The notes under the pieces are model-generated. The model was not told the origin of the DNA. It ran no database searches and worked only from the letters and a program-made list of their open reading frames with translations. Shown here in pieces: positions 1 through 64,000 of a stretch of DNA of 64,000 nt. The position numbers were made by a program, and so were the translations under genes. Numbering within the stretch: position 1 is the stretch's first letter; the number at the start of each line of letters is the position of its first letter. This DNA comes from Alistipes sp. (GTDB lineage: Bacteria; Bacteroidota; Bacteroidia; Bacteroidales; Rikenellaceae). The stretch covers positions 11,334-75,333 of the forward strand of contig JAFQAN010000036.1 in assembly GCA_017416915.1 (NCBI GenBank), given 5' to 3'.

Positions 1-2
1 CC

Positions 3-473
3 CTCGAACGACGCCTCACCGAGCGGGGTCTCTTCTGCCGCATCCTCGATGGCGACAACATACGCTTCGGCATCAACCGCGACTTGGGCTTCTCGGAGGC
101 AGACCGCACCGAGAACATACGCCGCATAGCGGAGGTATCGAAGCTCTTCACCCAGACGGGCATCATCACACTTGCCGCCTTCGTATCGCCCACAAACGCC
201 CTGCGCGCTATGGCACGCGAGATTATCGGTGCGGAGGACTTCGCCGAGATATACGTAGCCACACCGTTGGAGGAGTGCGAGAGGCGCGACGTCAAGGGGT
301 TATACCAAAAGGCGCGACGTGGCGAGATTAGGGACTTTACGGGAATAAGCGCCCCCTTCGAGGCTCCCGAAAACCCGACATTGCGTATCGACACCACAAA
401 CCGCCCCGTAGAGGAGGTAACCGACGAGGTGTTGGCAGCGATAATAGAGCGCATAACACCGAAAAACGAGTAA
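3..473 (+). CDS. cysC: Adenylyl-sulfate kinase, 5'-truncated by window edge
   Basis: Frame is open from position 3: LERRLTERGLFCRILDGDNIRFGINRDLGFSEADRTENIRR...RDVKGLYQKARRGEIRDFTGISAPFEAP, typical of APS kinases. Lies upstream of cysD/cysN. Confidence 0.93.
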   Translation, partial: LERRLTERGLFCRILDGDNIRFGINRDLGFSEADRTENIRRIAEVSKLFTQTGIITLAAFVSPTNALRAMAREIIGAEDFAEIYVATPLEECERRDVKGLYQKARRGEIRDFTGISAPFEAPENPTLRIDTTNRPVEEVTDEVLAAIIERITPKNE

Positions 474-509
474 CAACGAACGAATAAAATAACACAAAAT
501 AAACGAGAT

Positions 510-1415
510 ATGTCGTATAGTTTGAGCCACCTGAAAGCTCTCGAAGCAGAGTCTATACATATCATCCGAGAGGTTGCAGCCGAGTTCCGCAACCCCGTGA
601 TGCTATACTCCATAGGCAAGGACTCGTCGGTGATGGTACGCCTTGCCGAGAAGGCATTTGCCCCAGGTAAAGTACCCTTCCCACTGATGCACATCGACTC
701 GAAGTGGAAGTTCCGCGAGATGATAGAGTTTCGCGACAACTATGCCAAGGAGTACAACTGGAACCTCATCGTCGAATACAACAAGAAGGCATACGAGGAG
801 GGTGTGGGACCCTTCACGCACGGCAGCAAGGTACACACCGACCTGATGAAGACGCAGGCGCTGTTGCAGGCGTTGAAGAAGCACGGCTTCGATGCTGCAT
901 TTGGTGGCGCTCGCCGCGACGAGGAGAAGAGCCGCGCCAAGGAGCGCATCTTCTCGTTCCGCAACGAGTTCCAGCAGTGGGACCCCAAGAACCAACGCCC
1001 CGAGTTGTGGGATGTCTATAACACCCGCATCAACGAGGGCGAGAGCATCCGCGTATTCCCGCTATCGAACTGGACAGAGCTGGACGTATGGCAGTATATA
1101 CGTATGGAGAACATCCCCATCGTGCCACTGTACTACGCCAAGGAGCGCCCCATCGTCGAGCTTAACGGCAACCTCATCCTCGCCGATGACGACCGTATGC
1201 CCGAGGAGCTGCGCCGCCAGGCAAAGATGCGTATGGTACGCTTCCGCACGTTGGGATGCTACCCCCTCACGGGCGCCGTGGAGTCGGAGGCAGACACCAT
1301 CGAGAAGATTGTCGAGGAGATGATGACCACCACAAAGTCGGAGCGCACAACACGCGTCATCGACTTCGACCAAGAGGGCAGTATGGAGCAGAAAAAGCGC
1401 GAAGGCTACTTTTAG
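510..1415 (+). CDS. cysD: Sulfate adenylyltransferase subunit 2
   Basis: [39 protein letters not shown] and C-terminal KKREGYF motifs. Confidence 0.97.
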
Positions 1416-1479
1416 ACTTACCAGGAGCGGGATTGCGGCACTCCACGTCAAAAGGGAATGAACGGAAGTTCGCTACGGA

Positions 1480-1650
1480 GCGAAGAGAGACAGCGAGAGG
1501 AGCGAGACAGCAAGAGGAGCGGGACAACGAGACCACGAGACAACGAGACAACGAGACCCCTGAAAAACACAGGCGTTCTCAGTCTTTCTCAGTCTTTCTC
1601 AGTCTTTCTCAGTCGTTCTCAGCCGTTCTCAGCCGTTCTCAGCCGTGCGT
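1480..1650 (+). repeat. Mosaic repeat locus 1: 8-mer array, core (1562-1574), 10-mer array
   Basis: (GAGAC/GGGAC-NAC)n, then gaaaaacacaggc, then 7 x Nttctcag(t/c)c. Lies between cysD and cysN. Confidence 0.9.
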
Positions 1651-1688
1651 AAGCTAAGACACAAGAAAACAAAAACAAAAGAAGATAT

Positions 1689-3116
1689 ATGGCACTAAGC
1701 ATAGAAGAATTTTTGGCACAAGATGAGCGTAAAGACCTCCTACGCCTACTCACGGCAGGCTCTGTCGATGATGGTAAATCGACGCTTATCGGTCGTCTGC
1801 TCTTCGACAGCAAGCGTCTCTACGAGGACCAGTTGCAGACGTTGGAGCGCGACAGCAAGCGTGTGGGCAACGCTGGCGACCACATCGACTACGCGTTGCT
1901 GTGCGACGGCTTAAAGGCGGAGCGCGAGCAGGGCATCACCATAGATGTTGCCTACCGCTACTTCTCGACAAATCGTCGTAAGTTCATCATCGCCGACACC
2001 CCAGGACACGAGCAATATACGCGCAATATGATTACGGGTGGCTCGACAGCAAACCTCGCCATCATCCTCGTAGATGCACGTCAGGGCGTTGTAACGCAGA
2101 CCTGCCGCCATAGCTACCTCGTGTCGCTACTCGGCATCCGCCACGTGGTACTGGCAGTCAATAAGATGGACTTGGTAGGCTTCGACAAGAGCCGCTTCGA
2201 CGCCATCGTCGCCGACTACAAGGGGTGGCTTGCACAACAGGAGTTCACAATCGAGGATTTGCAGTGCATACCCCTCTCGGCATTGGAGGGCGACAACGTG
2301 GTTACGAAGAGCGCAAACACGCCATGGTACGAGGGGCAGTCGCTGATGGACTACCTCGAAACCGTGCCTATCAACCAAGATATAAATATGCAGTCGCTGC
2401 GCTTCCCTGTGCAGTATGTGCTGCGCCCCAACCTCGACTTCCGCGGCTTTGCAGGTAAGCTCTCGTCGGGCGTAGTGAAGCGAGGCGACGAGGTTATGGC
2501 ACTCCCCTCGGGCAAACGCTCGAAGATTAAGAGCATCGTAACATACGACGGTGAGCTTGACGAGGCCTTTGCACCGCAGTCGATAACCCTGACGCTCGAA
2601 GACGAGATAGACCTCTCGCGTGGCGATATGTTGGTACACCCCTCGGATTGTCCCACGGTAGGTCATCATCTGCGCGCTATGATGGTGTGGATGGACGAGC
2701 AACCAATGGACAGCAGCAAGCCCTTCTACCTAAAACATACGACCAACACCACACGCGCCCACGTTACGGCGGTAAGGTATCGCGTCGATATAAACACGGG
2801 CGAGAAGCTCCCGACCGAGGGTATGCGCCTCAACGAGATTTCGGAGGTGTCGATAAGCGCTGCATCGCCCCTGATGTTCGACCGCTATGCCGACAACCGC
2901 CAGACGGGAGCCTTCATCCTTATCGACCCCGTAACGAACTTCACCTCGGCCGTAGGTATGATTTTGGCAGAGGACGAGGCTCGTAGGCTTGGCGAACATA
3001 CCGTAGTGCGCCTCTCGGAGTATGGCATAGAGGCAGAGCATTACCACATTATCGAGAAGTTCTGCAAGGAGTTCACACGACGCACGGGCATCGCCATTGA
3101 GTGTCTTAAAGAGTAA
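1689..3116 (+). CDS. cysN: Sulfate adenylyltransferase subunit 1 (GTPase)
   Basis: [49 protein letters not shown] motifs. Confidence 0.96.
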
Positions 3117-3122
3117 CGACGT

Positions 3123-4223
3123 ATGGGAATATTGAACTTTGAGAAGCTACCCGTTAGCACACTTATAGGCTCCGACAGCAAGACATTTGAGCGCGTGATG
3201 GAGGGTGTCGAGGTAGAGAAGCAGTACCGCTCGAAGATACGCACTACGCGCCTTGTAAGGGGGTTGCTCTCGCCCTTCTACAACATCAACACTCGCCGTT
3301 ACAACGCCCTCCCCGAGAGGGAGTACCCCGCGCCCGTCTTTATCATCGGACATTGGCGCAGTGGCACAACGTTCGTACACAACGTGCTGACGCAGGACAA
3401 GCAGTTTGGCTACTGCACGACCTATCAGACGGTCTTTCCACACCTTATGTTGTGGGGCTACCGCCTCTTCCGCACCATTGTCAAGTTCTTTATGCCCTCG
3501 ACACGCGCCACCGACAAGATGGAGCTTGGCGTGGACATACCGCAGGAGGAGGAGATAGCCTTGTCGAATATGACGCCTATGGCGCACTACCACTTCCTTA
3601 GCTTCCCGCAGCGCATAGACCACTACCGCGACCACTGCCTGCTAATGAACAACACCACCGAGGAGGAGCGCGACGAGTTCAAGGCGGCACTGCGTAAGTT
3701 GGTGCGCACGTCGCTCGAAGTGCAGCACAAGGAGGTCTTTCTCTCGAAGAACCCGCCACACACGGCGCGCATAAAGACAATATTGGAGATGTGGCCCGAC
3801 GCCAAGTTCATCTACTTGGTGCGTAACCCCTATACGGTCATCAAGTCCACACGCGACTTCTTCGGCAAGACCACCCGCTCGACGACGCTTCAACACTTCG
3901 ACGAGGAGGGCTTCGAGGAGCAGGTGCTAAGGACATACAAGGCGCTCTACGACAGCTACGAACGCGATAAGAGCCTTATCCCCGAGGGCAACCTCATAGA
4001 GATACGCTTCGAGGAGTTCGAGGCAGACCCCGTGGAGAATGCCCGAAAGATTTACGAGAAGCTACGCTTAGGCGACTTTGAGGCTGTGCGCCCCGCAATG
4101 GAGAAGTACGCAGGCACGAAGCGCGGCTTCAAGAAGAACCGCTACCAGTACGACCCCCACACCGTGGAGTTAGTCGAGAAGTGGTGCGGCGAGGCACTAC
4201 ACAAGTGGGACTACCACCTTTAA
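3123..4223 (+). CDS. PAPS-dependent sulfotransferase (resembles the Bacteroides BT0416-type steroid sulfotransferase)
   Basis: 5'-PSB motif FIIGHWRSGTTFVHN, LSKNPPHT and 3'-PB motif YLVRNPY. Directly downstream of cysN. Confidence 0.88.
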   Translation: MGILNFEKLPVSTLIGSDSKTFERVMEGVEVEKQYRSKIRTTRLVRGLLSPFYNINTRRYNALPEREYPAPVFIIGHWRSGTTFVHNVLTQDKQFGYCTTYQTVFPHLMLWGYRLFRTIVKFFMPSTRATDKMELGVDIPQEEEIALSNMTPMAHYHFLSFPQRIDHYRDHCLLMNNTTEEERDEFKAALRKLVRTSLEVQHKEVFLSKNPPHTARIKTILEMWPDAKFIYLVRNPYTVIKSTRDFFGKTTRSTTLQHFDEEGFEEQVLRTYKALYDSYERDKSLIPEGNLIEIRFEEFEADPVENARKIYEKLRLGDFEAVRPAMEKYAGTKRGFKKNRYQYDPHTVELVEKWCGEALHKWDYHL

Positions 4224-4269
4224 GCAGACTAACTCTTAATCACTAACCTACAACGCAAAACCTCTAATT

Positions 4270-5412
4270 ATGAAGATACTTGCAATATACTTTCGTTCGG
4301 GCAGTGGCATATCGGTAATCTACGAGCGCATCTTCTGCGAGTTGGCGAAACACGCCACGGTGGATGTGCTGAGCGATATGGCACACAGCACCGAGTCGAT
4401 GCCGATACGTAACACATATAGTCTTCCTATGTCGCGCTTTACGCAGTCGCTCTACCGCAAGTGCCTTCGCAACTTTGGCAAAGCACCTATCTCGGAGTGG
4501 TGGAGCCGCAAGGCTATGCGTGTGGTTGCCAACGACTACGACCTTGTCATCGCCTTTGTCGCCAGCTCGCAGCTCACGCCCATCGTCAGCGGCAAGCTCA
4601 TAGCCGAGAAGTTAGGCTGTAAGTTTGCCATCTACTCGGTGGATGCCATACCTGCGCCAGGCGGCTGGACAAAGCCTCGTGAGTACCGCGGCAAGTTGAA
4701 GATTGTCAGCAAGTACTTCGCCTCGGCAGACTACGTGGCGTCGTCGAATAAGCATATGCTCGACTTCCAGCTCTCCACGTTCAAACACAAGCAAGGGTTG
4801 CGTAGCAACGTGCTGCTCACACCCTCGCCCAACGAGGAGTACCACTTCCCCGTGTCGAACGAGGAGCTTATACTCTACACAGGCTCGCTCTACGGTCTGC
4901 GCAACCCCAACTACCTGTTCGGGGCGTTCAAGCGACTGCTTAAAACATACCCTAACGCACGACTGCAACTCGTAGGTATGAAGCACCGCCTGCGCCAGAT
5001 GGACGACATACTGAGCGTAGAGGAGCGCGAGAGAGTGATAATAAGCCCGCACACCTCAAACCTTGCGCCGCTATTCGAGAGGGCGCGTGTGCTTATCGAC
5101 ATCGACGCCGACAGAGAGAAGGACCCCTTCCTGTCGAGCAAGATTATCACATACCTCAAAACCAACCGTATGATACTCTGCGAGACGGGCAAGGACACCC
5201 CCTCGCGCGAGATGTTCCACGGCTACAAGACCATCATCCAGTGCGACCACAACGAGGATAGCTTCTACGAGGGTCTGATGCGCGCTATGGAGCTGAGCCA
5301 AAGCGAGCAGGACTACTCGGAGCGAGAGCCTCTTATCAAGGCGTTCTCAATCGACGTGGTATGCTCCATCTTCTGGGAGGACATCAAGGCTCTGTGCAAC
5401 GTCAGCGAGTAG
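4270..5412 (+). CDS. Putative GT-B fold (GT4-like) glycosyltransferase
   Basis: 380-aa ORF with LILYTGSLYGLRNP and SSKIITYL segments resembling GT4 C-terminal domains. Confidence 0.6.
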   Translation: MKILAIYFRSGSGISVIYERIFCELAKHATVDVLSDMAHSTESMPIRNTYSLPMSRFTQSLYRKCLRNFGKAPISEWWSRKAMRVVANDYDLVIAFVASSQLTPIVSGKLIAEKLGCKFAIYSVDAIPAPGGWTKPREYRGKLKIVSKYFASADYVASSNKHMLDFQLSTFKHKQGLRSNVLLTPSPNEEYHFPVSNEELILYTGSLYGLRNPNYLFGAFKRLLKTYPNARLQLVGMKHRLRQMDDILSVEERERVIISPHTSNLAPLFERARVLIDIDADREKDPFLSSKIITYLKTNRMILCETGKDTPSREMFHGYKTIIQCDHNEDSFYEGLMRAMELSQSEQDYSEREPLIKAFSIDVVCSIFWEDIKALCNVSE

Positions 5413-5512
5413 CCGTAGCCATAAGGTAGGGGCTATGCCCTCTCAACCTCTTGGTGCGCCTTAGTGACGCGACCACTTATCCCTCGAAAAGTGCTACTCG
5501 TAGCCAAAATAT

Positions 5513-5551
5513 GACCGTCGGGCAAATTTTCGCTCGGCGGTCTTCTCGTTT
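5513..5551 (+). terminator. Probable intrinsic terminator after the sulfation operon
   Basis: GC-rich stem gaccgtcgggc...gctcggcggtc followed by ttctcgttt. Confidence 0.5.
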
Positions 5552-5566
5552 CACACATTTTTTCAG

Positions 5567-5574
5567 TAATTTTG
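5567..5574 (+). promoter_or_regulatory. Bacteroidota -7 promoter element for the GH13 gene
   Basis: taattttg matches TAnnTTTG, about 65 nt upstream of the ATG. Confidence 0.55.
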
Positions 5575-5638
5575 TGCGGTATAATATACTATATCAATAG
5601 TATAACGGCGACAAATATTACTTAAAAAATAACTTACT

Positions 5639-8638
5639 ATGAAAAAACTTCATCTTTTGCTCACCGTGCTTATCTCAGCCCTCATCATTGTCAGCTGCGA
5701 GGATAAGTTCACAGGCGTCCAAAACCCCGTAGGTCCCAACTCGGGACAGAAGCCCGATGACGGCAACGATGACGGCAATGATGACGGCAACGACGTTGTC
5801 ATCGACCTCACGAAGGATTATCCCCTTATCTCGACCATTCCTACCTTCGTCACGGAGGATATGACCGAGGATGTTACGGTTATCGTAAATGGCAAGGGCA
5901 CAGCTATCGACGGCTTCACAGGCGACTTGTACGCTCACACGGGCGTCATCACCTCGGCAAGCACAGGTCCGTCGGACTGGAAATACACCAAGGCGGACTG
6001 GACCGAGAATACCCCCGCCTGCAAGCTTAAAAAAGAGGGCGCCGAGATTTGGACACTCACATTGAAGGGTGGCCCTCGCGCCTTCTACGGCGTGCCTGCG
6101 GGCGAGTCTATCGAGCGTCTTGCCTTTGTATTCCGCTCGGGCGACGGCACTAAGGAGCTTAAAAACAACGGCAACGACATCTTCATCGACTTGGTGTCGG
6201 AGGGTATGTCGGTGATGTTCGTATCGCCCACAAGCGGCACTATCCTCAACATCGGCGACAGCTGCACCGTGCAGGTTAAGGCGAAGGGCGCTACATCGCT
6301 CACACTCTTCAAGAACGACGAGCAGATTGCCCAGACCGAAGAGAGTAGCATCGAATATACTTACACCCCCACAACCACCGAGGATGCCATATTTAAGGCT
6401 GTGGCTACGGATGGCGTAACCACCGTCGAAGAGAGCGTAACTGTTGCCGTGCTTGGTACTACACAGAACGAGCCTCGCCCCGCAAATGTCAAGGGCGGCG
6501 TAAATATCGACGGCACGTCGGCAACCTTCGTACTCTACGCTCCAGGCAAGCAGAGCGTAAACCTGCTTGGCGACTTCAACGACTACGCACCGACCAACAA
6601 ACATATGATGAAGCGCGACGGCGACTACTTCTGGGTTACGGTCGATGGCTTGGAGTCGGGTGTCGAGTATGGCTACCAATACCTCGTCGATGGCACTATC
6701 AAGATTGGCGACCCCTACGCCGAGAAGATTCTCGACCCGTGGAACGACCAGTGGATAAATCATAACACGATGATTTACCCCGACCTCAAACCCTACCCCT
6801 CGGAGTACACCACCGACATCGTCTCGGTATTCGACATCGACGACAAGGAGTACAACTGGCAGGTACGCGACTTTGACCGTCCCGCCGAGAACTCATTGGC
6901 GGTATATGAGTTGCTTATCCGCGACTTCACCGCCGAGCGCTCGATTGACGCTGTACGCGCAAAGCTCGACTACTTGGAGGGCTTGGGCATCAACGCCATC
7001 GAGCTGATGCCTATCCAGGAGTTCGACGGCAACGACTCGTGGGGCTATAACCCCTGCTTCTACTTCGCTGCCGACAAGGCATACGGCACCGAGGAGGCAT
7101 ACAAGCAGTTTATCGACGAGTGCCACCAGCGCGGCATAGCCGTTATCCTCGACGTAGTATTCAACCACGCCACGGGACAGTTCCCCTACGCTAAGATGTG
7201 GTGGGATTCATCGAAGAACTGCACCGCTGCCGACAACCCCTTCTTCAACGTCACGGCGAAGCACAACTTCAACGTATATCACGACTTCAACCACACCTAC
7301 GCGCCTACACGCGAGTACTTTAAGGAGGTATTGACCTTCTGGTTGGAGGAGTACAATGTCGATGGCTTCCGCTTCGACCTCACCAAGGGCTTCGTGCAGA
7401 ACCCCTCGAACTACGACGCTTGGAATTATAGCGCCGAGCGTATCGGCATCTTGAAGGAGTATGCCAACGCCATCCGTGCCGTAGAGCCCGACGCCTACAT
7501 CATCTTCGAACACTTCTGCGAGCAATCTGAGGAGGATGAGCTTTACAACTCTGTTGGCGCACTCTGCTGGAACAACAACCAGTTGGAGGGTTATAGTGAG
7601 ACCGCTATGGGCTGGTGGGACGGCGGCGACGACAGCAGCAGCGAGTACTGGGGCGTTATGGGCGACTTGCAGAGCAACAACTGGAAGAACGACATCACCC
7701 TGACATTGCAAAACGGCATCTACGTAGCACAGGATGTCATCTTCGCCGATGCCAATAAGCAGGGCTGCGTCTTCAAGATTCGCAAGAACCGCAACTGGGA
7801 TACCTCGTACGGCGTGAGCAACGGCTCTACGCTCAACAACCTCGGCACAGCAATCTCGCTCAACGGCACACTGAACGTGCTGATGAATGCTCAGGTGGGT
7901 GTTAAGTACGACATCTACTTCGACAAGGCAAATATGAAGGTATGGGTTATGCCCGACGGTCAGAAGCCCTCGAATATCTCGGCACCCGCACGTAGCAGCC
8001 GCACCCGCGCAGGTAGCAATAAGACCAACTTCGCAGACTTCAAGCGTGGTCGTATGAACAATATCGAGACCCACGACGAGGAGCGCATCGCCTACAAGGT
8101 ATTTGAGTATGGTCAGGAGTGGGTAAAGAGCGATATGGCAGTGGTATCGAAGCGCTTACAGGCTCTCTACGCCTTCCACTTCCTCACCCCCTACCCCAAG
8201 ATGCTGTGGCAGTTTGGCGAGCTTGGCTACGACTTCTCGATTAACTCTGACGAGAATGGCGTTGTAGGCTCTTCGGATGACAACCGTACACACCGCAAGC
8301 CTGTGCGTTGGGACTACTTCGACGATGCCAACCGTAAGGCTATCTACACGGCTATCTCGAAGGTCCTCAACTTCCGCACCGAGCGCGAGGATATATATGG
8401 CAGCGATAACGTCGCAATCCACAAGTGGGATGTTGGCGACAACGTAATGGGTGGCAAGACCCTCGTTATGGATAACGTGATTATGGTTGCCAACTTCACC
8501 AACGCGACGGTATCTACCACCGTAAATGTTCCTGCCGCTGGCGAGTGGACCAATCTGATGACTGGCGAGAAGACGACGCTCGGCAGCCAGTACACCGCAA
8601 CACTTGCAGGCAGCGACTACGTCATCTTCGTAAGGTAA
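5639..8638 (+). CDS. Surface lipoprotein alpha-amylase/pullulanase-like GH13 with N-terminal accessory domains, CBM48-like domain and an inserted binding module
   Basis: Lipoprotein signal (IIVSC-EDK). GH13 motifs AIELMPIQEF, WGYNP, VILDVVFNH, DGFRFDLTKG, YIIFEH, ETHDEER. Confidence 0.9.
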   Translation: MKKLHLLLTVLISALIIVSCEDKFTGVQNPVGPNSGQKPDDGNDDGNDDGNDVVIDLTKDYPLISTIPTFVTEDMTEDVTVIVNGKGTAIDGFTGDLYAHTGVITSASTGPSDWKYTKADWTENTPACKLKKEGAEIWTLTLKGGPRAFYGVPAGESIERLAFVFRSGDGTKELKNNGNDIFIDLVSEGMSVMFVSPTSGTILNIGDSCTVQVKAKGATSLTLFKNDEQIAQTEESSIEYTYTPTTTEDAIFKAVATDGVTTVEESVTVAVLGTTQNEPRPANVKGGVNIDGTSATFVLYAPGKQSVNLLGDFNDYAPTNKHMMKRDGDYFWVTVDGLESGVEYGYQYLVDGTIKIGDPYAEKILDPWNDQWINHNTMIYPDLKPYPSEYTTDIVSVFDIDDKEYNWQVRDFDRPAENSLAVYELLIRDFTAERSIDAVRAKLDYLEGLGINAIELMPIQEFDGNDSWGYNPCFYFAADKAYGTEEAYKQFIDECHQRGIAVILDVVFNHATGQFPYAKMWWDSSKNCTAADNPFFNVTAKHNFNVYHDFNHTYAPTREYFKEVLTFWLEEYNVDGFRFDLTKGFVQNPSNYDAWNYSAERIGILKEYANAIRAVEPDAYIIFEHFCEQSEEDELYNSVGALCWNNNQLEGYSETAMGWWDGGDDSSSEYWGVMGDLQSNNWKNDITLTLQNGIYVAQDVIFADANKQGCVFKIRKNRNWDTSYGVSNGSTLNNLGTAISLNGTLNVLMNAQVGVKYDIYFDKANMKVWVMPDGQKPSNISAPARSSRTRAGSNKTNFADFKRGRMNNIETHDEERIAYKVFEYGQEWVKSDMAVVSKRLQALYAFHFLTPYPKMLWQFGELGYDFSINSDENGVVGSSDDNRTHRKPVRWDYFDDANRKAIYTAISKVLNFRTEREDIYGSDNVAIHKWDVGDNVMGGKTLVMDNVIMVANFTNATVSTTVNVPAAGEWTNLMTGEKTTLGSQYTATLAGSDYVIFVR

Positions 8639-8662
8639 AGTCCAGAGTAATATAATAGTGAG

Positions 8663-8695
8663 GAGGGGGCTGACTAAAATTTGGTCAGCCCCCTC
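8663..8695. terminator. Perfect 12-bp stem hairpin after the GH13 gene
   Basis: gagggggctgac-taaaatttg-gtcagccccctc. Confidence 0.55.
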
Positions 8696-8737
8696 TGTGT
8701 AACAGATAGGGGATGGCGTAGTGGAAGACGCGCCAAT

Positions 8738-9342
8738 GGGACTTTGAGACTACGAGACGACGGGACTACGGGACCACGAGACCCCAGAAAAACACAGGCG
8801 TTCTCAGCCGTTCCCAGCCGTTCCCAGCCGTACGAGGCAGTGCGCTATCACCACGCTCCCAAGCGAGATGAATTTTTGTTAGAAGGGGTTAGATGTGGTG
8901 CTATCCCGAAAGATGGCTGGATGGGGGTTTACTTGGGCGTACATCCCCATTCAGACAGATGAGGGTAGTGCCGCAGATGACCCCTTATCACAAAAATTGC
9001 TTGGCGTCAGAAGGGCGCCGAGTGCTACGCTCGACAAAAGATGCCGCCGATGGACATTCTCTCTCTCCCTCTCCCGCGCACGAATTTAGTGTCAGAAGTT
9101 GTAAGATGTGGTGCATCACAAAAGAGAACCCCGCGGGATAGTACTATGTAGTACAGCCCACGGGATTCTACTTTTTGGGATGTGCCGCAGATTGCAGCTT
9201 ATCACACTAAATGACATTTTTGATTAGAGGGCTGCTTATACAACGCTCGACAAAAGATGCCGCCGATGGGTAGTACTTGCGCGTACGTCCCATTGGCGGC
9301 ATCTTTGTTAGCGGCAGTAGAAGTCTGCCCTATGATTGAAAA
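8738..9342 (+). repeat. Mosaic repeat locus 2: 8-mer/core/10-mer unit plus four tandem hairpin modules
   Basis: Core at 8787-8799. Hairpins at 8871-8998, 8999-9057 (left half only), 9084-9212 and 9216-9343. Lies between convergent GH13 and tnaA. Confidence 0.9.
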
Positions 9343-10716
9343 TTATAGGCGCTCGAGCTTAACAGTAAAGTGACGCATCAACTCGGTCTCCCATACAATC
9401 TTCACACCACGTGTAATCTCGTGACGACGATCATATACGTTCTTCAACGCTGCGGCGATAACGTCCATATGGTTGTTGGTGTATGAACGACGTGCGATGC
9501 ACAAGCGCAACAAGTCGAGACCACCAAAACGGTTCTCACGGGTTACGGGGTCGCGGTCAGCGAGGATGTAGCCAATCTCGCAGCCACGTACACCTGCCTC
9601 CAAGTAAAGCTCAATAGCGAGGGTCTGTGCGGGGAACTCCTCCTTAGGAATGTTGCTAAGCACCTTGTCGGCATCTACGAAGATGGCGTGGCCACCTACG
9701 GGACGCTGGTAAGGAATACCGTACTCGTCGAGCTTAGCTGCGAGGTACTGCACCTGCTTGATACGTGTCTCGATAGTGGGAAGCTCGGTGTTCTCGTCCA
9801 AGCCTACTGCCAAAGCTGCCATATCGCGACCGTTCATACCACCATAGGTAAGGAAGCCCTCGAAGGGGATACAGAAGCGCTTAGCACCCTCGTACCAATC
9901 CTCGTGGCGTGTAGCGATGAAGCCACCCATATTTACCAAGCCGTCCTTCTTTGACGACATTGTCATACCATCGGCATAAGAGAACATCTCCTTGCAAATC
10001 TCCTTGATGCTCTTATCTGCGTAGCCCTCCTCGCGGGTCTTGATGAAGTATGCGTTCTCAACGAAACGTGCTGAGTCGAATACCACGCGCTTGCCATACT
10101 TGTCGGCGATAGCACGTACCTCACGGAGGTTCTTCATTGATACGGGCTGACCACCTGCGGTGTTGTTGGTAATGGTAACGATGATGAAGGGAATCTTCTC
10201 GGCGTTCTCTGCCAATGCCTTCTCCAACTTAGCGGGATCTACCTCGCCCTTGAAGGGAATCTCGAGCTGAGTATCCTTCGCAGCGTCGATGGTACAGTCC
10301 AAAGCGGTAGCCTTGCGGAACTCGATATGACCCTTAGTGGTGTCGAAGTGCGAGTTGCCAGGGATGATGTCGCCAGCCTTTACAAGGTGTGAGAACAACA
10401 CGTTCTCAGCAGCACGACCCTGGTGAGTAGGGATAACATACTCGAAGCCTGTAATCTTGAAGATAGTCTCTTTAAGCTCGAAGAATGACTTTGAACCAGC
10501 ATACGCCTCGTCGCCAGTCATCATTGCTGCCCACTGACGGTCGCTCATAGCGCCAGTACCCGAGTCGGTAAGGCAGTCGATGTAAACCTGCTCAGACTTC
10601 AAACCGAAGAGGTTGTAGTGTGCCTCTTTGAGCCACTGCTCACGCTCCTCGCGAGTACTCATACGCAAGGGCTCAACCATCTTGATACGGTACGATTCTG
10701 CAAATGGAAGTTTCAT
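9343..10716 (-). CDS. tnaA: Tryptophanase
   Basis: Beta-eliminating lyase with PLP motif MSSKKD. Residues HFDTT, CEIG and RHFT match tryptophanase rather than tyrosine phenol-lyase (FTTT, MERG, RFFT). Confidence 0.88.
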   Translation of the reverse strand: MKLPFAESYRIKMVEPLRMSTREEREQWLKEAHYNLFGLKSEQVYIDCLTDSGTGAMSDRQWAAMMTGDEAYAGSKSFFELKETIFKITGFEYVIPTHQGRAAENVLFSHLVKAGDIIPGNSHFDTTKGHIEFRKATALDCTIDAAKDTQLEIPFKGEVDPAKLEKALAENAEKIPFIIVTITNNTAGGQPVSMKNLREVRAIADKYGKRVVFDSARFVENAYFIKTREEGYADKSIKEICKEMFSYADGMTMSSKKDGLVNMGGFIATRHEDWYEGAKRFCIPFEGFLTYGGMNGRDMAALAVGLDENTELPTIETRIKQVQYLAAKLDEYGIPYQRPVGGHAIFVDADKVLSNIPKEEFPAQTLAIELYLEAGVRGCEIGYILADRDPVTRENRFGGLDLLRLCIARRSYTNNHMDVIAAALKNVYDRRHEITRGVKIVWETELMRHFTVKLERL

Positions 10717-10811
10717 AGTTGTAGTTTTTTTGTTTATTAATAATTTAGTAATTTATTCTTTTTTGATCTCTCTTTGCACCCTCATTCCCCTATTTTATAG
10801 GGTATCTGCGA

Positions 10812-10819
10812 CAAAGGTA
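10812..10819 (-). promoter_or_regulatory. -7 promoter element for tnaA
   Basis: tacctttg on the minus strand, about 95 nt upstream of the ATG. Confidence 0.55.
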
Positions 10820-10910
10820 TGCAAAAATATAGTCAAATGCAAGCCCGCGTCGAAAATATTTTCATTTTCCCTTTTTGGGTTGCAGACGATGCTATTCGTC
10901 GAGTTTAGCT

Positions 10911-11912
10911 TTATTGTTTTTTCACTAACAGTTCCAATATCTGTATGGCGTTAAGTGCTGCACCCTTGCGAATCTGGTCTGCAACGCACCAGAAGGTGAT
11001 GCCGCGCTCGTTTGTGAGGTCCTTGCGCAGACGACCCACATATACGGGGTTGCTGCCCTGAGCGTACAGGGGCATAGGGTAGCGCTTCTCGGCTGGCTCG
11101 TCGATAAGCACGATGCCCTCAGCCTTAGCAAAGGCGTCGCGCACGTCGCTGAGGTTAAGCTCCTCCTCGGTCTCTACCCATATCGCCTCGGAGTGGGCGC
11201 GCATAACGGGAACACGTACACACGTTGCCGAGGTGCGGATGTCGGAGTGCATAATCTTACGTGTCTCGTAGAACATCTTCATCTCCTCCTTGGTGTAGTC
11301 GTTGTCCTGGAATACGTCGATGTGGGGTATGAGGTTATAGGCGAGCTGGTAGGCGAACTTCTCGACCTTAGGCTCACGGCCCTCGACTATGGCGCGGTGC
11401 TGCTCCTCGAACTCCTGCATAGCCGATGCTCCTGCGCCACTTGCCGACTGGTAGGTGGCGACGTGGACGTGCGTGATGTGCGACAGTCGCTCGATAACAC
11501 CCAGAGCCACAACCATCTGTATTGTTGTGCAGTTGGGGTTTGCTATGATGTGGCGCGGTGCATTAAAGGCATCCTCGCCATTGACCTCGGGAACGACCAG
11601 AGGCACGTCCTCGTCCATACGGAAGGCGCTCGAATTATCAATCATAAAGGCACCATACTTGGTGATGGTGTCGGCATACTCCTTCGAGGTTGATGCGCCT
11701 GCCGAGCATAGAGCGACATCTATGTCCTTGAAGTCGTCGTTGTGTTGTAGCTCACGCACGACAATATCCTCGCCACGGAAGCGGTATGTCGTCCCTGCGC
11801 TACGTTTCGAACCGAAGAGGCGTAGCTCCTCGATAGGCATCGGATGTGATTCCAATATTGAGAGAAACTCCTGTCCCACTGCGCCACTTGCGCCAACAAT
11901 TGCAATCTTCAT
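10911..11912 (-). CDS. asd: Aspartate-semialdehyde dehydrogenase
   Basis: [49 protein letters not shown]. Confidence 0.97.
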
Positions 11913-12093
11913 ATCTCTAATATTTTAATGGTTAAACACTTCGTTTTTTATATGCTCCTTAGTGAGCCTAAAACTACATTTTTATTCTTTTATTCTTTAT
12001 TCGACCGTGGATGTCTTCTCATTCGCCCGTTATTCGCCCGCGGATGTCTGCGAGGTTGGCAAAATTGCACCTTTGCCAACCGCACACCCTCTG

Positions 12094-14535
12094 CTAATAC
12101 CCGAAGTCGTCGTAGAAGAACTCCGAATCTTGATTTGACGGGCCTTCTGCCGACTCCTCCATCTCTATCGAGCAGTCGTACTTAGGCGGGTTCTCCGAGC
12201 GCTCGAACTTATCGCTGCGCGACACGCCGAGGGTGCCGTCGTTGAAGACCTTTTTGAGGAACTTACCCGTGATGGGTAGCGCAATGCGCGAGCCGTCGGC
12301 AGTGTGCGAGAAGTGGATGCTGTTCTCGTCGCCACCTACCCAGCAGCCCATAACGAGGTTAGGCACAATGCTCATAAACCAGGCATCGACATTGTCATTT
12401 GTAGTACCCGTCTTGGCGGCAACCTCCACATCGTCGAAGCCAAACTCGTAAATCATACGGCGACCCGTACCCATCGTTACTACGCGCTGCATCATCGTAA
12501 TCATCGTGTAGGCGATATCCTCGTTTAGCACGTGGTGGGTGGTAGGTGTGAAGGTGGCGAGTACGTTGCCCTGATTATCCTCGATGCGTGTTACGAAGAT
12601 GGGGTCGATGCGCACACCCTTATTTGCGAAGGTGCAGTATGCCGACGCCATCTCGTAGGGGTTGCTATCGTACGAGCCTAAGCAGAGCGACACCACGGGG
12701 TCGATATACCCCTTAATACCCATATCGTGGATGAACTCTGCCACCGCCTCGGGTGCTTTCGACTCCTTCATTATCCACGCCGAGTAGTTGTTGCGGCTGT
12801 TTGCCAAGCCCCAGTAGAGGGGGTGAGTACCCGTATATTCCACCTTGCCTGCCTCTTTCGGCGACCAAGCACCTGCGGGGGTGTCGATGGTTACAGGGCG
12901 GTTAGGCACTGGCGTACAGGGCGTAAGACCGAGGTGGTCGATGGCAAAGGTGTAGATGAAGGGCTTTGCCGTAGAGCCCACCTGACGACGGCTCTGCGTA
13001 GCGCCGTCAAACTTGAAGAAGCGGTAGTCGGGGCCACCGACATACGCCCTCACGTAGCCCGATGTGGGGTCTATGGCGACGAACGCTGCGCGCATAATCG
13101 CCTTGTGGTGCAGTATCGAGTCGCGCGGCGTAAGCACCGTATCACGTACACCGTTGAAGGTGAATACCTCCATACGCTGAGGCTGGTCGAATGTGGCGAT
13201 AATCTCCGCCTCCGACAGACCCTCTTTGGAGAGGTTGCGCCAGCGGTCGGTAAGACGCATAGCCGCCGAAATCTTCTCCTCTATCTGCGCCTTGCTAAGA
13301 CCTACATAGGGGGTGCCACGGTAGCGCATCTGCTCGTACATACGTGGCTGCACCACCTCGCGCATATGCTCCGCCACAGCCTGCTCGGCATACTTCTGCA
13401 TACGCGAATCGACGGTCGTGTATATCTTCAAGCCGTCGCGGTAGATGTCATACTTCTCGCCATTTGCCTTGCGGTTTTTGTTGCACCAGCCGACGATAGG
13501 GTTGTTGCGGTACTCTTCGAGTGCCATATTGTAGTCCCACTCGGTATAGAATTGGTTGCGCTTAGGCTCATCTGCCATCATCGTACGACGCACCATCTCG
13601 CGGAAGTAGGTCGCCGTACCCTCGTTGTGGGCATCTGCCACACGGTGGTAACGCGAGAGGTCTATGGGCAGCGCTTTGAGCGAGTCGGCAACAAAGGGGT
13701 TTATCGCCCCCGCCTCCGCCATACGCGACAGCACGAGGTTGCGACGCTCCAACGCCTTGGGGTTAGGCTCGCCCCTGCGCAGCGGGGCATACGCTCCTGG
13801 TGCCTTCACCTGACCTGCGATGGTCGCAGCCTCCTCGATGCTCAGCTCCGACGGCTCCTTGCCAAAGAAGTTGTTGGCTGCCGACTTAATACCGAAGTTA
13901 GAGTTCGAGAACTCCACGGTGTTGAGGTACATCGCCACAATCTCCTCCTTGGTGTAGTTGTGTTCGAGCTGTGTGGCGATGACATACTCCTGCGCCTTGG
14001 CAGCAAACGTGCCTGCCTTGCCCTCGCCGCCGTGGGTGCGCATACGCGTCTTATATAGGTTCTTGGCGAGCTGCTGTGTTATGGTGCTACCGCCACCCTG
14101 CTCGCTCTGGCGCAGCAGCACGGTCTTGATGCCAGCACGTGCTGTCGCCTGAAAGTCGATGCCCGAGTGGTCGAAGAAGCGCACATCCTCCGTGGCGAGC
14201 AGTGCCGCAACAATCGGAGGCAGCGTGTGCGAGTCGATAGTGAGCCAAGCACTGCGGTCCTCGGGGAACAGCTCCTCGTAGGATAGGTAGGTGCGGTTTT
14301 CGACAAAATAGGTGCCAATAACCTCTCCATCTGCCGAATAAATCTGCGTGGCAAGGTTGGTCTTCGGGTTCTCCAACTCGTCGAAGGTGGGCATAGGTCC
14401 AAGCACCTCATTCTTGGCGAGGATGAAGAGCGTAGTAAGGGCGATGACGCCGATGGCCGTACACGACCACATAGCGATAATTACCCACTGCTTCCACGTA
14501 AGTTTACTCTTAGAATTTTGTTTCTTCGTAGCCAT
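12094..14535 (-). CDS. mrcA: Class A penicillin-binding protein (PBP1A; GT51 plus transpeptidase)
   Basis: ATEDVRFFDHSGID, GGGSTITQQLAKN, STAK, SRN and KTG motifs; N-terminal TM anchor. Confidence 0.92.
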   Translation of the reverse strand: MATKKQNSKSKLTWKQWVIIAMWSCTAIGVIALTTLFILAKNEVLGPMPTFDELENPKTNLATQIYSADGEVIGTYFVENRTYLSYEELFPEDRSAWLTIDSHTLPPIVAALLATEDVRFFDHSGIDFQATARAGIKTVLLRQSEQGGGSTITQQLAKNLYKTRMRTHGGEGKAGTFAAKAQEYVIATQLEHNYTKEEIVAMYLNTVEFSNSNFGIKSAANNFFGKEPSELSIEEAATIAGQVKAPGAYAPLRRGEPNPKALERRNLVLSRMAEAGAINPFVADSLKALPIDLSRYHRVADAHNEGTATYFREMVRRTMMADEPKRNQFYTEWDYNMALEEYRNNPIVGWCNKNRKANGEKYDIYRDGLKIYTTVDSRMQKYAEQAVAEHMREVVQPRMYEQMRYRGTPYVGLSKAQIEEKISAAMRLTDRWRNLSKEGLSEAEIIATFDQPQRMEVFTFNGVRDTVLTPRDSILHHKAIMRAAFVAIDPTSGYVRAYVGGPDYRFFKFDGATQSRRQVGSTAKPFIYTFAIDHLGLTPCTPVPNRPVTIDTPAGAWSPKEAGKVEYTGTHPLYWGLANSRNNYSAWIMKESKAPEAVAEFIHDMGIKGYIDPVVSLCLGSYDSNPYEMASAYCTFANKGVRIDPIFVTRIEDNQGNVLATFTPTTHHVLNEDIAYTMITMMQRVVTMGTGRRMIYEFGFDDVEVAAKTGTTNDNVDAWFMSIVPNLVMGCWVGGDENSIHFSHTADGSRIALPITGKFLKKVFNDGTLGVSRSDKFERSENPPKYDCSIEMEESAEGPSNQDSEFFYDDFGY

Positions 14536-14604
14536 ATTGTTTGGTTTTTATTTCGTTGCGTTGTTAAATGTTGCCTAACTCTCCTCTACGCTTAAAAATC
14601 ATCG

Positions 14605-17583
14605 TTAAAATGGAAGACCTATGCCAAACGAGACGTACATCTTGCCGTCGGTCTTCGGGTTGTAGGGCGACTGCTTGTAGTATAACGAGAGCGTCGCCGC
14701 TATTGTAGCTGCCTGCGGCATACCAAAGAGGTTTAGGTCGGCGGTGATGTCGCCACCGTAGGACCATATATGCTCGCGGCGGTATTTTATGGCACCCTGG
14801 CTATCGACGGCACACATACGCCTAAACGAGGCGTAGTCGCCACCGATGTTGAGCCTCAGTCGCTTGAAGTATATCACGCCGCGCCACCCCCCGTCGGGAT
14901 ACCATAGCGGCAGTTGGTAGTTGAGCGATGTCGCCACGTAGTTGTCGTTCTCGATGTCGTACGACGAGAAGCCTCGCGGCAGCAGACGTGTCGATTTGAA
15001 CGCCAACCCCGAGCGCACCGTGGGCGAGTAGAAGCCACCCAAGGATGTCTGGTACGACGCCGCTAACGATAGCGAGTGGTGCTTCGCGAAGCCTGGCGTG
15101 TAGAGTTTGGCATACGCCACTGCTAAGTGTCCGAAGTCGTTGGTGGTGGGGTTGAGGGCGTAGGATGCCGATACCACCACACCCCACGGTGGCAGGAAGT
15201 CGCGGTGTGCCTGGCGCACAGTGTTCTGGTATGTTATGCCCGTCTGCAACAGATGCACACCCTCGGTGTAGCCTATCGTCTCGAAGTTCTGTATCTTGCC
15301 ACCATCGAATATCAGCCTATCGACATTCGCAACCATACCGTTCGAGAAGTCCCACGACGCCGTGAGCGACAGCTGCGAGGTGTGGTAGCCGTGCTGGAAC
15401 ATCAGCGGCAGTGTAGCCCCCGCGCCTATGGCGTAGTACTTGCCGCGCTTGGGCGCTTCGGGGAAGACAAGCTCGCTCTTCTCGGCATCCCACCGATATA
15501 CGGTGTGTATGTTCTGCGTGCCGCCGTATGTACCCTTTACCCATAGGTTTACGCCTAAGCCGTTGTAGCGTATCATACCCTTGAATACCGAGCCTTCATC
15601 CCTGTTCCAGCCCCACGTTAAGAAACCCTCCATCGTCGAGAGGATGTTCTGCGAGAGTATCGTGGCGCCGAGGTTAAACGATATTCGCGACTCCTCCACA
15701 AGCTCGTAGGGGTCGTACGAGGCGGGCGCCCAGCTGTGTATGTTGAAGGCGTGGGCAAAGCGCTTGAAGCGGCGTGGTGGTGTCCTGCTGAGGATGCTAT
15801 CCTTTATGGCGCTGTCGAAGCGTACCGTATCTAAGTTTACCACATCCCACTCCTTGATTTCGGGCAGCAGTATCTTGGGCGGGTGTGGTGCGTAGGGCTG
15901 CTCCACAGCACCCTCGGTACTCTGCACCACGGGGAGGTAGCCCTCGCGGCTATACGAGGTGGCGATAAGCGTTGTGCTATCCTTGGGCGACGGCATAAAT
16001 GAGCCGTACTTCGATGTAGATAGTCGGTACTCTCGCCCCTTGGTAAGGTCGTAGCTGTGCAGCTCGTCGCGTCCCGAGGCTATCGAGCCGAAATATAGCA
16101 CTCCGTCGGCAGCTCGTAGGTTGCTTAGCGTGGTGTATGTAGGCTCGGTAATCTGCTCCAAGCCCTCGTCCGTGAGGCGCGCTATGTGCATACCCCTATC
16201 GTCGGTAAGGAGCAGGTATAGCGCCTCGGTACTATTGTCCCACGCCATACCGTGTACCTCCTTGTCGGTGGGCAGGGTTGCCACTCTCTTTGCGCTGCCC
16301 TCGGCGGTGCTTATGATGGAGTATGAGCCATCCAAGCTATACTCCACCCACGCTATGCCGCGGCTCTCCATAGGCGTTGCGTATAGGGCATTCTTACTCT
16401 GGCGGATGGTGCGTGTGCGGCGCGTTTTGAGGTCCATATATCGCACCTTCGACCCCACCTTCTCGGCAAAAAGCAGGCTGCGACGGTACTCCGTCCACCA
16501 TAGGCGGCGTGTGTCGCTGAGCATCGGGCGCGATGAGAGCATACCCGTATATATGATGCGCTCTTGGTTGCCGAGGCTGTCGGTGAAGACAAATGCCGAG
16601 GGGGTGTCGAGGTCGCTTTTGAGCGCTATGAAGCCGTCGTCGAGGGCTATGGGGTAGTCGTAGCGCGTATGGCTCTTGATGGCGGGTATGGCGAGCGGCT
16701 GTGTGGTCTGCTCCACGTCGTCTAACTCGTCCCAGTGGGTTGCCAACGTGCGGAAGGTATCGTAGAAGAGTCGCGGAATGGAGCTGCCGTATAGGCGTTT
16801 GAGCATCCACGATGTCGATACAACCATATAGGGGCGACGTACCGACAGCTCGGCGATGTCGTTGCCCATCACCCGCCCAAAGCTATTGTAGCCGTGGCGA
16901 CACATCATATATCCGAGGGTGTAGTGGTCGGGGATGTAGTCTTTATACGAGCCACAGAACCACTTGTCGATGTTACGGAACTCCTCCGCGATGTTGCCAT
17001 AGGAGCGGTATGTGAGCGAGAATGACGGTTGCATACCGCGTCCGAAGGTGGACATCGCCGTCTCGGTCATCACCGCGTCGCCCTCCATCATCCATAGCGG
17101 CATAAAGAGTAGCCCTATTGTCGAACTCTGCTGACCGATGACATAGCTTAGCCCCTTGATAAGTCCTCGGTTGAGGTTATTGTACTGCACGGCGTGGCGA
17201 TATTCGTGTGCTATGAGCTGCTTTATCCACGGCATCGAGTAGCCGTCGGCCTCGGGTGTAGAGAGGAACTCTACGCGCTTTGGCAGCCACATAACAAGTC
17301 CGTTGGAGAGCATATTTGCGGGGTGTACCACGAAGGGTATCGACATCTGCGGATACTTATACCCAAAGCTGATGTCGTCGCTCACAGCATCCAAATAGTG
17401 CATCATTTTTTCTCCAACAATTTGTGCTGTGTCGGGGTAAATAACCCTGTATTTTTCGCTTTTCATCTGTCGCCAGCGATACGATGTCGGATCGACACCC
17501 CAACTGTAATATTGGGCGTGCGCTCTCTCTGCGACAAGTAATGCGCAGATAGCCAACAAGATATGTATCGTCAAGCGTTTCAT
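14605..17583 (-). CDS. Secreted/outer-membrane protein: HExxH peptidase-like domain, beta-propeller and putative C-terminal beta-barrel
   Basis: Signal peptide; IAHEYRH and PLWMMEGDA; propeller-like middle; amphipathic strands ending in terminal Phe (VSFGIGLPF). Confidence 0.6.
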   Translation of the reverse strand: MKRLTIHILLAICALLVAERAHAQYYSWGVDPTSYRWRQMKSEKYRVIYPDTAQIVGEKMMHYLDAVSDDISFGYKYPQMSIPFVVHPANMLSNGLVMWLPKRVEFLSTPEADGYSMPWIKQLIAHEYRHAVQYNNLNRGLIKGLSYVIGQQSSTIGLLFMPLWMMEGDAVMTETAMSTFGRGMQPSFSLTYRSYGNIAEEFRNIDKWFCGSYKDYIPDHYTLGYMMCRHGYNSFGRVMGNDIAELSVRRPYMVVSTSWMLKRLYGSSIPRLFYDTFRTLATHWDELDDVEQTTQPLAIPAIKSHTRYDYPIALDDGFIALKSDLDTPSAFVFTDSLGNQERIIYTGMLSSRPMLSDTRRLWWTEYRRSLLFAEKVGSKVRYMDLKTRRTRTIRQSKNALYATPMESRGIAWVEYSLDGSYSIISTAEGSAKRVATLPTDKEVHGMAWDNSTEALYLLLTDDRGMHIARLTDEGLEQITEPTYTTLSNLRAADGVLYFGSIASGRDELHSYDLTKGREYRLSTSKYGSFMPSPKDSTTLIATSYSREGYLPVVQSTEGAVEQPYAPHPPKILLPEIKEWDVVNLDTVRFDSAIKDSILSRTPPRRFKRFAHAFNIHSWAPASYDPYELVEESRISFNLGATILSQNILSTMEGFLTWGWNRDEGSVFKGMIRYNGLGVNLWVKGTYGGTQNIHTVYRWDAEKSELVFPEAPKRGKYYAIGAGATLPLMFQHGYHTSQLSLTASWDFSNGMVANVDRLIFDGGKIQNFETIGYTEGVHLLQTGITYQNTVRQAHRDFLPPWGVVVSASYALNPTTNDFGHLAVAYAKLYTPGFAKHHSLSLAASYQTSLGGFYSPTVRSGLAFKSTRLLPRGFSSYDIENDNYVATSLNYQLPLWYPDGGWRGVIYFKRLRLNIGGDYASFRRMCAVDSQGAIKYRREHIWSYGGDITADLNLFGMPQAATIAATLSLYYKQSPYNPKTDGKMYVSFGIGLPF

Positions 17584-17609
17584 CTTTTCATATACGAATA
17601 TATAACGTA

Positions 17610-17617
17610 CAAATATA
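17610..17617 (-). promoter_or_regulatory. -7 promoter element for the 14605-17583 gene
   Basis: tatatttg on the minus strand. Confidence 0.5.
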
Positions 17618-17633
17618 CGAAAAAATTTTTAAT

Positions 17634-17990
17634 TTTTTGTGATAAGGGGCTATCTGCGGCGCTATGATACAAGTTGCCCCGCGCAGCTGGGGATGGCTGA
17701 GAACGACTGGGAAAGACTGAGAATGACTGAGAATGGCTGTGTTTTTCAGGGGACTACGGGACTACGGGACTTCGGGATATTGCGGGATATTGCGGGATAT
17801 TGCGGGATATTGCGGGCGATGCCCGCATTTTTCGCAGACGTGTAGTCTCGTCGTCTCGTGGTCTCGTGGTCTCGTCGTCCCGTGGTCCCGTCGTCTCGTT
17901 GGCGCGCCCTCAGGCGTTCTCAGGCGTTCTCAGTCTTTCTCAGGCATTCTCAGCCAATCGCGCCCCCCACCTATGCGTATCTAAGCTAAC
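17634..17990 (-). repeat. Mosaic repeat locus 3: half hairpin, inverted 10-mer/core, (ttgcgggata)x4, 8-mers, ggcgcgcc, 10-mers
   Basis: gtgataagggg at about 17639; inverted core at 17735-17747; arrays read directly from sequence. Confidence 0.88.
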
Positions 17991-17994
17991 CCAC

Positions 17995-18027
17995 AAAAAA
18001 AAGAGGTCGCACCAATTGTGCAACCTC
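17995..18027 (-). terminator. Intrinsic terminator downstream of tRNA-Thr
   Basis: Stem gaggtcgcac-caatt-gtgcaacctc with an A8 tract on +, i.e. a U-tract on -. Confidence 0.7.
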
Positions 18028-18032
18028 CCCTG

Positions 18033-18105
18033 AGCCTTGAGGGGGACTCGAACCCCCGACCCCTTCATTACGAATGAAGTGCTCTACCGACTGAGCTATT
18101 AAGGC
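18033..18105 (-). tRNA. trnT: tRNA-Thr(CGT)
   Basis: GCCTTAATAGCTCAGTCGGTAGAGC-A-CTTCA-TTCGTAA-TGAAG-GGGTC-GGGGG-TTCGAGT-CCCCC-TCAAGGC-T cloverleaf; CCA not encoded. Confidence 0.95.
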
Positions 18106-18194
18106 AACCTAATGGTCAAACTTTTTTCGTTTGACGGTGCAAATATCGTAAAAAATTATTAATTTCGCACTATAAACGCTAAAAAAATTGTAAG

Positions 18195-19628
18195 ATGATT
18201 ACTTTTTTGGTCTGCCTCGTCTTGCTCGTTGCCGCCTATTTCATCTATGGCGGGCTGCTCAGCCGAGGTGTGAAACTCGACCCGAACGCCCCTGTCCCCT
18301 CTAAGACGCACTACGACGGTGTCGATTATATCCCGCTGCCGCGCTGGCGCATATTCCTTATACAGCTGCTCAACATCGCGGGTACGGGACCCATCTTTGG
18401 TGCTATCCTCGGTGCTTGTTACGGTCCTATTGCCTTCGTATGGATTACGCTCGGCGGTATCTTTATGGGTGCTATGCACGACTTTTTGTCGGGCGTCATC
18501 TCGCTGCGCAACGGCGGTAAGAGCCTCACCGAGATTATCAGCAAGTATTTAGGTCGTGGCACGGGACGTTTTACCCTCGTGATGATACCTATCCTTATGG
18601 TGCTTGTGGGTGCGGTATTTATCGTTACGCCCTCCAAAATATTGGTCTCGATGACCGATATTCCCTACCTCGTGTGGGTCGGCATAATCATCGTTTACTA
18701 CTTCATTGCCACGGTGTTACCTGTCGATAAGATTATCGCCAAGATATACCCCATCTTCGGCGCTGCGCTTATCTTTATGGCGCTTGCGATGTTCGGCGTG
18801 TTGCTCTTTGGCGACTACGATATTCCTGAGCTTACGACGCTCGATAATATGCACGCCAAGGCGTCGGAGCTGCCCATCATCCCCACACTCTGCATCAGCA
18901 TTGCGTGTGGTGCTATCTCGGGCTTCCACGCCACGCAGTCGCCGCTTATGGCGCGCTGTATGACCAACGAGACACAGGCGCGCCCCATCTTCTTTGGCGC
19001 TATGATATCGGAGTCGGTCATCGCCCTTGTATGGGCGGCTGTGGCTATGGCGTTCTTCGGTGGCGTCGAGGGTCTCAACGACGCTATGATTGAGATGAGG
19101 GGCGATGCAGGCACGGCGGTATCGACCATCACCGTTACCACGCTCGGCACCGTAGGTAGCATCCTCGCGCTGCTGGGTATGGTTGCTGCGCCCATCACCT
19201 CGGGAGATACGGCATTCCGCTCGGCACGTCTTATCGTTGCCGATATGCTCAATATCGAGCAGCGCAGCATCTGGAAGCGTCTCTTGGTCAGCCTGCCGCT
19301 CTTTGCTGTCGGCATCGGCATCGCCTTTATAGACTTCGACATCATCTGGCGATACTTCGCGTGGAGCAACCAGACGCTTGCTGTCTTTGTGCTGTGGATG
19401 ATATATGCGTGGCTTATGCGCCGTGGCAGCCGTATGTGGATGCTTGCGCTGCTGCCCGCGATATTTATGACCTACATCTGTTCGAGCTTCGTCTTCGTAT
19501 CTAACCAGTTTGTGGGTATGGGCGCTTGTGATGCGGCGTACATCTATGGAGGCGCTGTTACTGCCGTGTTCTCGGCGTTGGTAATGCTTAAAGTTAGGAG
19601 GGACGTGCGCCGTGGAGCCGAGATTTAA
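18195..19628 (+). CDS. cstA: Carbon starvation protein A family transporter
   Basis: IAGTGPIFGA, ACGAISGFHATQSP, APITSGDTAFRSAR; many TM segments. Confidence 0.92.
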   Translation: MITFLVCLVLLVAAYFIYGGLLSRGVKLDPNAPVPSKTHYDGVDYIPLPRWRIFLIQLLNIAGTGPIFGAILGACYGPIAFVWITLGGIFMGAMHDFLSGVISLRNGGKSLTEIISKYLGRGTGRFTLVMIPILMVLVGAVFIVTPSKILVSMTDIPYLVWVGIIIVYYFIATVLPVDKIIAKIYPIFGAALIFMALAMFGVLLFGDYDIPELTTLDNMHAKASELPIIPTLCISIACGAISGFHATQSPLMARCMTNETQARPIFFGAMISESVIALVWAAVAMAFFGGVEGLNDAMIEMRGDAGTAVSTITVTTLGTVGSILALLGMVAAPITSGDTAFRSARLIVADMLNIEQRSIWKRLLVSLPLFAVGIGIAFIDFDIIWRYFAWSNQTLAVFVLWMIYAWLMRRGSRMWMLALLPAIFMTYICSSFVFVSNQFVGMGACDAAYIYGGAVTAVFSALVMLKVRRDVRRGAEI

Positions 19629-20298
19629 CCCTACGCCCGACCAGACCTTCGAGTTGGAGGGGTCGGGCAAGTATAACTTTGTGGAGCGCACCGCCGCCGT
19701 CGAGCGCCTCGTTAAGGCGGGTCGCTATGTCGAGGCGTGTGAGGCGCGCTACGACGCCTTTGTCGATCTCGCAGCCCTTCTGCCCGATGAGGAGGCTCTG
19801 CCGCTGAGGTGGGAGCATCCTAATAGCCGTGCGGCGCTGAGTATCATCTATGGCTCGGCTGTCGATCACTTCCGCATCGGCGACTTGGAGATGTCGATGG
19901 CGCAGTTGGAGCTGCTGTTGGAGTGCGATAATGAGGACCACTTCGAGAGCGTTAATCTGCTGGCTATGTGTTATGTAGCTTGCGACGAGTGGGATGCCTA
20001 CGACGACCTTACCTTAGACCTCAGCGATAAGTCGGGCGATGCCGTCGTTACGCGCCTGTGGGCAGCTTTCCGCCGCTCGGGCAGTGTCGATGAGCAGCTT
20101 CTCGCGCTTCTACGTTCGCGCCATCGCGTCTACTACGACGAGTTTCGGGCGGAGGAGCATCCCGACGATGATGCCTTCCGTCGTGATATATCGTCCGACA
20201 GACCGTCGCCACGTGCCGAGGCGCGCGAGTGGTGGCTGATGACCGAGCCGCTGTGGGCAGAGTTTGCCGACTTTGTGGATGCCGTAAGAGGCAAATAA
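19612..20298 (+). CDS. Conserved hypothetical helical (TPR-like) protein
   Basis: 228-aa ORF with host-like codon usage and a helical repeat pattern; overlaps the cstA stop. Confidence 0.6.
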   Translation: MEPRFNPTPDQTFELEGSGKYNFVERTAAVERLVKAGRYVEACEARYDAFVDLAALLPDEEALPLRWEHPNSRAALSIIYGSAVDHFRIGDLEMSMAQLELLLECDNEDHFESVNLLAMCYVACDEWDAYDDLTLDLSDKSGDAVVTRLWAAFRRSGSVDEQLLALLRSRHRVYYDEFRAEEHPDDDAFRRDISSDRPSPRAEAREWWLMTEPLWAEFADFVDAVRGK

Positions 20299-20320
20299 TA
20301 CACTCTCGAAGATAATTATA

Positions 20321-20353
20321 ATAGGCTGACTAAAAGCGAATTAGTCAGCCTAT
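20321..20353. terminator. Hairpin between convergent genes (probable bidirectional terminator)
   Basis: ataggctgactaa-aagcgaa-ttagtcagcctat, 13-bp perfect stem. Confidence 0.65.
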
Positions 20354-20378
20354 TGTATCTACATTTCACCCTCGTCTC

Positions 20379-21257
20379 CTATTTACCTCCTGTGCGACGA
20401 TACTCCTTGGGCGATAGTCCCGTGGCGCGCTTGAAGTACTTGCCGAAGAATGACTGGTTGGGGAAGTTCAGCGACGCGGCAATCTGCTGTATGGTCATAT
20501 CCGACGACTGCAACATCGCGCGGGCGTCGAGTATCACGTGGCTCTCAATCCATTCGCCCGCCGAGCGTCCCGTATGCTCCTTGACGACCTTAGATAGGTA
20601 CTTGGGCGTAACGTATATACGGTCGGCATAGAAGCCTATCATACGCTCCGTGCGGTAGTGTTCGTGGACAAGCTCCAAGAAGCGCTCGACCATACTATTC
20701 TTATATGCCGTGTGCGTCGCAGGAGTCTCGTTGCAGCTGATGCCACCATAGTAGAACACGCGGATAAGGTTCTCGATAACTTGTAGGCGGAAGGGGTTGC
20801 TGCTATTTGCCGCGGCGCGGTAGAGTATGCCGAAGAAGAAGCGTGTCGCTGTCAGCTGTTCCTCGTTGAGGGGCGTGGCGGGGTTGTTATACATCGACAG
20901 ATACTTCTGCTGCCACCCTGGGATGTTTATCATATCCAAGAAGCGCTTCGACAGCGCTATGGTATATGCTTGAAAGTTGGCACTCGTCTCCATAGGCTCG
21001 ATAATCTGCCCTGGCATAAGCGTTATGAGCATAGGGCTTTCCAACTCATACTCTTGAAGGTTTACCTTTACGCGGCAGTAGCCCGAGGTGCATACCGAAA
21101 TCACCGCCTTCTCTATCTTTTTGGGTTCGAGCTGCGAGCAGTCCTCTGTCGTGTGCAACCTTATTGTAAGGTCGTCGCCAATGGTTATCTCGCTGTTTGG
21201 AATCTCGTTGTAGCTCTCTTCTATCCCCGATATAAAGAGTCTAAGTGTATTGTCCAT
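20379..21257 (-). CDS. AraC family transcriptional regulator
   Basis: C-terminal double HTH: YADRIYVTPKYLS...IAASLNFPNQSFFGKYFKRATGLSPKEYR. Confidence 0.93.
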   Translation of the reverse strand: MDNTLRLFISGIEESYNEIPNSEITIGDDLTIRLHTTEDCSQLEPKKIEKAVISVCTSGYCRVKVNLQEYELESPMLITLMPGQIIEPMETSANFQAYTIALSKRFLDMINIPGWQQKYLSMYNNPATPLNEEQLTATRFFFGILYRAAANSSNPFRLQVIENLIRVFYYGGISCNETPATHTAYKNSMVERFLELVHEHYRTERMIGFYADRIYVTPKYLSKVVKEHTGRSAGEWIESHVILDARAMLQSSDMTIQQIAASLNFPNQSFFGKYFKRATGLSPKEYRRTGGK

Positions 21258-21542
21258 ATCTCAGTTTTTTTAAGTTTTTCGGTAACTATCTTTGGGGCGA
21301 CAAAGCTATCGCCTCGAAAGTACAAGCGCAAAGTAATGTATTTTATTTTGTAGTGCAAAGCAACTGACGACATATAGAACAATAAAAAGGTTGTTTAAGG
21401 TAAAAATTCGGATAAAAAAGCTCCCTATATGCTAAAATGTTGGTCGGCGATATATGCGTGGCGGTGGTGCGTTGAGAGGGTGAAGGTGCAGAAATATTGA
21501 AAAGATGTTGCGCGAAAAGTTGTAAATTCGAGGCAAATATTT

Positions 21543-21550
21543 TATCTTTG
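21543..21550 (+). promoter_or_regulatory. -7 promoter element for murA
   Basis: tatctttg just upstream of the ATG. Confidence 0.55.
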
Positions 21551-21566
21551 ATAAAAATTTACGACT

Positions 21567-22877
21567 ATGGCATTATTCAAGGTTAAGGGTGGTTACCGTC
21601 TCAAAGGAGAGATTGTACCTCAGGGTGCTAAAAATGAGGCACTTCAAATAATATGTGCTACGCTGCTCACATCGGAGCGCGTGGTACTGCACAACGTACC
21701 TATCATCGCCGATGTTATGCAGCTGCTCGACCTGCTCTCGGCGATGGGTGTCAAGGTGGAGCGCCTGGGCGAGGATAGCTTTGCTATCACTGCCGCAGAG
21801 GTAAACCTCGACTATCTGCGTAGCGCCGACTATCACAAGCGTTGCCGCCGTCTGCGCGGCTCGGTGATGATGATAGGTCCGCTCTTGGCGCGCTATGGTG
21901 TGGGCTTTATGCCCAAGCCTGGTGGCGATAAGATTGGCCGCCGCAGGTTAGACACCCACTTTCTCGGCTTCCAGAAGCTCGGCGCGACGTTCAACTTCGA
22001 CCTCAGCGACGAGTTCTACACCGTTGAGGCTGAGCGCTTGAAGGGTACATATATGCTCCTCGACGAGGCGTCAGTAACGGGTACGGCAAATATCGTTATG
22101 GCGGCGGTGCTTGCCGAGGGTCGCACCACAATATACAATGCGGCGTGTGAGCCATACCTGCAACAGCTCTGCAAGATGCTCAACCGTATGGGCGCCCGCA
22201 TATCGGGCATCGCCTCTAACCTGCTCACCATCGACGGCGTGGAGTCGCTCGGCGGCACCGAACACACTATGCTGCCCGATATGATTGAGGTGGGTAGCTT
22301 TATCGGTATGGCGGCGATGACACGCTCGGAGCTGACCATCAAGGATGTGTCGTACGACAACCTCGGCATCATACCTCAGCAGTTTGCACGTATGGGCATA
22401 CGCTTTGAGCAGCGCGGCGACGACATCTACATCCCCGAGCAGGGCAATTACAGCATCGAGAGCTTTATCGATGGCTCTATTATGACCATCGCCGATGCTC
22501 CGTGGCCAGGACTTACGCCCGACCTGCTCTCGATATTCCTTGTGGTGGCAACACAGGCGAAGGGTTCGGTGTTGATACACCAAAAGATGTTTGAGAGCCG
22601 CCTCTTCTTTGTCGATAAGCTTATAGATATGGGTGCGCAGATTATCCTCTGCGACCCGCACCGCGCTACGGTGATAGGTCTCGACCACCGTCTGCCGCTA
22701 CGTGCTGCAAATATGACCTCGCCCGATATTCGTGCAGGCGTGGCACTGCTCATTGCGGCGATGAGTGCCGAGGGTACTTCGACAATACAGAATATAGAGC
22801 AGATAGACCGTGGCTATCGTGCGATAGATACACGTCTCAATGCGTTGGGAGCGCATATTATGCGTCTCGACGAGTAA
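21567..22877 (+). CDS. murA: UDP-N-acetylglucosamine 1-carboxyvinyltransferase
   Basis: GAKNEALQI, PGGDKIGRR (Cys-to-Asp variant), PWPGLTPDL, SPDIRAG, IDRGY. Confidence 0.96.
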   Translation: MALFKVKGGYRLKGEIVPQGAKNEALQIICATLLTSERVVLHNVPIIADVMQLLDLLSAMGVKVERLGEDSFAITAAEVNLDYLRSADYHKRCRRLRGSVMMIGPLLARYGVGFMPKPGGDKIGRRRLDTHFLGFQKLGATFNFDLSDEFYTVEAERLKGTYMLLDEASVTGTANIVMAAVLAEGRTTIYNAACEPYLQQLCKMLNRMGARISGIASNLLTIDGVESLGGTEHTMLPDMIEVGSFIGMAAMTRSELTIKDVSYDNLGIIPQQFARMGIRFEQRGDDIYIPEQGNYSIESFIDGSIMTIADAPWPGLTPDLLSIFLVVATQAKGSVLIHQKMFESRLFFVDKLIDMGAQIILCDPHRATVIGLDHRLPLRAANMTSPDIRAGVALLIAAMSAEGTSTIQNIEQIDRGYRAIDTRLNALGAHIMRLDE

Positions 22878-23128
22878 ATTTGTTGTGATAAGGGGTCATC
22901 TACTGCCGCTAACGAATTATCTCGCCAATGGGCAGTACGTTCAAGTACAGCCCATCGGCTCGAAATTCGCCGAGCGTTGTATCTGACGCCCTTCTGACAA
23001 CAAATTGCCTTGCACTGCTGAGAACGCCTGAGAAAGACTGAGAAAGACTGAGAACGCCTGTGTTTTTCAGTGGACTTAGGGTATCTCGCAGTCCCGTGGT
23101 CTCGTGGTCCCGTAGTCTCGCAGTCCTG
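22877..23128 (-). repeat. Mosaic repeat locus 4 (inverted): full hairpin 22877-23006, 10-mers, core, 8-mers
   Basis: aatttgttgtgataag...cttctgacaacaaatt; inverted core at 23056-23068. Confidence 0.92.
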
Positions 23129-23198
23129 CGGTTTTATCGCTCCTGTGGTAAGCGCGCTAAGAGCTACAACGAAACAAAAATTAAACGATATAGACAAA

Positions 23199-23777
23199 AT
23201 GTTTTTAGAGAGTAACAAGCACAAAGGTTGGATAGAGGTGGTATGCGGCTCGATGTTCTCGGGAAAGACCGAGGAGCTTATTCGCCGTATGAAGCGAGCG
23301 CAGTTTGCAAACCTCAAAGTAGAGATTTTTAAGCCGTCGATAGACGTGCGATACTCCGACGAGGATGTCGTGTCGCACGACGCTCACGCCATACACTCGA
23401 CGCCCGTGGAGTCGCCGCAGAACATCCTGCTAATGTCGTCGGATGTCGATGTGGTAGGCATCGACGAGGCACAGTTCTTCGACAACAGCATCGTCGATGT
23501 GTGTCGTCAGCTTGCCGATAGCGGCGTACGTGTAATTGTCGCAGGTCTCGATATGGACTATATGGGTGTTCCGTTTGGCCCTATGCCCGCACTGATGGCT
23601 ACTGCCGAGTACGTTACCAAGGTACACGCCATCTGCGTTCGCTGTGGCGACCTCGCACACCACTCACACCGTCTTACCGCCGATGACAAGCAGGTGCTGC
23701 TTGGCGCACAAGATACCTATCAACCAATATGTCGCCACTGCTTCAACGAGCTGATGCGAAACAAACATCAGAAGTAG
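23199..23777 (+). CDS. tdk: Thymidine kinase
   Basis: [26 protein letters not shown] and Zn-binding CVRC...CRHC. Start moved to the ATG at 23199 because the longer ORF runs through the repeat. Confidence 0.96.
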
Positions 23778-23778
23778 T

Positions 23779-24342
23779 ATGCAGAAGGCAGTAGAGAAGG
23801 CGGTGGAGGTGCTACGTGCAGGTGGCATCATACTATACCCCACAGATACCGTGTGGGGCATCGGCTGCGACGCCACAAACGAGGAGGCGGTGCAGCGCGT
23901 ATATGCCCTAAAACAGAGCAACGACAAGCACTCGATGCTCTGCCTATGTCGTGATGCCGATATGGTGGTGCGCTACGTAAACCGCGCCCCAGGCATAGCT
24001 TTCGAGGTGATGGAACTATCCGACAAGCCCCTCACGGCGATACTCCCAGGTGCCGTTGGCGTAGCACCAAGCCTCATACCCGACACAGGAACTCTTGGTG
24101 TGCGCATCCCGCAGCACGATTTTTGTCAGGCTCTGCTACGTAAATTCGCAAAGCCCATAGTATCGACATCGGCAAACATATCGGGAGAACCCGCCGCAAA
24201 GCGCCTCTCGGAGGTGGCGCGCGAGATTATCGATGGCGTAGATTATGTTGTAAACCCCCGCTTCGAGGGCAAGCCTACGCTGAAACCAAGTGCGATAATA
24301 TCGTTTGGCGAGGGTGGCGAAGTGCAGATAATACGTAACTAA
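23779..24342 (+). CDS. tsaC: L-threonylcarbamoyladenylate synthase (YrdC/Sua5 family)
   Basis: ILYPTDTVWGIGCDA, GVRIP, STSANISG. Confidence 0.9.
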   Translation: MQKAVEKAVEVLRAGGIILYPTDTVWGIGCDATNEEAVQRVYALKQSNDKHSMLCLCRDADMVVRYVNRAPGIAFEVMELSDKPLTAILPGAVGVAPSLIPDTGTLGVRIPQHDFCQALLRKFAKPIVSTSANISGEPAAKRLSEVAREIIDGVDYVVNPRFEGKPTLKPSAIISFGEGGEVQIIRN

Positions 24343-24348
24343 ACGACT

Positions 24349-24756
24349 ATGGCAAAGCAACTTATAACACCTATACAGAAGCGTTTCTCGGATGTTGATT
24401 CGTTTATGCACGTCAATAACATCTGGCAGCAGACATACTTCGACCTCGGCAAGACGGAGTTTTACACCCGCGTACTCGGCATCACAGGCGTCTTCGACAA
24501 GCTACGCATAATAACAGCCTCGACACACACCGACTACATCGGTCAGGTGCGCCTCACGGACGACATCGTAGTAACGACCGACGTATCGCGTCTTGGCAAC
24601 AAGAGTATGACGCTCCACCAGCGGATAATGTGTGGCGAGAGGTGTCTCACGGAGAGTTCGTCGGTGATGGTGGCATTCGACTTTGAGTTGCAGCAGACCG
24701 TGCCACTGCCCGACAAGTGGCGCGAGGCACTCGCAGAGTACCTCATTGCAGAGTAA
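24349..24756 (+). CDS. Acyl-CoA thioesterase (4HBT/YbgC-like)
   Basis: RFSDVDSFMHVNN hot-dog fold motif. Confidence 0.85.
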   Translation: MAKQLITPIQKRFSDVDSFMHVNNIWQQTYFDLGKTEFYTRVLGITGVFDKLRIITASTHTDYIGQVRLTDDIVVTTDVSRLGNKSMTLHQRIMCGERCLTESSSVMVAFDFELQQTVPLPDKWREALAEYLIAE

Positions 24757-24776
24757 CACACTTCTATCTCACAACA

Positions 24777-24807
24777 AAAGCGTGCCCTGAGTGGACACGC
24801 TTTTTTT
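24777..24807. terminator. Bidirectional intrinsic terminator
   Basis: aaaagcgtg-ccctgagtgga-cacgcttttttt between convergent genes. Confidence 0.8.
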
Positions 24808-24826
24808 ACTGTTGTGGTATTTCGTA

Positions 24827-26740
24827 TTAGCCGAGAAGCGTACGCATAGCCTCTATGTTGCGGCCATTATCCACAGCCTTGCCCTCGGCGGTGTAGGCGT
24901 GCGAAATAGCCCCCTCAAAGCGCTTCTCAACCTTGTTACGCACCACCTTCATCGTGCTATTAACTAAGCCGTTCTGCTCTGTGAATGGCTCGTCGGCAAT
25001 GGCGATGACGGCGGGTACCCAGCGCTCGGGGAACTCATCGGCATAGGCGCCTCCTGGGCGGTACTTGGCGACCTCTGCGGCAACCATCTTAACAGCCTCC
25101 TTGGCGCGCTCCTCGCCCTCGATGCCGCGCTCGTCGAGTGTACGGTTGATATTCTCCTTTGACGCCACTACAAGAGCGATAGTATAGGGGTTTTGGTTGT
25201 TGTAAATCATAATCTGGTCAATCAACGGCGACTTATCGACCATAGCCTCCTCCATACCCTCGGGACTGTACTTCTCGCCGTCGCTCGATATGAGCAGGCT
25301 CTTGAAGCGTCCCAGCACGTAGAGGAAGTCATCCTTCGACATATAGCCCATATCGCCTGTGTAGAGCCAGCCGTCGCGCACCGTGTCTGCCGTAGATTCG
25401 GGGTTCTTCCAGTAGCCCGCCATAACGTTCTCGCCACGGATGACAATCTCGCCCTTCTCGCCCACGGGAAGCTCCCTGCCCTCGTCGTCCAAAATCTTGA
25501 TGTCCAAAGGCTTAACTAAGCGTCCCGACGAGCCGAAGCGGTGGTTGCGCTTCGAGGGTACGTTGGTCGAGATAACGGGGGTTGCCTCCGAGAGGCCGTA
25601 GCCCTGGAACATAGGGATACCGATAGCGTAGAAGAAGCGCTGTAACTCGCTGTCGAGCAGCGCGCCACCACCGATGAAGAAGCGCAGCTCTCCACCAAAT
25701 GCCTCGCGCACCTTGCTATACAGAATCTTGTCGAAGAGTGCCACTGCGGGTTTGAGCAGGCAGCGCCAGCCACGACCCTTCGAGTAGCCGTCCGCCTGAT
25801 AGGCATACGACGTCTTCAACGCAAGGTGGAAGAGGCGCTCCGTGGTCTTGCCCTTCTTGCGTATCGAGGTCTCGATATTCTTGCGGAAGTTCTTGGCAAG
25901 AGCGGGTACCGAGAGAAGGAAGTGGGGGCGTACCTCTTTAATATTAATAGGTATGTTTTTCAGAGTCTCCATAGGTGTACGTCCCACCTCGGTAGTGGCT
26001 ACCGACGCACCACACGCAATCATAATGTAGAAGCCTACGACGTGTGCAAAGCAGTGGTCCAAGGGTAGGATGATAAGTGTACGCCACGTTGAAGGTATCG
26101 AGATTACCGACAACGCCTGTTCGACGTTGGCGGTGTAGTTGCGGTGTGTGAGTACCACGCCCTTGGGGTCAGCGGTAGTTCCCGAGGTGTATGTTATTGT
26201 GGCGATGTCGCTGTTTTCGAGCGACTTGCCTATCGCCTCAAACTCGTCGCGGTGTGTTGCAAGCCACTCGTCGCCACGTGCCACAACACTCTCCAACGTG
26301 GTCTCGCCCTCGTGAAGGTTTGCGGCATCCTCGCCCCATACGACGATATGTTTCAGGTCGGGAAGCTCTGCTGCGATGCGGCGCACCTTGGCAAGCTGCT
26401 GGCGCGACACGAAAATCAGCTTCACGTCGGCGTGGCGCAGACGGAAGAGTAGGTCGTTAGACTCTTCGAGCTTAATCGACAGAGGCACACTCACTGCACC
26501 AGCATAGAGCAGACCCAGCTCCGAGATAATCCAATTGTTGCAGCCCTCGGCAAGGATAGAGACGCGGTCGCCACGCTCAATGCCCATAGCTACAAGTCCG
26601 CCACCGATGCGCTGTGCCATAGCCTTGGTTTCGTTATAGGTTGTAGGCTCGAACTTGCCGTTGTGCTTCTCCAACAAAAACTCTTTGGCGCCATACTTGG
26701 CCACCGACTCCTCAAAGAGGTCTATAATTGTACGTTTCAT
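24827..26740 (-). CDS. fadD: Long-chain fatty acid-CoA ligase (AMP-binding)
   Basis: YTSGTTADPKG, QGYGLSE, TGDMG, GRFKSL. Confidence 0.88.
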   Translation of the reverse strand: MKRTIIDLFEESVAKYGAKEFLLEKHNGKFEPTTYNETKAMAQRIGGGLVAMGIERGDRVSILAEGCNNWIISELGLLYAGAVSVPLSIKLEESNDLLFRLRHADVKLIFVSRQQLAKVRRIAAELPDLKHIVVWGEDAANLHEGETTLESVVARGDEWLATHRDEFEAIGKSLENSDIATITYTSGTTADPKGVVLTHRNYTANVEQALSVISIPSTWRTLIILPLDHCFAHVVGFYIMIACGASVATTEVGRTPMETLKNIPINIKEVRPHFLLSVPALAKNFRKNIETSIRKKGKTTERLFHLALKTSYAYQADGYSKGRGWRCLLKPAVALFDKILYSKVREAFGGELRFFIGGGALLDSELQRFFYAIGIPMFQGYGLSEATPVISTNVPSKRNHRFGSSGRLVKPLDIKILDDEGRELPVGEKGEIVIRGENVMAGYWKNPESTADTVRDGWLYTGDMGYMSKDDFLYVLGRFKSLLISSDGEKYSPEGMEEAMVDKSPLIDQIMIYNNQNPYTIALVVASKENINRTLDERGIEGEERAKEAVKMVAAEVAKYRPGGAYADEFPERWVPAVIAIADEPFTEQNGLVNSTMKVVRNKVEKRFEGAISHAYTAEGKAVDNGRNIEAMRTLLG

Positions 26741-26775
26741 AGTTATAGTTGTATTCTATAATGTTTTCAGAAGGA

Positions 26776-26783
26776 CAAAGGTA
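26776..26783 (-). promoter_or_regulatory. -7 promoter element for fadD
   Basis: tacctttg on the minus strand. Confidence 0.55.
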
Positions 26784-26812
26784 GGTAAAATTTTCTAAAA
26801 GAGCAATTCGCA

Positions 26813-27049
26813 GGGAATTTAGAGAATTTAGAGAGGTTAGGGAGCGCACTGCCTCGCACGACTGGGAACGACTGAGAATGCCTGGGAATGCCTGTGTTTT
26901 TCTGGGGTCCCGTGGTCTCGCAGTCTCGTGGTCTCGTGGTCCCGCAGTGCCGCCGATAAAGAGATTGGGCTGGATGGATAGTACTTGACGTACATTCCAT
27001 TCAGCCCAATGATTGAGGCGGCGCTGATGCGCCGCTATCACAACAAATT
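26813..27049. repeat. Mosaic repeat locus 5: 9-mers, inverted 10-mer/core/8-mer unit, hairpin lacking its left terminus
   Basis: Inverted core at 26890-26902; hairpin 26946-27049 ends ctatcacaacaaat. Confidence 0.88.
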
Positions 27050-27050
27050 T

Positions 27051-27584
27051 TTATTCTGCAAATATAGCCGCAAAATTAGGATCATCGGCAACCTTCATCA
27101 TCGCCTCCATCATCTCCTGCTCATACTCAGCCATGATATTGTCAGCAACCTGCTGATCTCTCTCGTCCAAAGCGTCGTACCAAGAGTTGCACTCCTCAAA
27201 AGTTGCGGCAAATGCCTCAGCATCGCCATTGTCAATGGCTTCGAGCATCTGCATAGCGTAGTTGTCAGCTATCTCGCCAGTGGTGAAGCCTCCGCAGCCG
27301 AGGTCATCCTCGTACTCCTCCTCAAACTCGCCTGCGAGCTGAGCCTCATACTCCTCGATAGCTGCATCAGCCTTAGCCTTATCCTCCTCGCTAAGACCGT
27401 TATACCAAGTCTCAATCTCGGTGAGGAGCTTCAATGCTGCCTCAGCGTCATCGCCCTCAGAAACCTTCTCCATCTGCTCGTAGTAAGCCTTTACCTGCTC
27501 CTCTACGGTAAGCTCCTTCTTCTTCTCGCCACCGCAAGCAACCAGCATTGCAGCAGCCACCATTATCGCTAAAAGTCTTTTCAT
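27051..27584 (-). CDS. Acidic lipoprotein with two copies of a ~50-aa helical domain
   Basis: Lipobox LVAC-GGEKK; internal repeat GD.EA.....E...WY..L.E.D...AD.....Y. Confidence 0.75.
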   Translation of the reverse strand: MKRLLAIMVAAAMLVACGGEKKKELTVEEQVKAYYEQMEKVSEGDDAEAALKLLTEIETWYNGLSEEDKAKADAAIEEYEAQLAGEFEEEYEDDLGCGGFTTGEIADNYAMQMLEAIDNGDAEAFAATFEECNSWYDALDERDQQVADNIMAEYEQEMMEAMMKVADDPNFAAIFAE

Positions 27585-27619
27585 AGCTTTCTGTCTATTT
27601 ATAGCTTAAAATCTATCTA

Positions 27620-27940
27620 CTACCACTCCTCCTCGTAGTCAAGGTCGCTCATCTCGCCGTCGAGTTCTCCCATCTCGTACTCCATCATCGCCTCAATTAT
27701 ACGCTCCTCATACTGCTCCATCACCTTGTCTGCCTTCTTCTGGTCAGCCTCGCTAAGTGTCTCATACCACTCGTCGCAGACCTCAACAAGCTGCTCAGCC
27801 TTCTCCATATCACCAGCCTCCACAGCTACGATGACAGCCTCAATCTTTGCCTTTGCCTGCTCCTCAACGCTCTGCTTCTTCTCGCCACCGCAAGCAACAA
27901 ACAATGCGGCAACAAACATAATAGCTAAAATCTTCTTCAT
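27620..27940 (-). CDS. Acidic lipoprotein, tandem paralogue with one copy of the same domain
   Basis: MKKILAIMFVAALFVAC-GGEKK; shares cttcttctcgccaccgcaagcaac with its neighbour. Confidence 0.75.
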   Translation of the reverse strand: MKKILAIMFVAALFVACGGEKKQSVEEQAKAKIEAVIVAVEAGDMEKAEQLVEVCDEWYETLSEADQKKADKVMEQYEERIIEAMMEYEMGELDGEMSDLDYEEEW

Positions 27941-28044
27941 AATCTTAATTTTTTTTACGGTTAATAATAGTTTCATTAGTACAAATATAGTATTTATTTT
28001 GTATCGTTGTACCTTTCACGCTAAAAAATAGTTACATTTGCACT

Positions 28045-28827
28045 ATGAAACTGACTTTCTTGGGTACTGGAACATCGCAGGGAGTGCCTGTTATAGGGTG
28101 TCGTTGCGCCGTGTGTCGCTCACACGACCCGCGCGACAGCCGTCTGCGCACCGCAGCAATGGTCGAGGTAGGGGGCAAGCGCTTTGTCATCGACGCGGGT
28201 CCCGACTTCCGACAGCAGATGCTACGTGCCGAGGTGCGACATATCGACGCCATACTGCTCACACACGAGCATAAGGACCATACGGGAGGCATCGACGATG
28301 TGCGCGCCTTCAACTTCGTGGACTACCCCACCATACACACCATGCACATCTACGCCAATGCCCCCACGTCGCGTACGCTGCTCAAAGATTTCGACTACGC
28401 CTTTGCCGAGAATAGGTATCGTGGCGTACCCGTGATTGCGCTGCACACCTTCGACGAGCAGATGCCGCTAAACATCGAGGGCATCACGATAACGCCCATT
28501 GTCGGGCAGCACTCGTCGCGCTTTCGCTCGGTGGGCTACCGCATAGGGCGCTTGGCATACCTTACGGATTTCAGCGGCATAGACGCGGCGGAGCGCCGCA
28601 AGTTGGAGGGTGTCGATACGCTGGTGGTAAATGCGCTGAGGTGGGAGCCGCACGACTCGCACTTCTCGGTGGCAGAGGCAGAGGCACTCATAAGAGAGGT
28701 AGCACCTCGCCGCGCACTGCTCACACACCTCTCGCACCGTATAGGACTCTTCGAGGAGGCGTCGAAGAGGCTCGGTCGGGGCGTGGAGCTTGCCTACGAC
28801 GGCTTAGAGATAGAGATAGACGAATAA
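28045..28827 (+). CDS. Metallo-beta-lactamase fold hydrolase (PhnP-like)
   Basis: FLGTGTSQGVP, THEHKDHTGGIDD, THLSH. Confidence 0.88.
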   Translation: MKLTFLGTGTSQGVPVIGCRCAVCRSHDPRDSRLRTAAMVEVGGKRFVIDAGPDFRQQMLRAEVRHIDAILLTHEHKDHTGGIDDVRAFNFVDYPTIHTMHIYANAPTSRTLLKDFDYAFAENRYRGVPVIALHTFDEQMPLNIEGITITPIVGQHSSRFRSVGYRIGRLAYLTDFSGIDAAERRKLEGVDTLVVNALRWEPHDSHFSVAEAEALIREVAPRRALLTHLSHRIGLFEEASKRLGRGVELAYDGLEIEIDE

Positions 28828-28838
28828 TAGATATAAGT

Positions 28839-29657
28839 ATGGGAAATTATCTTAACGGAAAAGTTGTGGTTATCACAGGAGCATCATCGGGCATCGGCGA
28901 GGCCATGTCGCGAGAGTATGCTAAGATGGGAGCAAAGGTAGTTATGGGCGCCCGCCGCGAGGAGGAGTTGCAGCGCATAGCCAACGAGATAAGGGCTGCG
29001 GGAGGCACGGTGGCGTATGCCGCTTGCGACGTGGTCAAGGAGGATGACTGCCGCCGCCTTATAGATACCGCCGTGGAGGCGTTTGGTGGCGTGGATGTGA
29101 TGATATGTAACGCAGGTCTGTCTATGCGCGCGCTGTTCGACGACTGCGACCTCAGCGTACTGCACCGCCTTATGGATGTGAACTTCTGGGGTACGGTAAA
29201 CTGCACGAAGTATGCGTTGAAGTGGTTGCAGCAGTCGAAAGGCTCGTTGGTGGGCATATCGTCGGTTGCGGGCATCCACGGTCTGCCAGGCCGCACGGGA
29301 TACTCGGCATCGAAGTACGCTATGACGGGCTTCTTGGACACTATCCGTGTCGAGAACCTCAAAAAGGGTGTCCACGTGATGACCGCCTGCCCAGGCTTCA
29401 CCGCCTCGAATGTGCGCTTCTCGGCACTCACGGCAGATGGCTCACAGCAGGGCGAGACGCCACGTAACGAGGCAAAGATGATGACCCCCGAGCAGGTGGC
29501 TCACATCGTGGCACGTGGCATACGCCGCCGCAAGCGTCTCTGCTTGATGGAGTGGGAGGGTCGCGGCACACACCTCTTAAAGAAGTTCTGCCCAGGGCTT
29601 GTCGATAAGCTCTTCTACGCCGTTATGGCAAAGGAGCCCGACTCGCCACTGAAATAG
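28839..29657 (+). CDS. Short-chain dehydrogenase/reductase
   Basis: TGASSGIG, NAG, YSASK. Start reassigned to the ATG at 28839. Confidence 0.92.
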   Translation: MGNYLNGKVVVITGASSGIGEAMSREYAKMGAKVVMGARREEELQRIANEIRAAGGTVAYAACDVVKEDDCRRLIDTAVEAFGGVDVMICNAGLSMRALFDDCDLSVLHRLMDVNFWGTVNCTKYALKWLQQSKGSLVGISSVAGIHGLPGRTGYSASKYAMTGFLDTIRVENLKKGVHVMTACPGFTASNVRFSALTADGSQQGETPRNEAKMMTPEQVAHIVARGIRRRKRLCLMEWEGRGTHLLKKFCPGLVDKLFYAVMAKEPDSPLK

Positions 29658-29669
29658 GAGAGACGATTG

Positions 29670-30124
29670 AGCGAGAGCGGCTGAGAGGCGCGCGATTGAC
29701 TGAGAAAGAGTGGGTGGCGCGCAATTGACTGAGAACGCCTGAGAAAGACTGAGAAAGACTGGGAAAGACTGAGAATGACTGGGTGGCGCGCCAACCGAGA
29801 CAACGAGACGACGGGACGACGGGACTACGGGACTACGGGACTGCGAGACTGCGAGACCACGGGACGACGAGACCACGAGACCACGAGACCACGAGACCGC
29901 AATACCCCAAAAAAACACAGTCGTTCTCAGGCATTCTCAGGCATTCTCAGTCGTGCGTGGCCGTGCGTGGCTGTACGTGGCAGCTTGGCGTCAGAGTGGT
30001 GTAGATGTGTTCTATCGCAAAAGAGAGTGCCGTGGGATAGTACTAAAACGTACAGCCCACGGCACTCTACTTTTTGGGATAGGACGCAGATGCGCCGCTA
30101 TCACGTCAAGCTATCACGCCAAGC
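29670..30124 (+). repeat. Mosaic repeat locus 6: ggcgcgc caps, inverted 10-mers, 8-mer array, core, 10-mers, full hairpin 29983-30111 and a duplicated right terminus
   Basis: Core at 29909-29922; ...ctatcacgtcaag-ctatcacgccaagc. Confidence 0.92.
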
Positions 30125-30127
30125 ACC

Positions 30128-30421
30128 TTACATTGATGCCTCAATATTCCACACAAACGCCCTCGACCCCTGCTGCTTGGTCGTCGAATCTATCTCGCGC
30201 AACGCATCCATAAGCACGGGAATCTTCTCATCCTCAACAATAGCGAGTATCGATGAGTTCATCGAGGGCCACGCGTGAGTGCCATAGTGAGGCTCTCCAT
30301 CATAGGTGCCGCGTCCCTCGGTCAGCGCCCAGCGTGTGAAGCCACGCACACCATTCTCGTCGAGCATACGGTCGATACGGTCGGTAAGCGCCTGGTTGTA
30401 TGATACAAAAAATGCTTTCAT
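30128..30421 (-). CDS. PG0541-family small transporter-associated protein (P-II-like)
   Basis: RGFTRW...GRG..GEPHYGTHAWPSMNS; last gene of the RND operon. Confidence 0.75.
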   Translation of the reverse strand: MKAFFVSYNQALTDRIDRMLDENGVRGFTRWALTEGRGTYDGEPHYGTHAWPSMNSSILAIVEDEKIPVLMDALREIDSTTKQQGSRAFVWNIEASM

Positions 30422-30479
30422 CTATATTTCGGTTTTATCGTCGGCAGAGGGCGTAACACCCCCTGCCAACGTTTGTTTA

Positions 30480-33400
30480 TTACTTCTGTTTCTCAGCCTC
30501 TTCTGCCGCCTTCTTGCGAAGCTGCTCACGGATAAAGTCCTCCTCGGCCTTCTCACGGCGTGCCTTACGTGCCGCCTTACGCTCCTTGCGACCCTGCAAC
30601 ATAGCGTAGAGCGCGGGGACGATAAAGAGTGTTAGGAATGTCGAGAAGATAAGACCACCTACCACGGCAATACCCATAGGCTGCCACGTCTCAGAGCCTT
30701 CGCCGATACCCATAGCCATAGGCACCATACCCAAGATGGTGGTGAGCGAGGTCATAAGCACGGGGCGCAGACGGCTCTTACCACCCTCGATAACGGCGTC
30801 GGCAACGGTAGCACCACGCTCAACGAGCAGGTTCATATAATCGACAAGCACGATACCGTTCTTCGTTACGATACCCACAAGCATAATACCACCGATAAGC
30901 GCGATAATCGAGAGCGGCGTATTGCTCATCCACAGCGCAAAGAAGACACCCGACAGCGCGAAAGGCAGTGTAAACATAATGATAAGCGGGTACATCAACG
31001 ACTCGAACTGCGTAGCCATCACGATATATACAAGCACGATGATAAGTATGAGCAACATTCCAATATCGCTAAACGCCTCGCCCTGGTCCTCGATAGTACC
31101 ACCAATCTCCAATGTGATGCCCGCAGGAGCCTCGTACTCTGCCATAAGGGCATTTACCTCCGTAACGGCATCACCCAGAGCGACACCTGCACCAACCGAA
31201 CCCTCGACGGTAACTACACGCTGACGATTCTCACGCTCAATCTCGGGCGAAGAGAATGACTCGACTACCGTAGCTACATCTTTGAGCTTGATGGGGCGTC
31301 CCATAGGCGTATAGAGGGTGATGTTCTCAACCTCCTCGATGCTCTCACGGAAAGGCTCGGCATAACGTACCACGATGTTGTACTCATCGCCATCCTCGCG
31401 GTACTTGCTACACTCGTAACCATAGATGCGGTTACGCACAAACTGAGCTGCCGTAGCGCTGTTGAGACCGTAGTACGACATCTTATCGCGGTCGAAGACA
31501 ACGTTATACTCGGGTTCGAGGTCCTCACGCGAGAGCTGCACATCACGCATAGTGCTGAGCTTCGACATCTTCTGCTGCAAATCCTTCGCCGTAGCCATAG
31601 CGTCGTTCATATCGTGGCCAAACACCTTGATATTCACGGTACTTGAACCCGACATACCACCGCCACCGCCACCAGGCGACACGGTAAACTCACGAATCTC
31701 GGGGATGGCAGCGAGGTCCTTACGCAACTCATCCGAAATCTCGAAGATTGTAGGACGCTCCATATCCGACTTACGAGGCATACGCAGGTTGTAGTTGATG
31801 ATGTGCGAACCAGTAGTCTGCATCGCCGCAAAGGCGTTATCCGACGAGTTAGCACCTGCCGAGGTTGATACCATATATATATATGGGTACTTCGCATTGA
31901 TAAGCGAATCGACCTGACGAGCGATGCGTGTGGTGTAGTCCACGTGGACGTTCTGCGGCATCTTTATCATCATCGTAATACGTGCGTTATCGGCAGGCGG
32001 GAAGAACTCGGTAGGCACCTGGCTTACAAGCACCAACGACACGCCGAAGATAGCCATAAGCACCACCACGACGCTCTTCTTCCACTTAACCACAAAGCGC
32101 AACGCCTTCTCATAAACGCGGTCCAACCAGATAAGGAACTTATCGATAGGCTTATAGATGATACCGATGCCCTTGTAGGTGTGTGCCGCACCGTCGATTT
32201 TAAGCAGATATGCCGACATCATAGGTGTAAGCGTAATAGCGGCGGTGGTAGATACACATACTACGATGGTAACAATCCAACCCAGCTCTCTAAACAGGAT
32301 ACCTGCCAAACCAGGAATCATCGTAAGGGGCAAGAACACGGCAACGACAACCAGCGTAGTGGCAATAACCGACAACCACACCTCGTTGGTAGCGTAGATA
32401 GCCGCCTCCTTGGGCTTAGAGCCACGCTCGATATGCGTGGTGATGTTCTCCAACACCACAATAGCGTCGTCCACAACCATACCGATAGCGATACTGAGTG
32501 CCGATAGCGATATGATGTTAAGCGTAGAGCCTACGGCATATAGGTATATGAAGGCACATATCAACGATATGGGGATGGTGAGACATATAATAAATGTCGC
32601 TCGCCAACGTCCGAGGAAGACCATCACGACCAGAATCACAAAGATAAAGGCATACATAATAGTCTCCGAGAGCGAGTTAATAGAGTCGGTAATCTCCTGC
32701 GACGACTCGAAGATGGTCTCCACCTTACAGTCGGTAGGCAGCGTGGGGATAATCTCCTCCAACTTAGCCTGCACATCCTTGATAATCTGCACGGTGTTGG
32801 CACCAGTCTGCTTCTGCACGATGACACGCACACCCTTACGTCCGTTGATACGCTCGTCCATAGTCGCCTTCTCCAACGTATCAATGATGGTGGCAACATC
32901 CGAGAGCATCACCGTACGACCGCCAGCATTAGATACCACGATGTCGTACAACTCGCGGCTATCGTTGAACTCCAAGTCCGATTTGAGGTTGAAGGTCTGG
33001 TCGCCGAGGTCGAGCGTACCAGCAGGCACGTTCACATTCTCGGCAGCGATAATCTGACCCAACCCCTCGACCGTGAGACCGTAGGCCTCCAACTTCTTGG
33101 GATCGACATTTACCTGCACCTCGCGCTCCTGAGCGCCGATGACAGCCACCGAGCCGATACCGTTGATGCGGTTAAGCTCATTGACCATCTTATCATCGAG
33201 AATCTTAGCCAGCGCAGCATAGCTCTCATCGGCAGTTACCGAGAGCATCATAATAGGCATCATCGATGACGAGAACTTCATTACGGTCGGGTAATCGACG
33301 TTGTCGGGGAGGAACGACTGCGAGCGGCTCACCACATCGCGCACGTCGTTTGCCGCCTCCGTAAGGTCGCAACCGTACTCAAATTCGAGGGTAATCATCG

Positions 33401-33665
33401 AGACATTGTCCGATGACTTCGAAGTAATCTTTTCGAGGTTATCCACCGAGTTGAGCTGGTCCTCCAACACACGCGTAATGTTGGTCTCGATGTCCTCGGC
33501 ATTACCACCTGCGTAGGTGGTAATAACGCTGATGTAGGGTGCATCAATCTCGGGATAGTGGTCTATACCCAGCTTTGTGAGCGAGTAGAGGCCAAAGAAG
33601 ATGACGCCTACGAATATAAGTGCGACCGATATAGGTTTTCGCACCGCGGTTTCATAAATTTTCAT
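30480..33665 (-). CDS. RND efflux permease (AcrB/AcrD/AcrF family)
   Basis: 1061 aa; IAIGMVVDDAIVVLEN, GIVTKNGIVLVD, SRLRPVLMTSLTT. Confidence 0.95.
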   Translation of the reverse strand: MKIYETAVRKPISVALIFVGVIFFGLYSLTKLGIDHYPEIDAPYISVITTYAGGNAEDIETNITRVLEDQLNSVDNLEKITSKSSDNVSMITLEFEYGCDLTEAANDVRDVVSRSQSFLPDNVDYPTVMKFSSSMMPIMMLSVTADESYAALAKILDDKMVNELNRINGIGSVAVIGAQEREVQVNVDPKKLEAYGLTVEGLGQIIAAENVNVPAGTLDLGDQTFNLKSDLEFNDSRELYDIVVSNAGGRTVMLSDVATIIDTLEKATMDERINGRKGVRVIVQKQTGANTVQIIKDVQAKLEEIIPTLPTDCKVETIFESSQEITDSINSLSETIMYAFIFVILVVMVFLGRWRATFIICLTIPISLICAFIYLYAVGSTLNIISLSALSIAIGMVVDDAIVVLENITTHIERGSKPKEAAIYATNEVWLSVIATTLVVVAVFLPLTMIPGLAGILFRELGWIVTIVVCVSTTAAITLTPMMSAYLLKIDGAAHTYKGIGIIYKPIDKFLIWLDRVYEKALRFVVKWKKSVVVVLMAIFGVSLVLVSQVPTEFFPPADNARITMMIKMPQNVHVDYTTRIARQVDSLINAKYPYIYMVSTSAGANSSDNAFAAMQTTGSHIINYNLRMPRKSDMERPTIFEISDELRKDLAAIPEIREFTVSPGGGGGGMSGSSTVNIKVFGHDMNDAMATAKDLQQKMSKLSTMRDVQLSREDLEPEYNVVFDRDKMSYYGLNSATAAQFVRNRIYGYECSKYREDGDEYNIVVRYAEPFRESIEEVENITLYTPMGRPIKLKDVATVVESFSSPEIERENRQRVVTVEGSVGAGVALGDAVTEVNALMAEYEAPAGITLEIGGTIEDQGEAFSDIGMLLILIIVLVYIVMATQFESLMYPLIIMFTLPFALSGVFFALWMSNTPLSIIALIGGIMLVGIVTKNGIVLVDYMNLLVERGATVADAVIEGGKSRLRPVLMTSLTTILGMVPMAMGIGEGSETWQPMGIAVVGGLIFSTFLTLFIVPALYAMLQGRKERKAARKARREKAEEDFIREQLRKKAAEEAEKQK

Positions 33666-33677
33666 CGTTCAAAATCG

Positions 33678-34694
33678 TTACTCGTTCTTAACCTCTACCT
33701 TCTTGCCATCTGCCAGACGGGTGAACGAGGTGATAGCAACCTCCTCGCCTGCTGCCAGACCGTTGGTGATATCCACCTTCGTACCCACGCGGCGACCATC
33801 CTTCACGAAGCGATACTCGGCAACGCCATCCTTGATGACATATACGTAACGCTCCGATGAGCCTGCCTGCTTCTGCACAGCGACATCGTCGATAACGACG
33901 CCCTCACGCTGACCCATATTGAAGGTGGTGCGGGCATACATACCTGGGCGCAGACGCTCGTTGGCATTGGGGATGGTTACCTCTACCGAGAATGTACGTG
34001 TGGCGGCATCCAACGCGGGGTTGATGCGCGATACCGTGCCTTCGAACTTCTCGCCAGGGAAGATATCCACCTCAATCTCTACCTTCTGACCCACCTTGAC
34101 GATGGGGAAGTACTGCTCCGAGACGTTGGCCATCACTTTGAGCTTGTTAATCTGCATAATGTGCAGGATGGGCATCGAGGCGAAGAGGTCGCCAGGCTCA
34201 AAGTTACGTGCCGTAACAACGCCCGAGATGGGCGACTTGATGGTCGAGTTCTTACGCAAGTTCTCGACAACCTCCTTCTGCAAGTCGAGCGTGTTCTTCA
34301 TCTGCGTAATCTGCTGGTCCGAGATACCGCCCGCCTCGTGAACAGGCACCATACGGTCGTAGTTGTCCTGCGTCGTGGCGAGGTTCAACTCCTGCTGTTT
34401 GAGTGTCGTCTGGTCGAGGACCACCACAACCTGACCTGCATATACTCTATCGCCCACATCGACGCTAATCTTGTCGATATGCAGACCCTGCGCTGCGGGG
34501 GTGATATCGTTCTCCTTGTAGGGCAAAATCTCCGAGGTGTATGTCTCGGTAAGCTCCACCGTCATAGTCTCGGCAAGGGCTGTCTTAACGGTGATAACCT
34601 CATCGGCAACATTGCTCTGCGCCGCCTTCTTATCACCCTGCGAGCCGCACGCTACCATCGCAGCAGCAGCCATCAACATTACTACTTTCTTCAT
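33678..34694 (-). CDS. RND periplasmic adaptor (membrane fusion protein)
   Basis: Lipobox; IKSPISGVV, LRPGMYAR. Confidence 0.92.
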   Translation of the reverse strand: MKKVVMLMAAAAMVACGSQGDKKAAQSNVADEVITVKTALAETMTVELTETYTSEILPYKENDITPAAQGLHIDKISVDVGDRVYAGQVVVVLDQTTLKQQELNLATTQDNYDRMVPVHEAGGISDQQITQMKNTLDLQKEVVENLRKNSTIKSPISGVVTARNFEPGDLFASMPILHIMQINKLKVMANVSEQYFPIVKVGQKVEIEVDIFPGEKFEGTVSRINPALDAATRTFSVEVTIPNANERLRPGMYARTTFNMGQREGVVIDDVAVQKQAGSSERYVYVIKDGVAEYRFVKDGRRVGTKVDITNGLAAGEEVAITSFTRLADGKKVEVKNE

Positions 34695-34717
34695 TGTTTT
34701 ATCTGTTTTATCTGTTT

Positions 34718-36115
34718 TTACTCTACTGTTGTATCATTTGCAAAGACGTTTACGCCCAATACCTTCTCGTACTCAGCCTGCGCCGAGAGGTAGTCGTATA
34801 TCGACTGCGAGTACTGCAACTGCGCCTGTGTCATCGACAGCTGCGCGCTGTTGAGTTCGAGGATTGTGCCTGCACCAGCGTTATAGCGCGTGAGCGATAT
34901 GTCGTATGCCGTTGTCGCCTGCTCGACGGTAAGCTCGTTCGAGAGCATCGTCTCGCGCGCTGTCAGCAGATTGTTTATCGCCTGCTGCACCTGCAACTTC
35001 ACGCCACGCTCGGCATAGTCTCGCTGCAAGTCGAGCTGCGCCATCTGGTTACGCACCTCACGTAGCTGGTTGGTCTTCTTAAAGCCCGCAAAGATGGGTA
35101 TCGAAATCTGCGCACCTACCGATATGGGGTACTGCCACCAGAACTTCGACTGCTGCTGTGCCGTAGCACCACCCGCAGCACCGCCACCCATAGCGCCACC
35201 ACCCATAAGGGCGCTCAAATCGACACGCTCCTGACCGATGTACGAGATAGAGCCAAATGCCGCAACTGTCGGCATACGTGTCGTCTGTATAAGCTTCTCC
35301 TGATGTTTGAGCAGGTCGCGCTGCAAGTCTAAGGTTTTAAGCGTGGTGTTCTCCGACACATCTGTCGAGTAGTCCTCGTCGAGCAACACACGGTCGCGGA
35401 AATCGTCCAACGAGCCAGCAATCTCAATATCTACATCCTCGGGTATAGAGAGGTACATTTTGAGTTGCAACTTGGTGATGTTGATGCCGTTCTGCGCCTG
35501 GATGACCTGCGGTTTGAGGTTCGAGAGCTGCACCTGCGCCGTGAGGTAGTCATACTCGGCAGCAAGACCGTTGTCGTACAGCTCCTTGGTGTTGTCCACT
35601 ACGCGCTGCGTCGTGGCGATAGCCTCCTGTAACACGTCGTACGACTGCTCGGCAAGCAGCACATTGTAGTATGCCGTGCGCACGGCAGCCACCAAGTCGA
35701 TACGGTTGGCTCGCGCACTCTCCACGGCGGTCTCCATCTGCGTACGATTCATCTTCATCTGTCGATATACCGACGGCACGAAGAGTGGCAGAGCGATGTT
35801 GCCCGCCACGTTGAAGGTGTTTTTACCTCCGAACGAGAAGCCCTCGGTCATCTCCTGACGACGCAATGCCAAGGCGTACTGCGCCGAGGCATCTATCTGA
35901 GGATAGAGCGACGATACGGTCTGCTTACGTACATAGTCGTAGCGCTCAATTTCGAGGTTTGCCACCTTGATTGTAGGATTCTCACTTAGCGCAACCTCTA
36001 TCGCCTCGTCGAGGGTCAGACGTAGCGTCTGTGCCTCGGGCTGAGACTGCACCTGGGCGTGTACCGCTCCGAGCGATACAATACCCGCGCAAATCATCAC
36101 AAAAAACTTTTTCAT
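34718..36115 (-). CDS. TolC family outer membrane efflux protein
   Basis: Signal peptide, helical outer membrane efflux repeats, operon position. Confidence 0.92.
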   Translation of the reverse strand: MKKFFVMICAGIVSLGAVHAQVQSQPEAQTLRLTLDEAIEVALSENPTIKVANLEIERYDYVRKQTVSSLYPQIDASAQYALALRRQEMTEGFSFGGKNTFNVAGNIALPLFVPSVYRQMKMNRTQMETAVESARANRIDLVAAVRTAYYNVLLAEQSYDVLQEAIATTQRVVDNTKELYDNGLAAEYDYLTAQVQLSNLKPQVIQAQNGINITKLQLKMYLSIPEDVDIEIAGSLDDFRDRVLLDEDYSTDVSENTTLKTLDLQRDLLKHQEKLIQTTRMPTVAAFGSISYIGQERVDLSALMGGGAMGGGAAGGATAQQQSKFWWQYPISVGAQISIPIFAGFKKTNQLREVRNQMAQLDLQRDYAERGVKLQVQQAINNLLTARETMLSNELTVEQATTAYDISLTRYNAGAGTILELNSAQLSMTQAQLQYSQSIYDYLSAQAEYEKVLGVNVFANDTTVE

Positions 36116-36151
36116 CTTACCTATTTATATTTATAATTACTCTTGCACTCA

Positions 36152-36790
36152 CTATGATAACGTATCGGGTGCGGGGATATTGCCAAAGTACTTGTCAAAG
36201 CAGGCATCAATAATGGCTATACCCTCAACGGTACAAAGACCGCGAATAAATATCACCAACGAGTACGACATCATCGATATCATACCTATCGCATCGCGCG
36301 ATTCATAGGCGTCCGACACCATAATACCCTGTACGCTATCCGATAGCACCTTTGCCACAAAGTCGCAGTCGGCGGTCAATGTCATATATCCCGCCTCTAC
36401 GCACTTTTTGAGCCATTGGCGCAACGTCGAAAGGTGATGTACCTCGGCATTCTGCTGCAAACGCTCAAAAACCTTGGGATAGAAACGGCGCAGGTTGCGA
36501 TGCATACGGCTCGACACGGGGGCGTGGGTAATCATATCGCGCAGACATAGAATCATCACCTCCATATCGTTGTCGATGTCGGCTACCTGCTGCTTGCGAC
36601 GCTCGTTTCCCTGCTCGACGTAGAGAACGATGCTCTGATATAGCAACTCCTCCTTGTCGCCAAACATCTCGTAGAGGGTACGCTTCGACACGGATAGTTC
36701 CTGCGCGATGTCATCCATACGCACCGACTTAACACCCTGAGCGATAATCATTTTCATCGTACGCTCCAATATAATATCCTTCTGAGTCAT
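36152..36790 (-). CDS. TetR/AcrR family regulator
   Basis: N-terminal HTH VRMDDIAQELSVSKRTLYEMFGDK; start at MTQKD. Confidence 0.92.
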   Translation of the reverse strand: MTQKDIILERTMKMIIAQGVKSVRMDDIAQELSVSKRTLYEMFGDKEELLYQSIVLYVEQGNERRKQQVADIDNDMEVMILCLRDMITHAPVSSRMHRNLRRFYPKVFERLQQNAEVHHLSTLRQWLKKCVEAGYMTLTADCDFVAKVLSDSVQGIMVSDAYESRDAIGMISMMSYSLVIFIRGLCTVEGIAIIDACFDKYFGNIPAPDTLS

Positions 36791-36813
36791 ACTTTTGGGG
36801 ATTTTACACGGTG

Positions 36814-36854
36814 CAAATATATGAAAGAAAACTCGAAAAACAAAAAAAGTTTTC
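36814..36854 (-). promoter_or_regulatory. Promoter (-7 tatatttg, -33 tttg) overlapped by an inverted repeat, a candidate TetR operator
   Basis: caaatata at 36814-21 and caaa at 36841-44 (19-nt spacer); gaaaact-N14-agttttc at 36827-36854. Confidence 0.45.
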
Positions 36855-36879
36855 AAGTTTTTTTGAGGGGGGGGGAAAT

Positions 36880-37434
36880 GCTGGGTGGCGCGCGATTGAC
36901 TGGGAATGGCTGAGTGGGCGCGCGATTGACTGAGAATGACTGAGAACGACTGAGAACGACTGGGTGGCGCGCCGACGGGACTACGGGACTACGGGACTGC
37001 GAGACTACGAGACAACGAGACTGCGAGACTGCGGGACAACGAGACTACGAGACTACGAGACTACGAGACTGCGGGACCACGGGACCACGGGATACCCTAA
37101 AAAACACAGGCGTTCTCAGGCATTCTCAGGCGTTCTCAGTCGTGCAAGGCAGTACGTGGCTGCGCGAGGCAGCTTGGCGTCAGAGTGGTGCAGTAGTACC
37201 GCCGATAAAGAGATTGGGCTGGATGGATAGTACTGTGCGTACATTCCATTCAGCCCAATGATTGAGGCGGCGCTGATGCGCCGCTATCACGCCAAGCAAC
37301 GACAAGGGCTTGGTGTGAGAAGGGCGCCGAGTGCTACACTCGGCAAAAATGCCGTCGATGGGTAGTACTAAGACGTACGTCCCATTGACGGCATTTTTTG
37401 TTAGGGGACGCAATCGACCCCTTATCACGCCAAG
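36880..37434 (+). repeat. Mosaic repeat locus 7: caps, inverted 10-mers, long 8-mer array, core, 10-mers, two full hairpins (37172-37297, 37308-37434)
   Basis: Core at 37099-37111; the second hairpin ends 1 nt before the POT transporter stop codon. Confidence 0.93.
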
Positions 37435-37435
37435 A

Positions 37436-38986
37436 CTATGCGTTGGTTACACGCTCCAACCACTTAACCATACCAAGCATTACGCCCATAGAGATAAGGC
37501 AGACTGCGAGGAATACGGTCCAGCAGATCCAGATAGGCACTGCGTTATACATAAGCGGACCAATCCAGAGAAGGAGGTTACCCACCGCCGTAGCACCAAG
37601 CCACAAGCCCTGGCAGAGACCGAGCATATGCTTAGGAGCCACCTTCGACACAAACGACAGACCGAGCGGCGAGATAAACAACTCGGCAACAGTAAGGAAG
37701 AAGTAGAGTACGAAGAGTACCCACGGTCCTGCAAGCTCAACACCATTTGCACGTGCATCACTGGCTGAGGGGTAACCCTCAACAAACGAGAAGCCTGCAA
37801 GGAAGAGGTAAGCCATACCTGCGATAGCCATACCGATAGCAATCTTTCGGGGCGTAGAGATATAGATATTACGCTTAGCCAACGCGCCGAAGATATACAT
37901 AATCACGGGGGTAAGGACAATCACATAGAAGGGGTTAAGGGCCTGCCATACCTCGGGAGCTACGCTATCCGACTTCACAAAGTCGCGTGCGAACATCGAG
38001 AGCGAAGTACCGTTCTGGTGGAATGCAAACCAGAAGAAGATAGCGATGCCGAGTACTGCAAAGAGTGCATAGAGACGCTGCTTAATCTCCTTAGCTGCTG
38101 CCTTACGCTCCTCGGGAGTGTAGGTAACATTTGCAGCTGCCACCTTCTTAGCGGGAGTCGGGAACTTCTTACGAGTAGAGATAAAGATGGTAAGCGAGAT
38201 AAGCATTGCAGCCACCGAAGCGATGAACGAGTAGTGGATACCCTCGTTGAAAATCTGCAAGTAGTCATTGCTGAACGTTGCAATATCGGCGATAGGAGCG
38301 TCGCTGAGCGTAGCGCCATTAGCCGTCTCAACAAACTTGTCGAAGTTTGCCATCTCAGCGCCATTAGCATTGAAGTCGTGGCAGAGTGCGGGGAGCTGTG
38401 CGTTGTAGGTCATATCGTGAGCCTTCAACCACCACTCACGCAACAGCGGAGCAACAAACGGAGCGATGACACCACCAATGTTGATAAATACGTAGAAAAT
38501 CTGGAAACCAGAGTCGCGCTTCGACTTAGCCTCTTTCAGAGCAGCCTCGCCCTTCTTGGCTGCCTCAGCTTCGAGGTCATCGTACATCTGACCTACGATA
38601 GCCTGCAAGTTACCCTTGAACAGACCGTTACCGAAGGCTATCACAAAGAGTGCAAAGCAGGTAAGGGGCAACAACCAGCCCTGATTACCATCTGTTGCAA
38701 GAATAGGAATAGACAGCACCACATAACCTGCCGCCATAACCATAAGACCTGCCATAATAGTACCCTTGTAGTTCTGGGTCTTATCGGCAATCATACCGCC
38801 GACAAGTGCCAAGATGTAGATACCTGCATAGAAGAATGAGTAAACCAACGAGCTGGTCTCCTCGCTCAAACCGAACTTCGAGCAGAGGAACAGCACGAGG
38901 ACTGCATTCATAATGTAATAGCCGAAACGCTCACCCATATTACTGAGTGCCGCAGCTAAAAGACCTTTGGGGTGTCCTTTGAACAT
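37436..38986 (-). CDS. POT/PTR family di/tripeptide:H+ symporter
   Basis: MGERFGYY, GNGLFKGN, FYVFINIG, AELFISPLGLS. Confidence 0.93.
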   Translation of the reverse strand: MFKGHPKGLLAAALSNMGERFGYYIMNAVLVLFLCSKFGLSEETSSLVYSFFYAGIYILALVGGMIADKTQNYKGTIMAGLMVMAAGYVVLSIPILATDGNQGWLLPLTCFALFVIAFGNGLFKGNLQAIVGQMYDDLEAEAAKKGEAALKEAKSKRDSGFQIFYVFINIGGVIAPFVAPLLREWWLKAHDMTYNAQLPALCHDFNANGAEMANFDKFVETANGATLSDAPIADIATFSNDYLQIFNEGIHYSFIASVAAMLISLTIFISTRKKFPTPAKKVAAANVTYTPEERKAAAKEIKQRLYALFAVLGIAIFFWFAFHQNGTSLSMFARDFVKSDSVAPEVWQALNPFYVIVLTPVIMYIFGALAKRNIYISTPRKIAIGMAIAGMAYLFLAGFSFVEGYPSASDARANGVELAGPWVLFVLYFFLTVAELFISPLGLSFVSKVAPKHMLGLCQGLWLGATAVGNLLLWIGPLMYNAVPIWICWTVFLAVCLISMGVMLGMVKWLERVTNA

Positions 38987-39130
38987 AGATAAAAGTTTTT
39001 AGTTAATAATAATTTATAGTTTCACATTATATTTCTACTTCGAGGCGACGACGCGCTGTCGCACGATACTCGGACTACGGTTACGGAGCTAAAAACCGCT
39101 TCCGCCTGCCGAATATTACCTCACATTGGG

Positions 39131-39159
39131 CAAATATACAAATAATTTTTGTATCTTTG
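39131..39159. promoter_or_regulatory. Divergent -7 promoter elements for the POT transporter (-) and glgB (+)
   Basis: caaatata at 39131-38 (minus strand) and tatctttg at 39152-59 (plus strand). Confidence 0.55.
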
Positions 39160-39180
39160 TCATAAACTTAGTGAAAAAGT

Positions 39181-41214
39181 ATGAAAGAGCGTAATAATAC
39201 CCTACCTATCGTAGCCTCCGACGAGTGGTTGAAGCCCGTCGAAGGGGAGATAAACTACCGCCATCGTCTATACGTGGAGCATCTCGAAGAGATTGAGCGT
39301 TCGTCGGGAAGTATCTCAGACTATGCCAATGGCTATCGCTACTTCGGCTGGCAAAGGGACGACGCTATGCAGGGCTGGTGGTTTAGAGAGTGGCTCCCCG
39401 AGGCTAAGGATGTCTATATCTTTGGCGACTTCAACTCGTGGCAGCGCACACAGCTACGCCTCGACCGCAACCGCGACGGCGTGTGGAGCATCTTCCTCCC
39501 CGACGCCATATATGGCGAGAGGCTTACCGACGGCTCGCTCTACAAGCTACATATCCACGGTGCCAACGGCTGGCGCGACCGCATCCCCGCATACGCCAAG
39601 CGTGTGGTGCAGGACGAAGAGACGAAGAACTACACCGCACAGTTCGTCATCGACACCCCCTACGAGTGGCACGACGAGGGCTTCCGCGCCCCCAAGGTGG
39701 GCGAACTGCTCATATACGAGGCGCACGTAGGTATGGCGCAAGAGGAGGAGAAGGTTGGCTCGTATGTCGAATTTAGAGACCTCATACTGCCACGCATCAA
39801 GGCTGCGGGCTATAACGCTGTGCAGCTGATGGCTATTGCCGAGCACCCCTACTACGGCTCGTTCGGCTACCACGTATCGAGTTTCTTTGCTCCGTCGTCG
39901 CGCTTCGGCACACCTAATGAGCTGCGCTCGCTTATCGACCGCGCCCACGAGATGGGTATCGCCGTGATTATGGACCTCGTACACGCCCACTATGTCAAGA
40001 ACTTCGACGAGGGCATCAACGAGCTTGACGGCTCCGACCACCTCTACTCGAAGGCGGGAGACGCAGGCTACCAGAGGTATTGGGACTCCAAGACCTTCGA
40101 CTATGGCAAGCGCGAGGTGCAGCACTTCCTGCTCTCGAACGTGAAGTACTGGATGGATGAGTACCACTTCGACGGCTACCGCTTCGACGGCGTTACCTCG
40201 ATGCTCTACCACCACCACGGATATGTCGATTTCGACTGTCGCGAGCGCTTCTTCGACGAGGGCGTAAATCGTGATGCTATAACCTACCTCACCCTCGCCA
40301 ACAAGCTCGTACACGACCTTCGCAACGATGCTATAACCATCGCCGAGGATGTGAGCGGTATGCCAGGCTCGTGCGTAGCGCCCGAGGATGGCGGTATGGG
40401 CTTCGACTACCGCTTGGGTATGGCTATCCCCGACTACTGGATAAAGCTGCTCAAAGAGCAGAAGGACGAGGATTGGAACATCTGGGAGATATGGTCGGTG
40501 ATGACCAACCGTCTGCCGAGCGTACGCACGGTGGCGTATGCCGAGTCGCACGACCAGGCGTTGGTGGGCGACAAGACCATCGCCTTCCGCCTGATGGATA
40601 AGGAGATGTACTTCTCGATGGACCGCGCCTCGGAGAGCCTTATTATCGACCGTGGTATGGCGCTACATAAGCTCATACGCCTGATGACCATCACCACAGG
40701 TGGCGAGGCGTACCTCAATTTTATGGGCAACGAGTTCGGACACCCCGAGTGGATAGACTTCCCGCGTGAGGGCAACGGCTGGTCGTGCAAGCACGCACGC
40801 CGCCAGTGGTCGCTCGCCGAGAATGGCTTTTTGCGCTATTCGCTGCTCAACGAGTTCGACCGCGCAATGATAGCTATGGTCAAGGAGTATGGCGTGTTGG
40901 GCGACGGCTACCCCTACAACCACCTTATGGATGAGCAGAATAAGACGATGGTATTCTCGCATAGCGGGCTGCTCTTCGTGCTTAACTGGCACCCCACCGC
41001 CTCTATCCCCGACTACCGTATCACGGTGCCGTGGGCGGGCAAGTATAGCGTGGTACTGTCGTCGGACGAGGAGCGCTTCGGCGGCCTCGGACGTGCCGAC
41101 GTCAAGGGCGAACACTTTACCACCACACACCGCAACGACGATGGCACGGAGTACTACACCATCGACATCTACAACACCTCGCGTACGGGCTTGGTGCTTA
41201 AATGGGAGAGATAA
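39181..41214 (+). CDS. glgB: 1,4-alpha-glucan branching enzyme (GH13_8 type)
   Basis: YYGSFGYHV, DLVHAH, DGYRFDGVTSM, IAEDVSG, YAESHDQALVGDKT, FMGNEFGHPEWIDFPR. Confidence 0.95.
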   Translation: MKERNNTLPIVASDEWLKPVEGEINYRHRLYVEHLEEIERSSGSISDYANGYRYFGWQRDDAMQGWWFREWLPEAKDVYIFGDFNSWQRTQLRLDRNRDGVWSIFLPDAIYGERLTDGSLYKLHIHGANGWRDRIPAYAKRVVQDEETKNYTAQFVIDTPYEWHDEGFRAPKVGELLIYEAHVGMAQEEEKVGSYVEFRDLILPRIKAAGYNAVQLMAIAEHPYYGSFGYHVSSFFAPSSRFGTPNELRSLIDRAHEMGIAVIMDLVHAHYVKNFDEGINELDGSDHLYSKAGDAGYQRYWDSKTFDYGKREVQHFLLSNVKYWMDEYHFDGYRFDGVTSMLYHHHGYVDFDCRERFFDEGVNRDAITYLTLANKLVHDLRNDAITIAEDVSGMPGSCVAPEDGGMGFDYRLGMAIPDYWIKLLKEQKDEDWNIWEIWSVMTNRLPSVRTVAYAESHDQALVGDKTIAFRLMDKEMYFSMDRASESLIIDRGMALHKLIRLMTITTGGEAYLNFMGNEFGHPEWIDFPREGNGWSCKHARRQWSLAENGFLRYSLLNEFDRAMIAMVKEYGVLGDGYPYNHLMDEQNKTMVFSHSGLLFVLNWHPTASIPDYRITVPWAGKYSVVLSSDEERFGGLGRADVKGEHFTTTHRNDDGTEYYTIDIYNTSRTGLVLKWER

Positions 41215-41229
41215 AAAACGTATAAAAGT

Positions 41230-42135
41230 ATGAATATCAGGACAATATTTCTGTTTTGCAGCGCTGCAATACTACTTACCTGCTCGTGCGGCAACTCATC
41301 GAGTAGCACCCCCGCCGAGACACCCGTCGATATGTCGGCAACTGCCGTTACAGCACCCGTCGAGGAGGAGCCTACGGGCGATAGCCGCCTCGCGGAGCAT
41401 ATCGTAATCTCGAAGGAGGCGATGACGCTCAAACTCTACGACAGCCAGCAGCGCCTCATCTGCTCATTCCCCGTTGCAGTAGGCAAAAACCTCGGTAATA
41501 AGCGCCGCTCGGGCGATATGAAGACCCCCGAGGGCGAGTTTAAGGTGCAACAGATACAGCCCGCCTCGCACTGGACACACGACTTCGGCGATGGCAAGGG
41601 CGTCATCGAGGGGTGCTACGGCAACTGGTTTATACGCCTCGAAACGCCACCCCACCGCGGCATAGGCATCCACGGCACACACGACCCCGCCTCTATCGGC
41701 ACACGTGCTACGGAGGGGTGCATACGCCTACATAACAACGACTTGGATAGCCTCAAACCTATGGTTAAGGTGGGTATGCGCGTAACTATCGAGACGTCGG
41801 TAGCCGACCGCAACGAGGATAACCGCATCGACGGCAAGCCCGTAACCGAGGAGAAGCCCGTGGTGGATGTAACCCCCGTAGCGAGCGAGAGCGTAGCAGC
41901 CGAAACTGCTTCTAACGATGCAGCGAAGAGCGAAGAGAGCGCCAAAACGCCCGCCACCGATAGCCGACCGACAAATAACGGTGCGTCGGGCGAGGTATGG
42001 CACACAATTGAGAGTGGCGATATGATTGGTGCGCTCGCCATTAAGTATGGTGTTACGGAGGAGCAAATACGCGAACTCAACCCTGGGTTGAATGAGCGTC
42101 GCCTGCAACTCGGACAGCGCGTGAGAATTAAGTAG
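41230..42135 (+). CDS. L,D-transpeptidase (YkuD) lipoprotein with C-terminal LysM
   Basis: GIGIHGT...TEGCIRL; HTIESGDMIGALAIKYG...LQLGQRVRI. Confidence 0.88.
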   Translation: MNIRTIFLFCSAAILLTCSCGNSSSSTPAETPVDMSATAVTAPVEEEPTGDSRLAEHIVISKEAMTLKLYDSQQRLICSFPVAVGKNLGNKRRSGDMKTPEGEFKVQQIQPASHWTHDFGDGKGVIEGCYGNWFIRLETPPHRGIGIHGTHDPASIGTRATEGCIRLHNNDLDSLKPMVKVGMRVTIETSVADRNEDNRIDGKPVTEEKPVVDVTPVASESVAAETASNDAAKSEESAKTPATDSRPTNNGASGEVWHTIESGDMIGALAIKYGVTEEQIRELNPGLNERRLQLGQRVRIK

Positions 42136-42154
42136 GGCGCTCGAACGGTGCAGG

Positions 42155-42446
42155 GAGCGGCTGAGAGGCGCAACCACGAGACTGCGAGACCACGAGACTG
42201 CGGGACTGCGAGACCACGAGACTACGAGACTGCGAGACTGCGGGACCACGAGACCACGAGACCACGAGACTGCGAGACCTCTGAAAAACACAGTCTTTCT
42301 CAGGCGTTCCCAGTCGTTCTCAGGCATTCTCAGTCTTTCTCAGGCGTTCTCAGTCATTCCCAGGCGTTCCCAGTCATTCCCAGTCGTTCTCAGTCGTGCG
42401 AGGCTGTGCGAAGCTGTGCGAGGCATTGCCCCTTATCACGCCAAAG
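42155..42446 (+). repeat. Mosaic repeat locus 8: 8-mer array, core, 10-mer array, hairpin right tip
   Basis: Core at 42283-42295; ends ccccttatcacgccaaag. Confidence 0.92.
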
Positions 42447-42523
42447 ATACCGTTCGTCGTAATTATACGCCCACTCATCAACAAAAACATCCCTTTATAT
42501 ATAGGAATATTGGTTTTTTTTCT

Positions 42524-42531
42524 TACCTTTG
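42524..42531 (+). promoter_or_regulatory. -7 promoter element for the peptide plus lipoprotein unit
   Basis: tacctttg. Confidence 0.55.
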
Positions 42532-42612
42532 CAGCGGTATATTGCGTGTGGTATGCGCCCGCGCAGAGGCAAACAGATGATTTATAACAAAAATATTAAA
42601 CCAAATAAACCT

Positions 42613-42769
42613 ATGAACAAACAGACATTTATCGTGGGGGGGGGGAAGCCACAACCTCTACGAAGCTCCCGAGATGGAGATTGTTGCAGTAAATGCCGAG
42701 TTCGGTATGGAGGCAAGCTCTGACCCCACCCAGACCGAGGATTACGACAACGGAATTTTTGAGTGGTAA
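42613..42769 (+). pseudogene. Small YxxP-type peptide interrupted by a G10 tract (phase-variable or frameshifted)
   Basis: With 9 G the ORF reads MNKQTFIVGGGSHNLYEAPEMEIVAVNAEFGMEASSDPTQTEDYDNGIFEW* (12 G adds one Gly). With the observed 10 G it is out of frame. Confidence 0.65.
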
Positions 42770-42791
42770 ACCTATTAAAACAACAAGAACA

Positions 42792-44129
42792 ATGAAAAAG
42801 ATTTATGCATTTTTGATGTCGGCAGTTGCTTTGGTAGGCTTCGCCGCTTGCTCTGAGGGTCTTAACGAGATTACCGTGAACGGTAACGATAACACCACAG
42901 AGGTAACTCTCTTCGCAGAGTTTGAGGATGATACACGTATGACACTTAACGGCAACACCCCCGAGTGGGAGAAGGGTGATGTTATCTACATCAACGGTGT
43001 AGAGTTCACCGCACAGGAGGCAGGTAGCGCCGTACAGTTCAAGGGCACTGTTACGGAGGATATGATTGGTCAGGCTTACACCGCATATTTCGGCACTAAG
43101 GATGGCAAGGTTGCTGCCGAGCAGACTGCTGTTGCGGGACATATGTCGAAGGAGACCCCCGCAACTGCTGAGATTGCAGCTTTTGAGAGCGGTATGACAA
43201 TCTCGTTTAAGAACGCTGCTGCACTGTTGCAGTTCACCCCCTCGTTCTCGGGCGATGTACTATTTGAAATTATTAATGGCGAAACTATTACGCTCAAAGG
43301 TTGCGAGGCAGGCAAGACCTACTACGCTGCCGTAACCCCCGCAACGTGGGATGGTGGCGTACAGGTGTCATCAGACAACCTCCTTTGCAAGTCAGGCGCA
43401 AAGGGTCAGCTTATCGAGCGCAACAAGATTTATCCATTAGGCAACCTCGACCGCAAAACAGCAACCACAGCACTTTGGGGTGTTTGCGGTGTCCACAACG
43501 AGTGGGGTAATGCAGGCGAGGATGTTTTGATGTATGAGGATGGCAACTACTATGTATCGGTAGGTGTTAAGCTTGGTGGCGAATTCAAGATTCGTAAAGA
43601 CAACTCGTGGGGTTCAAATTACGGCTGTGATGCTACCGCAGCAGTAGGCTCATACGGAGAATACAGCATAGGCAGCGACTATGGCGGTAACTTCCAGGTT
43701 GCAGACACAAATTTGAGATACACTATTAAGATGTCGAAAGATTTCAAGCAACTGATAGTATGCGCAACTGGCTATGCTCAGGAGAGCGAGTATTCTATTA
43801 TTGGTGCAAACGGCAACTGGAACTATGACAACTACTTTATGAATACCTCTGTAAGCAACGTCATCGTCGCAAAGAAGGTAAAGATTACCACAGATGTAGG
43901 TGTTAAAATTAGATATGAAGGTGGATGGGGCTCGTCTTGGTCTTGCGATTGGAAAGCATTAAAGGTTAATACTAAGTTGCTCTGCCGCAAGGGCTATGAC
44001 TGCAATATGTTGTTTGCTGATGGTAGCAGTGATTGGAACAAGGAGTACGATATTTATGTGCAACTTGTCAGCGGTGCTCCCAGTGAGTTCATCATCGTGC
44101 CCACAGGAAATGCAGCTCCTACATTCTAA
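42792..44129 (+). CDS. Surface lipoprotein: fimbrillin-like N-terminal part plus two SusE/SusF-like C-terminal domains
   Basis: MKKIYAFLMSAVALVGFAAC; WGVCGVHNEWG...GEFKIRKDNSWGSNYG; YSIIGANGNW...VKIRYEGGWG. Confidence 0.65.
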   Translation: MKKIYAFLMSAVALVGFAACSEGLNEITVNGNDNTTEVTLFAEFEDDTRMTLNGNTPEWEKGDVIYINGVEFTAQEAGSAVQFKGTVTEDMIGQAYTAYFGTKDGKVAAEQTAVAGHMSKETPATAEIAAFESGMTISFKNAAALLQFTPSFSGDVLFEIINGETITLKGCEAGKTYYAAVTPATWDGGVQVSSDNLLCKSGAKGQLIERNKIYPLGNLDRKTATTALWGVCGVHNEWGNAGEDVLMYEDGNYYVSVGVKLGGEFKIRKDNSWGSNYGCDATAAVGSYGEYSIGSDYGGNFQVADTNLRYTIKMSKDFKQLIVCATGYAQESEYSIIGANGNWNYDNYFMNTSVSNVIVAKKVKITTDVGVKIRYEGGWGSSWSCDWKALKVNTKLLCRKGYDCNMLFADGSSDWNKEYDIYVQLVSGAPSEFIIVPTGNAAPTF

Positions 44130-44151
44130 TTGAGCGCATTTGCAAAAACTC

Positions 44152-44186
44152 ACAGCTCGGCTCTAAGGGGTCGAGCTGTTTTTTTT
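44152..44186 (+). terminator. Intrinsic terminator
   Basis: cagctcg...cgagctg followed by T8. Confidence 0.8.
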
Positions 44187-44400
44187 GCGAGACGACGAGA
44201 CGACGAGACGACGAGACGACTGAGAACGACTGAGAATGCCTGAGAATGCCTGTGTTTTTTAGGGTATCCCGTGGTCCCACAGTCCCGCAGTCCCGTGGTC
44301 CCGCAGTCCCGTGGTCTCGTAGTCTCGTAGTCCCGCAGTCCCGTGGTCCCGTGGTCTCGCACCACCCGCACATCCATAAACTCCATAAACTCCCTAATCA
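44187..44400 (-). repeat. Mosaic repeat locus 9: 8-mers grading into 10-mers, inverted core, 8-mer array, 9-mers
   Basis: (gagacgac)4-tgagaacgac-(tgagaatgcc)2-tgtgtttttt; core at 44248-44260. Confidence 0.92.
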
Positions 44401-44425
44401 ACCACTCACTTTGAACAATTTTTTA

Positions 44426-44433
44426 TATCTTTG
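44426..44433 (+). promoter_or_regulatory. -7 promoter element for the ABC transporter
   Basis: tatctttg. Confidence 0.55.
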
Positions 44434-44454
44434 CAAAAAATATCAGTACAGATT

Positions 44455-45384
44455 ATGAAGGATATTATTCTCAGCATAGAGGGTGTCTCGAAGAGCTACA
44501 CGGGACATACAGCCCTCGATGACGTGTCGTTGGAGATACCGCGCGGTGCGGTATATGGTCTTTTGGGTCCCAACGGCGCAGGTAAGACCACGCTGATACG
44601 TGTCATCAACCGCATAACGCTTGCCGACAAGGGGCGTGTGCTGCTCGAAGGCAAGCCTATGACCGAGAGCGACGTATTCCATATAGGCTATATGCCCGAG
44701 GAGCGCGGTCTCTACAAGAAGATGCGTGTGGGTGCGCAAGCACTCTTCTTCGCGCGCCTCAAAGGTCTCGACAAGCGCGAGGCGGAGCAGAGGCTACACA
44801 GCTGGTTTGAGCGTTTAGGCATCGCCGACTGGTGGGGCAGAAAGGTAGAGGACCTATCGAAGGGTATGGCGCAAAAGGTACAGTTCATATCGACCGTGGT
44901 ACACGAGCCTAAGCTGCTGATATTTGACGAGCCATTCTCGGGCTTCGACCCCATAAATGCCAACGCTCTGAAAAACGAGATTCTCGGACTACGCGACCGC
45001 GGCGCCACGGTGATATTCTCGACACACAATATGGCATCGGTGGAGGAGATATGCGACCATATAACGCTTATCAACAAGTCGCGCAACATCCTCTCAGGCT
45101 CGGTGGAGGAGATACGCCGTGCGGCGGGAGGCAACACCTTCGAGGTGATACATCGCGCCGACGATAGTACGCTGAGTGCCGCCTTGGGCAGCTTCGCTAC
45201 GACACTCGGCGCAAGCGAGGGCATCGTGGGCGGATATACCCGCACAAAGATACATATCCCCAACGACAACGACATCCGCGAGGTGATAGCGCGCCTCAAC
45301 GACAGCTGCTCGATGCGCTCGTTGCAGGAGATGATGCCCTCGATGAACGATATATTTATTCGCGCGGTAAACGGAACACTCTAA
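44455..45384 (+). CDS. ABC-2 type transporter ATP-binding protein
   Basis: GPNGAGKTT, LSKGMAQK, LIFDEPFSG. Confidence 0.95.
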   Translation: MKDIILSIEGVSKSYTGHTALDDVSLEIPRGAVYGLLGPNGAGKTTLIRVINRITLADKGRVLLEGKPMTESDVFHIGYMPEERGLYKKMRVGAQALFFARLKGLDKREAEQRLHSWFERLGIADWWGRKVEDLSKGMAQKVQFISTVVHEPKLLIFDEPFSGFDPINANALKNEILGLRDRGATVIFSTHNMASVEEICDHITLINKSRNILSGSVEEIRRAAGGNTFEVIHRADDSTLSAALGSFATTLGASEGIVGGYTRTKIHIPNDNDIREVIARLNDSCSMRSLQEMMPSMNDIFIRAVNGTL

Positions 45385-45387
45385 CCT

Positions 45388-46671
45388 ATGAAAAAGATTC
45401 AACTTATAATAGCTCGCGAGTTCGGCGAGCGCGCTCGCAAGAAGTCGTTTATTATCACGACCTTGCTGATGCCGATATTGATGATAGGATTGATGATAGC
45501 GCCATCGCTGATGATGCTTATGGATACCGCCGAGCAGAAGCAGGTGGTGGTCATCGACCGCTCGGGCGTTGTTGGCGACAAGCTGCAAAGTGGCGGCGAG
45601 GTGCTATTCTCGGTGCAGAACGACCTCTCGAAGGCGGAGGCGTGTAGCATCTATGGCGAGGATAGCGGCATCTTCGGCATCCTATACATAGGTAGCGAGG
45701 TGGAGCATCGCGACTCGGTGCAGCTTATCACAAACTCATCATCGTCGATGATGTTGGAGGAGAATATCGCCTCGCAAATATCGGCGATAGTCGAGGCGGA
45801 GAAGCTCAAAGCCTACAACATCGATAACCTCGACCAGATACTCGCCTCGGTGGCGACAAATATCGAGCTTAGCACCTTCGAGAACAACGGCACAGGCGAG
45901 GTGGAGACGATGGAGAGTACGTCGTCGGGCATAAACTACATCTTGGGTATGCTGCTCGGTATGCTACTCTATATGATTATCATCATCTACGGACAGATGG
46001 TGCTAACATCGGTTGTCGAGGAGAAGTCGAGCCGCGTCATAGATGTTATGGTAACGAGCTGTACGCCCTTCCAGATTATGATGGGTAAGATTCTCGGCAT
46101 CGCCCTTGTCGCCGTTACGCAGATTGCCATCTGGGCTGTGCTTGTCATCGGCGCGTCGAAGTTCCTTATCCCCGCGCTCTTCTCGCCAGAGGTGGCGGCA
46201 ACAAACGATATGATGATGCAGGCGCTGATGGGTACCCTCGGCAATACGTCATATATTGCGGGTCTGTTTGGCTACCTGCTGCTCTTCATCCTCGGCGGCT
46301 TCCTGCTCTACGCATCGCTCTACGCTGCGGCAGGCTCGGCGGTCGATTCGGTGCAGGATGGTCAGCAGTTCAACACGATAATTATGATGCCTATAATCTT
46401 GGCACTTATCGTGATGATGTCGGTCTTCAACGACCCCAACTCGTCGGTGGCGTTCTGGTTCTCAATAATACCCTTTACCTCGCCAATAGTGATGATAGCG
46501 CGCATACCATTTGGCATCCCCACGTGGGAGGTTGTGGTGTCGTTGGTGCTGCTATATGCCACCTTCCTCTTTGTGGCGTGGTTTGCCGCCAAGATATATA
46601 GAATAGGTATCTTTATGCACGGCAAGCGTCCCTCGTGGCGCGAGCTGTGGCAGTGGACCAAGATGAAGTAG
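45388..46671 (+). CDS. ABC-2 type transporter permease (NatB-like)
   Basis: VVEEKSSRVIDVM, IPFTSPIVMIARI; multiple TM segments. Confidence 0.92.
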   Translation: MKKIQLIIAREFGERARKKSFIITTLLMPILMIGLMIAPSLMMLMDTAEQKQVVVIDRSGVVGDKLQSGGEVLFSVQNDLSKAEACSIYGEDSGIFGILYIGSEVEHRDSVQLITNSSSSMMLEENIASQISAIVEAEKLKAYNIDNLDQILASVATNIELSTFENNGTGEVETMESTSSGINYILGMLLGMLLYMIIIIYGQMVLTSVVEEKSSRVIDVMVTSCTPFQIMMGKILGIALVAVTQIAIWAVLVIGASKFLIPALFSPEVAATNDMMMQALMGTLGNTSYIAGLFGYLLLFILGGFLLYASLYAAAGSAVDSVQDGQQFNTIIMMPIILALIVMMSVFNDPNSSVAFWFSIIPFTSPIVMIARIPFGIPTWEVVVSLVLLYATFLFVAWFAAKIYRIGIFMHGKRPSWRELWQWTKMK

Positions 46672-46689
46672 CAGAGGCGCAGGCGTTGG

Positions 46690-46862
46690 TTGTTGTCAGA
46701 AGACGAGAGATGTGGCACATCGCCAAAGAATAAAATTTGTTGTCAGAAGGCATTAGATACAACGCTCGGTGAATTTGTCGGCGATGGGCTGTACTAAAAC
46801 GTACTGCCCATTGCCGACACAATTCATTAGCGGCAGTAGATGATGCCTTATCACAACAAATT
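46690..46862 (+). repeat. Mosaic repeat locus 10: truncated left half plus full hairpin 46734-46862, without microsatellite arms
   Basis: aatttgttgtcagaaggcat...atgccttatcacaacaaatt; overlaps the kdsC stop codon. Confidence 0.9.
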
Positions 46863-47397
46863 AACGGGAGGGCACTCCAAGCACCCCCTTCATATTCTTC
46901 GCCCAGTTGCCTTGCGCTCGTAACACCTGCTCTACAATGTCGCGCACAGCACCCTTGCCGCCATTATACTCCGACACATAGCGCGACGCCTCGATAACCT
47001 CCATACAGGCGTCGGCAGGACATACAGGGATGCCCACAAGACGCATACACTCCAAATCGGGGATGTCGTCGCCCATATAGATAACATTCTCCGAATTGAG
47101 GTTGTTGGCAGCCATAAACTCATTGATAGCGGCAACCTTATCCATACAGTTAAGATACATGTCCTTGATGCCGAGCATCTCCAAGCGGCGGCGTAGCATC
47201 TCGCCACGACCTCCCGAGATGATACAAATCTTGTAACCCTCACGAAGTGCGTATGCCAAGGCGTAACCATCCTTGGCGTAGTAGAGACGTATAAAGTCGC
47301 CATCGGGCGTAGGGATGATGCTACCATCGGTCATCACCCCATCCACGTCGAAGACAAAGGCCTCGACGCGGGCTATATCTTCTTTGAAGTTTCCCAT
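46861..47397 (-). CDS. kdsC: 3-deoxy-D-manno-octulosonate 8-phosphate phosphatase (HAD IIIA)
   Basis: FDVDGVMTDG, KDGYA, YMGDDIPD, GGKGAVR. Confidence 0.9.
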   Translation of the reverse strand: MGNFKEDIARVEAFVFDVDGVMTDGSIIPTPDGDFIRLYYAKDGYALAYALREGYKICIISGGRGEMLRRRLEMLGIKDMYLNCMDKVAAINEFMAANNLNSENVIYMGDDIPDLECMRLVGIPVCPADACMEVIEASRYVSEYNGGKGAVRDIVEQVLRAQGNWAKNMKGVLGVPSR

Positions 47398-49085
47398 ATA
47401 TATTGAGTTAAAATTTCGTAAATGTGTTGCAACTCAGGCTCTCCGTCGAGCATAGCCTCGTGACGGCGGCACACCTCCACATCGCCACGCACGGCAGGTC
47501 CTGTCTGCACGGCGCGCGGGTTTGCCGACGCAACAGCCTTAGCTGCCGTCTCCAAGATAAGCGGGCGCAGCACCTCGAACGACAAGCCCTCGCGCTCGAC
47601 AACATCGCCACCCGCCGTATAGAGGGCGTTCACAAAGTTATTGACCATAACGCCCGCGAGGTGTATGACACGACGCCTATCCGAAGTGGCATACTCCACC
47701 TGCGACGACAGACGTGTGGCGAGGTGCATAATGCGCTCACGTGCCTCGTCGCCATCCGCCTCGACGAAGAGGGGTACACGGCGTAGGTCTATGGCACGAC
47801 CACTCGTAAAGGTCTGAAAGGCGTAGATTATACCTCGCCTACCACCACGCTCGGGGAGTGCCGCGAGGGGTACACTACCCGCCGTATGCACCACCACAGC
47901 GTCATCGGGAAGGCTCAGGCGGTGTGCCACCTCCTCGACAGCGGTGTCGCTGACGGCGATGATATATATGTCGGCAGGGGCAACAGCCGCGAAGCTATCG
48001 CACCACTCCGCATTGGTGAGTGCGGCGATAGCCTGACCACGCATCGGGTTACGGGCGCATATCTGTCGCAGTAGCAGCCCCTCGGCGTGGGCAATGTTGC
48101 GGGCAAAGGCCTCGGCGACATTTCCCGAGCCTACGACAACGACGCTCAACGCACCATCCTCCGTGCGAAGGGGGCAGCTCAGACGGCGGCGGTCGATAGC
48201 CTCGTAACGGTCGCTATGTTGCCATACGTAGCATAGTTCGCAGCCAAATAGTACTATGCGCCACGACGTCTGCAACCATATAATGAAGAATGGTATGGCG
48301 GCAAAGCTACCGTAGATGACGTTGTAGGAGTTCATAAAGCCCTGCACGTGGACATATCCCCACTGCCACAGTGCCAAGAGCAGACCCGCGGTGATGCCTG
48401 CACGAAGGGCATTACGCCACGCCACGGGGGTATAGGGCAGAAATTTATAGAGGAGCGTCGCGGCGAGGGCGGCAACGGCTACGGATATTAGCGCGGCAAG
48501 CACGGCATTTACGTCGTGCGACATACCTATCAACGAAAAGGCGTTGTGGGCAAACGACGTTGCAAAGCCCCAGAGCGTAGGCACTGTAAGGGCGATGATG
48601 AGGTACGCCACATATCGGCGCACGATGCCACGGCGGCGACGTATGCCCCATATATGGTTGAACGACTGCTCGACACGGCTAAAAACCGTGAAGAGCGCAC
48701 CCATAAGCGCAAAGATTCCTATGACGGCAAGGATGCCGTTAGGCACTTTCGCTGCGGCATCGGCGGCTGTGGCAAGCACCTTGTCGAGCAGCACACTCCA
48801 CTCCGAGAATGTGGCATAGAGGCTATCAATCAGCGGGTCAAGCACCCCTAAGTGGCTGAGCAGTATGAGCATAAGTGCCAGCAGCGGCACGAGGGCAAAG
48901 GTTGTATATAGCGTCAGCGCGGCACTCTCGATGGCGGTGCGGTGGTGGTTCATACCACGCAACGTATAGTACATCAGGCGGTAGGCGCGACGCAGACGAC
49001 GCGACAGCCTGCCCTTCGTGGCGAGGTCATCGACACGCAGAAGCGTATTGGTGAGCAGATGTTGTATGTCGTGCAAAAGTTTCAT
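47373..49085 (-). CDS. YihY/BrkB membrane protein fused to a Rossmann-like/DUF2520 domain
   Basis: N-terminal SAALTLYTTFALVP...IYGSFAAIPFFIIWLQ; C-terminal VVVGSGNVA...AVSD...HTAGS...QTGPAVRGD, all in one frame. Confidence 0.8.
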   Translation of the reverse strand: MKLLHDIQHLLTNTLLRVDDLATKGRLSRRLRRAYRLMYYTLRGMNHHRTAIESAALTLYTTFALVPLLALMLILLSHLGVLDPLIDSLYATFSEWSVLLDKVLATAADAAAKVPNGILAVIGIFALMGALFTVFSRVEQSFNHIWGIRRRRGIVRRYVAYLIIALTVPTLWGFATSFAHNAFSLIGMSHDVNAVLAALISVAVAALAATLLYKFLPYTPVAWRNALRAGITAGLLLALWQWGYVHVQGFMNSYNVIYGSFAAIPFFIIWLQTSWRIVLFGCELCYVWQHSDRYEAIDRRRLSCPLRTEDGALSVVVVGSGNVAEAFARNIAHAEGLLLRQICARNPMRGQAIAALTNAEWCDSFAAVAPADIYIIAVSDTAVEEVAHRLSLPDDAVVVHTAGSVPLAALPERGGRRGIIYAFQTFTSGRAIDLRRVPLFVEADGDEARERIMHLATRLSSQVEYATSDRRRVIHLAGVMVNNFVNALYTAGGDVVEREGLSFEVLRPLILETAAKAVASANPRAVQTGPAVRGDVEVCRRHEAMLDGEPELQHIYEILTQYIWETSKKI

Positions 49086-49114
49086 CGCTTGATAGCTGAA
49101 CTACACAAAGGTAG

Positions 49115-50287
49115 CTATTCTTCGACAAAGGTACTACTTTTAAGTTGAATTACCCAATTTTCGCCCTCGATAGTGGTAATGGCGAGGTGCATATCGTCTC
49201 CTGCGCGTAGCCCTGCGGCACGGCGAACAGCCTCGACAGAGAGCTGCGTATCACGCTTCGACAGCTCCACGCCTAAGCCCTTGCATCGGCGGCGTAGCTC
49301 CTTGGGGCGGTAGCGTTCGATACCCTCGATGGCATAGACTCTGCCTGGCAGCTCGACATCGGGCAACGAGCGCATAAAGGCGTAGCCGTTGTTGCTCCAC
49401 ATCGAGGCGTAGGGGCTGAGAGCGGCGATTGCCACACGCCCCTTCTGCAACGCCACATCGGGGATAAGCATATAGCGCCACTCTGTATCGGCAAAGCGCT
49501 CCGTGGTGGGCTGTTGCGCCATATCGGAGGGCTTAAAACACCACTCGCCAACACCCGAGATAGCCACTCGCAGCACATCTTCGCGGGCATTGGTAAGGAT
49601 ATTTAGCTCCTTGCACTCGCCACCGAGCGACACCACCTCGACCTCGGCAGGCGAAAATAGCCTAAATGCCTCGTCGCAGTCGAACAGCGGCGAGAGCTTG
49701 ATGGCAACACGCTCGCCAAGGCGCCTCAGGTGCGGCATAAGAGCAAGCATATCGGGCGAGCAGTCCTCCAAGCAGACCATCTTACGCCCCGCGTCGGAGC
49801 GGCGGTCGGGGTCGGCATATATCCAGTCGAAGTGGTCGTTGCACGCCGACACATACTCCTCCGCCGTAGAGTTTACTACCTCTACGTTGCTAATACCCAA
49901 GAGCGTGAGGTTGTGGCGCACAACACGTGCAAGCGCCTCGTCGCGCTCGACAGCCACAACACGTCGAAAGCGGCGGGCAAGGGCGATGGCGTCGATACCC
50001 AAGCCGCACGTAAGGTCGAGGACGCTATCACCCGTAAGAGGCTTACGCTCAGCACACTCCTCGCTCGACGACTGCTCGAAGGCGCGCGGCGGGATGATAC
50101 AGCGGGCATCATACAACGACGGCAATTTACGGCGCGCACGTTGCAGGTATTTTACCTGTGTGGCGACCAATGCCGCGTGGTCGATATGCTTATCCAAGGC
50201 TACAAGTTGCGGGTCGCGCTCGATATTTCTATCAATAGCGCGGCGCACATCCTCCCTACACAATATTTCTACATCAGAGGTATTCAT
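49115..50287 (-). CDS. Class I SAM-dependent methyltransferase (THUMP-like C-terminus)
   Basis: FEQSSSE, VLDLTCGLGIDA, YADPDRR, IKLSPL. Confidence 0.8.
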   Translation of the reverse strand: MNTSDVEILCREDVRRAIDRNIERDPQLVALDKHIDHAALVATQVKYLQRARRKLPSLYDARCIIPPRAFEQSSSEECAERKPLTGDSVLDLTCGLGIDAIALARRFRRVVAVERDEALARVVRHNLTLLGISNVEVVNSTAEEYVSACNDHFDWIYADPDRRSDAGRKMVCLEDCSPDMLALMPHLRRLGERVAIKLSPLFDCDEAFRLFSPAEVEVVSLGGECKELNILTNAREDVLRVAISGVGEWCFKPSDMAQQPTTERFADTEWRYMLIPDVALQKGRVAIAALSPYASMWSNNGYAFMRSLPDVELPGRVYAIEGIERYRPKELRRRCKGLGVELSKRDTQLSVEAVRRAAGLRAGDDMHLAITTIEGENWVIQLKSSTFVEE

Positions 50288-51770
50288 CCGTCTTGCGTAA
50301 AGTTATCCTATTATCTCGTTTCGATGACCATACTGCCACCGTAATTATCACAAACACAATGTAGTAAACGACAATCGCGCCCTCCTCCATACGATACTCC
50401 ATATAGGCGTATGGCAACATCTCGCCACCCTCGACGATGCTATTTTGCCACGAGGCACACCACTCCGCCGCAGCGATAAATGGCATATTGAGCGGCGCGG
50501 GCAGCACCACAGCGAGTAGCCCAAAGGCGATAACGGGATAGGCTATCACAACCACTATGGGCGTAATGACCACTCCCACAAACGACACTATGCCAAACGT
50601 ATAGCTCACTATGGGCATCACCCAGAGTGTCGCTACGATGCCCACCACCATCGACGTTACGAGCCAGCGTAGCAGCCGCCCGCGTAGCCTAATATGCTGC
50701 ATAAGTGGCACAGCCCACACCACGATACCGAACACGGCAGTAGCCGAGAGCTGAAAACTTATGTCGTAGAGCATCGAGCTACGATAGACCAGCATCACAA
50801 AGAGCGTTGCGGCGAGGGCGTTGAGCGAGTTATAGTTGCGTACCGTCCCTGAGGCAAGCATAAGTATCGAGAACATCACAGCAGCACGTACTACCGACGC
50901 CGAGGCACCCGACACCACCACAAAGAGCCACATAGCCACCACCGCCACGACATTGCGCCACCTATGTCCGTTGCGAAGTAGTACCAGAGGCTGCAACAGC
51001 GTCATCAGCAGTAGCGCAACAATGCCGAGGTGCAGTCCCGAGACGGCGAGTATATGCGTCATACCCGTATGCGAGTACGCCTTGGCAAGCGACGTAGGCA
51101 TAGCACCACGCTCGCCCACAACCATAGCCTCAACGGTGCTATGTGCCGCCGTATCGAGGACCACGCGGCGGATGTTACGCATAGCATAGCTGCGCAGCTC
51201 TTCAACCTCGTAGCTCGCGTCGTCAAGCAGCGCCACACCATCCATATAGAGCCTGCCCACATAGCCACGACTGCGCATAAACCGCTCGAAGCGGTCGTCG
51301 GGGCGCGTGTAGTGGTAGATGGCACCATAGAGCCTCATACGCATACCCTGAGACAAGCTGCACCGCTTAGCAACCACCCCTATCCGCTCACTTGCAGAGT
51401 GCCAAGCACTGCCATCACTCCACGCCTCGACACGTCCATCTGCCCGCATAAGGCTATCGGCGCTACGCACACGCCCCTCCACCGATACCACCATCTCGAT
51501 AGGCGTACGGTCGGGGATGCGGCTCTCGGCATCGCGCAGCTCACACACCATATACCCACATACGGCGACAAGAACAGCCGCATAGAGGTATGCCACAGCC
51601 GCCTGTTGCACACGCCACACCACAACTATCAACAGAGCGAGTAGCAGCCATAGCAGCCACTGTGGTAGGACGAAGTAGCTATGCGCCACGATGCCCACAA
51701 CAAAAAAGAGCAACACGGCAAGCATCGGCATCGTCCTAAGACGACGTCTTAGAGTGTCAAGGCTGAGCAT
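50274..51770 (-). CDS. comEC: ComEC/Rec2 family competence protein
   Basis: GMTHILAVSGLHLG, SVVRAAVM, DISFQLSATA; start reassigned to MLSLD. Confidence 0.88.
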   Translation of the reverse strand: MLSLDTLRRRLRTMPMLAVLLFFVVGIVAHSYFVLPQWLLWLLLALLIVVVWRVQQAAVAYLYAAVLVAVCGYMVCELRDAESRIPDRTPIEMVVSVEGRVRSADSLMRADGRVEAWSDGSAWHSASERIGVVAKRCSLSQGMRMRLYGAIYHYTRPDDRFERFMRSRGYVGRLYMDGVALLDDASYEVEELRSYAMRNIRRVVLDTAAHSTVEAMVVGERGAMPTSLAKAYSHTGMTHILAVSGLHLGIVALLLMTLLQPLVLLRNGHRWRNVVAVVAMWLFVVVSGASASVVRAAVMFSILMLASGTVRNYNSLNALAATLFVMLVYRSSMLYDISFQLSATAVFGIVVWAVPLMQHIRLRGRLLRWLVTSMVVGIVATLWVMPIVSYTFGIVSFVGVVITPIVVVIAYPVIAFGLLAVVLPAPLNMPFIAAAEWCASWQNSIVEGGEMLPYAYMEYRMEEGAIVVYYIVFVIITVAVWSSKRDNRITLRKTDEYL

Positions 51771-51771
51771 A

Positions 51772-52503
51772 CTATGCCAAGGGGCGGATACGCACCTCGC
51801 AGACCCCCTCCAAGCGCTTCGCCAACGCCTCCACGTCGGTAGGCTCATCGACCTGACCGTAGTGATAGGGGTAATATATGGTGGGACGTATCGCCTCGAC
51901 AGCCTCGACAGCCTCATCTGGGGTCATCGTATATGGCTGATTTACACATATAAAGGCAATGTCGATATGCTTATCTCGCAATGCTCGTAGCTCGTCGGTA
52001 GGCTCCGTATCGCCCGAGAGGTATATCTTCACCGCATCGCCCAACGTTACCACATAGCCGCAATCCTCGCGCTCCTTGGGGTGGAACTGCAACTGGTGCG
52101 GCGAGGTGTTATAGGCAGCAACAGCCTCAACGCGGATGTCGCCAAAAGGCTCGGCAACGGCGCCAGGCAGCATCGTATAACACTCGCCAGCGAAGCTCTC
52201 CGCCGAGGTCTTATCGCAGAGGATGTGTGTCTCGGGCGTTTCGAGGCTCTCGATAGCCGCCTTGTCAAAGTGGTCGTAGTGCGAGTGCGTCACAAGGATT
52301 ACGTCCGCCTTAGGCAACGAGGCGTAGTCGGCGTGCGCAACCACGGGATCGACGTATATGTAGCGCCCCTCATACTCGATAGCTACCGAGGCGTGAGCGA
52401 AGAAGCTGATACGCAACTTTTTACCGTTTATCGTAAGTTCGTCCGTAGGGTATTCGGGGCGAGCATTAGTCTTGCTGCCAAAGAGTTTTTTGAAGAGTGT
52501 CAT
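51772..52503 (-). CDS. MBL-fold metallo-hydrolase
   Basis: THSHYDH, YLSGDT, YPYHY. Confidence 0.85.
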   Translation of the reverse strand: MTLFKKLFGSKTNARPEYPTDELTINGKKLRISFFAHASVAIEYEGRYIYVDPVVAHADYASLPKADVILVTHSHYDHFDKAAIESLETPETHILCDKTSAESFAGECYTMLPGAVAEPFGDIRVEAVAAYNTSPHQLQFHPKEREDCGYVVTLGDAVKIYLSGDTEPTDELRALRDKHIDIAFICVNQPYTMTPDEAVEAVEAIRPTIYYPYHYGQVDEPTDVEALAKRLEGVCEVRIRPLA

Positions 52504-52517
52504 AGCGTTTTATTTTG

Positions 52518-53492
52518 TTAGTTTATGATGTTACGTGTAAGAAATTCCGCGATGCTATCTACCAGACCCTCAGTAAGGGGCAACGAGGGGTTGGTATATA
52601 CCTCCACGAACTGCTCCATACGCTCCTCCGAGGCGCTATCTTTAAGCACGTGGCTCATACGCTCAAAGAGGATGTGTTGGGCGTGAGGCGCAGCACTCAG
52701 CAGTGCCTCGCCATTATCGACCGCGACCTGTATATCGCGGCCACCGCTAATTATCAGCATCGGAGAGCCACAACGCCCCGCCAACTCGCAGGGGTCGTCC
52801 TGCATCCGGCTGATAAGGAAGCTCTGCACGTTGGGATGGAAGAGCGATATAAGCTCTTGGGGTATCTGCTCCTGAGCCACCCTCTCGCCACGTTTTAGCG
52901 TGTTGATAATATCGGTAGCACGAAGCATAAGACCTATGTAGGTAGGCATAAGCTGTGCCGAAAGCTGCCGCAAAAGTATCTTATCGATACCATAGCCCGC
53001 CGTAGCAAGTAGCACTAAGCCATCTACCCCACTACCCTCGCGCGAGGCAAGCTCCAAGGCTATAAGTCCACCCTCGCTATGTCCCGCAACAACAACTCGC
53101 TCGAAGCCTCTGTCGCGCAAAAACGCCACGCAGCGCGCCGCATCATCGACAAAGTCGTCAAAAATGACGTCGGCATAGCCCTCTGGCGCCATAGCGCTCT
53201 GTCCCACGCCGCGCTTATCGTAGCGCAACACGGCATAGCCTCTCGCAACAAGCTCGTCGCTAAGCAGCTTATAGGTGTAGGTATTCAGATTATAACCCGA
53301 GTTGCCGTTACGGTCGGTAGGACCCGACCCCGCCACAATAACTACTGCCGTGCTACACTCCGTATCTGGCTCGGCAAGCGTCGCGGCGATATTGCCCCAC
53401 TCGCAAGCGATGCTCACCTCGCTCTCGGCAGCCGTAGCAATGCCTACAACAAGGATAAGGGCGATAGTCAATATATAGCTAATACACTTCAT
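52518..53492 (-). CDS. Secreted alpha/beta hydrolase
   Basis: Signal peptide; GSGPTDRNGN, YDKRGVG, GHSEGG nucleophile elbow. Confidence 0.85.
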   Translation of the reverse strand: MKCISYILTIALILVVGIATAAESEVSIACEWGNIAATLAEPDTECSTAVVIVAGSGPTDRNGNSGYNLNTYTYKLLSDELVARGYAVLRYDKRGVGQSAMAPEGYADVIFDDFVDDAARCVAFLRDRGFERVVVAGHSEGGLIALELASREGSGVDGLVLLATAGYGIDKILLRQLSAQLMPTYIGLMLRATDIINTLKRGERVAQEQIPQELISLFHPNVQSFLISRMQDDPCELAGRCGSPMLIISGGRDIQVAVDNGEALLSAAPHAQHILFERMSHVLKDSASEERMEQFVEVYTNPSLPLTEGLVDSIAEFLTRNIIN

Positions 53493-53507
53493 AATAAGGC
53501 ACTTATA

Positions 53508-54413
53508 CTACAAGTCTATATTCGAAAACTTCTCATTGACCACCTCCGAGAGATGGTGTCGATTGAGGTGCGTATATATCTCCGTGGTCTCTATATTTTC
53601 GTGTCCGAGCAGCTCCTGCACCTGACGGATGTTTGCACCACCCTCCAACAGATGTGTGGCGAACGAGTGTCGCAACGTGTGGGGGCTAATCTGCTTATCG
53701 ATACCCGCCTGTTTCGCCGCCTGACGTATTATCGTGAAGACCATAACGCGCGTAAGTGGCGTACCGCGATTGTTGAGAAAGAGGGTGGTATCGGAGCTAT
53801 GCTTCGGATGACGAAACTCCATATAGAGCTGCATCTTATCACGCGCAGCACTGCTCACAGGCACTATGCGTTGCTTATCGCCCTTGCCCACAACGCGTAT
53901 ATAGCCCTCGCCAAAGAAGAGGTCCTCCAAGCGCAGCGACGTGAGTTCCGACACACGCAGACCACACGAGTACAACACCTCGATAATGGCACTATCCCTA
54001 CACCCCTTCGCCGTGGTAATATCGAACGTATCGAGCAGCGCGTCAATCTCCTCGACCGAGAGCGTATCGGGAAGCGTACGACCCGCCTTCGGCGCCTCGA
54101 TATACTCGGTGGGGAGGTGTTCGATACGGTCGCCCAGCAGCAGGAAGTTGTAGAAGCTCTTGATGCCGCTGAGGCGTCGTGCCTGCGATGCGCGGCTACG
54201 ACCACGGTCGTAGAGCCACGCCATATAGCGCTCAACCATAGTAGCCTCGACACGCTGCGGCGGCACATCGAAGGTGCGCATAATATAGTGGGCAAACTCC
54301 TCTAAATCGCGCATATAGGCCTCGACACTATTGTCCGCAAGGTGCTTCTCGAAACGTATGTATCGTCGATAGTCGCGGGCAAATTCATCCCACTTTTTCG
54401 CACTTTCTATCAT
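53508..54413 (-). CDS. xerD: Tyrosine recombinase XerD (XerC/D family)
   Basis: LYSCGLRVSEL, GKGDKQR, HTLRHSFATHLL, LLGH, TEIYTHL; start at MIESAKK. Confidence 0.85.
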   Translation of the reverse strand: MIESAKKWDEFARDYRRYIRFEKHLADNSVEAYMRDLEEFAHYIMRTFDVPPQRVEATMVERYMAWLYDRGRSRASQARRLSGIKSFYNFLLLGDRIEHLPTEYIEAPKAGRTLPDTLSVEEIDALLDTFDITTAKGCRDSAIIEVLYSCGLRVSELTSLRLEDLFFGEGYIRVVGKGDKQRIVPVSSAARDKMQLYMEFRHPKHSSDTTLFLNNRGTPLTRVMVFTIIRQAAKQAGIDKQISPHTLRHSFATHLLEGGANIRQVQELLGHENIETTEIYTHLNRHHLSEVVNEKFSNIDL

Positions 54414-54421
54414 AATATTTG

Positions 54422-54429
54422 TATCTTTG
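54422..54429 (+). promoter_or_regulatory. -7 promoter element for prmA
   Basis: tatctttg. Confidence 0.5.
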
Positions 54430-54498
54430 TGGTAAAGATACGAATTTTTACATAATATCTGCCCCTTCGAGGGTAAAAAAGTTATACGACGACCAACG

Positions 54499-55347
54499 AT
54501 GAGAGAGTATATCGAGCTAATAATTCTTACCGCCGACGACGAGCATAGTGAAATTGCGACCGCCTTTTTGTCGGACTTCCCGTTCGACTCGTTCGACACG
54601 CACACTACTACTAAGGGCGTTGAGCTTCACGCCTTTATCCTTAGCGAGGAGTGGAGAGCCTGCCGCGACGAGGCTCTTAGAGCCATCGACGGCTACGGCA
54701 CAGCTATCGAGGAGCGCACCGTCGAGGACGAAAATTGGAACGAGCAGTGGGAGCGCGAGGGTTTCGAGCCTATCGACATTGATGGTCGTATGCGCATCCG
54801 CGCCCCGCACCACACACCTGCCAAAGGCTCCTCAATCGACATCATCGTAGCACCACGTATGGCATTTGGCTCGGGACACCACTACACCTCGCGGATGATG
54901 TGCCGCGCCATTATGCGCCTCACGCCTGCCAATGCTACGCTCCTCGACGTGGGCTGTGGCACGGGCATACTCACGTTTGCAGCGTTGGGCTGCGGAGCAT
55001 CGTCTGCCGACGCCGTGGATATAGACCCCTGGTCGGTGGAGAGTGCGCGCGAGGCGGCAGCCCTGAACGGCGTGGAGCAGAGGGTGCGAGTGCTTCTCGG
55101 CACGATAGAGGCGGTAGAGGGGCGATGCTACGATATGGTCGTGGCAAACATCAACCGCAACATAATCATCGCAGATATGGCGCGCTATGCCGCGGCACTA
55201 CACAAGGGCGGAGTGCTACTACTTAGCGGCTTCTTGGAGGAGGACATAGAGGCGGTTAGGAGCGCTGCTCGCCAGAACGACATAGCCGTCGAGGAGGTCG
55301 ATAGCGACAATGGTTGGGTATGTATGGCGTGTCGCAAGCAATGCTAA
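54499..55347 (+). CDS. prmA: Ribosomal protein L11 methyltransferase
   Basis: PRMAFGSGHH, LDVGCGTGIL, DIDPWSV, VANINRN, LLSGF. Confidence 0.92.
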   Translation: MREYIELIILTADDEHSEIATAFLSDFPFDSFDTHTTTKGVELHAFILSEEWRACRDEALRAIDGYGTAIEERTVEDENWNEQWEREGFEPIDIDGRMRIRAPHHTPAKGSSIDIIVAPRMAFGSGHHYTSRMMCRAIMRLTPANATLLDVGCGTGILTFAALGCGASSADAVDIDPWSVESAREAAALNGVEQRVRVLLGTIEAVEGRCYDMVVANINRNIIIADMARYAAALHKGGVLLLSGFLEEDIEAVRSAARQNDIAVEEVDSDNGWVCMACRKQC

Positions 55348-55392
55348 GGAGCGATGATAATAGATTAATAATCAACGAATAAATCTCTTCAA

Positions 55393-55995
55393 ATGATAAT
55401 TCTTCCCTCGGTATATTTCGGCTCGGTGGAGTATTGGACAGCCCTTGTCAAGGGCAAAGACGACGTGGTAATCGACATCGGCGAGAACTATGTGAAGCGC
55501 TCGGAGCGTAACCGCACCTCGATACTCACTTCGGGCGGCGTTATGCAACTTTCGGTGCAGCTTGCCCACGCCAACCGCCCACGACAGCCGATGCGCTCGA
55601 TGCGTATCGACTACTCGAAGCGTTGGCAGCACCAGCACCGCGTAGCGATGGAGTCGGCATACCGCTCGTCGCCCTACTACGACTACTTTGCCGACCGTTT
55701 CGAAACGCTATACACCACCCACTACGACTACCTCTTAGACCTAAATATGGCGACATTGGAGAGGGTGTGTTCGTTGCTGAAAATCGACGTGCCGCGCATC
55801 TCGGAGCAGTACATATCTGCCTCGGCAGAGGACATCGACCTGCGCGACAAAAAGAGAGGCTCCACCTTCACGGCAGAGCCTTATACTCAGGTATTTGAGG
55901 ATAGAATGGCGTTCGAGCCAAACCTCTCGATATACGACCTTGTGATGTGCGAGGGCAGGGAGGCTATCGACGTGCTTTTAGCGAGTGAGTTGTAA
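55393..55995 (+). CDS. WbqC-like family protein
   Basis: YVKRSERNRT, AYRSSPYYDYF, NLSIYDL. Confidence 0.85.
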   Translation: MIILPSVYFGSVEYWTALVKGKDDVVIDIGENYVKRSERNRTSILTSGGVMQLSVQLAHANRPRQPMRSMRIDYSKRWQHQHRVAMESAYRSSPYYDYFADRFETLYTTHYDYLLDLNMATLERVCSLLKIDVPRISEQYISASAEDIDLRDKKRGSTFTAEPYTQVFEDRMAFEPNLSIYDLVMCEGREAIDVLLASEL

Positions 55996-57988
55996 ACCCT
56001 ACGCTGTCGCGCAGCCCTCCCGTAGCATCCACGGCACGTACCGTGGCCCGCTGATGGACAACAACGCTATCGGCAACATATTGACACTGGGCAACCTCTC
56101 TCACGGCAACCGTGTCGCCCTCGACAATGAGCGTGGGCGTACCTGTCGAACAATAGACCTTTATATTTTGTAGCGTATCACGCCTCTCGGTCCAGCGGCG
56201 CTCGGCGATATGTAGCGTACCTCTACGCCTATTCCACATAGCGCGATAGAGGTAGTAGGCATCCTTCGCCGCGCGGTGGTCAAAGTCCATAAGTCCCGAG
56301 TGGTCAATGCCGTAGCTATTGCGTGTGGTGGCAAAGTCATACATATTCTCCAACCACACGCCCCAAAATATGCCCGACGAGGGGAGTATAGCGGCATAGC
56401 GCTCGTGCATAAGTGTTTGGCGGCGCTCCGAGAGGCGGTGTGTGCCACGCTCGGCACGGCGCACCTCGTCGTCCTGATGCGACATCATACCCTGCTCGCC
56501 ATACGACACGGCGTAGCGCAACGCCTCCCACGCCCTATTTGACGAGAGCTGGTCGCACCACACTTCAACATCGTCGAACTGCCCCTTCATCCAGCCCGCA
56601 TCCTGACGAAAGACTATAAGGTCGGTAACGAAGTTTATCGCACCATTACTATTGCTGCACCCCACCGTAGGGCGTGAGGCATCGAGGCTGTGTGCCAACG
56701 CGTCCAACTCCTCGATAAAGGGTACCACATCGTCGCCGCGCTGCCACGCCAGCGAGAAGAGACCCCACATCGCCACCGACGGGTGGTTAAAATTCTGTGC
56801 TACAATCTCTTGAAGTTGTTGCTTTGCGTTGTCCTGCAACGCCACCGTAGGCAGATAGCCCACATCGGCAAAGGCGTAGCGTGAGCGCGTCAGAGGCAGG
56901 TCTATCCACGCCAAAATGCCTCGTCTGTCGCACTCGTCGTAGAGCATATCGGCGTGCGGACCTCCCAACGAGCGGATGGCATTGGCACCCAAATCTTCAA
57001 TTTGGTCGATATCCGAGAGAATCTGCTCGCGGCTCATTGCACTACCCGATGCGTGGCAGTCGTGAGCGAGGTTTACGCCCTGCACAAAGAGGGGTTTATC
57101 GTTGATGAGCAGCTTGTTATCTTCGCTAATAGAGATTTTGCGAATACCCGTCTTAACGCTTACGAAGTCCATAGGCGACTCCTCATCGCCCAACGACACC
57201 TCGACCGTGTAGAGCGAGGGCGAGGCGGGACTCCACAGCTCGGGATAGTTAATCTCGAAGGGTATTTCGACCGTGCGTCCCGACTCAATCTTTGTGGCAC
57301 GTACGCTACGACGGTCCACCTCATAGCCGTCTGGGGCGACGATACGCATATTTACCGCCACATTATCCGACGTGGGCGACGACAGATGCACACGCACAAC
57401 GCCCGACGCTTGGTTAGCATCGACCTTCTGCTGCACGACAAAGAGACCGTCGGAGCCATAATAGAGGGGCGTAACGATACTCTTGCCCGTAACCAACAGC
57501 TCTACATCGCGGTAGATGCCGCCATATAGGTTTTGGTCCGTCGAGAGGGGTAGCACGTCGTTGCGATAGCTATTCGACACCTCGACAAGCAGCTGATTGT
57601 TAGCGCCATAGTTTACACGGTGTGTGATTTCGAGCGTGAAGGCGGTATATCCTCCACGATGCTCGCCCACGTGGCGGCCATTGACAAAGACATCGGCTAC
57701 GCTCTGCACACCGCCAAAGCGCAAGAAGAGGCGCTTGCCGCTCCACTCCGCAGGGATATACAACTCGCGCAGATAGCGCGCCGTGGTGCGGCGGTAGTCG
57801 TGGTCGGCGACGGCAACATCGTCATTCCAGGTATGGGGCAGCTCGACATAGCGCGCATTGTCGCTGTCGTGTTCCGAGGCGTAGAAAAACATCCAATCAT
57901 CGTTGAGCGAATAGCTACTGCGTAGCGGCTCAACAGCCTGTGCCATACAGGTAAAAAAGATGGCTATTATGGTTAAAACTCTCTTCAT
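55964..57988 (-). CDS. Glycoside hydrolase family 2 homologue, possibly catalytically inactive
   Basis: LPHTWN, FLRFGGVQSVADVFVNG..GEHRGGYTAF, YGGIYRDV, NHPSVAMWG. The usual NE and EYG glutamate motifs are not present. Confidence 0.85.
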   Translation of the reverse strand: MKRVLTIIAIFFTCMAQAVEPLRSSYSLNDDWMFFYASEHDSDNARYVELPHTWNDDVAVADHDYRRTTARYLRELYIPAEWSGKRLFLRFGGVQSVADVFVNGRHVGEHRGGYTAFTLEITHRVNYGANNQLLVEVSNSYRNDVLPLSTDQNLYGGIYRDVELLVTGKSIVTPLYYGSDGLFVVQQKVDANQASGVVRVHLSSPTSDNVAVNMRIVAPDGYEVDRRSVRATKIESGRTVEIPFEINYPELWSPASPSLYTVEVSLGDEESPMDFVSVKTGIRKISISEDNKLLINDKPLFVQGVNLAHDCHASGSAMSREQILSDIDQIEDLGANAIRSLGGPHADMLYDECDRRGILAWIDLPLTRSRYAFADVGYLPTVALQDNAKQQLQEIVAQNFNHPSVAMWGLFSLAWQRGDDVVPFIEELDALAHSLDASRPTVGCSNSNGAINFVTDLIVFRQDAGWMKGQFDDVEVWCDQLSSNRAWEALRYAVSYGEQGMMSHQDDEVRRAERGTHRLSERRQTLMHERYAAILPSSGIFWGVWLENMYDFATTRNSYGIDHSGLMDFDHRAAKDAYYLYRAMWNRRRGTLHIAERRWTERRDTLQNIKVYCSTGTPTLIVEGDTVAVREVAQCQYVADSVVVHQRATVRAVDATGGLRDSVGFTTHSLKARR

Positions 57989-58006
57989 ATTGCAACATTA
58001 TCGCCA

Positions 58007-58014
58007 CAAAGATA
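58007..58014 (-). promoter_or_regulatory. -7 promoter element for the GH2 gene
   Basis: tatctttg on the minus strand. Confidence 0.55.
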
Positions 58015-58096
58015 CAAATAAACGAAAAAAATTACTAACTTCGTGCGAAATATTGGGTTGAGAAAACCTCAAAAAAGTAACTTAACGACACCGATT

Positions 58097-58762
58097 ATGA
58101 TTGATATTTTAGTTGCTATTGCCGCCGTTTGGGCTTTTATCTTGGGTCTGCGCCGCGGTATGATTGTTCAACTCTGCCACCTTGTAGGACTCTACGTCGC
58201 TATACTCATAGCACCCACCATCGCCTCGCCCATAGGCTCGCTACTTATGGACGACCCAGGCAAGGCTTATATCGCAGGCTTCGGCATTGTGGTTGCCGTG
58301 GTGCTTCTGGTGGTGTGGTTAGTAGCGCCGCTACTGCGCTCGATAGTCATCTGGCGCCCTGCACGGCAGTTAGACAGCCTACTGGGCGGTGTGCTTAACC
58401 TCGCCACAATGGTACTCGTTACCGCCGTACTCTTCTCGGTATTCGACCGTGCCAACATCAGCGAGAAGCCGCGTTGGGAGAGGATTGGCGACCTTGTGGC
58501 AGAGTGCGAGAGCGACGAAGAGCTACGCGAAAAGATACTATCGCTGGAAAACGGACAGGGCGAGATGCGCGAATACTTCTATCCGCGCCTCGTAGAGTAC
58601 GAGACACTCGACGCCTCGGCGACATTCACCCCTCTGGCACACCTTGGCGATAGGCTATGTCCCACGCTCGGCAAGATTGACGAGCTTATACAGCAGGAGG
58701 CAGCCAACGCCGTACTCGGCGGTGATGTTATTGTGTGGGGCAAGGAGTTTTCACAGCAATAA
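58097..58762 (+). CDS. CvpA family membrane protein
   Basis: GLRRGMI.QL, LDSLLGGVL; four TM segments. Confidence 0.75.
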   Translation: MIDILVAIAAVWAFILGLRRGMIVQLCHLVGLYVAILIAPTIASPIGSLLMDDPGKAYIAGFGIVVAVVLLVVWLVAPLLRSIVIWRPARQLDSLLGGVLNLATMVLVTAVLFSVFDRANISEKPRWERIGDLVAECESDEELREKILSLENGQGEMREYFYPRLVEYETLDASATFTPLAHLGDRLCPTLGKIDELIQQEAANAVLGGDVIVWGKEFSQQ

Positions 58763-58774
58763 ACCTATTTTAGA

Positions 58775-59698
58775 ATGGAGCAACTACTCGAAGGCACGGT
58801 AATCAGCTCTACGGGCAGCTGGTACGAAGTCGAGACTGCTGAGGGCAGGCTCAACTGCCGCATACGTGGACGTCTGAGGCTCAAAGGCATACGTTCGACA
58901 AACCCCGTCGTCGTGGGCGACCGCGTAAGGGTCGAACCCGACAACGACAGTAGCGCAATAGTGGAGATTCTACCACGCCGCAACTACGTCATACGCCGCG
59001 CCTCGAACCTCTCGAAGGAGTCGCATATCATCGCCGCCAACATCGACCGAGCGCTGCTCATCGTAACGCTGCACTCGCCAGCCACGCCGCGCGAGTTTGT
59101 CGATAGGTTTTTGGTTACGTGCGAGGCATACAAGATACCCGTAACCATCGCCTTGGGCAAGGCAGATACGCTTACGGGCGAGCATCACGACGAGGCGGAG
59201 GAGTTTTGCGCCATATACCGCGATGCGGGTTACGACGTCGTTCGCCTATCCTCGACCACAGGCGAGGGCGTTGAGCATATCGCCTCGATGCTATCGGGGC
59301 GCACAACGCTTGTGGCAGGCAACTCGGGCGTGGGTAAATCGACACTCATAGGCACCATCGCCCCCGACGTAGAGATACGCACGGGCGAAATCTCCGAGAG
59401 CCACCATAAGGGCAAGCACACCACCACATTTTCGACGATGTACCGCATCCACGACGGATATATCATCGACACGCCAGGCATCAAGGGCTTCGGTCTTATC
59501 GACATCGACGACAGGGAGCTATGCCGCTACTTTCCCGAGATGATGCGCCTCGCCCCCGACTGCCGCTTCTACAACTGCACACACACACACGAGCCAGGCT
59601 GCGCCGTGCGTAGCGCCGTAGAGGAGGGTATGGTGGCGTGGTCGCGCTACGAGAGCTACCTGAAAATATTGGACGAAGATGACAAATATCGCAAGTAG
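58775..59698 (+). CDS. rsgA: Ribosome small subunit-dependent GTPase A
   Basis: GNSGVGKSTL, KGKHTTT, DTPGIKGF, CRFYNCTHTHEPGC. Confidence 0.96.
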   Translation: MEQLLEGTVISSTGSWYEVETAEGRLNCRIRGRLRLKGIRSTNPVVVGDRVRVEPDNDSSAIVEILPRRNYVIRRASNLSKESHIIAANIDRALLIVTLHSPATPREFVDRFLVTCEAYKIPVTIALGKADTLTGEHHDEAEEFCAIYRDAGYDVVRLSSTTGEGVEHIASMLSGRTTLVAGNSGVGKSTLIGTIAPDVEIRTGEISESHHKGKHTTTFSTMYRIHDGYIIDTPGIKGFGLIDIDDRELCRYFPEMMRLAPDCRFYNCTHTHEPGCAVRSAVEEGMVAWSRYESYLKILDEDDKYRK

Positions 59699-60401
59699 AT
59701 TACGCACCGAGGAGCATAGCGACGCTTGGTTTCGCGAGCGCCTCGACTATATGACCCAATTTCTCACGGACGAGCGACAGCAGATACTGCGCCGCACCGT
59801 GGCACAGCGCACCCACTACGTGCGCATCCTCACCGAGAATATGTTTCATCCGCAGAATGCCAGCGCCATAATGCGCCACTGCGAGGCCTTCGGCGTGCAG
59901 CAGATACACACCGTCGAGGACCGCTGCCGCTTCGACCCGAGCGTAAACATCGTGCGCGGCACGCAGAAGTGGGTCGATGTGGAGCATCACGCCACCACCG
60001 CCGACGCCCTTGCCGCCCTACGCTCGGAGGGCTACCGCATCGTGGCAACAACACCGCACCGATGCAGCTCTACGCCCGAGACCTTCGACGTTACGAAGGG
60101 TAAGTTTGCCTTAGTCTTCGGCACCGAGCATGCAGGCATCTCGGACGAGGTTATAGCTGCGGCAGACGATTTCTTAATGATTCCGATGTGTGGTATGGTC
60201 GAGAGCCTCAACGTCTCGGCATCTGCCGCTATCCTTATATATATGCTCGCGGAGCGTGTGCGACAAAGTGTCGAGGGGTGGCAGCTCAGCGACGCGGAGC
60301 AGCTGCGACTGCTCACACGCTGGACACTGTCGAGCATCCGCGACTACGAGGGCATACTACGCCGCGCCGAGCAGTGCGGCAAACTGACGGTGGAGCGTTA
60401 G
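59679..60401 (+). CDS. TrmH/SpoU family RNA methyltransferase
   Basis: HPQNASAIMR, VFGTEHAGIS, IPMCGMVESLNVSAS. Confidence 0.9.
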   Translation: MTNIASRLRTEEHSDAWFRERLDYMTQFLTDERQQILRRTVAQRTHYVRILTENMFHPQNASAIMRHCEAFGVQQIHTVEDRCRFDPSVNIVRGTQKWVDVEHHATTADALAALRSEGYRIVATTPHRCSSTPETFDVTKGKFALVFGTEHAGISDEVIAAADDFLMIPMCGMVESLNVSASAAILIYMLAERVRQSVEGWQLSDAEQLRLLTRWTLSSIRDYEGILRRAEQCGKLTVER

Positions 60402-60436
60402 CAGCCGTTAGACATAATACTGTCAATAAAAGAGTT

Positions 60437-61630
60437 ATGATACTTAGAAAACAATTTTTGCAACACGTAGGACAGACCTCGCCGTCGCCTATGCTGATAG
60501 AGGTCGCCCGTGCCGAAGGCTCGTTCTTCTATACGCCCGAGGGCAAGCGCTACTTCGACCTTGTGGCGGGTGTGTCGGTGAGCAACGTAGGACACGGCAA
60601 TAGCGAGGTCATCGCCGCCGTGCAGAAGCAAGCAGCTGACTATATGCACATTATGGTCTATGGCGAGATGGTCGAGCGCCCGCAGGTGGAGTATGCTCGT
60701 CGCATCGCAGAGCTGCTGCCTGGGGCGCTGGACTGCGTCTATTTCGTCAGCTCGGGAGCAGAGGCTGTCGAGGTGGCGCTAAAACTCGCAAAACGCTATA
60801 CGGGACGTACAGAGCTTATCTCTATGCGCCGTGCCTACCACGGCTCGACACACGGTGCGATGTCGATGATGGGCGCCCCCGAAGGCGAGGAGTGGAAGGC
60901 TGCGTTCAGACCTCTGCTGCCCGATACGCGCGCCATCGAATTTAACTCCTTCGACGACCTTCGATATATCACCGAGCGCACGGCAGGAGTGCTTTGCGAG
61001 GTGGTGCAGGGCGAGGCGGGCATACGTCTTCCCAACCCCGAATGGCTGCACGCTCTGCGTGAGCGCTGCTCGGAGGTGGGTGCGCTGCTTATCTTCGACG
61101 AGATACAGACGGGTATGGGTCGCACGGGCGAGATGTTCGCCTCGACGAAGTATGGCGTAACGCCCGATGTGGTCTGCTTGGCAAAGGCTTTTGGTGGCGG
61201 TATGCCCCTCGGCGGCGTAGCGGCAAACAGCAAAATTTTAGACTCTTTTACGAATAACCCTTGCTTGGGTCATATAACGACGTTTGGCGGTCATCCTGTA
61301 TGCTGCGCCGCAGGTCTTGCAGCACTCAACTACCTGATAAATAACAATATCGTCGAGCAAGTCGAGGCTAAGGGCGAGCTGTTTGAAAGACTGCTTGCGG
61401 ACCATCCTCACGTCAAGGAGATTCGTCGCTCGGGACTTTTGATGGCTGTTGAGTTGGGCAGCTCGGAGCGCCTCTACGCGATGATGGATATGTTCAAGGA
61501 GGCGGGTATTATGAGCGACTGGTTTTTGTACTGCGACACGGCATTTAGAATCTCTCCGCCGCTCACAATTTCGGAGGGCGAAATTGAGGAGTGCTGCACG
61601 ATTATTCGCCGCGCACTCGACAGGCTGTAA
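60437..61630 (+). CDS. Class III PLP aminotransferase (ArgD-like)
   Basis: AYHGST, EVVQGEAG, FDEIQTGMGRTG, LAKAFGGG, TTFGGHP; start at MILRK. Confidence 0.9.
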   Translation: MILRKQFLQHVGQTSPSPMLIEVARAEGSFFYTPEGKRYFDLVAGVSVSNVGHGNSEVIAAVQKQAADYMHIMVYGEMVERPQVEYARRIAELLPGALDCVYFVSSGAEAVEVALKLAKRYTGRTELISMRRAYHGSTHGAMSMMGAPEGEEWKAAFRPLLPDTRAIEFNSFDDLRYITERTAGVLCEVVQGEAGIRLPNPEWLHALRERCSEVGALLIFDEIQTGMGRTGEMFASTKYGVTPDVVCLAKAFGGGMPLGGVAANSKILDSFTNNPCLGHITTFGGHPVCCAAGLAALNYLINNNIVEQVEAKGELFERLLADHPHVKEIRRSGLLMAVELGSSERLYAMMDMFKEAGIMSDWFLYCDTAFRISPPLTISEGEIEECCTIIRRALDRL

Positions 61631-61639
61631 AAAGATAGG

Positions 61640-61867
61640 ACGGCGGGACTGCGAGACAACGGGACTACGAGACCCCCGAAAAACACAGGCATTCTCAGGC
61701 GTTCCCAGGCGTTCTCAGCCATTCTCAGTCGTGCGCGGCAGTTTGTTGTGAGAGTGGTGCAGATGTGGTGCATCGCAAAAGAGAGCACCACGGGATAGTA
61801 CCAAAACGTACAGCCCGTGGTGTTTTACTTTTGGGATGTACCGCAGATGCGCCACTATCACAACAAA
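61640..61867 (+). repeat. Mosaic repeat locus 11: 8-mers, core, 10-mers, full hairpin 61742-61867
   Basis: Core at 61678-61690; tttgttgtgagagtgg...ccactatcacaacaaa. Confidence 0.92.
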
Positions 61868-61903
61868 TATCCCACTATTTTTTGTCATTTTAGTATTTTA
61901 TAC

Positions 61904-61911
61904 TAACTTTG
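61904..61911 (+). promoter_or_regulatory. -7 promoter element for the flippase/holB unit
   Basis: taactttg. Confidence 0.55.
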
Positions 61912-61953
61912 CCGCGTTGTGCGTATAATTAAGGGGTACGCACCACCCAAACA

Positions 61954-63435
61954 ATGTTAGAAAAACTCGCTAAACAGACTGCAATATACGGTATCAGCAC
62001 CATCGTCGTTCGTTTTCTGAACTACCTGCTGACACCCTACTATACCCGCATCTTCGACCAAGCGACATACGGTATCGTTACGGACATCTACGCACTGATA
62101 CCCTTCGCGCTCGTGGTGCTGTCGATGGGTATGGAGTCGAGCTACTTCCGCTTCTCGACACGTGCCGAGGAGGCGGGTGGTGATGTTGCAGAGGGTAAGC
62201 GACGCGTCTTTGCAACAACGTGGGGCGCAACAATCCTCAATGCCGTCATCTTCTTCGTCGTAGTGCTACTCTTCAACGCGCCAATATCGAGTGCTATGGG
62301 TGGTGCATACGTTCAGCACCCCGAATATGTGCCTATCGTGGCGGCAATCGTGATGGTCGATGTGTGGACGATGATACCCTTCTCGCGACTTAGGGAGCAG
62401 GGGCGCGCTATGCGTTTTGTGCTTCTCAAAGCCCTCAACGTGCTTCTCAACGTCTCACTCGCCATAGGCTTTGGCGTTGCGGGTCTCTATGCGTCGGCGT
62501 TTGGCGTAGGCTGGGTATTTGTTGCCAACCTCATTGCCAGCATCGTAACGCTTCTTCTGATACTTCCCTCGACCGAGCGCACCATACCGCGTATCGACAG
62601 GGCGCTGATGCGCAAGATATTGGTATATTCGCTACCACTGCTTATCAGCGGTGTGGCTGGTACGGCAAACGAGTTTATCGACCGTCAGATGATTAAGTAC
62701 CTCACCCCTGGTGGCGAGCTTGTGGCACTCGCCGAGTTGGGAATATATGGTGCGATAGTCAAGATTGCCGTAATTATGACGCTCTTTACGCAGATGTATC
62801 GTCTCGCCGCCGAGCCATTCTTCCTCGCAGGCTTCAAGAAGGAGGAGTTCAAGGAGGCAAATGCCGCGGCGATGAAGTACTTTGTGATGGCGTCGATGCT
62901 CATATTCTTGGGCATAGCCCTCTTCCGCGACATCTTCGCATATATCGTCGGCAGCGACTTCCGCGAGGGCATCGACATCCTACCGTTGGTACTGGCGGCA
63001 AACGTCTTGGCGGGAGTATGGTTTAACCTCTCGTTCTGGTACAAGCGCGAGGAGAAGACAAAATATGCGGCATACATCACCTTCCTCGGATTGGCGGTAA
63101 CCCTCGCGCTGAGCTTCCTGCTCGTGCCGAAGTGGGGCTACCGTGGTGCGGCGTGGGTACGCTTGGCTGCCGAGGCGGCAATGGTGGTGTGGAGCTACAT
63201 CCTCTGCCGCAAGCACTACCCCATACCCTACGACCTAAGGCGCATCGGCGAGTATGTAGCCCTCGCCGCGGCGATATATATCACCTCGGAGCTGCTGCTA
63301 CCACACCTACCCTACGCCGCGTGGATGGCACTCAACGTGCTACTCTTCGTATTTGCGGCGGGGTATGCCGTATGGCGCGAAAAGATTGACCTAAAAGCCC
63401 TTATAAGGGCGGTACTTAAACTTTCGACACGATGA
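61954..63435 (+). CDS. Polysaccharide biosynthesis / oligosaccharide flippase (MOP superfamily)
   Basis: LAKQTAIYGISTI, GMESSYFRF; about 12-14 TM segments. Confidence 0.88.
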   Translation: MLEKLAKQTAIYGISTIVVRFLNYLLTPYYTRIFDQATYGIVTDIYALIPFALVVLSMGMESSYFRFSTRAEEAGGDVAEGKRRVFATTWGATILNAVIFFVVVLLFNAPISSAMGGAYVQHPEYVPIVAAIVMVDVWTMIPFSRLREQGRAMRFVLLKALNVLLNVSLAIGFGVAGLYASAFGVGWVFVANLIASIVTLLLILPSTERTIPRIDRALMRKILVYSLPLLISGVAGTANEFIDRQMIKYLTPGGELVALAELGIYGAIVKIAVIMTLFTQMYRLAAEPFFLAGFKKEEFKEANAAAMKYFVMASMLIFLGIALFRDIFAYIVGSDFREGIDILPLVLAANVLAGVWFNLSFWYKREEKTKYAAYITFLGLAVTLALSFLLVPKWGYRGAAWVRLAAEAAMVVWSYILCRKHYPIPYDLRRIGEYVALAAAIYITSELLLPHLPYAAWMALNVLLFVFAAGYAVWREKIDLKALIRAVLKLSTR

Positions 63436-64000
63436 GATTTAGCGACATCATAGGACACGACGACCTAAAACAGAGGCTCGCAGCGCAGATTGACGCGGGA
63501 CGCATAAGCCACGCACAGCTATTCAGCGGCGCGGCAGGCCACGGCTCGCTGCCTCTGGCGCTGGCGTATGTGCAGTACCTCTTCTGCCCCAACCGCCACG
63601 ATGGCGACTCGTGTGGCGAGTGTCCCTCGTGCCGTCAGCTATCGGAGTTGGCGCACCCCGACCTACACTTCGTCTTTCCGGTGAACAAGCGCGAGAAGAG
63701 GTCGGGCGAGGCGATAATAAGCGACAACTTCATCGACCTATGGCGCGAGATATGGCGCGAGAAGAGCGGCATATTCTCATTGGAGGAGTGGAGCGACAGG
63801 CTCGACCTCGGCAAGACGATGAAGGGGATGATTACCGCCAAGGAGTCCGAGGAGATAATACGCAAACTCTCGTTCAAGAGCTTCTCGTCGGAGTATAAGG
63901 CGATGATAATATGGCTGCCCGAGACGATGAATCAGGAGGCGGCAAACAAGATTCTCAAAATCTTGGAGGAGCCGTGGGACAAGACCCTCTTCATACTTGT
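63432..64000 (+). CDS. holB: DNA polymerase III subunit delta', 3'-truncated by window edge
   Basis: Absent from the ORF track. Reads MRFSDIIGHDDLKQRL...HAQLF...SCGECPSCRQ...HPDLHFVFP...EAANKILKILEEP. Confidence 0.93.
   Translation, partial: MRFSDIIGHDDLKQRLAAQIDAGRISHAQLFSGAAGHGSLPLALAYVQYLFCPNRHDGDSCGECPSCRQLSELAHPDLHFVFPVNKREKRSGEAIISDNFIDLWREIWREKSGIFSLEEWSDRLDLGKTMKGMITAKESEEIIRKLSFKSFSSEYKAMIIWLPETMNQEAANKILKILEEPWDKTLFIL

Follow-up and report, generated by a model that had tools for sequence, protein, structure and literature searches.

Short-period tandem arrays are found in the intergenic DNA of many bacteria, and we know of no accepted account of their origin. The locus considered here raises the question directly: what are the two kinds of short tandem unit arranged around a fixed core that occupy positions ~29680 to 29982 of the window, that is, of the whole 64-kb stretch of DNA that was analysed (64,000 nt; contig C14:11334-75333), and how did they come to be there? 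The window belongs to the genome of an Alistipes sp. (G000; 1.97 Mb in 42 contigs, 51.6% GC, ~93% complete). In the reading that we consider probable, the flagged stretch is one of ~100–140 gene-less foldback derivatives of an array-armed four-helix-bundle gene cassette, a selfish element which resembles the intervening sequences (IVS) of 23S rRNA and resides in the spacers between genes.

A foldback built from two kinds of short unit

The strict core, AAAAACACAGKC, occurs nine times exactly in the window (1563, 8788, 23056r, 26890r, 29911, 37100, 42284, 44248r and 61679), compared with 0.01 occurrences expected from shuffled sequences, whereas the tenth site, 17735r, carries the variant core AAAAACACAGCC (...CAGCC). 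At all of these sites, TRF detects arrays of period 8 to one side of the core and of period 10 to the other, and the order of modules is constant in copies aligned on the core, much as described in the earlier note, the positions of which were off by 1–2 nt. Genome-wide, 67 strict cores were identified; 63 are preceded by at least two 8-mer units within 120 nt and 66 are followed by at least one 10-mer unit, the opposite of a core that mostly lacks arms. Register-aware parsing with a PWM yielded 139 arrays of 8-mers (1346 units, consensus CGRGACNR) and 188 arrays of 10-mers (886 units, consensus NTTCYCAGKC), with the conserved unit positions at 89%–99% in both array types.

In the tokenised genome, the modules form 137 clusters, which constitute 1.2% of the genome and are spread over at least 30 contigs. 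Their canonical arrangement runs J, T<, J, E>, K>, T>, R>, where J is a GC junction, T< and T> are inverted and forward 10-mer arrays, E is the 8-mer array, K the core and R a tail array. A full copy reads GGCGCGCC junction, (GACTGRGAAN)n, TGGCGCGCCA, (CGRGACNR)n, AAAAACACAGKC, (NTTCYCAGKC)n, (GTGCGWGGCN)n; the inner half of this structure had been recognised at the outset, whereas its outer part, consisting of an inverted 10-mer array and the GGCGCGCC junction, had been missed. About half of the array segments adjoin fixed junctions other than the strict core, namely, the variant cores AAAAACCCAGGC and AAAAACTCAGGC, the GC palindrome TTGGCGCGCC[AT]CCCAGTC and the GCGGGCGATGCCCGC hairpin with an A/T run. 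Arrays lacking the core, which the earlier note would have taken as a mark of ordinary microsatellites, are thus common, but they are joined to fixed junctions: the strict core is only one junction among several in a wider grammar, and these are not ordinary microsatellites.

The left and right 10-mer arrays are reverse complements of each other, and when either strand of the flagged copy is folded as RNA, T< and T> pair in the minimum-energy structure (z = -3.7 and -4.9), with the 8-mer array in the loop. Both unit types contain the word GRGA (TCYC on the other strand), a refinement of the GAGA..GAC-like word that had been noticed in both arms, and its polarity flips at the core; the 8-mer unit corresponds to the left-arm 10-mer minus two bases and has the polarity of the left arm. 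Given the shared word and the shared polarity, what had appeared as inward-pointing arms can be recognised as opposite sides of one foldback, in which the two 10-mer arrays form the stem and the 8-mer array together with the A-rich core lies at the turn. The 8-mer array may itself have been derived from the 10-mer.

All copies are intergenic. The ten in the window lie between protein-coding ORFs and not in helix 25 or 45, so that the element is not a 23S rRNA IVS in the strict sense, a sequence residing in one of these helices and excised by RNase III. Among the Rfam covariance models run against the window, only tRNA attained the gathering score. Defined terminal inverted repeats were not found; the outer ends are ragged and differ from copy to copy. 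The flagged copy, the tokens of which cover C14 41019-41314 (window 29686-29981), has an outer junction zone upstream of which lies a short-chain dehydrogenase gene, with its stop codon at 29657, ~20 nt before the zone begins (Table 1).

Table 1. Modules of the flagged copy, other copies in the window and the four-helix-bundle gene of G000 (window positions unless a contig is given; J, T, E, K and R as in the text)
Feature	Position	Strand	Basis
Outer junction zone of the flagged copy: GGCGCGC twice (29687-29694, 29716-29722), interleaved with single GACTGAGAA units	29680..29726	+	Sequence, J tokens
Left arm T<: 5.5 units GACTGRGAAN, reverse complement of the right 10-mer	29727..29783	+	TRF (29727-29781, period 10); pairs with 29923-29952 in both RNA folds
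J junction: 10-bp palindrome TGGCGCGCCA between 10-mer and 8-mer arrays	29784..29793	.	Recurs genome-wide as TTGGCGCGCC[AT]CCCAGTC
E> array: 12.9 units CGRGACNR; GRGA word and polarity as in the left 10-mers, two bases shorter	29796..29898	+	TRF, PWM
Core K AAAAACACAGTC: polarity turn; the final 6 nt form a degenerate first 10-mer unit	29911..29922	+	Compared with the cassette turn CTGGGAAAACTCTCTCAGCC
Right arm T>: 3 units NTTCTCAGKC	29923..29952	+	Sequence, TRF
R array: 3 units GTRCGTGGCN, usual tail past the right arm	29953..29982	+	TRF, R tokens
128-nt near-palindromic hairpin module adjoining the flagged copy	29983..30111	+	Multi-copy matches in G010, G012, G013, G015
Copy in the cysD-cysN spacer (E5 K T7), used for strain comparison	1487..1660	+	TRF, core alignment, strain contigs
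Copy (E K T3)	8746..8831	+	Core search, TRF
Nested copy with variant core AAAAACACAGCC; in K orientation T< J E> (GC hairpin GCGGGCGATGCCCGC and A/T run) E< K T>	17693..17953	-	Tokens
Copy (E K T3)	23018..23126	-	Core search, TRF
Copy (E K T3); 8-mer array abuts a truncated hairpin module	26858..26948	-	Core search, TRF
Full copy (J T< J E14 K T3 R)	36873..37143	+	Core search, TRF, tokens
Copy (E13 K T10 R3); ~290 nt lack a counterpart in the orthologous spacer of G013 and G010	42173..42424	+	TRF, ortholog alignment
Copy in which the right arm passes from 10-mers into inverted 8-mers (E12 K T3 E4<)	44188..44359	-	TRF, tokens
Copy (E4 K T4)	61645..61732	+	Core search, TRF
Four-helix-bundle-plus-suffix gene, 181 aa	G000 C20:109367-109912	-	Profile matches, AF2 fold

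Strain turnover, distribution and strand polarity

CysD (window 510-1412) is identically encoded on many metagenome contigs, ten of which provided cysD-cysN spacers for comparison. These spacers range from 270 to 358 nt and contain 4–12 8-mer and 4–10 10-mer units; the unique flanks, the core and the units at either end are constant, whereas the interior varies in both number and order, which bears out the variable copy number and shuffled units that had been read from the window alone. Where two contigs show 0 differences over the 2334 nt of coding sequence flanking the spacer, their arrays are identical as well, whereas in a pair with 11 differences (0.5%) unit number and order have already changed; the arrays are rebuilt between strains <0.5% apart. 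They are not assembly artefacts, because independent assemblies of the window's own strain match exactly at three loci; at the flagged locus, the other assemblies stop within the neighbouring hairpin module. The repeats break short-read assemblies of gut Alistipes, and the arrays represent hypervariable strain markers.

In unit statistics of the kind proposed in the earlier note, neighbouring units agree at position 7 more frequently than units in shuffled order do (z = 5–6), and A and G alternate nearly at random at position 3, both inside an array and from one array to another. A long-read basecalling artefact was rejected as the source of the position-3 mixture, which recurs in the MAGs of G015 and G130, each assembled separately (sequencing technology unverified), with identical arrays in independent metagenome assemblies of the same strain as a second ground. 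The arrays might grow, shrink and become scrambled in place through slipped-strand mispairing combined with change at the degenerate positions. Forty-mers (4–5 units) from six strain-variant arrays had 0 matches elsewhere in the genome, with a shuffled expectation of likewise 0.003–0.005 and hence low power, so that long-tract copying from other loci by ectopic gene conversion is unsupported, not refuted.

The element is almost confined to this Alistipes species of the ruminant gut. The core-plus-unit pattern has 70 matches in G000, 1 in G015 and 0 in 59 other relatives. Across 121 Alistipes genomes, the 10-mer array pattern was found 326 times in G000 and weakly in G015, G076 and G130, the 8-mer pattern 558 times in G000, 19 times in G015 and 4 times in G130, and the G000 units are essentially missing from the 117 other genomes. 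A scan of one genome each for 185,579 species with the core pattern returned a true match only in Alistipes sp. RGIG2011 (G015, goat colon), the single matches in unrelated taxa having been inspected in one case; a match in an LRR gene of rumen Bacteroidales is a chance match inside coding sequence. Viral contigs contained 0 cores and, for the arms, a few unrelated single arrays. G015 carries two full composites with the same grammar as in G000.

In the closest relatives (G010, G012, G013 and G015; ~80% nucleotide identity in matched flanks, mostly genes), the arrays are missing and the 128-nt hairpin modules are shared. These modules are a separate, older repeat family, present in many copies in the sister species too. 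The orthologous spacers of G013 and G010 that lack the 42.2-kb copy retain recognisable downstream motifs, and no target duplication is visible there in spacers that are too diverged for a strict test. At the flagged locus, synteny is broken right after the stop codon of the dehydrogenase gene in all four relatives, so that no exact empty site can be defined; the spacers past this gene in the relatives are 50–150 nt long and contain simple terminators. Neither a recent identical copy pair nor movement of the element was seen.

GC skew is a generally established proxy for the direction of replication. The skew was calculated per contig from coding sequence only, for contigs at least 20 kb long with |skew| no smaller than 0.02. 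In 67 of 72 copies the core reads forward on the C-rich strand (p = 6e-15), with agreement in 15/15 contigs; the gene-strand bias is weak and does not follow the orientation of the element. In the window's own contig, the skew is only -0.011 and the orientations are mixed. The polarity suggests that the element is oriented relative to the replication fork, with GC skew as the proxy for a direction not mapped here in a 42-contig assembly. This near-absolute polarity points to a replication-coupled step, and copies may be made or retained strand-specifically at the fork.

Strand polarity also recalls IS200/IS605-type single-strand transposition. In IS200/IS605 and REP/RAYT systems, orientation is tied to the replicating strand, with events occurring on single-stranded DNA at the fork, and the Alistipes element resembles them in that its orientation follows the strand (GC skew being the proxy). 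Unlike them, it is accompanied neither by a Y1 transposase gene nor by subterminal guide hairpins of that type. A RAYT-moved REP, the ends or MITEs of a classical transposon, and DGR- or retron-like templated synthesis by a reverse transcriptase, for which the nearly randomised degenerate positions (e.g. A/G at unit position 3) would speak, are in our view highly improbable sources of the arrays. Searches with PF00078 (reverse transcriptase) found no match in G000 and six related genomes, with matches in control genomes; PF01797 (RAYT/Y1 transposase) had none in G000 or G013, and PF13366 (PDDEXK_3, GxxExxY) none in seven genomes including G000 and G013, although at ~93% completeness of G000 the absence of an enzyme is not absolute. 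The co-occurrence with a reverse transcriptase that had been anticipated under iterative templated synthesis was accordingly not found. The arrays likewise fail to qualify as arms of PDDEXK_3 nuclease cassettes, as REP/BIME (the units are direct tandem 8- and 10-mers, not imperfect palindromes of 20–40 nt) or as MITEs (the outer ends vary, and the diverged spacers at 42.2 kb display no duplication). Two further suggestions of the earlier note fared no better: transposon-subterminal repeats are contradicted by the lack of a transposase of the tested types, of defined terminal inverted repeats and of visible target duplications, and by the ragged ends; iterons by the dispersal of the ~137 chromosomal loci over ordinary gene spacers with no link to a replicon.

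The arrays could also be conceived of as polar chromosome signals that serve the host, being read by a recombination, segregation or replication factor in the manner of Chi or KOPS, or acting as RNA stabilisers or terminators at gene 3' ends. This would accommodate the strong orientation bias with respect to GC skew as well as the gene context. By crude ORF-based gene calls, 51 of 71 copies have their 10-mer/R side, in core orientation, directed at a converging gene's 3' end, and convergent spacers harbour 28/71 copies compared with ~12% of all spacers, whereas divergent spacers are depleted (6/71); a GC hairpin followed by a T-run is present in some copies. Nevertheless, we regard such a role as decidedly unlikely: the element is missing from nearly all congeners, including the sister species, the number and order of units are unconstrained between near-identical strains, and the hairpin with T-run is oriented as a terminator of the upstream gene in only 5/8 scorable cases.

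A four-helix-bundle gene with array arms

The protein encoded by the 181-aa gene in Table 1 scores 28 against TIGR02436 (cut-off 24) and 66.5 against TIGR04258, 'four helix bundle suffix' (cut-off 40); with PF05635 there is a single weak match in G000 (C20:109646-109879), the score of 28.4 falling under the Pfam cut-off of 33.8. An AF2 model built with a 60-sequence alignment reached a pLDDT of 91, and its top fold matches are the S23p-family structures 2GSC and 2RLD (probability 1.0; target-normalised TM 0.86 and 0.68–0.78); a model from the single sequence (pLDDT 45) was unusable. Searching the PDB with the protein sequence alone returned nothing and, with a profile, only 2GSC (E = 0.32). 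The profile scores and the predicted fold assign the product to the S23p, or 23S-rRNA intervening-sequence, protein family, as the only four-helix-bundle-plus-suffix gene product of the genome. Solved relatives form a pentameric ring. To our knowledge, the thousands of members of the S23p/Avd-like family have no known function outside diversity-generating retroelements (DGRs). PF05635 resembles Avd, an accessory protein of DGRs (PMC10053308). The protein is not notably basic (pI 6.1–8.9), which speaks against the reading favoured here.

The gene is embedded between two complete foldbacks composed of NTTCYCAGNC-family 10-mers with a GAAAAC turn (T< x13, turn, T> x5 on one side; T< x9, turn, T> x7 on the other). 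It is the only small gene in G000 that is tightly bracketed by arrays; one other array-flanked ORF, of 332 aa and with a housekeeping function, is presumably fructose-bisphosphate aldolase. Because the same inverted 10-mer arrays and AAAAC turn flank the four-helix-bundle gene, the dispersed copies can be read as gene-less derivatives of the cassette arms. The NTTCYCAGNC 10-mers of both arms and the AAAAC turn are common to the two, whereas the cassette lacks the 8-mers, the exact core and the R units of the dispersed copies, a point against this reading. At least 7990 close homologues of the protein were found, most of them on very short contigs, as flanking repeats would lead one to expect.

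Suffix-type genes are present in 36 of 101 Alistipes genomes. The homologues in G010, G013 and G130 are 48%–57% identical to the G000 protein (92% between G010 and G013) and are flanked by paired inverted arrays of other units, namely, GGTAG-type 10-mers in G010 and G013 and AAAGGGTTGYGG in G130; GCGCGC junctions occur in all these composites, and those of G010/G013 also have an A/T-run turn. In G076, a plain PF05635 gene is located between (AGTTAGG)n and (TAACTCC)n. Overall, at least one short-period array lies near the gene at 28 of 30 loci and at least two at 21 of 30, compared with 3/11 and 1/11 control loci. With a dN/dS of 0.058 between G010 and G013, the gene is functional and under purifying selection. 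No four-helix-bundle gene was detected in G015 (88% complete), in which the two full element copies reside.

The array units are lineage-specific, and protein identity correlates with the sharing of array 7-mers (Mantel r = 0.80; 0/5000 permutations as high), with sharing only above ~80% identity. Since the arrays bracket the four-helix-bundle gene and the unit sequence tracks protein similarity across Alistipes, a protein-binding array, as envisaged in the earlier note, is a reasonable supposition, and the four-helix-bundle protein itself might recognise the repeated units; the correlation could equally reflect plain co-inheritance of the gene and its flanks. The GGTAG arrays occur at no fewer than 35 loci in G013, at the cassette only in G010 and not at all in G000, G012, G015 and G130. 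It is mainly the situation in G010, with arrays only at the gene, that leads us to infer that dispersal would have proceeded from the cassette to the dispersed copies. G000 links arrays and protein family in a testable manner: it has a single such gene, a single unit word and over 100 copies lacking the gene, besides measurable turnover among strains, near-absolute strand polarity and sister species with another word or no dispersal.

Alternatively, the arrays might be independent intergenic mosaics comparable to BIME, BOX or BrickBuilt, having arisen and spread through slippage and recombination alone, with the four-helix-bundle gene occupying but one of many spacers that they have entered. 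The ragged ends, the many combinations of modules, the failure to find a mobilising enzyme, the modules that the cassette lacks and the G015 copies are all in keeping with such repeats. By contrast, the association of arrays with this gene family well beyond the control loci, the tracking of protein similarity by the units, the change of the GGTAG unit from gene-bound in G010 to dispersed in G013 and the identity of the sole small gene tightly bracketed by arrays in G000 are at odds with them, and we consider this explanation unlikely.

Derivation of the flagged copy from the cassette accommodates these last observations, and the copies could be selfish or neutral for the host, forming IVS-like stems if transcribed. 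A broader proposal, which we offer tentatively as possible but doubtful, is that S23p/Avd-like four-helix-bundle proteins and tandem-repeat arms together make up a transposase-free class of mobile or self-maintaining elements, in which the ring-shaped protein would read the units specific to its own lineage and promote copying or retention on one strand at the fork, thereby seeding gene-less foldbacks. If so, rRNA intervening sequences, the short-period intergenic arrays of many bacteria and the Alistipes family would be tied together, and G010 (cassette only) on the one hand and G013 and G000 (dispersed) on the other would constitute a natural before-and-after series.

Relation to known repeats

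Our literature search found no paper linking the four-helix-bundle family to dispersed gene-less arrays. New here are a gene subfamily that has the suffix domain and is enclosed by a foldback on either side, arms that combine 8- and 10-nt units and meet at fixed junctions, the contrast between cassette-only and dispersed states in sister species, the rebuilding of arrays at the strain level and the near-absolute orientation with respect to GC skew.

The closest parallel is provided by ORF-bearing 23S IVS of Coxiella burnetii and Leptospira (PMC4990558), which encode proteins of the S23p four-helix-bundle family (PF05635/TIGR02436), as does the Alistipes cassette (fold matches 2GSC and 2RLD). 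In the Coxiella IVS, proposed to be horizontally acquired, the S23p ORF is preceded by strain-variable tandem GACAGAT heptamers (x2–3) (PMC4990558). Shared features are a stem of inverted sequences around the gene, short tandem units by the ORF that vary between strains and a patchy distribution suggestive of horizontal spread. The Alistipes element differs in its location in protein-gene spacers rather than in helix 25/45 of 23S rRNA, in the TIGR04258 suffix of its gene, which lies between two complete foldbacks rather than in one loop, in its long arms of 8- and 10-mers and in its ~100–140 gene-less copies.

BOX of Streptococcus pneumoniae and BIME/REP of Escherichia coli are modular intergenic mosaics with boxes of 35–60 nt and an inner module of variable copy number. 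The Alistipes element has in common with them the modular build, stable predicted hairpins and a preference for gene 3' ends; however, its sequence is unrelated, its modules are microsatellite-like arrays of 8–10 nt and no RAYT gene was found.

Cyanobacterial STRR are short-period intergenic tandem repeats. Similar to these are the GGGAATC and GGGGAYT heptamer arrays of Xanthomonas and Nostoc, which are abundant, intergenic, G-rich and unexplained (PMC4692102). Like both, the Alistipes arrays consist of units of 7–10 nt in 2–27 copies, scattered over non-coding DNA, rare between divergent genes and variable in copy number. They differ in joining two unit lengths with fixed order and polarity, conserved junctions and a foldback, in having units that match the arms of a specific gene cassette and in their near-absolute GC-skew polarity.

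BrickBuilt of Porphyromonas gingivalis, a MITE with a minisatellite core, is likewise a Bacteroidales repeat which is species-specific, always intergenic and composed of a tandem core between a fixed leader and tail (PMC4596501). BrickBuilt repeats a single 23-nt unit in direct orientation and is bounded by small terminal inverted repeats, whereas the Alistipes element comprises two inverted 8/10-nt arrays, lacks terminal inverted repeats and is linked to a protein gene.

Hairpin modules, 9-mer arrays and a multiplied stem arm

Near-palindromic hairpin modules of 128 nt recur across the window, with covarying stems and conserved GTSAGA and TATCAC ends, and many copies are also present in four other Alistipes genomes (G010, G012, G013 and G015), unlike the 8/10-mer arrays. 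At the foldback repeat near 29680-29982, the variant of the module differs from strain to strain, with its position remaining the same. Arrays of (TTAGGGARW)n constitute a third array type; they adjoin GCGGGCRATGCCCGC and a conserved tail of ~60 nt (TACAAACCAAGTATCTGACGTC...), and may be relics of a second dialect of the cassettes in which inverted arrays bracket a four-helix-bundle-suffix (S23p family) gene. At three loci of other Alistipes (L097, L105 and L106), the arms of such genes consist of 9-mers resembling (TTAGGGARW)n. In the tandem repeat of CGGGATATTG, the left arm of the stem of a GC hairpin, GGGATATTGCGGGCGATGCCCGCAATATCCC, has been multiplied, which shows that hairpin flanks can be duplicated in place.

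Coordinates of repeat features and of the cys operon
Feature	Window position	Elsewhere in the genome	Basis
128-nt hairpin modules	8871-9343, 22877-23006, 29983-30111, 37172-37434, 46734-46862, 61742-61867		
(TTAGGGARW)n 9-mer arrays	26815-26844, 44373-44397	C1:48823, C5:99692, C7:72782, C21:50437, C42:23185	
(CGGGATATTG) x4.4	17773-17816		
17-nt GAGCGAGACARCGAGAG-like units	1416-1520		
cysC-cysD-cysN-sulfotransferase operon	3-5412		Pfam calls

The cysD-cysN spacer

In each of the ten strains examined, the repeat element occupies the cysD-cysN spacer within the cys operon. This spacer also carries, upstream of the 8-mer array, a 17-nt unit, the copy number of which is likewise variable (loci L107-L116); the lengths of L107 and L115 in this region are 33 nt apart, their flanking genes being identical.

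Related sequences in other genomes and a viral contig

In G010, the orthologue of the 42.2-kb spacer (C24, locus L065) contains its own 35-nt tandem repeat in three copies (GGCCGGCAGAGCAGACTGAATAGAGAGGGCGATAA), occupying the place of the 8/10-mer element. A small contig of another species-level genome (G130:C117, locus L010; 2568 nt) matches C5:98372-99805 of the window's own genome (G000) at 98% identity over 1434 nt; the similarity then breaks off within a 10-mer array, and the end of the contig lies in a hairpin module. The contig is probably mis-binned or chimeric, with its break at the repeats. Finally, a high-GC viral contig from IMG/VR (3300038379_000133, locus L144) carries nine tandem units of GGCGTTCCCA at positions 7250-7345, a 10-mer identical to one variant of the T units (NTTCYCAGKC).
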